Shown here piece after piece: positions 1 through 27,578 of a DNA stretch of 27,578 nucleotides. The DNA lies in IMG/VR virus record IMGVR_UViG_3300037045_000191, positions 1-27,578 of that record; one strand, written 5' to 3'. The position numbers and the translations under genes were made by a program. Numbering within the stretch: the stretch's first letter is position 1; each line of letters opens with the position of its first letter. The notes under the pieces were generated by a model. That model made no database searches. It was not told where the DNA came from and saw only the letters and a list, made by a program, of their open reading frames with translations. The stretch is from a virus. Taxonomy: Duplodnaviria > Caudoviricetes.

Positions 1-387
1 CCGTGCTGTTAGGTTAACCAAATCGCTAAAGCGTTTGCTGTTGATAGTAGCCCAAACAAAGGTGTCGTTGGAGTCATTGGAAATGCCAAACTCAGCATGA
101 AAAGTTCTCTGCACTCTCGTTCCTTCGCCCACGGTTACCGTAGTTACCGTCCGAACAATTTTAATGTTGGTTTGCTTCGCGCCGCCAGCAAAAGGCATAA
201 TCATGCCATTCAACACCACTATTCCAGCGGTTACGGAAGCGCCCTGGTCAACACAACCGGACAAAATAAAGTTATCTCCACCAAAATGACGTAGGTTTTC
301 GAGATATGCGTATGCGTTTTGTAAAAACTCCAAACCACTGGTGGTGTTTGGGTAGTCTCTTTTATTGGTTAAGTCAATTGTATTCAT
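1..387 (-). CDS. Probable tail fibre protein, N-terminal part (runs off left edge)
   Basis: Not in ORF track. ATG at 387, open for 129 codons to position 1 (MNTIDLTNKRDYPNTTSGLEFLQNAY...GGDNFILSGCVVT...). Directly follows the baseplate wedge genes. Confidence 0.7.
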   Translation of the reverse strand, partial: MNTIDLTNKRDYPNTTSGLEFLQNAYAYLENLRHFGGDNFILSGCVDQGASVTAGIVVLNGMIMPFAGGAKQTNIKIVRTVTTVTVGEGTRVQRTFHAEFGISNDSNDTFVWATINSKRFSDLVNLTAR

Positions 388-399
388 ATCGTTTTTTTT

Positions 400-921
400 T
401 TAATCCATTAATAACAAATCCTCCGAAGGAACATCAATAGCCACGGGCTGAACTATATCGTAACGCTTACCCGCCAACTTGTAAAAGTCGAGCAATGCCT
501 TAAGGCGGTAATAATCTGGCATACTTAGGTTGAACGGCGTAAAAACAACAAAGTCGAATTCGCCGCCCTCGTAAGCACTGTCGTTGTGTATAATCTCGGC
601 AGATCCTTGGAAATCGTCAAACAAATAAATTGGATAACCATCTTCGTCGGCGTTGATTAAAATTACCTGATACCCACCACTGTCGGTTATATAAAACCGA
701 CGACTATCGGGGTCGAACGCGTCATTAATGGCAGCCGTCAAACGGCATACCTGCCCTGAGTGTCTAATTTTATAGAGATTGTCGGCACGCCACAAATTAA
801 ACGTATTATTCAGCTCTTTAAATGGTGCTAAAAGCGCATTTAAATAAGCCGATATTTTGCTACGCCTTAACAATGGCGGCAAAAGGTAGTTGACAACAAT
901 TGACCAGTTAACTTCGAACAT
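400..921 (-). CDS. Baseplate wedge protein (Mu gp48/P2 gpI-like position)
   Basis: 173 aa, LLPPLLRR start and YKLAGKRY end; lies between baseplate J-like gene and fibre. Confidence 0.65.
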   Translation of the reverse strand: MFEVNWSIVVNYLLPPLLRRSKISAYLNALLAPFKELNNTFNLWRADNLYKIRHSGQVCRLTAAINDAFDPDSRRFYITDSGGYQVILINADEDGYPIYLFDDFQGSAEIIHNDSAYEGGEFDFVVFTPFNLSMPDYYRLKALLDFYKLAGKRYDIVQPVAIDVPSEDLLLMD

Positions 922-1735
922 CGGGGCGATAATTAAGGGTTAAATCAGCATTGGCGATGGTAAGATATCCGCTGTAAGGAATTACTTTGCCGTCAACATT
1001 CGAAAACTCGTTAGTACCATAGCGGCTTTGGCAGGTAAGTATTACTGGAATTTTAACACCCACGGTGCCCTGTAAAGCGTCAACCAACTTTGTAGGCACA
1101 AATTCCCCATTAAACGGCAGCGACTTTATAAACTCTTTTATAGTTTCTTTGGCCGGTTCTGAACTGCTGTTGGAAAGAAGCTTTCCTGTCGAGTTTAGAA
1201 CTAATGGGTCATACCATATATCCATCACCAATTTAAGGTTATCACCATCCGTTGACACAACTATAATTTTAACGCCCGCATCTTTCACCTTGAACATATA
1301 CTCCTCAAACGGAGTTTTTTCGTCGGGGCTTGACGTCGAAAGTGCGGCCAACGAGCCGGACACCTCTTTTGCAACTTTCATAATTAATGTGCCGTTAACC
1401 TCGTCAACCGCCGCGTGTGCCACTATCTTTTTGGTTTCGTCAATAACGGCATAATAATCCTGGTCAGCAACCAAAGAATCGCCAAACTGAAATGCCTTGG
1501 CCTTATTGGCGTACCACTGGCGGTTATGCGTTTGGTTGGTTGCCAATATGGCATTGACCTCGGCCTTATGCTCTTCGAAAAGAGTTTCATGCATCCAAAT
1601 AGCCACAGAAACAACCCAAGCAAAAAGCCTATAAATAGCCACTCTCGAAGTGCTGTAAAGTGCGGCATTCAGCGTGGTGTCGGCTGCAATGCTGTCCATA
1701 ATTGATTGATGTATAGTGTTTACGCTACGTGCCAT
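908..1735 (-). CDS. Baseplate J-like wedge protein (Mu gp47-like)
   Basis: 275 aa, MARSVNTIHQSI start, KDAGV motif, LVDALQGTVGV; baseplate context. Confidence 0.75.
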   Translation of the reverse strand: MARSVNTIHQSIMDSIAADTTLNAALYSTSRVAIYRLFAWVVSVAIWMHETLFEEHKAEVNAILATNQTHNRQWYANKAKAFQFGDSLVADQDYYAVIDETKKIVAHAAVDEVNGTLIMKVAKEVSGSLAALSTSSPDEKTPFEEYMFKVKDAGVKIIVVSTDGDNLKLVMDIWYDPLVLNSTGKLLSNSSSEPAKETIKEFIKSLPFNGEFVPTKLVDALQGTVGVKIPVILTCQSRYGTNEFSNVDGKVIPYSGYLTIANADLTLNYRPDVRS

Positions 1736-1737
1736 TT

Positions 1738-2271
1738 TTATCCTATTAATAGTTCATCTTGTACGGGACCATTAGGCGATACAATAAAATCGACCTCAAT
1801 AGCCCAATAGTCTATTCCTTCGTACTGAGGGATGTTGTCAATTACCGGCTGCTGTCCTGTGGCAGGCTTACGCAACGGTGCAAAATAGTTTCGAATGTTG
1901 CGGTCTCTTACAGTGCCGTTAACCACCAGCGTGGTACCTGGAGCAATAATTCCACTAAAAGAGACATTGTTGTTTCGGCATATGTCAAATACACCTTCCA
2001 CAGAACCAAATAACACGACAGCCATGTCGTATATATTTTGCCCTGGTTCTACCAATCCAAATACAGGTGCGGTACGTTGTGGCTGCGAGTATTTTACTTC
2101 GCCTTCCGGTAGCTGCTGCAGTGATGAAATTTGCAGTTCAGTACCGGCATCAATTATGGAACTATACGACAACCCGTTTGCCTTGCAGACATCAAACAGA
2201 CCCATGATGTGACCAAATTGATTTATGGCCACATCATAGATGGTTTGGTTGGGTTGTACGCTTAGTTTCAT
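1738..2271 (-). CDS. Tandem LysM-like baseplate protein
   Basis: Two repeats VQPNQTIYDVAINQFG...ANGL...AGTELQI and VEPGQNIYDMAVVLFG...NNNV...PGTTLVV; C-terminal EGIDYWAIEVDFIVS. Confidence 0.75.
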   Translation of the reverse strand: MKLSVQPNQTIYDVAINQFGHIMGLFDVCKANGLSYSSIIDAGTELQISSLQQLPEGEVKYSQPQRTAPVFGLVEPGQNIYDMAVVLFGSVEGVFDICRNNNVSFSGIIAPGTTLVVNGTVRDRNIRNYFAPLRKPATGQQPVIDNIPQYEGIDYWAIEVDFIVSPNGPVQDELLIG

Positions 2272-2654
2272 TATTTTTTCAGGCTAATGTGCTTTAAATA
2301 ATAGCCTCCATAAAAGAAAGCCAAAACCATAATAAATCCGGTTGTCAAAGGGCTGTCTGTTACAAACTGTAAAAGACTGGCAGTGTTTGGTGCGTTAAAT
2401 AGGCTTAACACCACGGCGGCCAAAACCAAAACTAAATAGACAGTAACAATGGCAATGGAAACGAACCTTCGAGTATATGACCTAACGGTACTTTCTCCTA
2501 GCGTTTCTTTGGCATATTCGGCAACCTTGTCGGCAAGCTGCATATTCATAGCAGCTCGCTCCTGGTCCGTAAAAGACAACTTGTCTATTCCATTGCTTAT
2601 GGTGTTGAACACCTCTGAGGCGTCCAACCGTCCTTTGAAAAGTTTAAATGCCAT
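2271..2654 (-). CDS. Putative holin
   Basis: 127 aa, soluble N-terminus then two hydrophobic helices ending FFYGG; adjacent to endolysin candidate. Confidence 0.65.
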   Translation of the reverse strand: MAFKLFKGRLDASEVFNTISNGIDKLSFTDQERAAMNMQLADKVAEYAKETLGESTVRSYTRRFVSIAIVTVYLVLVLAAVVLSLFNAPNTASLLQFVTDSPLTTGFIMVLAFFYGGYYLKHISLKK

Positions 2655-3102
2655 TGCTTTCGTCTTTAATGGTGTATGTTACTTTGTTTTTTTTGATAAG
2701 TTCGTCGTAAATCAGCTTATATAAAGCCGTATAACAGTCAACCGATTGCGAAATGGTAAAATCACTTTTGGTTGTGTGGCTTGTATAACCAACCAGTTGG
2801 CAACCTTCCGTATCATCGTCGGTATTGCCAACGTGGATGTATATGTTTTTGAAGTTGGGCACATTAGCCAACTCAATGTGATAGCGAAAAAAATTGAACC
2901 TTCCACGGTACTTTTTAGTAAGTGGAGTAAGCTCAGTTCTTAACTGAAGGTCGTAAGTTCCGGCGGCTATTCTGGTTTTGCCGGGTATTTTGACTTCGCG
3001 CTTTTCGTCCTCAAGCACAAAGCTGAACAACTTACCATCAACAAACAGGGCACCAAGGGTGCTATTGTCCGTATGTATTAGCCTTTGATTAATTATTTCC
3101 AT
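2644..3102 (-). CDS. DUF5675-like putative endolysin (YkuD-type His/Cys motif)
   Basis: STLGALFVDG...LED...TRIAAGTY and IHVGNTDDDTEGCQLVG motifs; next to holin candidate. Confidence 0.75.
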   Translation of the reverse strand: MEIINQRLIHTDNSTLGALFVDGKLFSFVLEDEKREVKIPGKTRIAAGTYDLQLRTELTPLTKKYRGRFNFFRYHIELANVPNFKNIYIHVGNTDDDTEGCQLVGYTSHTTKSDFTISQSVDCYTALYKLIYDELIKKNKVTYTIKDESNGI

Positions 3103-3106
3103 AATG

Positions 3107-3406
3107 TTAGTATTTGGGGGTGTAACCTATTTGCAAATCTCCATTATCATCGACTTTCCAGTCGGCTTTGTAGCCGTCGGCCTCGAACTGGACATTTATT
3201 TCGCGACGCATACTTTTCAGGTCGGTTTTCTGTCCTTTAACCCATTGAATCATCCCAACCCCAACAGTTGGCGATTCCTTAAATGAGTTTTTCGTACAAC
3301 CTAAAAGAAGGTCGATGTTCTGGCCATCGCTATCACCAACAACCATGTCTCCCGATGCGGTTGCCATGTCGTAGTTTTCGTCTAATAGTATATCCGCGCG
3401 TGCCAT
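3107..3406 (-). CDS. Baseplate wedge/sheath initiator (gp46/gp25-like)
   Basis: 99 aa, DILLDENYD...GDMVVGDS...KESPTVGVG; follows spike gene. Confidence 0.65.
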   Translation of the reverse strand: MARADILLDENYDMATASGDMVVGDSDGQNIDLLLGCTKNSFKESPTVGVGMIQWVKGQKTDLKSMRREINVQFEADGYKADWKVDDNGDLQIGYTPKY

Positions 3407-3933
3407 TAGTGTTTAATTTTCTCGTTTTCAATTTCAGAATAATCACCAAGCGCTTTGCCTGTAATCGCTCCTTTTAGTGCAGCTTGCAAAGCACTTGGAG
3501 AACCGTTGCCGGGCTCTGTTATCTGCGTTCCGTTAATAATGTCAATTAGCCCTGTCAATAGCTGGTTGGTTTTACCCAGCTCCTCCACCAATTTCGGAGT
3601 TATTGTAAGACCGCCGTTTTCGCCGTTCATAAAAACAACCTCGTCAATGTCGTCGCAAGCCACCACGTATCCGTCGGTTGGGCTATTGTTAACCAATACC
3701 ACCAATACGTTGGCACCCTCATTGGGATAGACAACCATGGTTTTTTCTGCCGAGCCAATGACCGAGTGCAAACGACATTTGTGCAGGATTGGCTGCTCGA
3801 AGCGCTCAACATCGCAGGTGTTTTCGCTTTTGTCGACAGACCCTGCAACCACTGTACCATCGGTAACCGAAACAGTAAGCCCACGGCGAACCATCATGGT
3901 CAATAAGCGTTCAAATGTTGCTTCTAAACTCAT
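3406..3933 (-). CDS. Baseplate spike protein (Mu gp45/gpV-like)
   Basis: OB-fold-like N-terminus (TCDVE...VVYPNEGANVLV), NGENGGL motif; follows hub gene. Confidence 0.7.
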   Translation of the reverse strand: MSLEATFERLLTMMVRRGLTVSVTDGTVVAGSVDKSENTCDVERFEQPILHKCRLHSVIGSAEKTMVVYPNEGANVLVVLVNNSPTDGYVVACDDIDEVVFMNGENGGLTITPKLVEELGKTNQLLTGLIDIINGTQITEPGNGSPSALQAALKGAITGKALGDYSEIENEKIKH

Positions 3934-4925
3934 GGTCGCATAGTGTTGGCAGTTACGCCGGGCGAATCAACCCTAAAACTGAGGGTATTAACTCGCTCGA
4001 ATCCGGTGCTGAGGTTATACTTAATTTCAACTTTCTCAATTAAATAACTGCCATCGCGCTCGGGGTTTTCAAGGTCGGTAACGTTAAGGGTATCGCCCGC
4101 GTGGGTACGAGGGAAAGCAAAACCCGTTATCGTGCCTGTATATCCGTCAAAGGACAGTTTGCTGTGCATCTTTTCGGCAGCCAATTCTAATTCGTCGGCT
4201 GAAACGTCGCCAAAGTTGAGGGTTCGTACCGAGGCATCTTTATCGGTGCTACCCACTTCTTTTTTTATTTTCTTTCCATCGCGTTTGTTGGCAATGGCCA
4301 CTATTTTAATCTTTACATCCTCAGCCCTGGCATACTTCAAATCGTTACTGTGCTTTACATTGCGGCCAATAACATAGTTATGCTCTTGACCGTAGCCACG
4401 CACATCGTAAGCAAACTGACAAACTAACTCTTCGCCACGTATATAAGAATAAAACCCATATTGCTCCACCAAAGCCATTAAAACACGGTAACTTGAAGCG
4501 TTAGAAATCTGGAATGCTCCAAGATTAACATCAGGAGCTGTAATGGTATAACCTGGTGCAATATATGCTAACAATGCCTTTAGAGTTACTTCCGGCCATG
4601 ACTTTAGCCACGAATTACGTTTCAGTGGCCAAAATTCGTCATCGAAGTGCAAAACCAAGGGCGAACCGCTTTCAATTTTTGACAGATAACCGGTAAATTC
4701 GGGATAATATTTTAATCCTGTCCCCAATTCTATAGCAACGCTCTGACCGACCTTCAGATACTCCAAAACGCCTTTACCCTTTAACTCTTTGTAGTTTCGT
4801 GGCAAAGTAACGGTTGCTTTGTCGCCCATTTCAACCACGCTTTCCAAAATGTAAACCTCGTTGACATTGTTGAAAACAACATTGCCAACGGTAATTCTTG
4901 CACATGGTTCGTAGTAGAGTAACAT
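3930..4925 (-). CDS. Baseplate hub protein (Mu gp44/P2 gpD-like)
   Basis: 331 aa, DKATVTLP, FTGYLSKI, GYTGTITGFAFP...GD, GSYLIEKVE motifs. Confidence 0.8.
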   Translation of the reverse strand: MLLYYEPCARITVGNVVFNNVNEVYILESVVEMGDKATVTLPRNYKELKGKGVLEYLKVGQSVAIELGTGLKYYPEFTGYLSKIESGSPLVLHFDDEFWPLKRNSWLKSWPEVTLKALLAYIAPGYTITAPDVNLGAFQISNASSYRVLMALVEQYGFYSYIRGEELVCQFAYDVRGYGQEHNYVIGRNVKHSNDLKYARAEDVKIKIVAIANKRDGKKIKKEVGSTDKDASVRTLNFGDVSADELELAAEKMHSKLSFDGYTGTITGFAFPRTHAGDTLNVTDLENPERDGSYLIEKVEIKYNLSTGFERVNTLSFRVDSPGVTANTMRP

Positions 4926-4930
4926 ATCGC

Positions 4931-5581
4931 TTAGGTTATATCAAATTCGGCACTCTCAACGCTTATGGCGTTAACGCTCCACTTAACAGTGTCAACGTAA
5001 CCCTCCACAAAATCGACCTTGAAAGCACTTTCGAAAAAGATGTCGTTAATGGACAAATCGTCAAAAATATCGCCTACGGCTTTGTAAACTCCGGGGTTGT
5101 CAAATATGCCGTGAACCTCACGAACCAAGTCGCCCGGGTACTGATGGTCTGCCACATCGACCAAAATGCCTTGCATGCTAATTCTATAGGCCCGGTTTCC
5201 AAAGTTCTCAATCATTTCGTGGCGTGAGCGGTCAATGGGAGTAACCACAACATGTTTATCGCGGGTAAACGAGACCATTGGCGGAGGCGCAAGAAAGCGT
5301 CTTATTGTTGGTCTCTGTGGAACAAAGGGAAGGGCAGGGATACCCGATTCAATCATATCAACCCCCCATGCGTAGGTATCGCCTGTTTCCCTATTTACAA
5401 AGTACATTTCAGCAAAGCGGCTATCTGCAGGTCGATAGGACGGCAACCTGAAAAAGTAAGGCAACAACTTTAGTGCAGCACCAAAAACTTGCGGAGCTAC
5501 GGTTCCGTAGCCAAAAGCGGCCACGTGCCTGTCCATAAGTTCGCGAGCTGAAATAAATGTTTTAGGTTGATTTGTTGCCAT
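4931..5581 (-). CDS. DUF6046-like tail tube initiator/hub-associated protein
   Basis: PMVSFTRDKHVVVTPI...IENFG...YRISMQGIL...QYP pattern; lies before hub gene. Confidence 0.65.
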   Translation of the reverse strand: MATNQPKTFISARELMDRHVAAFGYGTVAPQVFGAALKLLPYFFRLPSYRPADSRFAEMYFVNRETGDTYAWGVDMIESGIPALPFVPQRPTIRRFLAPPPMVSFTRDKHVVVTPIDRSRHEMIENFGNRAYRISMQGILVDVADHQYPGDLVREVHGIFDNPGVYKAVGDIFDDLSINDIFFESAFKVDFVEGYVDTVKWSVNAISVESAEFDIT

Positions 5582-6124
5582 ATCCTATAATTCCTACATC
5601 AGTTAACCACTTTAGCTGTTTCATTTTTTCAAACCATACATCATCGGGGAGTTTTTCCGGGAATGGTATGTGCATGAAGTATGAAAGTAGGGCGTCCCCT
5701 TGACGAACGTAGTTTGAAATCTCTCTCTTTTTGCTGTCCTCGTCATCTACGGTGTCAATTGGCGGGTAGCCCTCTATAAGTTTTTTATGACTGCCTTTTG
5801 AACTGGCAGTATCTCAGCAAGGGCGTTAAACGCAGCCAAGAATTTATCGTCGTTGGCCATAATGTCATCCTTGTGGGTGAGCAAACAGGCTTTCAAAATT
5901 ATCTCTTTGGCTTTGTCGGGCTTTTTGTCCAGCCATTTTTCGAACTCGGACATTTCAACACGTCCCGGCACGCGCATAACCACTTCAAATGGCTCAAAGG
6001 CTTCGTCATCGGACGTAAGCAGCGCAGCTTTAATTTTCTTTTCGCCAAAAGTGGCTTTCCAAGCAGCCAGCATTTCAGCGGTAACACCTGCAGGTAACTG
6101 AATTTCTAAGTTTTTCTTTGTCAT
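5562..6124 (-). CDS. Frameshifted tail assembly chaperone (gpGT-like, about 187 aa)
   Basis: -1 slip at AAAAAAC (5786..5780) opens 72 further codons LIEGYPPIDTVDDED...PEKLPDDVWFEKMKQLKWL...NKST, stop at 5562, filling the apparent gap. Confidence 0.8.
5774..6124 (-). CDS. Tail assembly chaperone (gpG-like)
   Basis: 116 aa directly after tube gene; ends on slippery A AAA AAC. Confidence 0.8.
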   Translation of the reverse strand: MTKKNLEIQLPAGVTAEMLAAWKATFGEKKIKAALLTSDDEAFEPFEVVMRVPGRVEMSEFEKWLDKKPDKAKEIILKACLLTHKDDIMANDDKFLAAFNALAEILPVQKAVIKNL

Positions 6125-6136
6125 GGGGTTTGTTTT

Positions 6137-6170
6137 AAAAAAGCCTTTGCCGTTCCTGACAAAGGCTTTT
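6137..6170 (-). terminator. Intrinsic terminator between tube and chaperone genes
   Basis: Minus strand AAAAGCCTTTGTC-AGGAAC-GGCAAAGGCTTTTTT; T-tracts on both strands. Confidence 0.8.
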
Positions 6171-6201
6171 GTTGATTAGTTAAATGATGCTTAAATATCC
6201 A

Positions 6202-6624
6202 TTAAAGGAAGTTGTTGTAATCAATGTCGAGAACAAAAAGCGTGTATTGTTTCTTGATGTCCATATCGCCACCAACATCCCTGCCCTGGTTTTGGAACTT
6301 CACAGTTAAGGTGTCGTTTACAATCAGGTTGCTTTCATTTACGAAAGTCACGTTGATGTTGAAAGGTCGGATGTCTAACAGATTACCACCGGCAGCTTTT
6401 TCAATGCTGCTGGCCGAAGCCAATCGCAACGTAATGGTAGCCGTGTCTTCTATTTTCCCACGTGACCAGGAACTGGCCTTGTTTGACCCTAAAGAAAAGT
6501 TCTTTTGGTGCTCCTGTTCGGTATTGTAGGTTATTTCGGTGACCTCGTAAAATATGCTTCCAAACATGGCAATGGTAACATCACCACTGTCGAAAGCTTT
6601 TCCGTTTCTGTTAATTATTGCCAT
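6202..6624 (-). CDS. Tail tube protein
   Basis: 140 aa beta-rich protein right after sheath. Confidence 0.8.
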   Translation of the reverse strand: MAIINRNGKAFDSGDVTIAMFGSIFYEVTEITYNTEQEHQKNFSLGSNKASSWSRGKIEDTATITLRLASASSIEKAAGGNLLDIRPFNINVTFVNESNLIVNDTLTVKFQNQGRDVGGDMDIKKQYTLFVLDIDYNNFL

Positions 6625-6626
6625 GG

Positions 6627-7919
6627 CTACAACGATTTTTTGATTGATATTGTGGCGTTAACTTGTCCAACTATGCCGGTAGGCACGAAAGGAAAAGAAA
6701 CTACAAGGGCTTTGTCGCCCGTTAACAGGTCGCTGTTTGCGTCCACCTTTGAAGTTCCGCCACTTATTTCGCCGGCGGCCAACATCTCAAAGTAAGCCTG
6801 GTTGGCAATACCCTCAAAATACTTTACCATGCCCGTGGGCAGTTTTCCGGTTTCTGTGTCCAACGGAACGGTACTTTTAACTTTGGGCAGCAAATAACGG
6901 CGAACCAAGCGAGCTAACTTGTTTTGGGTAGCACCCAAAGCAATGGTGTGCACGTTCATGTTTCCGTCGGCATCAATTATGATGGGAGCGCAAACATGGT
7001 CATCGTTCCAACGATAACCGGCTATTCCGGTGTAGGATAACCCAAAAATATAGCCTTTATCGTTGATGCCCTGAAGGTCGTCCTCGCGGGCTGTAATTTT
7101 GGTGTGGTCGCTCAATCCGGCAGTAAGCCAAATCAGTTTTTTAGCATCCGCAATGTTAAGGTTATTAGGGTCTCCCTCTTCACCAACCTCACCAGGATGG
7201 AAATTAACTTGAATTCCGGCTTTCGTTCCCGTAAAAGTACCAACATCAGCGGCCTTTTGGTAAGCTCCGGCAAAATCGTCGTAATAGTCGTAATCCTGAC
7301 CAACAACAACCGAAACGTTTTCGTAACGCTGCACTGTTGACGATACTTCAATGCCCCGCAAGTTCTGGTAAGCTGAGGCTAAACCGTTCATCCCGCGACC
7401 CTCTAAAAACACATTTAAGGGCCGGTCCGTATCGAAACTCCAGTCGTGTAACGCTTGGGCTACAGGAATGGCATCGCTAACCACTTTTTCAAGTCCGTTG
7501 ACATAGGTTGGAGAATAGTCGCTTTGAGGGGAATACGCCACAGCAAGGTAGCGGATTTCTCCTTTTGCACCGGCAACCAACGCGTGTCCGTGGTCGGTCA
7601 TCATGGTGGCCATATCCTTGGTTACGGCTGCCAGCATGATATACAGTTTAGTTCCCTCGCCTGCCATGCGATAAAATTCGGTAATGTGCCGGTAAACGTT
7701 CACTTTTTGGGCGACGTCATAAGCAGCATTAATACCCAAATCCTCGGCATCTTTTGGTTTGGTTAAGGTCTTCACAACCCCGTTGGCGATGCCCAAAATC
7801 TCTCCCTCAACCGCAGCAATAGCGGGCGCATTAATCAACAGCGCAGAGCAGCCGTCAAGGTTCTCGACATTTGCACCAACGGCACCTTTTCCAACGATTA
7901 CGCCTCTAATGTTACTCAT
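6627..7919 (-). CDS. Tail sheath protein (DUF2586-like)
   Basis: 430 aa; HITEFYRMAGEGTKLY, KGYIF...GIAGYRWNDD, C-terminal FVPTGIVGQVNATISI. Confidence 0.85.
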   Translation of the reverse strand: MSNIRGVIVGKGAVGANVENLDGCSALLINAPAIAAVEGEILGIANGVVKTLTKPKDAEDLGINAAYDVAQKVNVYRHITEFYRMAGEGTKLYIMLAAVTKDMATMMTDHGHALVAGAKGEIRYLAVAYSPQSDYSPTYVNGLEKVVSDAIPVAQALHDWSFDTDRPLNVFLEGRGMNGLASAYQNLRGIEVSSTVQRYENVSVVVGQDYDYYDDFAGAYQKAADVGTFTGTKAGIQVNFHPGEVGEEGDPNNLNIADAKKLIWLTAGLSDHTKITAREDDLQGINDKGYIFGLSYTGIAGYRWNDDHVCAPIIIDADGNMNVHTIALGATQNKLARLVRRYLLPKVKSTVPLDTETGKLPTGMVKYFEGIANQAYFEMLAAGEISGGTSKVDANSDLLTGDKALVVSFPFVPTGIVGQVNATISIKKSL

Positions 7920-7921
7920 GG

Positions 7922-8248
7922 CTATTGATTTTTAAGTGATTTGCGGTCAATTTCGACAACCTTTTTTGGGTCGTCAGACATGTCGGCCATACACTTCATG
8001 GTGAAGTATTCGCCGCGTGAGTTTTTCCAAATCTTATCGACACCGAATTTGTTCATGATGTCAAGTTCGACTTTCTCCAGTGGCTTAACCTTTGGTTTTT
8101 CACTGGACTTCAATTCCTTGATTTGTTCGGACACCCCCTTGAGCTCTTCCTGCAACGTTGCCTTTTCCTCTTTGGTTTTGGCTAATTTCAGATTCGCAAT
8201 AAGTGCGGTATTTTTTTCTTCAAGTTCTTGTAATGATGCTATGCTCAT
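7922..8248 (-). CDS. Hypothetical protein with N-terminal coiled coil
   Basis: 108 aa, in operon, start overlaps upstream stop. Confidence 0.6.
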   Translation of the reverse strand: MSIASLQELEEKNTALIANLKLAKTKEEKATLQEELKGVSEQIKELKSSEKPKVKPLEKVELDIMNKFGVDKIWKNSRGEYFTMKCMADMSDDPKKVVEIDRKSLKNQ

Positions 8249-8484
8249 TCCATTATTTTTTTGATGTTAAACAGTAGGGCGACAATAACCCCAACAACTG
8301 ATATAGTTCCGGATACCCACACCGACCTCGATTCCACTTTACCAAGCCTCTCTCTAACGTCGTAAAAGTCCGGTTCAAGCTTGTCGAGCTTTTTATTGAC
8401 CGCGTCCATTTGGTCGGACAACCGTATCAAAAGTTCTCTCTGTGTAAGCTTGGTTTTATCCACTATCTGGTCATTGCCGCCCAT
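8245..8484 (-). CDS. Small coiled-coil protein with C-terminal TM helix (XhlA/holin-like)
   Basis: 79 aa; heptad region then VWVSGTISVVGVIVALLF. Confidence 0.6.
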   Translation of the reverse strand: MGGNDQIVDKTKLTQRELLIRLSDQMDAVNKKLDKLEPDFYDVRERLGKVESRSVWVSGTISVVGVIVALLFNIKKIME

Positions 8485-8496
8485 TCAACAGGTGTT

Positions 8497-8952
8497 TTAT
8501 TGTTGCAAACTCAGGTGCGTGGTTTTAAGCGTAGCCCGCACCCCTGTTTTGTTACCCTTTGCCTGTACCTTAATAAACCTGTATGCCGCGGTAGCACTCG
8601 AAGTTATAAGAGCCGTTGTGTCTGCGGTTGTCATTTTCCATACTACGGTTTGGATTGATACATACTTTGTCCCGTCAAGCGACCCCAAAACACTAAACGT
8701 TATGGTACTGTCAGCTGATGCCACTTTATCTGCAGAAACCTGCACCACATAGTTATACTTAAAAGGCTTTTGTACCCAAAATACTTTCGAAGGTATAACG
8801 GTAGTGCCGTTAACAGTGTCGGCAGGTGTTGCCAACGCGGTTCGATACATGTCGGCGCGGTCAAACTTAACATCGTAAGTTTGTGCCATTGAAGTGCCAA
8901 CCATGGAAACCATGGCCAGCACTAAGGTGATTATAATTCGTGTGATACGCAT
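8497..8952 (-). CDS. Signal-peptide-bearing beta-sandwich protein (possible capsid decoration protein)
   Basis: MRITRIIITLVLAMVSMVGTSMA|QTY is a Sec/SPI-like signal with Gln at +1; VLGSLDGTKY and AYRFIKV resemble a jelly-roll fold; directly after capsid gene. Confidence 0.6.
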   Translation of the reverse strand: MRITRIIITLVLAMVSMVGTSMAQTYDVKFDRADMYRTALATPADTVNGTTVIPSKVFWVQKPFKYNYVVQVSADKVASADSTITFSVLGSLDGTKYVSIQTVVWKMTTADTTALITSSATAAYRFIKVQAKGNKTGVRATLKTTHLSLQQ

Positions 8953-8964
8953 ACTATTTTTTGT

Positions 8965-10023
8965 TTAAACGTTTGCACTAACGATGGCTCCGCGCGCCTC
9001 TTCCTTGGTTGGAAGCACAATAAAATTGTGACGGAAAGCCAGCGTATTGCGCTGGTATTGTGGGTCTTTTTTCGCCTCACCAGAATACATTTTTACCCAG
9101 CCAGATGCCTTTGCAACTCTTTCGAGCGAGAAAGCAACAGAAGCCTTATGGTCGGTTGCTGCCGGAACAGCACCAAACGAAAGTTTTACTTTAGTGGCGG
9201 GATTGAAGTAAGGACAACCGCTGTACGCATACACCTCGAACCCGTAAAGGTTGGCAATTTTGCCGGTGGTGTAGTTGTAGTACTGTTCCTTAAAATTCTG
9301 GTCAACCAGCAAAAGGTCGTTCACGTGTTCGTCGGTCAAAACCAAACGCCTTCCAACGTCGGGAATTTCCTGGGCGTCAAACTTGCCTTTAAGGTCAACA
9401 ATGTCCTTTAAGGTTAGCCTTTTTCGTCCGGTACCATCATCGTCCCCGGTGGTGAGGAGTACGGGAGTTAACGCCTTGTTTGAGGCCGGCGCAATGGCAT
9501 GGATAGCCTTTTTCTTTTTCGTCCGGTCAATGGCTTTGGCGTGTTTGCTCTTAACAGTGCCTATTTTATCGTAGGTCAACGCGTAGAGCTCGTCATCAGT
9601 GACCGGAGTTACTTTAGTTTGCAGTTTGTCCAGAGTTATGGGGACGTCATCCTCACCCAGAGTTTGCAAATCTATTGGATATGTAGTATTATTAACCAGG
9701 ACATCCGGCAAAACACCCATGTAAGTGATGTGGATTACCTGCATTTCGTCGCCTACATTGGAGACATAACGCGAAAAATCCTCTATACCGTCCAAAAAGG
9801 TAGCCTCTTCGAGCTTCGACATTTCGGTCTTTACGGCACCTGTCCAAACCTCGCGGTACACGCCAGCCATGGTCAGCCCTGCACCCATTGGGATAAACTG
9901 ACATACCTGAATTATTCCGGCAACGGCATAACCGTTGAACCCGGTGGCCATTTCAATGCCGAATCCGGCAGCTACGCTTATAATAAGCGAAAAAAGAAAC
10001 GAAAGAATGAATTTACTTTTCAT
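8965..10023 (-). CDS. Major capsid protein with hydrophobic N-terminal leader (352 aa)
   Basis: Follows protease/scaffold; IPDVGRRLVL and GKIANLYGFEVY are HK97-fold-type motifs. Start revised to ATG 10023 (A-rich context, 19 nt after the protease stop). Confidence 0.85.
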   Translation of the reverse strand: MKSKFILSFLFSLIISVAAGFGIEMATGFNGYAVAGIIQVCQFIPMGAGLTMAGVYREVWTGAVKTEMSKLEEATFLDGIEDFSRYVSNVGDEMQVIHITYMGVLPDVLVNNTTYPIDLQTLGEDDVPITLDKLQTKVTPVTDDELYALTYDKIGTVKSKHAKAIDRTKKKKAIHAIAPASNKALTPVLLTTGDDDGTGRKRLTLKDIVDLKGKFDAQEIPDVGRRLVLTDEHVNDLLLVDQNFKEQYYNYTTGKIANLYGFEVYAYSGCPYFNPATKVKLSFGAVPAATDHKASVAFSLERVAKASGWVKMYSGEAKKDPQYQRNTLAFRHNFIVLPTKEEARGAIVSANV

Positions 10024-10042
10024 TGTGTGTGTGTTTTTGTGA

Positions 10043-11140
10043 TTACAATTCGGGCTCAACGCCATATTTTGCCTTGTACAAGGCTTTGAATTTTGCCGGG
10101 TCTTTTTTCGGCATAGCCTCCAATTCGGCACTGGCCTCGGTTTGGTATTTTTCCCAATCCCAGTCCTTACGGTCGTTGGTGTTGCCACCTTCGCCACCGT
10201 TGTTAATCTGGGATGTTACTGATTTGTATTCCCGCATGTCTGCGAAAATGGCATTCAGTTCGTCCAAGCCAATTTTGTTGCCACGTGCCACGTACTCGTC
10301 TCGCTTTTCTTTGGCGATTTTTCCAGCGGCAATAGCGGCATCAACAGAGGCTTCAATGCTTTTTTTCTGCGTATCGGCAAGTTTTGCCTCGGCAGACTCG
10401 CGTGCCGTTTTTTCAGCAGCAAGTTTAGCATCAATGGCAGCATATATCTGCTCGTCGGTGCTGGCTTCGGTAACGGTGGTTAAACCATACCGGGCAATAA
10501 GCTCTTTTTTGTTCATGTCCTGTATTTTTGTGATTTGTGCTGCGAAACGCTCATACACGCCTTTTGCGCCCAATGCCACGGCATCAGTCTTGTCAAGGGT
10601 TGTAATGTCTTTAACTTTTGGGGAAAATTTTGCATCTGCCAGACCGGCGGCAATGGCATCATCAGCATCGAACCAATTATCGCCTTTAAGCCATGCCTTT
10701 ACTTCATCCTCGGTTTTCTTAGTGCGCTCAACCAACTTTGCAACAAAGTTTTTCTCCATTTTGCGGAGCAAAGCGGCGTACTTTTCCAAGTCCTCGGAGG
10801 TTCCATCAGCACCACCTTGCGGGGCGTGAATCATAATAAAGGCATTCTCGGCGATGTGAATTCGATTACCGGCTAACATAATTATACTGCCCATACTGGC
10901 GGCAACACCGTCAATATAGACATCAATTTGACCTGCAAAACTGGCCAAAGCGTTGTAAATCATATTCCCGTCGAATACGTATCCGCCGTAAGTGTGCAAG
11001 TGAAAGTCGAGTTGTTTGTAACCGTCGTTGGTTATGTCGGCAATGGCCTGAGTTACGTTTCGGTAATCCAGGTACACGCCACCTACGTAACCGTAAATGG
11101 TCAAAACAGCTTTTCCTTTTTCCTTTTTAAGTAAAAACAT
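10043..11140 (-). CDS. ClpP-like head maturation protease fused to scaffold domain
   Basis: LTIYGYVG, HTYGG, IDGVAASMGS (Ser), IMIHAP (His), NWFDADDAIAAGLAD; helical Ala/Lys/Glu-rich C-terminus. Start revised to ATG 11140. Confidence 0.9.
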   Translation of the reverse strand: MFLLKKEKGKAVLTIYGYVGGVYLDYRNVTQAIADITNDGYKQLDFHLHTYGGYVFDGNMIYNALASFAGQIDVYIDGVAASMGSIIMLAGNRIHIAENAFIMIHAPQGGADGTSEDLEKYAALLRKMEKNFVAKLVERTKKTEDEVKAWLKGDNWFDADDAIAAGLADAKFSPKVKDITTLDKTDAVALGAKGVYERFAAQITKIQDMNKKELIARYGLTTVTEASTDEQIYAAIDAKLAAEKTARESAEAKLADTQKKSIEASVDAAIAAGKIAKEKRDEYVARGNKIGLDELNAIFADMREYKSVTSQINNGGEGGNTNDRKDWDWEKYQTEASAELEAMPKKDPAKFKALYKAKYGVEPEL

Positions 11141-11297
11141 GGTTTCGCGTTTTGTGCGTTTTGAAAGCACAATATTAGATTGTTTTGTTTCTAAAAACAA
11201 ACACAACTAACTGTATAACAGCGTTTTATATCGTACTGACATAAATATTATATTTTTTATTACGGAAACACGATTTTTGCCTTTTTACGGTGTAACA
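11141..11297. promoter_or_regulatory. Divergent late promoter region
   Basis: AT-rich gap between two divergent structural operons; imperfect -7 boxes TAATATTG (-, 11177..11170) and GATTTTTG (+, 11272-11279). Confidence 0.55.
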
Positions 11298-11795
11298 ATG
11301 GCAAAGGAAAAGGAAAAGCGCATCGCCCGAATTCTGTTCGTTGAACAGAACAAAGAGGCAAAAACAATCAGCGACCTCATTGGGGTGTCTGAACAAACCC
11401 TCAGTAAGTGGGTAAACCTAGGCAATTGGCGCGAGGAGAGAAACGCCCGATTGGCGAACCCTAGCGTTCGAATAGACAACATCCGTCAAATCATTAACGG
11501 CATGTCCGAAGAGCGCATTGAGTTGACAAATAGGATTAAACAAGCCGAATTACAAGGCGACCTCAAAGAAGCTTCTACACTTCGGTCACAGGTTGCACAC
11601 ATTGACGATGCCGTTGCAAAGTGGAACAAAACCATCGCTACTGTCAATAAAGAGAGCCAAATAACCCTTTCGAATTACCTGGTAGTTATGGAAATGATTT
11701 TCGAGGACTTAAGAAAGTTCGACGAAAAGTTATTTTTGAAAACCATCGACTTTCAGGAAAGGCATATAAACGACGTTTCATTACGATTTAAATAG
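11298..11795 (+). CDS. Terminase small subunit (N-terminal HTH)
   Basis: ARILFV...KTISDLIGVSEQTLSKWVNLGNW; precedes large terminase; ATG 11298 preferred. Confidence 0.8.
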   Translation: MAKEKEKRIARILFVEQNKEAKTISDLIGVSEQTLSKWVNLGNWREERNARLANPSVRIDNIRQIINGMSEERIELTNRIKQAELQGDLKEASTLRSQVAHIDDAVAKWNKTIATVNKESQITLSNYLVVMEMIFEDLRKFDEKLFLKTIDFQERHINDVSLRFK

Positions 11796-11796
11796 T

Positions 11797-13320
11797 ATGA
11801 AAATAGCCGATAAACAAGCCAAAGAACGCTATTTAGAACGTCTTAGAATTATACGCGACGGGCAATATCGTTTTGGCAACGAAACCAGTGCCGAGAAAGC
11901 CGAAAAAATTAAGCGTATGTGCGAAGACCCTGCCTATATGGCCGAGTTGCTTTTGCCACATTACACTACAAGTCGCTGTGCCTGGTTCCATATCAAACTT
12001 GCTAAAATGGTTCTCAAAAATCCACGTTGCCGCATTTTGGTTCGTTGGGGTCGTGGGTTGGCGAAGTCGGTATGGTCGAACGTAATCATTCCGTTGTGGC
12101 TGTGGATAAACGACGAAGAGTTGTTTATGGTTGTTATTGGCAACAACTACGACAAAGCCGTTATTTTGCTATCGGACATTCAGGCCGAATTGGAAAGCAA
12201 TCCGGCCATAGCCTATTTTTTTGGTGAACAAAAGTTGGTTGGTTCGTGGGAGGATGGAGACTTTCAGACAAAAGACGGTCGGTTTATAGGTAAAGCCCTT
12301 GGTATGGGTCAATCTCCACTGGGTTTACGACGTGGAGCAAAACGACCAAACTATATTTCGGCTGATGATTTAGAGGACCGGGAAACGGCACGCAATCCAA
12401 AACGCCAGGACATGATTGTAGAATGGCTCGAAAACGCCGTTTTGCCTTTAATGGATGGCGATACTATGCGCTATTTGCACCCCAATAACGACCCGTGGGC
12501 ACGTAGTATTCAGAACTTATTGGAAGAGCGCCATCCAGAGTGGACTACGTTCACTGTTGAAGCCTATAACGAAGAGACTTTTGAACCGGCATGGAAGGAA
12601 AAGTACGATAACGACTATTACCGAAATTGGGAGAGCGACATTGGAAGCCTGACCGCCCGGGCTCAATTTAACCACAAAAAACATAAAAAGGGCAAGATAT
12701 TTACAGACGAAATGATACAATGGGCTAAGGCTCCAAGACTAAATCTGTTCCCGATAATCATCGGACATTGGGACCCGGCTTTCAGTGGTAACGGCGACTA
12801 TAATGCTGTTAAAGTCTGGGGTTCGCACGGTCGTAACTTTTGGTGCATGAAAGCCTTTGTGCGTAAGTGTAAAATGGCCGATGCCATTCGCTTTATGTAC
12901 GAACATGAAAAAACTTTGCCTCAATCTATTACAGTTCATTGGCAGGTAGAAACACAATTCTGGGGCGACCCGATGCGTGACGCACTCACTTTAGTCGAAC
13001 AAGAGTATAAACGTCCCTTAAACTTGAGATTAGTAGATAGGCTTACAGGCCATAAGTATGATCGTATGGTTGAAACAATGATGCCATACTACCAAAATAA
13101 CAGAGTCTATTACGACATTCGAGAAAAAGCAAATAACGACATGCTCGTAGGCATAGACCAACTTAAGGGTATTGAGCCCGGATACAATTCACACGACGAC
13201 TCTCCCGACGCAGACACATACGCATTTAAAGAACTCGGTTCATACGTCCGTGTTGATGGGTTTCAGCCCAGAACCATAAGCAAACAATCAGTCCGTGCAA
13301 ATTCAAAAAACCGTTACTAA
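11797..13320 (+). CDS. terL: Terminase large subunit (Mu gp28-like)
   Basis: Walker A RWGRGLAKS, Walker B YISADDLED, nuclease motifs HWDPAFS and HDDSPDA. Confidence 0.92.
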   Translation: MKIADKQAKERYLERLRIIRDGQYRFGNETSAEKAEKIKRMCEDPAYMAELLLPHYTTSRCAWFHIKLAKMVLKNPRCRILVRWGRGLAKSVWSNVIIPLWLWINDEELFMVVIGNNYDKAVILLSDIQAELESNPAIAYFFGEQKLVGSWEDGDFQTKDGRFIGKALGMGQSPLGLRRGAKRPNYISADDLEDRETARNPKRQDMIVEWLENAVLPLMDGDTMRYLHPNNDPWARSIQNLLEERHPEWTTFTVEAYNEETFEPAWKEKYDNDYYRNWESDIGSLTARAQFNHKKHKKGKIFTDEMIQWAKAPRLNLFPIIIGHWDPAFSGNGDYNAVKVWGSHGRNFWCMKAFVRKCKMADAIRFMYEHEKTLPQSITVHWQVETQFWGDPMRDALTLVEQEYKRPLNLRLVDRLTGHKYDRMVETMMPYYQNNRVYYDIREKANNDMLVGIDQLKGIEPGYNSHDDSPDADTYAFKELGSYVRVDGFQPRTISKQSVRANSKNRY

Positions 13321-13321
13321 T

Positions 13322-13759
13322 ATGGCATTTATTGTTGATAGCGATTACAGTGTTCAGCTGCGCACCGAAATAGGCAAGGTCATTGACCCAACCACGCAAC
13401 AAACCAAACTGAAACGAGCCGTTGATATGGCCATTTCGCAGGTAAAAAACTACCTTTCCGGCAGATACGACCTGGCAAAGATATTTGTTGATGCCCCCAG
13501 CGAAGGCGAAACCGACGAACGTGACAGTTTCGTGGTTATGATAGTCATTGACATGGCGTTGTACCACCTGTGGAGCAAAGAGGGCGCAAACAACATCCCA
13601 ACCACACGCGCCGACAGATACAACGATGCCCTTGAATGGCTGAAAGCCGTCCAAAAAGGGGCAGATACCAACCTGCCACTAATTACCGACGATAACGGCG
13701 GTGAGTTGGTTGATATGAGAATTTGGAGCAAACATTCACCCGAAAATAACCGTTTTTAA
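13322..13759 (+). CDS. Head-tail adaptor (Mu gp36/DUF1320-like)
   Basis: NYLSGRYDL, DMALYHL, RYNDALEWLKAV; ATG 13322. Confidence 0.88.
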   Translation: MAFIVDSDYSVQLRTEIGKVIDPTTQQTKLKRAVDMAISQVKNYLSGRYDLAKIFVDAPSEGETDERDSFVVMIVIDMALYHLWSKEGANNIPTTRADRYNDALEWLKAVQKGADTNLPLITDDNGGELVDMRIWSKHSPENNRF

Positions 13760-15000
13760 TGGATACCATAACAACCAAATCATACCTGTGGGGCATGATT
13801 CGCAACGAAACAAAAGCCCCTAAAATCAGCAAGACTGACAAACACGTCATAACTCAGTTGGTTACCGAGTTTCAAGACCGGAGCAGAAGCGACATTGTAA
13901 AATGGCGGGAGGCTTTGGAAGCTGCCGAGAATCCTGAAAACCCACGCTGGGTGCTGTTACAGGACTTGCTGGAAAATTTGATGACCGACGGTCACTTAAT
14001 GGCGGTCATAGACATTCGAAAGGCTGCTGTACTGAGTAATCGATTTTATGTCGAGGATGCCAACGGCACTGAAAACGACGAAGCAACAAAACTCCTTAAA
14101 ACCAAGTGGTTTTACAATCTTTTAGATGTTATGCTAGATAGTGTATATCTGAAATACTCGGTGGTAGAACTGGTTGACCCTCTAACCATGACATTCAAGG
14201 CGGTACCCCGCAGAAATGTTTGCCCGCAATTGGAGCGAATTTACCTTGAAGTGTTTGGAGATAAGTTTGTTTGGTACAAAGACCCCTATTTTGCCAACAA
14301 TGTTTTGGCGGTACAAAGCAACTCGAAGTTTGGCATCTTGAACGATATCGTTCCGCAATTAATCTGGAAGCGAAACGCCCAACAAACATGGGCTGATTTT
14401 TCTGAAAAGTTTGGAATACCATTAGTTACCGCCGAGACATTCACCACCGACAAAAAGAAGCTGGATTTGATTGAAACCATGCTCCGAAACTTGGGGCAGG
14501 CGGCACAGGCTGTGTTACCCGAGGGCACGAAAATAACTATACACGACGCATCAACGAAAGGCGACCCACACAACGTGTTTAGTGAGCAAATTAAGGTTAC
14601 CAACGGCGAAATATCCGAGAGAATTGTTGGCGGTACGATGATAACCAGCGACGGAAGTTCCCGAAGCCAAAGCGAGGTGCACGAGCGAACCCTCGACTAT
14701 AAATTAGCCGAGAACGACCGCAGAATGATTGAATTTGTGGTTAACGATGACCTTTTCCCCATTTTACGCGCCAATGGAATTAAATTGGCCGATACCGACC
14801 GCTTTGTCTTCGACCGCACCGAGGACTTAAGCCTTACACAACACTGGTCGATAGTGCAGGGCATTATGTCCGACTACGAAGTTGACCAGGATTGGCTTAG
14901 CCGTACCTTCAACATTCCCATAATTGGCAAAAAAGCACTAACAGGCAGCCCATTGTTGCCAAACACCGGCGGAAAAGCCTTAACCAAAAATTTTCGGTAG
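13759..15000 (+). CDS. Portal protein (Mu gp29/DUF935-like)
   Basis: DGHLMAVIDIRK, WADFSEKFGIP, GSSRSQSEVHE motifs. Confidence 0.92.
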   Translation: MDTITTKSYLWGMIRNETKAPKISKTDKHVITQLVTEFQDRSRSDIVKWREALEAAENPENPRWVLLQDLLENLMTDGHLMAVIDIRKAAVLSNRFYVEDANGTENDEATKLLKTKWFYNLLDVMLDSVYLKYSVVELVDPLTMTFKAVPRRNVCPQLERIYLEVFGDKFVWYKDPYFANNVLAVQSNSKFGILNDIVPQLIWKRNAQQTWADFSEKFGIPLVTAETFTTDKKKLDLIETMLRNLGQAAQAVLPEGTKITIHDASTKGDPHNVFSEQIKVTNGEISERIVGGTMITSDGSSRSQSEVHERTLDYKLAENDRRMIEFVVNDDLFPILRANGIKLADTDRFVFDRTEDLSLTQHWSIVQGIMSDYEVDQDWLSRTFNIPIIGKKALTGSPLLPNTGGKALTKNFR

Positions 15001-15029
15001 GGGTCAGTCCACAGGGCTGCGCTGACCCC
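14988..15029 (+). promoter_or_regulatory. Putative -1 ribosomal frameshift signal (portal to MuF)
   Basis: In-frame heptamer A AAT TTT (14988-14994), 5-nt spacer, 8-bp stem GGGGTCAG (15000-15007)/CTGACCCC (15022-15029); -1 frame is continuous with MuF. Confidence 0.72.
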
Positions 15030-16334
15030 GACATATTGCCCGAATTCTATGCCGATACCTGCCCGCATTGTGGCGACAAACACCCAACGGCAGTATCAAC
15101 ACTGCCCGATGGTTTGCCGTCCAAAATAACGCGCGAAATTGCCCGAATTGTCGCCGATGTTTACAACGGAAACGTTGGCAAAGAAAACATAGACTATCGA
15201 TTGTTAAAGTTGGTAGGAAATGCCGTTGAAAGTGCCATGATTGACGGCTTTGGAAAGTCATTTGCAACCGTTGACTGGACAACTCCCGATGGCGAAATGC
15301 TTATGCGCCTTACCCGCGATTGTTGGAACTTTTCAGCAGCCAAAAATTACACCCAACTGCGCGACATGACACTGGCGTTGGTTGACGAAAAGGGCAAAGC
15401 GCGAACATTCAGCGAGTTTAAGGACGCTTGCAAAGTAATTGACGAAAAGCACCTGAATTGGCTTAAAACGGAATACGACCAAGCAATTGGAGCGTCAACC
15501 ATGGCGGCACGCTGGGCAGACTACCAGAAAAATGCCGACATAATGCCCTGGTTAAAGTACAGCACCGTAGGAGACCAAAACGTAAGGGAGGAGCACGCTC
15601 TTTTAGACGGCATTATTAAGAAAATAACCGACGAATTTTGGGACATATATTTCCCCCCAAATGGTTGGAAATGCCGCTGCAGTGCCGACCAAATGTCAAC
15701 ATCCCTATCACGGGAAACCGAAAACGTGCCGTCGGTTACCATTCCGGACATGTTTAGGACGAATTTGGCAAAAACGGGACTTGCTTTCCCGCCAAAACAT
15801 CCTTATTACGATATAATTCCAAAAGAAATCCTCAGAGGTGTACCTTTTAGATTACCCGAAAAGGAGGCTTTTAAAGAACTGTATAGGAACGAGAATACGG
15901 GTGGTTATGTAAGGATGCACATCATGCATGGTTTGAGCGAGTACCAGGAGAATTACACCACCGCTAAGATACTTGCCGACAGAGGTGATAAAATAAAATT
16001 ATTACCAATACTGAAAACCGACGAGGAGCGAAAATTATTTTATGGAAATCAACCATTTATATCAGGGAAAAACCCTGACTGCTTTTTAAATGGGGCGTTG
16101 TACGAGATAAAAAGCATAGAAAACGCCACACGTAAGAAGTTGCAAAAGAAACTTATGGAAGGTCGAGAACAGGCGGCAAACGTAATTATGCATCTTACTA
16201 ATGGGGCAGATGATAATTTAGTGTACAGGGCGATTAATGGTATTTTTAATCAATCAAAACACGTTAATAACGTAATCATAATCAACAATCTTGATTATAA
16301 AATAATGAAAAACCCCAACTACGTGAGCAATTGA
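14994..16334 (+). CDS. MuF (Mu gp30/SPP1 gp7-like) head protein with C-terminal PD-(D/E)XK nuclease (CdiA-CT-like) domain
   Basis: WLKTEYDQA, YSTVGDQNVREEH, FWDIYFPPNGWKCRCS; tip has KNPDCFLNGALYEIKS. Only a TTG (15036) is available near the 5' end; first ATG is at residue 68 of the called ORF. Confidence 0.88.
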   Translation, partial: SVGVSPQGCADPDILPEFYADTCPHCGDKHPTAVSTLPDGLPSKITREIARIVADVYNGNVGKENIDYRLLKLVGNAVESAMIDGFGKSFATVDWTTPDGEMLMRLTRDCWNFSAAKNYTQLRDMTLALVDEKGKARTFSEFKDACKVIDEKHLNWLKTEYDQAIGASTMAARWADYQKNADIMPWLKYSTVGDQNVREEHALLDGIIKKITDEFWDIYFPPNGWKCRCSADQMSTSLSRETENVPSVTIPDMFRTNLAKTGLAFPPKHPYYDIIPKEILRGVPFRLPEKEAFKELYRNENTGGYVRMHIMHGLSEYQENYTTAKILADRGDKIKLLPILKTDEERKLFYGNQPFISGKNPDCFLNGALYEIKSIENATRKKLQKKLMEGREQAANVIMHLTNGADDNLVYRAINGIFNQSKHVNNVIIINNLDYKIMKNPNYVSN

Positions 16335-16372
16335 GGTTTTTGGCTTCCTAGGGACGTATCCCATGGAACACC
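16305..16372 (-). ncRNA. Putative small structured antisense RNA at the MuF 3' end
   Basis: Promoter directly upstream; hairpin GGTGTTCCATGGGA-TACG-TCCCTAGGAAGCC (16372..16342), then terminator-like hairpin with U-tract (16341..16308). Confidence 0.5.
16308..16341. terminator. Bidirectional terminator-like hairpin over MuF stop
   Basis: AAAAACCCCAACT...AATTGAGGTTTTT, with T5 on each strand. Confidence 0.6.
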
Positions 16373-16373
16373 A

Positions 16374-16404
16374 CAAAGATACAACATTAAAATACAAAAG
16401 TCAA
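16374..16404 (-). promoter_or_regulatory. Bacteroidota housekeeping-sigma promoter, antisense
   Basis: TTG (16404..16402)-N20-TATCTTTG (16381..16374) fits TTG-N19-21-TAnnTTTG. Confidence 0.65.
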
Positions 16405-16408
16405 CACT

Positions 16409-18487
16409 ATGGACGGAAAAAGTAAAATAGAATTGGTTTTGGAGTTAAAAAACCGCATGAAAACAGGCCTTACCAAAGCCAAAGAATCGGTTAACTCCAA
16501 CGTAACGGCCATGAAGGAACGTTTAAGCAACCTAAAAAACCACCACGTGGCAGCATTTAAGGCCATGCGCGACGAGGTTCCTATGTTGGGCAGGGCTTTT
16601 GCTCTTGTGGGAAATCCCTACACCATGATTATTGCAGGAGCAATTGCTTTGGGTGCAACACTCTATACGGCAGGTAAAAAAGCGTCTGAATTTCATGCGG
16701 CTTTTTTGCCCATTAAACAACTTAACCTGGATAAATCGTCCGCAACGTTGCGACAATACCAAAACCAGATTAAGGACGCCGCATATAATGTTGGGGCTGA
16801 CCTGAACAAAGCCACTAGTGCTTTTTACGACCTGCAATCAGGAACCGGTCTTTTTGGTCAGGATGCTGTGGACGTATTTGAGAAAGTTGGCAAGTACAGC
16901 CTCGTAACTGGTGCCGACATTAACGATTCCATGAACTCTACCGTGAAGGCTATGCGGGCATTTGGTTTGTCTGTAAAAGACATTGACAGCCTGCTCATTT
17001 CCAACGCCAAAACGGTACAAATGGGTATTACCACCTTCGACGAGCTGGCGCGGGTGCAAACTGAATATGCCGGGGCCGCTAAAGGAGCAGGGCAAAATGT
17101 TGACACGGCCAACAAACTCTTTGCGGCGTTTACTTCAATTGCCAAAGATGCCAACATTGCCGCCAACATGACCAAAACGGCATTCCAGGGATTAACCCAA
17201 AAACAAACCATTGACGGCTTGCAATCAATAGGCATAAGCATGTACGACGCAAACGGGAATATGCGCGACATGGCCACAATTCTGAAAGATGTAAGCCAAA
17301 AATTCAAGACCATGTCATCGGCACAAATTGACGGTTTGATAAACAAAATAGGCGGTCCTGAAGGTTTGCGTTCAATGTTTGTAAAACTCAAGACATCGGG
17401 CGACGACTTCTTTAACACACTTAACGGATTCGATAATTCTACATTTAATTTTGAACAGGCCATGGCAAACGCCATGAACGATTTTGCGACACTAAAATCG
17501 GTCTTTTGGAATCGACTGAACATAGTGCTTACTAGGCTCGGAGAAAAAATACTACCCGTTTTGATTTCAGGGTTGAATGCCGTTATCAAAATAATGGACT
17601 TCTTTGAAAAAGGGTTCACGAAGGGCAAACGCGAATTTATCACATACAACCAGGCTCTTGAAACCATAGGAGGAACATACGATAAATTTAAGACGCATCT
17701 TGCTAAAACGCAATCAGAGGCTATTTCGCTGTTCGAAGCGCTGAAAAGAACTAATCCAGGAACAGAAACCCGCCGTGCCTTAATTAACAAAATAAACCAG
17801 GAATACGGCAGCTACCTGCCCAACCTGTTGACAGAAAAAAGTACGCTTTTGGAAATTGCTGCTGCACAAGATGCCGTTACACGTTCTATCAGAAACCAAC
17901 TGGCCATGAAGGCCAAAGAGGAAAAGATAAACGCCATTGTACAAAGCCAAATGCAACGCGAACAGGATTGGCTTAAAAACTTCGTTACCGATTCTACTCC
18001 GTTGAGTTCTTGGATTGCAGGTCTCGAAGAGTTTACCTCGAAACAGGCCCTGCTATTAACTAAAGACGGTATCGTACAGCAAAGGCTTCTTGAGGCCGAA
18101 AACCTCTCTACCATGACTGGTTTTCCTCTAAAAACCATTGTGGAGACATTCCGACAGCTCAATAAATTGCGCGAGGACGACAAACGAGCCATAAAGTCAT
18201 ACAGCGACCTTTACTCCTCTTATTTTGACGAATCGGCGGCGGCAACAGGCGGAGGAGTTCCAACAGGTGGTACTGGTGGTGCTGGTGGCAGTGGTTCGAG
18301 CGATGTAACTTCCATTGCCGGAAGCGCCAAACAAATTAAGCACATTACCATCAACATTGATTCGTTCAACAAGGGTGGTATTAATACGCAAAACACAACG
18401 CTGCAAAACATGAACCCCCAGCAAATCGAAGAGTGGTTTAACAATATGCTTTTGCGTGTCATTCGTAACGTTGAAACAAGTTACTAG
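16409..18487 (+). CDS. Tail tape measure protein
   Basis: 692 aa, helical and Ala-rich; TP901-type core (LQSIGISMYDANGNMRDMATIL); C-terminal HITINID. Confidence 0.9.
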   Translation: MDGKSKIELVLELKNRMKTGLTKAKESVNSNVTAMKERLSNLKNHHVAAFKAMRDEVPMLGRAFALVGNPYTMIIAGAIALGATLYTAGKKASEFHAAFLPIKQLNLDKSSATLRQYQNQIKDAAYNVGADLNKATSAFYDLQSGTGLFGQDAVDVFEKVGKYSLVTGADINDSMNSTVKAMRAFGLSVKDIDSLLISNAKTVQMGITTFDELARVQTEYAGAAKGAGQNVDTANKLFAAFTSIAKDANIAANMTKTAFQGLTQKQTIDGLQSIGISMYDANGNMRDMATILKDVSQKFKTMSSAQIDGLINKIGGPEGLRSMFVKLKTSGDDFFNTLNGFDNSTFNFEQAMANAMNDFATLKSVFWNRLNIVLTRLGEKILPVLISGLNAVIKIMDFFEKGFTKGKREFITYNQALETIGGTYDKFKTHLAKTQSEAISLFEALKRTNPGTETRRALINKINQEYGSYLPNLLTEKSTLLEIAAAQDAVTRSIRNQLAMKAKEEKINAIVQSQMQREQDWLKNFVTDSTPLSSWIAGLEEFTSKQALLLTKDGIVQQRLLEAENLSTMTGFPLKTIVETFRQLNKLREDDKRAIKSYSDLYSSYFDESAAATGGGVPTGGTGGAGGSGSSDVTSIAGSAKQIKHITINIDSFNKGGINTQNTTLQNMNPQQIEEWFNNMLLRVIRNVETSY

Positions 18488-18489
18488 CC

Positions 18490-18987
18490 ATGAACGAAAC
18501 CACCGAATATTTTGCTATGTTAGACCGTGTTGCCAAAGCAACTAACGAACTGCCAAGGATAATAGCCACCGAAGCCGTTAACTTTAGCAAAGAGAGGTTT
18601 CGGGCGCAAAACTGGGTTGACTTTGCAACGGAACCATGGCGTCCACGAAAAACAGTAAAAGGAGTTAGCCGCCGACGCTCGCGCCGTGCCATTCTGGTTG
18701 ACACCGGAAGGCTAAGGCGTAGTATAAGAGTTGTTTCGGTTAGCTCCGAAGCCGTTGTCATTGGAACCGACGTTCCTTACGCTCAGGCGCACAACGACGG
18801 ATTTTCGGGCACGGTAAAGCAAAACGTTAAAGCACACCAACGGCGTGGCCGACCCGTACGTGCGCATACGAGAAACGCCAACATACGCATACCAAGGCGG
18901 CGTTTTTTGGGACAAAGCATGGTGTTGGAGGCAAAACTAAACAGAGTAGCAAATGCCCGTTTAATAAGGGCAATTAAAGGCAATTAA
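18490..18987 (+). CDS. Virion morphogenesis/tail completion protein (Mu gpG-like)
   Basis: WRPRK, ILVDTGRLRRSI, VPYAQAHNDG, IPRRRFLG. Confidence 0.9.
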   Translation: MNETTEYFAMLDRVAKATNELPRIIATEAVNFSKERFRAQNWVDFATEPWRPRKTVKGVSRRRSRRAILVDTGRLRRSIRVVSVSSEAVVIGTDVPYAQAHNDGFSGTVKQNVKAHQRRGRPVRAHTRNANIRIPRRRFLGQSMVLEAKLNRVANARLIRAIKGN

Positions 18988-18988
18988 C

Positions 18989-19528
18989 ATGGAAACCATA
19001 TACAACAAAATTGTAAAAACATTTACGGACAACCAGCAGGTGTTTACCGATGCCGAGCTTATTGCACCCCGCACCATAGACATAAATATCGGGCAGACCG
19101 ACAACCCAGAGGGTTTTGAAATATTCTATCCGGCTATTTTTGTAAGTTGGGCCATTTCGCCACAAGCAAACAACTACGACCCAAAGTTGCTGACGTTGGA
19201 TTTCCACTGCATTCAGGATGCCGACGTGGGCACAGAAAACTTTTCGGGAAACATAGCGCCCACGTATTTGGCCTGGCTTCGAAAAACGCGAATGGTGCTT
19301 AATGGCTTGCGAGCAGCCAACACAACCGGGTTAACTTACCGTGGCGAACGCCCGAACTTAACGCCCTATTTTCGTTACACCATTATCAATTTTGAGTGCT
19401 ATATTGACATTGCCGACGAAAGCCTGACCAGAGGAACTCTAACAACCGAGGAGTTGGATGGATACAAAGCCACATTTCAGCCCAAACAAACCATATCCGA
19501 ACCCGAGTTAACCATTGACACCTTTTAA
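18989..19528 (+). CDS. Putative tail terminator (Mu gp37-like)
   Basis: IDINIGQ...YPAIFVSW pattern; follows gpG-like gene. Confidence 0.6.
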   Translation: METIYNKIVKTFTDNQQVFTDAELIAPRTIDINIGQTDNPEGFEIFYPAIFVSWAISPQANNYDPKLLTLDFHCIQDADVGTENFSGNIAPTYLAWLRKTRMVLNGLRAANTTGLTYRGERPNLTPYFRYTIINFECYIDIADESLTRGTLTTEELDGYKATFQPKQTISEPELTIDTF

Positions 19529-19530
19529 CG

Positions 19531-19557
19531 AAAAAAGCCCGCCAAATGGCGGGCTTT
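19531..19557. terminator. Intrinsic terminator between convergent operons
   Basis: AAAAAAGCCCGCCA-AA-TGGCGGGCTTT; U6 on the - strand, U3 on the + strand. Confidence 0.85.
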
Positions 19558-19585
19558 ACCATTTTCCCGACGTCGGGAAAATGGT
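19558..19585. repeat. Perfect 28-bp palindrome
   Basis: ACCATTTTCCCGACGTCGGGAAAATGGT equals its own reverse complement. Confidence 0.95.
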
Positions 19586-19592
19586 CGGATAG

Positions 19593-19901
19593 TTATATGT
19601 TGAACTCTTTACGGTAATCGGCCACCGTTTTTCCCGGATTTTTTTGCATCCATGTAGCAATGTTGCTGCTTTCTTCGTCAGTAAGAACATGTTCCTTTGT
19701 TTTTTCTTCCTCCATTACCACCAGTTTTTTTAGCTTTTTATTTATTTGCCATAATAGCCAAATAACGGCAAACGTAAAAAAGTAATCTATAAAATTATTT
19801 TCAACCTGCAGCTTTACTGTGGCTGGGTTGCTACAACTTGCAAAAAGGAAGCTTGCCAAAATAATGGCAAGTTTTTGGGTTGTGTTTTTTGGTGTTTTCA
19901 T
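19593..19901 (-). CDS. Putative lipoprotein/membrane protein (moron-like)
   Basis: From ATG 19901: MKTPKNTTQKLAIILASFLFAS|C lipobox, then hydrophobic FIDYFFTFAVIWLLW; candidate promoter TTTG-N19-TATTATTG (19957..19927). Confidence 0.6.
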   Translation of the reverse strand: MKTPKNTTQKLAIILASFLFASCSNPATVKLQVENNFIDYFFTFAVIWLLWQINKKLKKLVVMEEEKTKEHVLTDEESSNIATWMQKNPGKTVADYRKEFNI

Positions 19902-19965
19902 GGGATGTTGTTTATAAATTGTTGTACAATAATATGAAAATATTCCGGTAAAACAAAAAACAATA

Positions 19966-20658
19966 TTATTCTCCAATTACTTTTCCCGCTATTCGCTTGC
20001 GCAAATCGTGGTCAGTTATTTTATTAACTTCTTGCATTATTTCATAAACCTTCACGTCGTTTTGCCTGAAATCAATTTCCAACTGCCTTACCTTTCCCTG
20101 TTCGAAACGCAAACGGGCATATTTGGGACTTAAACAGGCTGTACGGCAAATTGTAAGGTGATGTGTTGGATAAATACGTTTTAGTTTGTTTACCATGCCA
20201 CTTTTAGGGCTATATCCGGCAGCCTTCAGTAGTTCCTTGCGCGGGTAGCCAACAACACCATTGTGAATAATTGGCCATACTCCGCCAATGGGCTCGGCAA
20301 TGACGGCTTGTTTCGTCATTAATTTCATTAAAAGTTCGTCAACAGACAATGCGAAATCTTCATTTATCCACTGTGCAAAACGCATAACTATTCTGTAGTC
20401 GTGTGCCCATGTTCCAGGTTGTTTTCCACCATTTACAACTGACACTAAATCAGTCAGTACGCATTTCTGCTTAGTGGCCAATTTATCAACATAACGCTTT
20501 GATTCGTCAGTCCTTAGCCAATCGGACGGCTTTTTGCCGAATTTCTTCGCCATTTGTGACAAGTTCACGGAAATATTTCCGCTTTTCATTTCAACGGCAA
20601 ATTTTGCGTGGTCTATCTCGACCATTTGCATTTCATTGTTTGTGTTTTGTGTTTTCAT
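19966..20658 (-). CDS. KilA-N domain protein (antirepressor-like)
   Basis: VNLSQMAKKFGKKPSDWLR...GG...GTWAH...RFAQWINEDF. Confidence 0.88.
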   Translation of the reverse strand: MKTQNTNNEMQMVEIDHAKFAVEMKSGNISVNLSQMAKKFGKKPSDWLRTDESKRYVDKLATKQKCVLTDLVSVVNGGKQPGTWAHDYRIVMRFAQWINEDFALSVDELLMKLMTKQAVIAEPIGGVWPIIHNGVVGYPRKELLKAAGYSPKSGMVNKLKRIYPTHHLTICRTACLSPKYARLRFEQGKVRQLEIDFRQNDVKVYEIMQEVNKITDHDLRKRIAGKVIGE

Positions 20659-20678
20659 ACTGTTTGCTTTTTAAGAAA

Positions 20679-21164
20679 TTAGGATTCGTGACCTGTTATT
20701 AGCTCAGCAAGTTCAATACGCAAAGCGTCATCTTTTACCTGACACAGTTTGCTCATAATGGCAATCATTCGCTCAGGCGTTAAACGGTTATGCTTTCTTT
20801 TTGGAGTTTCCGGCAATTCTGGCAACTTCTTTTCAATGAAATTAACCACAAGCCGCTCTACCCAATCTCTGAACAATTTAGCTCTTTCACTTTTAACATA
20901 AAAACCCAATCGGATAACTCCCTGCTTTGTCCACATGGTTGTTTTTCGACGAACACCCATACCGTCGAAAATTTCAACGGCATCAATAAAGTGCTTTCCT
21001 TCAATCAATTCATCTTTATTCAAAGATTTATGACTTCTTAGTGTGTTAGCATTAATATCATAACAATTCGCCACATCTTTAGTAGGTATTAAAAATTCGT
21101 GTTTGGCATCGGGAAATATAGTTACCGACAAGCCTTCCGATACTTGCATCATCATTGTTTTCAT
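20679..21164 (-). CDS. ORF6N/Bro-N-like antirepressor-type DNA-binding protein
   Basis: TKDVANCYD...ELIEGKHFI...WTKQGVIRLGFYVKSERAKLFRDW. Confidence 0.75.
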   Translation of the reverse strand: MKTMMMQVSEGLSVTIFPDAKHEFLIPTKDVANCYDINANTLRSHKSLNKDELIEGKHFIDAVEIFDGMGVRRKTTMWTKQGVIRLGFYVKSERAKLFRDWVERLVVNFIEKKLPELPETPKRKHNRLTPERMIAIMSKLCQVKDDALRIELAELITGHES

Positions 21165-21421
21165 TATAGGCTCCTTTCTTTTTGTAGTTTATCGACATTT
21201 TGTAAGTGTTTTCGAAGGCTGGTATAGGCGTGCATAACGTCGGCCTTGAAAATGGGGTCAAGGCAATCGTGAAATAGCACAAACGCCAGAAACATCTCGT
21301 GCAGGTTTTCCGAGAAATAGGCCATGTCGTCGGCCTCGCGCACTAAATCGTTAATAATTTGTTCAGCCGTAATTGGCTTTTCTGCGCAGGTAGCGCAGCT
21401 TTTCTTTTCTGTGTAAGTCAT
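21164..21421 (-). CDS. Small hypothetical protein, first gene after C4-like RNA
   Basis: ATG 21421 with A-rich leader (MTYTEKKSCATC..., 85 aa); the start region is an antisense target. Confidence 0.6.
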   Translation of the reverse strand: MTYTEKKSCATCAEKPITAEQIINDLVREADDMAYFSENLHEMFLAFVLFHDCLDPIFKADVMHAYTSLRKHLQNVDKLQKERSL

Positions 21422-21459
21422 AACAGAATTGTTTTTATGTGAGGGCTGAAAACAGAAAA

Positions 21460-21537
21460 ACGGTTCAGCCTTTCCCGTTGACTTACACCTCATGGGCAGT
21501 GGGCGAATTATCGCTCCACACGGGGGTACTGAACCGC
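21460..21537 (-). ncRNA. C4/CI-like antisense RNA
   Basis: Closing stem GCGGTTCAG/CTGAACCGT, internal hairpins, and a segment complementary to 21588-21613 and 21411-21420; upstream of antirepressor genes. Confidence 0.65.
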
Positions 21538-21556
21538 GTATTGATGGTTGGGGCAT

Positions 21557-21621
21557 AAAAAAAGCCCGCAACTGGTTGGCGGACATTCCGCCCATGAGTA
21601 TGTAAGTCAACGGCAAACATA
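21557..21621 (-). promoter_or_regulatory. Promoter and attenuator leader of antirepressor operon
   Basis: -7 box TATGTTTG (21621..21614); alternative hairpins GGCGGA/TCCGCC versus CCGC-CAAC/GTTG-CGG followed by T7. Confidence 0.6.
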
Positions 21622-21698
21622 CAAAATATTTTAGTTGATTGATACACATGGGCAGATTTTTTTTAAGGTTAAAAAGCAAAAGCGGCATTAAAACGCCT

Positions 21699-21749
21699 CG
21701 CTAACGGTCAGTAACCCCCATTGAAACGGGGGTTACTTTTGCGTTAGCG
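21699..21749. repeat. Extended inverted repeat (attC-like or terminator)
   Basis: CGCTAACG-gtc-AGTAACCCCC-attgaaac-GGGGGTTACT-tttg-CGTTAGCG. Confidence 0.75.
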
Positions 21750-22061
21750 TCTCCTAAAAAGCCCACACGCCAAACTGTTCATTTTGATTCTGGCGTGGCC
21801 ATAGGCGGTGCGGTTGCTTTTCTTTTGGCTGCAATAGTACATTTTACCGTACTGGTGCTTGTAGGAGTATTGGCATTGGCGGCAACGCTTTAAAGGGTGT
21901 AGTGTTTTTACCTCTTCAGTGAAGGTAAGGCCAATAATGCCTTCTATTTTCTCTTCGCCAACCCATACTTCTACGTTTGGCCAGAGAATGGTATTTTGTA
22001 TTGTGCTTTTGGGCGGTGTGGTTGTGTTGTCAACCTTTGGCTGGTATGTGTTTGTTTTCAT
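21744..22061 (-). CDS. Hypothetical protein with C-terminal Cys cluster
   Basis: 105 aa; CRQC...YYC...AC, possible Zn binding. Confidence 0.55.
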   Translation of the reverse strand: MKTNTYQPKVDNTTTPPKSTIQNTILWPNVEVWVGEEKIEGIIGLTFTEEVKTLHPLKRCRQCQYSYKHQYGKMYYCSQKKSNRTAYGHARIKMNSLACGLFRRR

Positions 22062-22386
22062 GTTCTATAGCATTTTTCAACATGTTAGAAAACTGAGTAC
22101 ATCCTTCAAGAATCAAGCAGCGGCACTCTTTTTTTGAAAGCCATCCTGCCTTGTATTCGTCGGTGGTTTTTAGTATTATGACGGTTATTGGGTCTGTCAG
22201 AAAATTGACATAAAAATCGTCTTTTTTATTATAAAATTCGATAGTTGCATGTCTGTGTCTGGCTCTAAAATAAAAGAAATAACCCATAAAATAACCCTCG
22301 GACTGCACCGGGCAATTACCTGTCGGTTTGTAAATCCACTCTATTTTTTTTCCGTAATTAGCTGTTGTTTTTTCAGACTTAGTCAT
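22030..22386 (-). CDS. Phage hypothetical protein (CPVQxEG...FYFRAR motif)
   Basis: ATG 22386 preceded by AAAGGAG; motif recalled from other phage hypothetical proteins. Confidence 0.6.
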   Translation of the reverse strand: MTKSEKTTANYGKKIEWIYKPTGNCPVQSEGYFMGYFFYFRARHRHATIEFYNKKDDFYVNFLTDPITVIILKTTDEYKAGWLSKKECRCLILEGCTQFSNMLKNAIEHENKHIPAKG

Positions 22387-22399
22387 ATCGCTTTCTCCT

Positions 22400-22609
22400 T
22401 TATTTATCGTGTATAACAATTCTATGAGATTCCGCCATTTCGTCAATAAGTTTCTCACATGCCTCTCTTGTCTCAAAGCGCGTCCTTCGAAAAATAGACC
22501 ATCCGCCTCTTTCTGTGTACTCGACCATATACCAACAATTCTTGAAATATTTGGCGCGCAATATGAGCTTACCCTGGCGTTGAAATTCGTTTCTTTCGTC
22601 TTTAGTCAT
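22400..22609 (-). CDS. Hypothetical protein
   Basis: 69 aa, tightly packed in early operon. Confidence 0.6.
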   Translation of the reverse strand: MTKDERNEFQRQGKLILRAKYFKNCWYMVEYTERGGWSIFRRTRFETREACEKLIDEMAESHRIVIHDK

Positions 22610-22802
22610 ATCGCCTCCGTTTTTTTATGTCGGCAGCCTGCTGTTTTATTACATCAAGGTTGTAACTTACATAGTCCTTTACCGGACGGTCGCATTTCTC
22701 GTTCTCGTATGCCCACAATAGGTAATCGGCGGGCACGTTTGCCATGGCTTTACCCCGGTGTATTCCCCAAGGCATGGGCGAGTCGTCGTTTAGATTTGCC
22801 AT
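22602..22802 (-). CDS. DUF3820/exonuclease X C-terminal-like small protein
   Basis: MPWGIHRGKAMANVPADYLLW motif. Confidence 0.8.
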   Translation of the reverse strand: MANLNDDSPMPWGIHRGKAMANVPADYLLWAYENEKCDRPVKDYVSYNLDVIKQQAADIKKRRRYD

Positions 22803-23011
22803 TATCGTTTGTTTTTACCAAAATTGCTAAATAACATGCTAAATAGGTCGTTCTCGTCCTTCATGCAGGACAAAACTACCAAAGTTTTAAAGTCGCTGTG
22901 TTTGCGCCGCAAATAGTCCTCGAGTTTTATTTTAGCGTGCAAATCGCTCATGCAGTTTTTTACCTTCATTTTACCGTTCATCGACCACGCTGTATTTCCA
23001 ATAGCATACAT
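22802..23011 (-). CDS. Hypothetical protein
   Basis: 69 aa; stop overlaps next start. Confidence 0.5.
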   Translation of the reverse strand: MYAIGNTAWSMNGKMKVKNCMSDLHAKIKLEDYLRRKHSDFKTLVVLSCMKDENDLFSMLFSNFGKNKR

Positions 23012-23033
23012 CTTATAGGTAATCAGGTAGGTT

Positions 23034-23132
23034 TTATTTTGCGTTCAATGTGTTTATCATTTCATGCGTCCACGCTATTTTAGGGCGCGGCTTGCGCTTT
23101 CGGTTGGCCGGTAATGGGGTGTTAAAGTCCAT
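23034..23132 (-). CDS. Small basic ORF (32 aa), possibly truncated
   Basis: MDFNTPLPANRKRKPRPKIAWTHEMINTLNAK, ATG 1 nt after upstream stop; below ORF-track cutoff. Confidence 0.4.
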   Translation of the reverse strand: MDFNTPLPANRKRKPRPKIAWTHEMINTLNAK

Positions 23133-23133
23133 A

Positions 23134-23388
23134 CTATTCAAAGTTTTCGTCGTTTGCTTCCATACGGGTAAAGTTATTCAGCCACTCTTCAAATTCGTCA
23201 ACCATACTGTCAATGTCGGTTTCGGGTTCTATCATCATGTAGAAGGTCATATAGGTGAGGTTAAATTCAACGCCCGGGTTGTCAATGGCCAACTGGCGGG
23301 CTTCGGTCAATGCCTCAACAATAGAGGTTTTGCTAGGGTCGGCAACCAGTTCTATTGTCTGGTCATCTTTGTAGGTTAGGTGTTTCAT
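23134..23388 (-). CDS. Acidic hypothetical protein
   Basis: 84 aa, operon spacing. Confidence 0.6.
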   Translation of the reverse strand: MKHLTYKDDQTIELVADPSKTSIVEALTEARQLAIDNPGVEFNLTYMTFYMMIEPETDIDSMVDEFEEWLNNFTRMEANDENFE

Positions 23389-23400
23389 ATTGTGTAATTT

Positions 23401-23589
23401 TTAAGTCCAACATTCATTTGGTTCAACCTGCTCGCTCATTTTACCCCAAGCGGCAAATAATTCGGGGTCTTTTGGCTGCACGCAATTAAGCATACCAACC
23501 ACTTGGTCAACCACATCGTCAACATCAGTTTGGTCGTCGTGTGCCAACACTGAGTCAACTATTAACTGTGCGTATCCTCGTTTATTCAT
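23401..23589 (-). CDS. Hypothetical protein
   Basis: 62 aa; ATGA overlap with upstream gene. Confidence 0.6.
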   Translation of the reverse strand: MNKRGYAQLIVDSVLAHDDQTDVDDVVDQVVGMLNCVQPKDPELFAAWGKMSEQVEPNECWT

Positions 23590-23795
23590 TTGGTGTCCTC
23601 CTTTTCCAATTTTCGCAGCAACAGTTTGGCGTTTGTCCCCAGGTATCTGTAATAGGTCACCTCGGTTATGAAATACACCGGGTAAATGTAGTTTTCGAAA
23701 ATAAACTTCTGGGTTACTCCCTGTTTTTTGTATTTCAGGGTTATGTCCTGAATGTCAACGATTCGCTTTAACCTGTTGCGGCTTATTTTGGCCAT
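23586..23795 (-). CDS. Small HTH transcriptional regulator (candidate Mor/C-like activator)
   Basis: From ATG 23795: NRLKRIVDIQ...GVTQKFIFENYIYPVYFITEVTYYRYL, an HTH-like pattern; activator role is inferred. Confidence 0.6.
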   Translation of the reverse strand: MAKISRNRLKRIVDIQDITLKYKKQGVTQKFIFENYIYPVYFITEVTYYRYLGTNAKLLLRKLEKEDTK

Positions 23796-23799
23796 AATG

Positions 23800-24222
23800 T
23801 TATATGTTATTAGTTGGGAATGTTCTGGGTATCGCGTTTTGTATATTTCGCTTCGCATCCTGGCACGCCATAGAAAGGACGTGGGCACATATCTCTAACC
23901 AGTCTATGTTTGCGCCAACCGAACGGTCATCGACATATACATCGGCGTAGATTTTAGGGGCGGGGCAGAATCCCAACCCGGGAACGTTGGCATTGACAGC
24001 ATCGAATCGTATGCCCCAGTTTTCGAGCGTTCCAACGGCTTCGCTCAATGGCTTTCGTCCGTTGTTTGCCGGGTCGGTGTCGTTACGGCATGTCCACAAT
24101 ATAAGTTTGTAACCAAGCTTTTTCCACAGCAACAAAACCTCTTTGGCGTTTGGCTTCAAATCGCCAATGGCGGGAAATTGGTCATCGACTATTGTCCCGT
24201 CGAAATCGACAGCTATAATCAT
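23800..24222 (-). CDS. HAD-superfamily hydrolase (BT0820-like)
   Basis: IIAVDFDGTIV, LILWTCR, KIYADVYVDDR. Confidence 0.9.
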   Translation of the reverse strand: MIIAVDFDGTIVDDQFPAIGDLKPNAKEVLLLWKKLGYKLILWTCRNDTDPANNGRKPLSEAVGTLENWGIRFDAVNANVPGLGFCPAPKIYADVYVDDRSVGANIDWLEICAHVLSMACQDAKRNIQNAIPRTFPTNNI

Positions 24223-24476
24223 CGTTTTGCCTCCTTTTGCTCGTTTAATTTGGCTTTTTTAGCCTTTTGTTTTGCCTTTAAACGCATTTCTCTTGAGATG
24301 TATGGGTCAAGAAAATCGGCTAAATCCTGAACGTCGCTCATGGTCATTCCAAGCATATTGGCCGCCTTGTAATTAAATGCGTCTTTCCCGTTTTGGTTCG
24401 TACGCATCATAATCAGCGTGTTTGCCACTGCCTTGACGATGTTTTTTTGTAATTTTCTGTTTACTACTACTATCAT
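24219..24476 (-). CDS. Hypothetical protein
   Basis: 85 aa; ATGA overlap with HAD gene. Confidence 0.6.
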   Translation of the reverse strand: MIVVVNRKLQKNIVKAVANTLIMMRTNQNGKDAFNYKAANMLGMTMSDVQDLADFLDPYISREMRLKAKQKAKKAKLNEQKEAKR

Positions 24477-24502
24477 GTTGTTAAAATTTAGGGGGTTAAA
24501 CT

Positions 24503-24548
24503 TGCACCCGTGGGCGGACTCGAACCGCCCGGTATGCCATTCGGGTTG
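24503..24548 (-). ncRNA. tRNA-like minihelix (T-arm plus acceptor-like stem), not a full tRNA
   Basis: ACCCG-aatggcatacc-GGGCGG-TTCGAGT-CCGCCC-a-CGGGT-GCA. Confidence 0.6.
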
Positions 24549-24554
24549 ATTGAT

Positions 24555-25208
24555 TTAGACGCTCGACATACTCAATCCCAACCAATGTGGCTGTCCTAAT
24601 CCGTCGGTGTATTTTGCCTTGATGTAGGTGTTTGAGTGCTTTGGCCTGTAAGCGGCCTTAATAATTTTTACCGCTTCAATAAGTTCAGGGTCGCCAATGG
24701 CCTCGGCGTGGTTCGCCAAATCAAGCACGCGGTTGGCTTTCAACACGCCTTCTTTGTTGGGCTTCAAAAGTTCGCGAACCATGGTAATCAGTTTGCGGTT
24801 CTCTTCAGTGGCCTGCTTTTCCAACCACATGTTTACGCGCTCAATTCCGGCGCTTCGGGTTTCATCCCAACTGTCAATGACATTAAACCCGGTTATGATA
24901 CTAACATCGCCTTTTTCGTTTGTCCAGGTGTGCGAAAACTGACTTTCGTTAACACCATATAGGTTCGACTTCATTTCGAGCAAACTCCCAAACTCGGCAT
25001 AGAGCTCTTTTTTGGCGTTTTCCAGCTCGCTGGAAATTTTCTGCAAGCGGGCAAAAACCTTTTCCACAGTTACATCCTTTAAATGGTTGTATGCGGATAT
25101 TTCCATTTTGCGGCTGTTTTCTTTGGTCTTTTGTTCCGCTTCCAGTTCCTGTAATAGAGCAGCTTTCTCTTCCGGAGTAAGCTTACTTAACATTGTTTTT
25201 GCTTCCAT
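24555..25208 (-). CDS. DUF3164 family protein
   Basis: SQFSHTWTN, LLKPNKEGVLKANRVLDL, AVKIIKAAYRP...YI, C-terminal LSMSSV. Confidence 0.8.
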   Translation of the reverse strand: MEAKTMLSKLTPEEKAALLQELEAEQKTKENSRKMEISAYNHLKDVTVEKVFARLQKISSELENAKKELYAEFGSLLEMKSNLYGVNESQFSHTWTNEKGDVSIITGFNVIDSWDETRSAGIERVNMWLEKQATEENRKLITMVRELLKPNKEGVLKANRVLDLANHAEAIGDPELIEAVKIIKAAYRPKHSNTYIKAKYTDGLGQPHWLGLSMSSV

Positions 25209-25229
25209 TGTTTACACGTTTTTTTGAGG

Positions 25230-25427
25230 TTATTGTAAGTATATCAGACATCCTGTTTTTTCGGGCAGTACAATTGGCTCTGCCTCTTTCTCTACCATTA
25301 TTTGTGCGTGCCTGAAATCGCTCAAATTCTGCTGGTAGTCGGGGTGTTTTTCGTCGTGTGTTTTCAACCATTTTTCGAGCTGATAACAGCGGTTCACCCA
25401 GTGCGCTGGACTATTCATCGGGTACAA
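25230..25427 (-). CDS. Hypothetical protein
   Basis: 65 aa in operon. Confidence 0.55.
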   Translation of the reverse strand: MYPMNSPAHWVNRCYQLEKWLKTHDEKHPDYQQNLSDFRHAQIMVEKEAEPIVLPEKTGCLIYLQ

Positions 25428-25641
25428 TGTGTTTGATGTTGGGGTAATGAGGTTTAATTTCCGTCAAAACCTCTCTACGAATGCGTACCATGCCGGCACC
25501 GTTGCACACTTCGCACACAAAGAGTTTTTCTCCTTCGCGGCTGTAAGGATATGGCTGCTTTTTGGCCACTACTCCCTCTCCTTTACAGTTCCTGCAAACA
25601 GCTATTTCGCTTGACAGGTAGATTGTTTTTTTGGGTTCCAT
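25411..25641 (-). CDS. DnaJ-type zinc-finger small protein
   Basis: CRNCKGEG and CEVCNGAG. Confidence 0.8.
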   Translation of the reverse strand: MEPKKTIYLSSEIAVCRNCKGEGVVAKKQPYPYSREGEKLFVCEVCNGAGMVRIRREVLTEIKPHYPNIKHIVPDE

Positions 25642-25642
25642 A

Positions 25643-26071
25643 TTAGTTCAAGTTCATGGTTAATAATTCGCGTTCGCGTTTTGATTTCACCTTTGCGGCT
25701 ATACTTATCAGTTTTTTATGCAGCACCTTTAATTCCGGGATGCTCATTTCGTACATCAGCTTTCCCGAAATTTTAGGGTTCAACAGGAATCGGTTAACGG
25801 CATCCCAGTCGTTGTTTGTTACATACACTCCGCAGTGGTTAAGTTGTGTGAGCACATTGCTGCGCCACTGCTTTACGTCGTCGGATGTATAGCGTTGCTC
25901 AGCTCCTTTTTGCAACCGGCGAATAACCTCGTCCAGCTGGGTTTCTGTCAGTTCTGTTGTACTGGTTACATTGTACTGTGCTAACAGTACTCCTTTGCTT
26001 TCCAGTGCTCCCATGTTCCACAACAGTTTGTGAAAGAGGGCTCTTTTTTGTTTTATGTCCATGGTTGTCAT
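25643..26071 (-). CDS. Mu gp16/GemA-like protein
   Basis: From ATG 26071: TSTTELTETQLDEVIRRL, WRSNVL, DWDAVNRFL, ELKVLHKKL. Confidence 0.6.
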   Translation of the reverse strand: MTTMDIKQKRALFHKLLWNMGALESKGVLLAQYNVTSTTELTETQLDEVIRRLQKGAEQRYTSDDVKQWRSNVLTQLNHCGVYVTNNDWDAVNRFLLNPKISGKLMYEMSIPELKVLHKKLISIAAKVKSKRERELLTMNLN

Positions 26072-26072
26072 T

Positions 26073-26687
26073 TTAGTTTTCTCCCCAATATTCATAAGCA
26101 CCCTGGTGCCAAATAGTAAAAGGTTTTCCACCTCCGTAGCGGCTCGTCGGGAATGCCCGGTATCCTTCAACCCATATTTTACAATGGGAATCGTAGCGAA
26201 TTGAGCGTGCAACCTGACCAGCTGGTAGTTTTCCGTCGGCGTGGCTGACAATGATAAATTGCTTATGCCTAAAGCTATCAACCAACAGTTGATACTGCTT
26301 GTAATTCATTCCCGAATATTGGGCTGAGTCGATAAACACAAAGTCGGGCGACTTCTTTTTCTCTAACCTTTCAAACAGGTCTCCAATAGGCTCTTTATCG
26401 TAAAGAACAAAGCGTCGTTGCACTTCCATCATGCCAACATCCTCAATGGCCATGCGCATTGACATGGAGTTTCCCTCTTCTAATGCGTTGTAAGCAACTT
26501 TGCCAAAGTTGCACAGGTACTTTGCCAGTTGTAGGGCAAAGCGGGTTTTTCCGTTTCCGGAGTTACCCCAAATTAACCAACTTCCGGTTCGCTCTGGGCT
26601 TCCAAACGATTCCAACCAACCACCTTCAAATGCCATGGCGCGGCGGTTGGTGTTCATAATTTCGTTAACTGATATAGCGCGTTTCAT
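26073..26687 (-). CDS. RecA/KaiC-like P-loop ATPase
   Basis: WGNSGNGKT Walker A, FVFIDS Walker B, IIVSH. Confidence 0.85.
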   Translation of the reverse strand: MKRAISVNEIMNTNRRAMAFEGGWLESFGSPERTGSWLIWGNSGNGKTRFALQLAKYLCNFGKVAYNALEEGNSMSMRMAIEDVGMMEVQRRFVLYDKEPIGDLFERLEKKKSPDFVFIDSAQYSGMNYKQYQLLVDSFRHKQFIIVSHADGKLPAGQVARSIRYDSHCKIWVEGYRAFPTSRYGGGKPFTIWHQGAYEYWGEN

Positions 26688-27559
26688 TACGATAACTGTG
26701 TTTTAATTTTCTGAATCTCAATGTAAATGCGTCGTAAAGAACCCTGCGTTTTGGCGAACAATGCCTGTACGTCAACTATTCCGTTGGCTTTGGCTATGAT
26801 AGCCGTTTGGCGTTTTGCAAAATCGACCTTTCCGGCTTCGTCGTGTGGGCTTAGAGACTGGTAGCGCGACCCAAAACGGCTAAAAATCTCGGCATATCCT
26901 ACTTTTTTGCGGTTGATGTTTCCGTCAATCTTTTCCATTAAACCATCGGCACCCATCATGTACCAACCGCAGCAATATTCGGTGCTATTCCAAATGGCTT
27001 TCAATTCCAGGAAAGCGGCATAACTCAGGTCGCCAACCTCGTCTAACACTACCAATGGCGTGGGTATTGATTTGATGTAGTACACCAAATCGTCATACAC
27101 ATCGGCATACTTTCCGGTTGACGATAAACCAAACCCGCGAGCAATGGCACGTATCAGTTGAGGCTTGGTTTTAACCTGCGAACAGTCAACATAGACAGCG
27201 TTTTTGTTGGCGTTGCAATAGTATTTGGCGGCGTAGGTTTTACCTATATCGGCACTGTCACAAAAGATGCCCGACATCCCAAACTGCTGACAGGATGCCA
27301 ACTGTTGGTTAATATAGACAAACACCGGGGTTTGAGCCGCCACCACTTCAATACGGTTACCCATTTCTAAATCCAACTTGCGGGCTATTGTAATAAGTTT
27401 GGCATCGGAAAGCACATTGTCGATGTCGCCTTTTTTGATGCGCGACAATACGCCCGGGTTCAGGTCTAAGTATACAGCGTATTTGGCTGCACTGGGGTAG
27501 TTGCTCTCTTTGGCCTTTATGGCCTCAATAATTTTCGATTTTTGTTCTTGATTTAACAT
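26687..27559 (-). CDS. MuB-like transposition AAA+ ATPase
   Basis: N-terminal HTH (AAKYAVYLDLNPGVLSRIKKG), Walker A variant DSADIGKT, Walker B VVLDE, YAEIFSR, GSLRR. Confidence 0.88.
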   Translation of the reverse strand: MLNQEQKSKIIEAIKAKESNYPSAAKYAVYLDLNPGVLSRIKKGDIDNVLSDAKLITIARKLDLEMGNRIEVVAAQTPVFVYINQQLASCQQFGMSGIFCDSADIGKTYAAKYYCNANKNAVYVDCSQVKTKPQLIRAIARGFGLSSTGKYADVYDDLVYYIKSIPTPLVVLDEVGDLSYAAFLELKAIWNSTEYCCGWYMMGADGLMEKIDGNINRKKVGYAEIFSRFGSRYQSLSPHDEAGKVDFAKRQTAIIAKANGIVDVQALFAKTQGSLRRIYIEIQKIKTQLS

Positions 27560-27578
27560 AATTTTACTATTTAGGGGG

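Follow-up and report, generated by a model that had tools for sequence, protein, structure and literature searches.

A conserved, optional hydrophobic leader on the HK97-fold capsid protein of Mu-like Bacteroidota phages, a possible inner-membrane anchor

The window (the whole stretch of 27,578 nucleotides analysed, positions 1 to 27,578 of IMG/VR record IMGVR_UViG_3300037045_000191) covers part of the genome of a Mu-like phage with a host in the Bacteroidota, a phylum deduced from relatives in Marinilabiliales and Bacteroidales genomes. Profile matches identified genes for a Mu portal, gp36, MuF and a tape measure on the plus strand, and for a ClpP-scaffold protein, capsid, DUF2586 sheath, tube and baseplate hub on the minus strand. 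The sequencing runs matching the window best were groundwater metagenomes, and the capsid family comprised 2852 proteins from gut, groundwater and other Bacteroidota prophages. The Winogradskyella phage Peternella_1, a cultured Mu-like myovirus of the Winoviridae, was matched by 13 of the 24 window proteins tested. The Winoviridae core genes named in the available text of PMC8776804 are Clp protease, neck, capsid, sheath, protein D and portal/head morphogenesis, and all six kinds matched Peternella_1 (tblastn).

Three other genes of the window had features of their own. The tape measure gene (16409-18487, plus strand) lies in the opposite-strand terminase-portal operon, 3' of MuF, whereas that of Peternella_1 sits after the tail chaperone. 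MuF (15036-16334, plus strand) has a CdiA_C-like domain (PF18451, E 2e-8) fused to its C-terminus and in this resembles MuF polymorphic toxins. A tail-chaperone-like gene (5564-6124, minus strand) carries an in-frame A AAA AAC heptamer at its end (5786-5780), past which the -1 frame is open for about 70 codons; judging by these signals, programmed frameshifting is likely.

The region around the capsid gene contained the following features (the arrow marks the putative cut or junction, here and below):

8245..8484, minus strand: 79-aa protein, hydrophobic towards its C-terminus and judged holin-like only by eye
8497..8883, minus strand: single jelly-roll protein, 128 aa, cement-like or lectin-like (pLDDT 94)
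8884..8952, minus strand: Sec/SPI-type signal peptide, 23 aa, ending GTSMA↓Q (Q1 invariant, 9/9)
8965..9864, minus strand: HK97-fold capsid body from G54 (GVYREVW; phrog_267, E 4e-30)
9868..9870, minus strand: in-frame ATG (M52) in GC-rich surroundings, without conservation across the family
9865..10023, minus strand: capsid leader, residues 1-53, with basic N-terminus, predicted helices 2-27 and 31-41 separated by a turn, and a flexible linker to about residue 60
10024..10042, minus strand: A-rich spacer that separates the protease stop from ATG 10023, from its sequence a likely translation-initiation region
10043..11140, minus strand: ClpP-type head maturation protease fused to scaffold (Ser82, His105, Asp154; conserved internal Met, M209 here)

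The capsid ORF (10023-8965, minus strand; 352 aa) starts with MKSKFILSFLFSLIISVAAGFG, and its leader also contains YAVAGIIQVCQFIP; GLTMA↓GVYREVW is reached at residue 53/54. The basic N-terminus and hydrophobic leader of about 53 aa were thus read as in the preliminary description. Structure comparison matched the capsid body to tailed-phage capsids (best E 4e-12), and PF25209 was found in 18 of 92 capsid homologues, the window capsid itself not being one of them. No Pfam family fell on the leader, and the Atlas gave no usable match to it. Contigs of other runs matched the leader at 99% or more with no differences listed, and one record (X3 record 12, 9849-10300) covered all of it; this agreement shows that the leader of the window is not an assembly artefact.

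An in-frame hydrophobic leader was present at 239 of 255 loci with a capsid match, a set which includes the window and many near-copies from gut, and which was mostly fetched with leader-bearing queries. Eight of the other 16 loci were leaderless (7 distinct), four ran off the contig end and four were truncated matches. Among loci fetched by a profile of the short database forms, 73 of 80 had the leader. The conservation across homologues that had been proposed as a check was therefore found, and the phage family is confirmed to have an HK97-fold capsid with a real, conserved leader. Two leader-bearing capsid loci (L035, L086) lay in bins labelled Bacillota; these are probably mis-binned contigs.

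Translation from ATG 10023 was borne out by start context, by selection on the leader and by the scarcity of start codons at the junction. ATG 10023 is preceded by 21 nt rich in A and ATG 9870 by 21 nt rich in GC, in line with the first description; in the window, both have A at -3. In the family, the A fraction of the 21 nt upstream was 0.53 for leader ATGs, 0.48-0.67 for leaderless starts and 0.17 before the junction, and A at -3 was found at 59 of 83 leader ATGs vs. 12 of 83 junctions. The six codons ahead of the junction contained no ATG in 63 of 84 representatives (loci below 80% core identity), and neither ATG nor GTG nor TTG in 43 of the 84. The dN/dS ratio was 0.35 for the leader and 0.09 for the core (73 disjoint pairs), and 568 of 630 leader replacements retained a hydrophobic or small residue; by these substitution patterns, the leader is under purifying selection, for hydrophobicity rather than sequence. 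The count of reading frames open in frame 0 (195 of 195) was true by construction and was given no evidential weight. That ATG 9870 is the true start, and the leader an untranslated open frame, is barely credible: M52 stands exactly where leaderless relatives begin, has A at -3 here, and starts of this kind are sometimes picked by gene callers, but the 43 representatives without any start codon near the junction, the dN/dS of the leader and the A-rich context of the upstream ATG only all oppose it. As a sole start ATG 9870 is largely refuted by these comparisons; a minor second start there is possible in the window because of its A at -3. One database entry (P0079) has a 301-aa form whose matching contig (L175) carries the full leader; its start appears to be mis-called, and other short database entries may be too.

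The leader has a median length of 55 aa and a basic N-terminus (net charge +1 to +3 in 74 of 75). The median length of the longest stretch without a charge is 46 residues (29 in the window), and the leader interior contains about 0.1% Lys+Arg, about 1% charged residues and 32% Ala + Gly. Two separate 15-residue segments reach a Kyte-Doolittle (KD) value of 1.6 in 70 of 83 leaders. Helix 1 has a median KD of 1.98 and a low moment (0.55); helix 2 is short and marginal in the window (KD 1.55 over 15 residues, two Gln, moment 0.97). AlphaFold placed helices at residues 2-27 and 31-41 of the window leader (pLDDT 70-86 over residues 1-40) and a disordered stretch at 47-60 (pLDDT under 50), in agreement with hydropathy as regards two helices. 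The leader is thus predicted to fit a helical hairpin. It shares with Sec/SPI signals a basic n-region and a hydrophobic h-region, but differs from their usual length of about 18-30 aa with one h-region, and the junction has small -3/-1 residues in only part of the family and never the Gln at +1 (0 of 83) that the Bacteroidota Q-rule places after the signal peptidase site (PMC5837995, available text). With a median of 55 aa, two helices and never a Gln at +1, it is not a classical signal peptide. Neither does it have the soluble, charged, scaffold-like character of HK97 delta or T4 gp23 type propeptides. Capsid export, or a junction cut by signal peptidase, as the preliminary description had envisaged, is not supported, given a leader about three times the length of a signal, the missing +1 Gln and Glu at -1 in 7 of 50 junctions of the non-ClpP group.

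The junction follows the pattern G-x-(L/A/T)-x-(A/S/E)↓(G/T)-V-(Y/L)-x-E-(V/I)-W. A (T/S)MA cleavage motif common to both window proteins had been suggested, but TMA occurred at the junction in only 4 of 34 ClpP-type and 0 of 50 other representatives; since it is rarely kept, one common cleavage signal is unsupported, and the T(S)MA endings of the two proteins are a coincidence of this genome. Small residues at -3/-1 fitted 21 of 34 ClpP-group junctions vs. 6 of 49 in the other group, though -3 alone is a weak criterion, as Leu at -3 was tolerated in 28 of 126 control signals. Leaderless forms start M-(A/S/P)-(G/T/E)-V, so the small -1 residue may belong to the mature protein, and the conserved Ala at -1, which leaderless forms also have, is no mark of a cut site. 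Two further patterns were not sustained. The junction motif seemed to depend on protease class, with Leu at -3 in 8 of 34 ClpP-type junctions vs. 39 of 50 others, but this was confounded with clade; ClpP-type loci outside the clade of the window (L026, L032, L033, L047, L060) share the R at -2 of the other class, and clade may explain the difference between the protease groups. The capsid junction also has a GVY-like counterpart in the linker of the ClpP-scaffold protein, but this resemblance was not conserved.

The ClpP triad is intact in the window and in relatives (conserved in 38-39 of 39). By protease, the leader-bearing loci were divided into 52 ClpP-type, 166 of another class and 21 unassigned; the other class is phrog_11321, head-protease-like, with weak matches to head maturation protease families. 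Removal of the leader by the phage ClpP, as first proposed, was thus only partly upheld: an enzyme with an intact triad does adjoin the capsid gene, but ClpP is not specifically needed, because 166 leader loci carry the other class. Leaderless phages keep the protease as well, so its presence is not specific evidence on the leader. In the ClpP-type relatives of the 10043-11140 gene, the scaffold part comes after an internal Met and an (F/Y)-A-A-L helix that is conserved, an arrangement that suggests a nested scaffold start.

Leaderless relatives begin one to three residues before the point corresponding to G54. The distance from scaffold stop to junction was 25-88 nt in the 7 leaderless loci measured, vs. 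151-350 nt with leader; from these spacings, the leaderless loci are clean deletions, with the protease kept. Starting as they do at the junction by clean deletion, they indicate that the shell does not need the leader. They do not form one clade (AU p 5e-56), and at least 4 changes are forced on the tree (67 rows), both trees being quick trees, the second of which left out the long branches L012 and L013. With at least 4 losses, the leader is dispensable. Wider phrog_267 members were leaderless in 6 of 7 places (401-genome sample; two of the seven already in the locus set), as were P. gingivalis Mu-like phrog_267 capsids in four supplementary rows of PMC10367356, as far as that source was available. 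The simplest reading of the unrooted tree is that the leader was gained near the base of the clade and then lost repeatedly. Pairs with and without leader are formed by L186 and L201 and by L046 and L040. At two loci (L113, L156), the leader-bearing capsid gene is directly followed, by eye, by a tail-tube-like gene, a gene order which places the leader in other virion architectures too. The defective heads of Hankyphage (PMC12135933, available text) were considered as a leader phenotype and discarded; its capsid is leaderless and does not match the window capsid.

The ORF after the capsid gene (8952-8497, minus strand) encodes 151 aa. Its Sec signal ending GTSMA↓Q, already noted in the preliminary description, stood up well: it has n-, h- and c-regions, lies in the range of about 19-23 aa and ends A↓Q, with Q1 invariant in 9 of 9 homologues. 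A profile search gave 170 representatives of the family; under a crude rule, a signal-like N-terminus was present in 133, and the Q site in 121, of the best 150 of these 170, and the family signals had a median of 19 aa. The protein is, from these sequence features, likely exported by Sec and cut by signal peptidase I. The mature 128 aa gave a confident single jelly-roll model with near-tied structural matches (porphyran CBM, Z 10.8; PGP3, 10.0; BPP-1 cement 3j4u_H, 9.7), and the nearest Atlas clusters were viral. It resembles the BPP-1 cement Bbp16 (3j4u_H; rmsd 3.0, 111 aligned) in being a single jelly roll of similar size, a fold that is not cement-specific, and in gene position, directly 3' of the capsid gene in 9 of 9 close homologues with context; it differs in sequence (14% identity), in its tie with carbohydrate-binding modules and PGP3, and in the export signal of its family. 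A cement added at lysis is the preferred role, and a periplasmic or surface lectin-like role is possible.

The jelly-roll gene was present at 12 of 233 loci with enough downstream DNA (10 of 227 with leader and 2 of 6 leaderless, one phage counted twice). Leader and jelly-roll gene are thus distributed separately and are independent traits, and the idea of one coupled system is not supported. A single-sequence search with the jelly-roll protein found only itself, and no homologue was found in named phages, Peternella_1 included; P0157 had one weak, unrelated viral match, and two weak jelly-roll matches (E ~5e-4) were unsupported once the signal columns were removed. Three weak, distant matches (L260-L262; 17 bits without signal), signal-plus-Gln proteins weakly like the jelly-roll family, follow an unrelated leaderless phrog_1623 capsid gene in prophages. 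The 79-aa holin-like protein had no match in Pfam or PHROG. At locus L090 the gene in the holin position, second after capsid, starts with a Sec-like signal ending A-Q.

Several known systems resemble parts of this arrangement. The T4 prohead is anchored by its portal (gp20, with the chaperone gp40), and the T4 capsid propeptide is not a membrane segment. In the present phages, each capsid subunit carries the anchor-like part; no gp40-like chaperone was among the PHROG matches of 21 proteins. Delta domains, as in HK97 and T5, have about 100 or more residues, are charged and replace the scaffold; the present leader is likewise an N-terminal extension on an HK97-fold capsid, beside a maturation protease, but it is about 55 aa long, uncharged and optional, and coexists with a scaffold. 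The likeness to T4 lies in head assembly at the inner membrane and release after a protease cuts N-terminal peptides, T4 proheads being released after gp21 cleavage according to the available text of PMC9958956; according to a 2011 review (PMC3185693, available part), membrane association of proheads had been shown for T4 only. That review also describes the procoat of the filamentous phage f1, similarly a coat precursor that inserts into the inner membrane and has its leader cleaved off, but of unrelated fold; the mature f1 coat is itself a membrane helix, and f1 virions are extruded.

Peternella_1 has the same head module, and its capsid (36% identical) also starts with a hydrophobic leader, which is shorter (about 42 aa) and has one hydrophobic helix; this leader is not mentioned in the available text of PMC8776804. 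The capsids of P. gingivalis Nixviridae have SignalP-positive N-termini, which their authors suppose to be removed by the prohead protease (PMC10367356, Matrishin 2023, available text). As here, these are Bacteroidota prophage capsids with a signal-like start, in phages which also encode Q-rule signal proteins; according to the same text they belong to another family (668 aa, phrog_21862), with one short apolar stretch and then a long charged region. The literature search, in which few subscription papers were covered, found no description of the present leader in this capsid family. It would be a variant of cleaved capsid propeptides, a kind of leader that one paper mentions briefly in another family.

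What the sequences show is a leader that is encoded in frame, is under selection for hydrophobicity, can be dispensed with and adjoins an intact protease-scaffold gene. Our main reading, to which we give about even odds (probability roughly 0.5), is that this leader is an optional inner-membrane anchor which concentrates or holds capsid precursors, and which the scaffold-linked phage protease removes as subunits join. The predicted hairpin would insert into the inner membrane with an N-in/C-in topology, as the basic N-terminus and two helices suggest, leaving the capsid domain in the cytoplasm; the precursors would stay concentrated or held at the membrane until freed by the scaffold-bound protease, a phage head protease that would cut the leader near residue 53 when subunits are added to the shell. 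Since the propeptides of capsid proteins normally come to lie inside the prohead, cleavage would take place during, and not after, shell closure; for the same reason, complete heads tethered through every subunit are unlikely. The jelly-roll protein would be a separate module, exported by Sec and cut by signal peptidase I to expose pyroglutamate-TYDV, and might reach heads as cement only at lysis. A stronger version, in which HK97-fold heads are built on the inner membrane by way of a capsid precursor inserted there, a hairpin-crowded patch serves as the transient lipid scaffold on which the shell nucleates or around which it closes, and periplasm-matured cement decorates the heads at lysis, strikes us as quite unlikely.

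A soluble hydrophobic assembly propeptide, delta-domain-like, which stays out of any membrane and packs with itself or with scaffold in the prohead interior, is possible but doubtful. The near absence of charge over about 46 positions, the basic N-terminus, the presence of a separate scaffold and selection on hydrophobicity rather than sequence all speak against it. Delta domains are moreover coiled-coil, which makes the low-charge leader unlike them. Such a propeptide would solve the problem of inward-facing topology, and it agrees with the Ala + Gly content of the leader, with the weak helix 2 of the window and with the frequency of N-terminal propeptides on HK97-fold capsids (PMC3185693, available part). 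Release of a membrane anchor by a host enzyme (signal peptidase I, cutting either behind helix 1 or at the junction, a rhomboid, or another intramembrane protease) is, in our judgement, unlikely. The occurrence of the same leader with two phage protease classes, the small -3/-1 residues of the ClpP group, an A-x-A↓TG after helix 1 in several close relatives and the single-helix, signal-like leader of Peternella_1 would fit it, but the other group seldom has such residues, Glu stands at -1 in some of its junctions, Gln never follows the junction, and at the helix-1 site of the window position -3 is Glu. A hairpin would also put the junction on the cytoplasmic side, whereas the active sites in question face the periplasm. 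No rhomboid was found among 23 proteins scanned with Pfam (ORFs up to 18490 of the window, a partial genome).

That the leader is retained, or that the shell closes round a membrane bud with hairpins as a transient or lasting internal lipid scaffold, would follow if propeptides face inward and cleavage is late, and the cut site is itself a prediction. It is nevertheless very improbable, given that leaderless sisters build the same shell and that Peternella_1, despite its leader, has myovirus heads of the ordinary kind, 52 nm in size (PMC8776804, available text). Joint export of the capsid and jelly-roll proteins by Sec, as one system, draws on the adjacency of the two genes, on the basic N-terminus and hydrophobic stretch of both products and on their common xMA ending here; we consider it highly improbable, as the traits are uncoupled and the leader (median 55 aa) is far longer than the jelly-roll signals (19 aa). 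Tailed-phage DNA packaging, too, requires heads in the cytoplasm.

At the level of annotation, gene callers cut some of these capsids at an internal Met, and such entries need correction. Pairs with and without leader, together with the cultured, leader-bearing Peternella_1, make the role of the leader testable. The capsid proteins of tailed phages are generally regarded as soluble, cytoplasmic proteins; a membrane-type leader on a large capsid family would point to a second route of membrane-assisted head assembly.

Follow-up and report, generated by a model that had tools for sequence, protein, structure and literature searches.

A predicted programmed −1 ribosomal frameshift joining the portal protein to MuF and a nuclease-like domain in a Mu-like phage and its relatives

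The locus described here raises the question of how a MuF protein is made when its reading frame overlaps the end of the portal gene in the −1 frame and contains no ATG ahead of position 15237. It lies in a linear virus record of metagenomic origin, 27,578 bases long (the whole stretch that was analyzed, hereafter the window), which has the gene set of a Mu-like transposable phage and whose named relatives are Bacteroidota phages. Based on sequence comparison, we conclude that a programmed −1 ribosomal frameshift at the portal end very probably yields both a 413-aa portal and an 858-aa portal-MuF-nuclease fusion. The conclusion is strongly supported because the MuF phase is fixed, the slip site is under synonymous constraint, the adjacent stem covaries, no MuF start is conserved, and natural fusions exist.

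The portal–MuF junction in the window

The following features, all on the plus strand, make up the junction.

13759-15000, plus: Mu-type portal gene (DUF935/Portal_Mu), zero-frame product of 413 aa; Pfam PF06074, E 5e-65; phrog_113 (portal)
14988-14994, plus: slippery heptamer A AAT TTT in X XXY YYZ phase, at portal residues Asn411-Phe412
14988..16334, plus: −1 frame part with linker, MuF domain and CdiA_C-type nuclease domain; 446 aa added after the slip
14995-14999, plus: 5-nt spacer; the zero-frame stop TAG occupies 14998-15000 and its G is the first stem base
15000-15029, plus: 3′ stem-loop, predicted frameshift stimulator; 15000-15008 pairs with 15021-15029 (9 bp)
15036-15038, plus: TTG, the rival independent MuF start; not conserved, and with a G+C-rich upstream context unlike that of most other starts in the window

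The portal gene ends ACC AAA AAT TTT CGG TAG and is followed by MuF in the −1 frame and then, after a 74-nt gap, by the tape measure gene. The in-phase heptamer, the 5-nt spacer and the GC stem described in a first-pass annotation of this DNA were recovered in both sequence and fold, with one U-G pair added to the 8 bp named there. Its reading of the −1 frame also held: the frame is open from 14901 to 16334 and runs into matches to Phage_Mu_F (PF04233, E 2.5e-14) and CdiA_C (E 2.1e-8), the fusion has the length it gave, a TTG sits at 15036, 6 nt behind the stem, and the first ATG, at 15237, is residue 68 counted from that TTG. The in-frame common starts ahead of this ATG are TTG codons at 15036, 15114, 15201, and 15210. 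Shine-Dalgarno sequences are largely absent in Bacteroidota, and their absence was not counted as evidence. A second likely recoding site in the window, of the G/GT type, has A AAA AAC at the end of 5774-6124.

Judged on the window alone, the hairpin is only modestly stronger than shuffled sequences (z of −2.4 over 41 nt and of −0.2 to −1.5 over longer pieces). There are 38 in-phase heptamers in the 35 genes of the window (7861 codons), and the one at the portal end is the sole case with a stem of at least 6 bp at +5 to +7, a gene-end position and a long open −1 frame. Four sequence properties by which programmed −1 sites are recognized are found at this junction, namely an in-phase slip-prone heptamer, a covarying 3′ structure 5-9 nt downstream, an open −1 frame without a conserved start, and constraint at the nucleotide level.

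Frame, slip signal and start codons among relatives

For comparison we fetched 240 loci, the best 80 from each of three collections with 412, 180, and 503 confirmed matches, making 241 with the window; counts given below for the sample rest on these best 80 loci per collection. Taking the best matches means that the sample leans toward close relatives, and its counts should not be read as independent events. A complete portal end and a MuF match made 226 of the 241 sampled loci usable, with MuF in −1 in 152, fused in 56, in +1 in 17, and scored as zero-frame in one because of a downstream indel. Dereplication at 80% portal identity reduced the sample to 117 representatives (65 with MuF in −1, 45 fused, and 7 in +1). 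The 15 sampled loci left out before counting were seven in which the portal gene is truncated or interrupted before its end (an HMM end <390 or a locus without a stop), an eighth with an early stop (L229), four too near a contig end for a MuF match, all four with the heptamer, and three complete loci without a MuF match (L061, L096, and L231).

The first-pass annotation had looked to aligned portal–MuF junctions for a conserved heptamer, a covarying stem and a constant −1 phase, and all three are present. In 59 of the 65 sampled −1-frame representatives a canonical heptamer ends 3 nt (one codon) short of the stop; its form is A AAT TTT (40), A AAT TTC (9), T TTT TTC (9), or G GGT TTT (1). The other six comprise four that keep a U_UU.Y tetramer with the stem and two with an A9 run farther upstream, and all 63 stem-type sites of the sample end in U_UU.Y. 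Before dereplication, the same phase and signal are found in 143 of the 152 sampled −1-frame loci. The constraint extends to silent positions. Asparagine is encoded by AAT at 49/49 Asn-Phe slip sites, compared with an AAT share of 46% in portal bodies, and the upstream codon ends in A at 49/49 of these sites, while coding for eight different amino acids (Ala, Glu, Lys, Ser, Arg, Gln, Thr, and Gly); among the 46 Asn-Phe pairs within portal bodies, just one takes this form. The stop and its next base read TAGG or TAAG in 63/65 −1-frame representatives of the sample.

A spacer of 5-6 nt followed by a helix of at least 5 pairs is present in 54 of the 63 sampled stem-type representatives, and the stem was not found in one (L036). 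We aligned 42 of the 63, picked for similar stem length, and observed two-sided changes at 8 of the 9 pairs. The alignment contains 70 covarying cells versus 26.6 when shuffled, a value reached by 0/500 shuffles and by none of the slid controls (at most 38). As relatedness is not taken into account by the shuffle, the result is support and should not be read as a probability.

No MuF start codon is conserved among the 65 sampled −1-frame representatives. An ATG precedes the Tyr..Cys motif in 13, any ATG, GTG, or TTG does so in 37, and 18 have none of these codons at all ahead of the MuF domain; the CxxC is present without any upstream start in 24 of 48. The first-pass annotation had named variable frame offsets together with a conserved MuF start as the pattern that would contradict frameshifting. 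The sample instead has MuF in −1 in 65 of 117 representatives, with no conserved start. How independent MuF initiation looks among these relatives is shown by the six +1-frame representatives without a slip signal, all of which have an ATG 65-74 nt before the portal stop. These six separate MuF genes, and the lack of a MuF match within about 3 kb in two complete relatives (L061 and L096), indicate that the fusion is not universal.

Similar junctions occur in named phages. In the distant Hankyphage group MuF lies in −1 in 80/81 loci, and each of the junction variants listed for the group combines T TTT TTC with a GC stem across a 6-nt spacer. The ATG annotated for MuF in Hankyphage p00 overlaps the portal stop and is missing from more diverged members. 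The isolates fF4 and Peternella_1 have A9-11 runs at the junction, an annotated in-frame fusion of a Porphyromonas phage has T TTT TTC and a stem, and phage lotta8 encodes a separate MuF gene with its own ATG. Slippage is not annotated in the GenBank records examined. Mass spectrometry of Hankyphage particles reports 20 portal and 3 MuF peptides in a 250-85 kDa gel slice, in which small proteins such as Gam and the head-tail adaptor are also present (PMC12135933, S6 Table), so that the slice speaks neither for nor against a fusion.

In-frame fusions and alternative explanations

Natural in-frame fusions, which the first-pass annotation had suggested looking for, are represented by 45 of the 117 sampled representatives, and 43 of the 45 keep a slip signal: 15 have a heptamer and stem with a −1 stop, and 28 have an A9-11 run. 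In thirteen of the sampled fusions the Asn-Phe position is likewise occupied by A AAT TTT, followed by a stem at about +5 or +6. The next codon starts with AA in 12 of these, so that a −1 slip meets TAA at once, and in the remaining one the −1 stop lies 13 codons on. All 13 stems are stronger than those of synonymous-codon shuffles (z −0.7 to −6.2, mean −2.3), and the heptamer occurs in only 1 of 26 other Asn-Phe pairs in ORFs of this inverted type. Two further fusions have A AAA AAG or G GGA AAG with a −1 stop within six codons and a strong stem, computed for the G GGA AAG fusion and, for A AAA AAG, recognized by eye beyond the folded stretch. We saw no clear slip signal in two fusions (L055 and L067). 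As signals occur in 43 of 45 fused genes, such genes appear able to yield the short portal too. Some relatives therefore appear to run the portal–MuF switch backwards, with the long form as the zero-frame product.

The A9-11 runs, found at the portal end of 28 fused and three out-of-frame representatives in the sample, are not accompanied by a strong stem: mean fold energy over 50 nt is −4.6 kcal/mol in the A-run type versus −16.3 kcal/mol in the stem type. The portal and MuF bodies of the 28 loci classed as A-run, 63 kb in all, contain no stretch of nine or more A, and the restriction of such runs to the junctions indicates that slippage on them is probably used in the family.

The changes in polarity have a simpler history than the portal tree alone suggests. 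That tree, built like the MuF tree with FastTree only and with unsure long branches, contains 12 changes between short-default and long-default loci; on the MuF tree, the loci that we label type A form one side of one branch (1 change, support 96). Many independent polarity flips were considered and rejected, type A being a single MuF-tree branch, and the portal-tree changes are best read as cassette exchange or recombination at the junction. The 57 type-A loci have CdiA_C, LPD3, or unassigned tails and none has PBECR2, which forms the C-terminus in 48/48 of the non-type-A loci scanned. Selection of polarity by toxin type was also considered and rejected: the split between CdiA_C or other tails and PBECR2 is one event in the sample and thus is not independent evidence.

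Alternatively, ribosomes could start MuF separately, through reinitiation or translational coupling at a weak start such as TTG 15036; the hairpin would then keep the rate low, and the heptamer would simply reflect a conserved Asn-Phe ending of the portal. We consider this very unlikely. The TTG is placed suitably, just past the stem and upstream of all well-modelled MuF structure, so that the structure gives no argument against it, relatives and lotta8 do have separate MuF genes that start at an ATG, and the 37 representatives with some start ahead of the Tyr..Cys motif, as well as the p00 ATG, point the same way. A protein motif, however, cannot fix the silent positions that are invariant at all 49 Asn-Phe sites, nor can it swap to Phe-Phe with T TTT TTC. 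Moreover, the 18 representatives without a common start ahead of the MuF domain offer no place to begin, and heptamer and stem persist inside in-frame fusions, where reinitiation is needless.

An extremely unlikely alternative for the window is that the fusion arises by RNA-polymerase slippage on its A5T4 run, with one base added to the mRNA. The A9-11 runs of the 28 fused and three out-of-frame representatives lend the idea substance elsewhere in the family, but a run of at least nine A or T, as in Thermus dnaX, is present in those 31 representatives and absent from the window, whose A5T4 is shorter than the run of nine reported for efficient slippage (PMC5009743). In addition, the codon phase of the heptamer is fixed, and the 3′ stem would still be untranscribed while the polymerase is on the run. 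An assembly error or a decayed fusion gene has a practically negligible chance of accounting for the junction. Indels do occur past an intact signal in single relatives (L098 and L196), and the window is itself a linear metagenomic record; against this, a search for the assembly indel that the first-pass annotation had wished to exclude revealed neither substitution nor indel in contigs (not raw reads) of 4/4 runs, two of them possibly the source of the window DNA, and the phase and signal recur across the −1-frame loci as counted above.

Predicted products, possible function and comparison with known systems

We thus favor the programmed ribosomal frameshift. Tandem slippage on a heptamer with a 3′ stem is an established model. 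Most ribosomes would release the 413-aa portal, and a fraction would slip at Asn411-Phe412 to produce the 858-aa portal-linker-MuF-nuclease chain; the hairpin would make the ribosome pause while AAU occupies the P site and UUU the A site, and the two tRNAs would then re-pair one base back. In E. coli, slippage is efficient on H_HH.U_UU.Y heptamers and also occurs on U_UU.Y tetramers if a stimulator is present (PMC4066793), and the junction variants found here fit these classes. The ribosomes of Bacteroidota may differ from E. coli in their slippage rules. The fusion could plausibly co-assemble with plain subunits in the portal ring via its N-terminal part. The portal C-terminus faces the head interior, and MuF would be carried into the head on its flexible linker, by a covalent tether and not by non-covalent portal binding in the manner of SPP1 gp7. 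The long form is likely the minority product in the window phage, where frameshifting may give the fusion a fixed stoichiometry. Low copy does not hold across the family, since 43 of 45 fused relatives encode the long form in the zero frame; what the family has in common appears to be that one junction supplies both a short portal and a long fusion.

The added part begins with a linker of about 35 aa with a CxxC, whose Cys25 and Cys28 are conserved in at least 90% of 43 aligned CdiA_C-like MuFs. A structure model of the −1 part has a pLDDT of 88, with residues 1-35 below 50 (a linker predicted to be flexible) and the rest about 90; a single-sequence fold was unusable (pLDDT 35). A start at ATG 15237 would drop two confidently modelled helices (43-59 and 70-88), whereas one at TTG 15036 keeps all confident structure. 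For the C-terminal domain, the only significant Foldseek match is 4g6v_A, a CdiA-CT toxin (E 2.7e-4), and a sequence search against solved structures returned nothing meaningful. CdiA_C is matched in 41 of the 57 type-A loci and a PD..(D/E)xK-like motif is present in 36 of those 41; in the window, the PD..ExK-like motif is intact. Fold and motif suggest that this domain is likely a nuclease.

Two further features of the window bear on what such a nuclease might do.

10043-11206: ClpP-like prohead protease
16300..16381, minus (ends approximate): candidate small RNA behind the nuclease gene, with a box at 16374-16381, a UNCG hairpin, and a terminator-like hairpin overlapping the MuF 3′ end

The minus-strand box, TAnnTTTG, which we take to be the Bacteroidota promoter consensus, occurs within 200 nt in 57/57 type-A loci versus 7/57 control stretches, and in 41/48 non-type-A loci versus 8 control stretches. 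The small hairpin after the box covaries at 3 of 4 pairs (30 sequences), the terminator-like hairpin has a fold z of −5.2, and Rfam gave no match in the window. The element is a conserved candidate for an antisense small RNA. It occupies the place where an immunity gene would be.

The first-pass annotation placed a toxin at the DNA exit. The nuclease fold and motif agree with the enzymatic half of that proposal; no immunity ORF was found behind MuF, and delivery would be a further step, one that we consider possible but doubtful. Among the marks of MuF polymorphic toxins (Jamet 2017), the locus has MuF behind the portal and a toxin-like C-terminal domain with catalytic residues and lacks a downstream immunity gene. 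A portal-tethered nuclease would need cleavage to reach the host. The domain could be an active RNase with an antibacterial or anti-defence role that is released from the fusion by cleavage (for example by the ClpP-like protease), ejected with the DNA and, in the producer, checked by the convergent RNA; the alternative is a purely structural or nucleic-acid-binding role in the head. We hold the RNase reading as tentative and less likely than not. The CdiA_C matches with their motif, the CdiA-CT structural match, the flexible predicted linker, the conserved candidate RNA gene at the immunity-gene position and the established class of MuF toxins (PMC5576092, PMC11699363) speak for it. On the other side, the 74 nt between MuF and the tape measure gene contain no immunity ORF, unlike in described MuF toxins, and Mu's own MuF has an inactive PBECR domain (PMC5512222). 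More speculative, and rather improbable as a whole, is a reversible recoding switch with which Bacteroidota Mu-like phages would dose the portal ring with covalently tethered effector nucleases, in which the −1 slip would set how many of the twelve subunits bear MuF-nuclease, a protease would free the nuclease for ejection with the DNA, and the convergent RNA would be an antitoxin replacing the immunity protein.

If frameshifting at this junction is real, the known recoding targets gain the portal, which is better conserved than any other structural protein of tailed phages, and annotations need correction across a widespread group that includes the common gut Hankyphage, where MuF starts would be spurious and fused genes would be missing their short product. 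It would also explain in concrete terms how the placement and number of low-copy MuF proteins at the portal are set. The first-pass annotation knew of no described recoding event here, and we likewise found no report in the openly accessible literature searched; the portions covered of PMC5576092, PMC11699363, PMC10367356, PMC8008677, PMC8776804, PMC3711429, PMC5512222, PMC4066793, PMC5009743, and PMC12135933 draw no link between frameshifting and the portal.

Static portal-MuF fusions are already known. Those with PBECR share their domain architecture with the product predicted here (Iyer et al. 2017, PMC5512222), and phrog_35074 spans both the portal and MuF domains. That paper presents them as plain fusions, the word frameshift being absent from the main text as covered, whereas 43 of the 45 fusions here keep a slip signal that would give a short portal too. 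The portal would be a new kind of target for recoding, and the inverted signals and slip signals within in-frame fusions are new here. In MuF toxins and SPP1 gp7, muf likewise lies directly behind the portal gene and has a variable, toxin-like C-terminus (Jamet et al. 2017, PMC5576092; Bxa, PMC11699363), and gp7 binds the portal in one to two copies (PMC5576092, PMC11699363). As described in the parts of those papers covered, these toxins are untethered, initiate at a start of their own and have an immunity gene next to them; at the junction studied here the start is not conserved, MuF is predicted to be covalently tethered, and no immunity ORF was found. The −1 frameshift of lambda G/GT and the capsid or tail extensions of T3, T7, A2, and PSA likewise use a heptamer at the end of a morphogenesis gene to make a minority C-terminal extension at a set ratio (PMC5009743). 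The portal is not mentioned in the portions covered of that review, and, unlike in those systems, the target here is the portal and the addition is a whole head protein with an enzyme domain.

The E. coli dnaX frameshift site has an upstream Shine-Dalgarno stimulator. For dnaX tau/gamma, a short and a long product come, according to lineage, from a −1 slip to a stop, from a layout of reversed polarity, or from polymerase slippage on a run of nine (PMC5009743), and the same three layouts are found for portal-MuF, where, as for dnaX, they seem to make the same two products. Three layouts at one junction constitute a natural experiment on the replacement of ribosomal by polymerase slippage and vice versa, one that can be tested directly in a cultured phage. 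The dnaX gene is a chromosomal replication gene with products at about 1:1, whereas portal-MuF would place its two products in a virion ring.

Fused and separate MuF genes in relatives

Among the relatives' portal/MuF loci (L-numbers), 14 carry an in-frame portal-MuF-nuclease gene that includes the heptamer and stem (L006, L012, L014, L015, L018, L020, L030, L069, L079, L119, L122, L170, L238, and L243). A -1 slip at this signal would yield the short portal; the database entries for these genes give the long product only. Separate MuF genes occur in L063, L064, L075-L077, L080, L081, L213, L217, L222, L230, L232, and L233, where they start ~22-25 codons within the portal gene and have an N-terminus (M..IP.KK) similar to the portal tail, as if a former fusion had been divided via duplication. 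No MuF match was found in the ~3 kb downstream of the complete portals of L061 and L096.

Two cysteine motifs are conserved:
14988-15070, CxxC in the linker
about 15672-15680, CxC in the MuF domain
Together these may form one shared, putative zinc site; the structure model left the linker unplaced.

Candidate small RNA behind the MuF nuclease

16300-16381 (-), candidate small RNA gene; conserved, with promoter-like box, UNCG-type hairpin, and terminator-like hairpin

This candidate is convergent with the MuF nuclease gene, and its promoter-like box is present in all 57 type-A loci (one side of a single MuF-tree branch). The L118 version is tRNA-like, with a T-loop, and those of L007, L027, and L049 resemble a sarcin-ricin-loop motif. 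These shapes hint at putative substrate decoys or an RNA antitoxin.

Probable tail chaperone junction and genome layout

5774-6124 (-) and 5581-5774, likely tail assembly chaperone, A AAA AAC at the end of 5774-6124
10043-11795 (-), genes for head protease, capsid, and tail

Past A AAA AAC, the -1 frame stays open for 74 codons. Besides the portal-MuF junction, this phage likely has a G/GT-type frameshift of the ordinary kind. The terminase-portal-MuF-tape measure block stands back to back with the minus-strand protease, capsid, and tail genes. Hankyphage, a distant relative group, has this split layout as well.

Follow-up and report, generated by a model that had tools for sequence, protein, structure and literature searches.

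A convergent small-RNA unit beside MuF nuclease tips and its candidate role as a tRNA acceptor-end decoy

The MuF locus and its antisense unit

The window, by which we mean the whole stretch of DNA analysed (27,578 nt, 27.6 kb), has the gene content of a Mu-like phage (Mu gp36, portal, MuF, tape measure), and the named homologs of its MuF protein are from Bacteroidota. The features that matter here are the following:

13759..15000, plus strand: portal protein gene, Mu-like (Pfam PF06074, E 5e-65)
14988..15029, plus strand: predicted site of -1 frameshifting, made up of the heptamer A AAT TTT (14988-14994) plus a GC-rich hairpin (15000-15029)
15036..16334, plus strand: MuF head protein with a C-terminal CdiA_C (PD-(D/E)XK) tip (PF04233 E 2e-14, PF18451 E 2e-8)
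16307..16341, minus strand: intrinsic terminator with U run (16312-16308), 15 pairs (16341-16308), z -5.7
16341..16369, minus strand: predicted decoy domain, with +1 at G16369, a hairpin (16368-16345) and unpaired G-C-C-A (16344-16341)
16374..16381, minus strand: -7 box TATCTTTG, of the type used by the primary sigma factor of Bacteroidota (consensus as in the available text of PMC7366714 and PMC9723704)
16402..16404, minus strand: -33 element TTG, recognized by sequence, with a 20-nt spacer to the -7 box
16409..18487, plus strand: tape measure protein gene, the next gene on the same strand (PF10145 E 1e-22)

Elsewhere on the minus strand of the window, KilA-N and Bro-N genes are adjacent (19966-21164), and a Clp protease ORF (10043-11206) overlaps the next ORF (8965-10197) by about 150 nt as called.

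The MuF protein combines a MuF domain with a C-terminal toxin domain and is encoded in the head module after the portal gene, the arrangement that defines MuF polymorphic toxins. The toxins described in the available text of PMC5576092 and PMC11699363 likewise join MuF to a C-terminal toxin that varies, and their genes come after the portal gene in the head module. As a single-sequence query the tip gave zero matches, and an alignment of MuF homologs was required. The candidate catalytic residues E302, D348, E357 and K359 are all present in the window's tip; among 73 tip homologs, D348 is found in 73/73, E302 in 70/73 and K359 in 49/73, and position 357 is always acidic (E/D, 73/73). The predicted structure of the tip (pLDDT 88) had a sole Foldseek match with E<0.001, namely CdiA-CT 1026b (PDB 4G6V; E 2e-6, 17% identity), with which it shares the PD-(D/E)XK acidic and lysine residues. 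According to the available text of PMC9086364, this toxin cleaves tRNA-Ala at the acceptor stem, the part that the RNA described below resembles. On the basis of the model, the window's MuF tip, a 150-aa domain, is predicted to be a putative acceptor-stem tRNase. The CdiA_C, LPD3 and PBECR2 domains, three tip types that recur below, had no match among 14 control genomes, B. thetaiotaomicron included.

An immunity protein gene follows 89.4% of 191 MuF toxin genes (Jamet 2017, PMC5576092, available text). Whereas known MuF toxins are accompanied by a small immunity protein ORF, none lies between MuF and the tape measure gene in the window, where the slot is a non-coding unit: the gap is 74 nt (16335-16408) with no ORF of at least 50 aa inside, and the only ORF touching it is a 59-aa minus-strand frame ending at 16387, upstream of the box. 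The preliminary description had reported a consensus minus-strand promoter in this gap, and TTG-N20-TATCTTTG is indeed there (TTG 16404-16402, box 16381-16374). It had also proposed a unit of about 65 nt without an ORF, in agreement with a predicted minus-strand RNA of ~63 nt (16369 to ~16307), and a terminator over the 3' end of the toxin gene, which we find at 16341-16308, overlying the last 8 sense codons and the stop. Since the Bacteroidota promoter box spans -12 to -5 (PMC9723704, available text), +1 is G16369. The hairpin that had been placed at the expected start is present next to this G, but its first three bases as then drawn, GGU, precede the start. In the six closest relatives these three bases vary and the start G is invariant; a longer hairpin with a 5' GGU was thus ruled out, as GGU is both upstream of +1 and unconserved. 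The window hairpin reads G-UUCC-AU-GGGA-UACG-UCCC-UA-GGAA, then free G-C-C-A, with a 2x2 internal loop and a UACG loop.

For the predicted 63-nt RNA the folding energy is -26.5 kcal/mol (z -4.8, matched by 0/200 shuffles), compared with z -1.5 for its plus-strand counterpart. Hairpin 1 is weak on its own (z -1.9) and the promoter box alone occurs at chance level in the window (27 found vs 29 expected), so that the case for the unit rests on conservation. The window and 40 loci gave 0 matches to Rfam 15 at the gathering threshold, and ARAGORN found 0 tRNA genes in the window. The RNA has no match of at least 11 nt to the rest of the window, for which reason a trans target or guide role within the window was rejected. 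The UCCC linker that many units share was also considered as an anti-Shine-Dalgarno element or a C-rich seed, an idea set aside because the window's clade has GCC and because Bacteroidetes mRNAs are described as lacking SD sequences (PMC9723704, available text).

The preliminary description had further tied the toxin to a portal frameshift. In the window, the -1 frame from the portal is open into MuF, and a portal-MuF-nuclease fusion would be about 858 aa long. Among the 190 representative loci introduced below, 139 have a separate portal ORF, 17 others carry an in-frame portal-MuF fusion and 34 are unscorable; the -1 signal turned out to be conserved, a heptamer with a -1 overlap being present in 121/139 (a count that has no chance control). 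The heptamers across Bacteroidota Mu-like phages are mostly TTTTTTC, AAATTTT and AAAAAAA. A Porphyromonas phage encodes a single 852-aa portal-MuF-PBECR2 protein in frame. We infer that frameshifting takes place at the portal-MuF junction and that the nuclease is loaded into the virion.

Co-inheritance of the unit with nuclease tips

We collected 240 MuF loci (the best 80 each from genomes, metagenomes and viral contigs) plus two more. Together with the window this made 243 sequences, 235 with the MuF motif and 226 with a closed ORF, from which 190 representatives were drawn at 90% identity, 186 of them with sufficient downstream DNA. Tip classes were assigned with a purpose-built profile and Pfam, and the box was scored as a minus-strand TAnnTTTG located 25-150 nt past the toxin stop.

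The preliminary description had named co-inheritance of the RNA with the tip as a check, and co-inheritance is what we observed. The box follows 77/80 CdiA_C tips, vs 3/42 tip-less MuFs and 1/14 non-RNase tips (deamidase, ADP-ribosyltransferase, peptidase-like); it also follows 12/12 LPD3, 4/6 PBECR2 and 18/32 unclassified tips. The plus-strand control gave 5/80 for CdiA_C. In 38/76 homologous units a TTG precedes the box by 19-20 nt, which is the peak of the spacer distribution, and the start context is conserved as well (pyrimidine at -1 in 66/77, purine at +1 in 68/77). A rule-based terminator is found in 72/77 CdiA_C units, whose median length is 63 nt. On a FastTree phylogeny of 154 MuF cores, 11 independent pairs could be drawn, of which 10.3 on average agreed and 0.0 were opposite (p about 0.002). 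When RNase tips are compared with non-RNase tips alone, only 5 independent pairs are left and p is 0.06.

A further CdiA_C set (29 fetched, 22 kept after dropping six duplicates or overlaps and one sequence without a profile match) had the box in 21/22 loci. These include 7/8 genes without a MuF motif, so the unit follows the nuclease and not the downstream gene. The unit is also present in a cultured phage, Elizabethkingia phage TCUEAP3 (L352:2730-2802, minus strand). Taken as a promoter-hairpin-terminator unit, it is real and widespread.

The TCUEAP3 hairpin starts with ACG and ends with CGU-G, like the tRNA-Trp acceptor end of genome G001, but then continues with CUU. Standalone CdiA_C genes of 110-179 aa face a hairpin-terminator at L312, L314, L315, L318, L321 and L326 (the last with two tandem copies), and the box lies beside all of them but L312; these pairs look like two-part modules outside MuF.

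What fills the slot depends on the tip. A convergent ORF of at least 50 aa follows 12/14 non-RNase tips, 9 of these ORFs with a box of their own, vs convergent frames of that size after 9/80 CdiA_C tips, boxed in 0/80. The same convergent-ORF layout accompanies the deamidase tip of Bacteroides phage p00. As in the known MuF toxins, tips exchange between close phages, and slot content changes with them: L213 (deamidase, ORF) and L214 (LPD3, RNA) share 83% MuF-core identity, tip and slot content also change together between L238 and L221 (82%), and they differ together between L227 (LPD3) and L240 (CdiA_C-like) at 94%. In the available text of PMC11699363, those small neighbours of Bacteroidales MuF toxin genes that were tested are immunity factors, and we infer that the convergent ORFs after non-RNase tips are immunity proteins. 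The position of the unit had been called that of an immunity gene, which fits a slot that holds a protein ORF for 12/14 non-RNase tips.

RNA shape in CdiA_C, LPD3 and PBECR2 units

The shape of the CdiA_C units was examined in a MAFFT alignment of 15 hand-picked units of similar length. In hairpin 1, 83% of cells are paired and double changes occur at 9/9 pairs, a level that 0/500 shuffles reach and that far exceeds the slid controls, the relatedness of the sequences inflating this result. A plain hairpin suffices for the covariation, the folding having covered pseudoknot-free structures. Tetraloops (n=39) include 17 UNCG and 12 GNRA, with 0 reverse-complement forms, and two outer helices are found in 53/72 units.

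The helix is followed by any base and then C, C (36/58 and 37/58 at the two positions), and CC lies at most 4 nt from the helix in 35/58 units vs 11 at random. The complete acceptor pattern, i.e. a stem of 3 bp that involves the RNA 5' end, followed by N-C-C, was found in 42/77 units vs 18.6 after shuffling (max 30), with pairing from +1 itself in 28 of them. Positions 70-73 are identical to a host-type tRNA in 14 vs 1.5 (max 5), the matches being to Thr, Cys, Gly, Leu, Asp and Asn ends; the reference tRNAs come from one related genome (that holding L004), which may not represent the window's host, and the Gly-TCC tRNA was left out. The held-out CdiA_C loci behaved similarly: 13/21 have the pattern vs 5.0 (max 11), and 5 have an exact 70-73 match vs 0.5 (max 3). 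Note that, the homologs being related, shuffle counts overstate independence. End signatures cluster by clade on the tip tree, as judged by eye. The pattern is absent from 35/77 CdiA_C units, and at the position after CC, C (17 of 42) outnumbers A (12 of 42). CdiA_C units have no anticodon-loop signal (9/77 vs 10.8 shuffled).

The window's clade (7 rows, support 93/97) has retained the outer stem and G-C and replaced the inner stem and loop; five rows share GUUCC...GGAAGC. In one locus, L004, positions 70-73 are identical to those of tRNA-Asn. The window has GAAG there, which differs from the GGAG of tRNA-Asn by one base and is an exact match to no host-type tRNA, and in its near relative L300 the second C is absent. 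In the window, N-C-C is internal with the terminator next to it, and therefore is not a free 3' end unless the RNA is processed; its A can pair with the U tail. Judged by sequence, the predicted decoy domain of the window resembles a U1-A72/G73 acceptor end, closest to that of tRNA-Asn of a related bacterium.

LPD3 units have another shape, namely one long hairpin (12/12). A stem-closed 7-nt loop with at least 6/7 identity to an anticodon loop is present in 8/12 vs 1.9 after shuffling (max 5) and 4/12 on the opposite strand; the 8/12 include the near twins L169/L170 and L105, which was scored on a non-apical loop. The acceptor signal is absent (3/12 vs 2.5). These features suggest that LPD3 may be an anticodon nuclease. 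LPD3 matched no PDB sequence, LPD3 and PBECR2 tips gave no profile match to each other, and Foldseek returned no significant match, with only weak rows for a CDI toxin (E 0.018) and RelE-family toxins, so that LPD3 counts as a candidate nuclease. Among 23 held-out LPD3/PBECR2 loci, the strict box lies within 150 nt in 4 and the anticodon-loop signal was not replicated (1/4 vs 0.97).

Other structures were seen beside these tips. Long minus-strand hairpins with His/Tyr-, Cys-, Arg- or Ser-like anticodon loops lie past the LPD3 stop at L214, L227, L169, L176 and L021, the LPD3 loops often being one base off the real loop. All four boxed PBECR2 units (L055, L137, L142, L206) have a CUGAAC loop, similar to the tRNA-Phe anticodon loop. 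Several held-out LPD3/PBECR2 loci have longer branched antisense structures with a terminator, some with sigma-70-like promoters. Such branched structures, about 100-130 nt long and terminator-ended, were found at the PBECR2 loci L334, L336, L337, L338, L340, L341 and L342, several of which share a GAAGC...hairpin...GTTGGTG/GCAGTG motif, a putative second RNA type. At L345, L346, L348 and L349, short PBECR2-like genes are followed by a same-strand small ORF and no antisense unit. Finally, in a GC-rich phage with a MuF-PBECR2 protein (L002:4155-4260, minus strand), a sigma-70-like promoter, hairpins and a terminator face the tip, hinting that the antisense layout extends beyond Bacteroidota-type promoters.

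A putative acceptor-end decoy and its alternatives

We favor the view that the RNA is a constitutive tRNA acceptor-end decoy that would bind and block the tip, and thereby act as its immunity factor, at a probability of roughly 0.63. The housekeeping sigma factor would drive its synthesis constitutively in lysogens, and also as soon as phage DNA has entered a cell. The tip would cut the acceptor ends of host tRNA, here probably of the U1-A72/G73 class (Asn-like), and the RNA would sit in the active site, as a mimic that is either cut poorly or sacrificed. The nuclease would be produced in part as a portal fusion by -1 frameshifting and carried in the head, and the decoy would shield the producing cell until packaging; in the lysogen, it would guard against nuclease of matching specificity that leaks or comes in from outside. 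Protection would therefore be limited to cells in which a phage genome with the matching decoy is present and transcribed.

The preliminary description had offered two mechanisms, mimicry of the substrate and type I-like silencing. The former is the one retained, and can now be specified as mimicry of a tRNA acceptor end (42/77 vs 18.6). The latter, in which a convergent RNA or its transcription would silence the toxin part of the late mRNA (through pairing and RNase III, or polymerase collision) and keep leaky toxin off in the lysogen, has the layout on its side: the unit is convergent and has a promoter and a terminator to itself, any late mRNA crossing the gap would be complementary to the RNA over its full length, and the terminator of the window, like those of its clade, reaches into the last codons. 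However, a coding overlap of at least 10 nt occurs in only 19/72 units, the median terminator stem ending 2 nt past the stop, and a cis-antisense RNA needs no conserved shape, while both fold and end signature track the tip family; these two points weaken the silencing version. Moreover, non-RNase toxins, which could be silenced equally well, have protein ORFs, and silencing could presumably not stop a nuclease delivered as protein. We therefore consider type I-like silencing unlikely. The strict coupling to nuclease tips and the tip-specific shape would suit any RNA-protein partnership, including one in which the nuclease needs or senses the RNA as an activator, scaffold, timer or guide, e.g. 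if RNA decay or cleavage activated the nuclease when host transcription stops, and the standalone CdiA_C genes with a unit do resemble two-part modules. Against such an activating or sensing role, which we hold to be quite improbable, the slot carries a small protein gene for other toxins, the small genes beside MuF toxins are immunity factors where tested (PMC11699363, available text), and the RNA has no variable guide segment and no match of at least 11 nt elsewhere in the window.

It could also be argued that there is no functional small RNA, the hairpins serving the plus-strand late mRNA as a terminator or processing site and the box being incidental. Across the window the box is no more frequent than chance would give, and the window's terminator could be bidirectional (U5 on the plus strand), but a plus-strand U tail exists in only 12/72 units, folding is much stronger on the minus strand (z -4.8) than on the plus strand (z -1.5), the tetraloop classes appear on the minus strand only, and the box, the -33 spacing and the pyrimidine/purine start are conserved, all of which makes this explanation very unlikely. 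The tRNA-like ends would also fit an anti-defence decoy directed at host tRNA-cutting immune enzymes and merely sharing the cassette with the tip; a phage tRNA reportedly neutralises the PARIS defence system, which we counted in favor of this idea. Since, however, the shape depends on which tip adjoins, and loss of the tip or the presence of a non-RNase tip goes with loss of the unit, we give an anti-defence role hardly any credence.

The acceptor-end decoy can be set against several known systems. The type I pairs txpA/RatA and bsrG/SR4 have a convergent 3' overlap and a small RNA with its own promoter and terminator, and toxins of this kind are mostly small membrane peptides; here, by contrast, we have a nuclease domain as the toxin, a coding overlap that tends to be minimal, and an RNA whose shape goes with the toxin family. 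The colicin D immunity protein, in work attributed to Graille in 2004, reportedly confers immunity to a tRNase through tRNA mimicry; there a protein acts as the mimic, whereas here an RNA would. The CdiA-CT/CdiI 1026b pair, the best fold match, differs in its delivery by two-partner secretion and in its inhibitor, which is a protein that occludes the active site (PMC9086364, available text).

Type III toxin-antitoxin systems share the principle: in ToxIN/CptIN/TenpIN (PMC13682666) and AbiF/RCd22 (bioRxiv 2025.04.15.648962), as far as the available text goes, a small RNA inhibits an RNase by binding it, as proposed here. In the available text of PMC13682666, their shared promoter is followed by tandem repeats, a terminator and then the toxin; the RNAs have pseudoknots, and the repeats are processed by the toxin. 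Here, the antitoxin is not upstream on the same strand under a shared promoter; the unit lies downstream, on the opposite strand, and is convergent with its own promoter. One hairpin with a tRNA-like end plus a terminator, within 63 nt, stands in place of tandem repeats, and the toxin is not of the ToxN/CptN/TenpN or AbiF families but a CdiA_C, PD-(D/E)XK domain fused to a virion protein. On sequence grounds, the RNA would thus work like a type III antitoxin but lacks the layout, repeat and toxin features of that family.

We found no description of the unit in the literature on MuF toxins, type III systems and tRNA mimics (a search that covered the main texts of mostly open-access papers). The word 'antisense' is absent from the main text of PMC5576092 and PMC11699363 (Bxa/Apk2). 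The word 'noncoding' does not occur in the available text of PMC5512222, which covers PBECR and LPD domains and suggests that they avoid tRNA; that of a 2026 BECR preprint contains neither 'antisense' nor 'RNA antitoxin', and that of a 2026 tRNA-mimic preprint names three other families. The unit thus is apparently undescribed so far.

In the literature examined, as far as its available text goes, polymorphic-toxin immunity has been described as protein-based. An RNA decoy would account for phage nuclease tips without an immunity ORF, and would mean a new RNA family and a new RNA antitoxin architecture. It yields a target prediction for each tip, with Asn-, Cys-, Thr- and Gly-like acceptor ends. 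Beyond this, the units may belong to a general modular class of RNA immunity in which each tRNA-cutting tip is paired with a matching mini-tRNA part (acceptor ends for CdiA_C, anticodon arms for LPD3), tip and decoy are swapped as one cassette, and protein immunity is confined to non-RNase toxins, a tentative generalization to which we give slightly less than even odds. If it is true, the decoy sequence would reveal the tRNA target of each uncharacterised nuclease.
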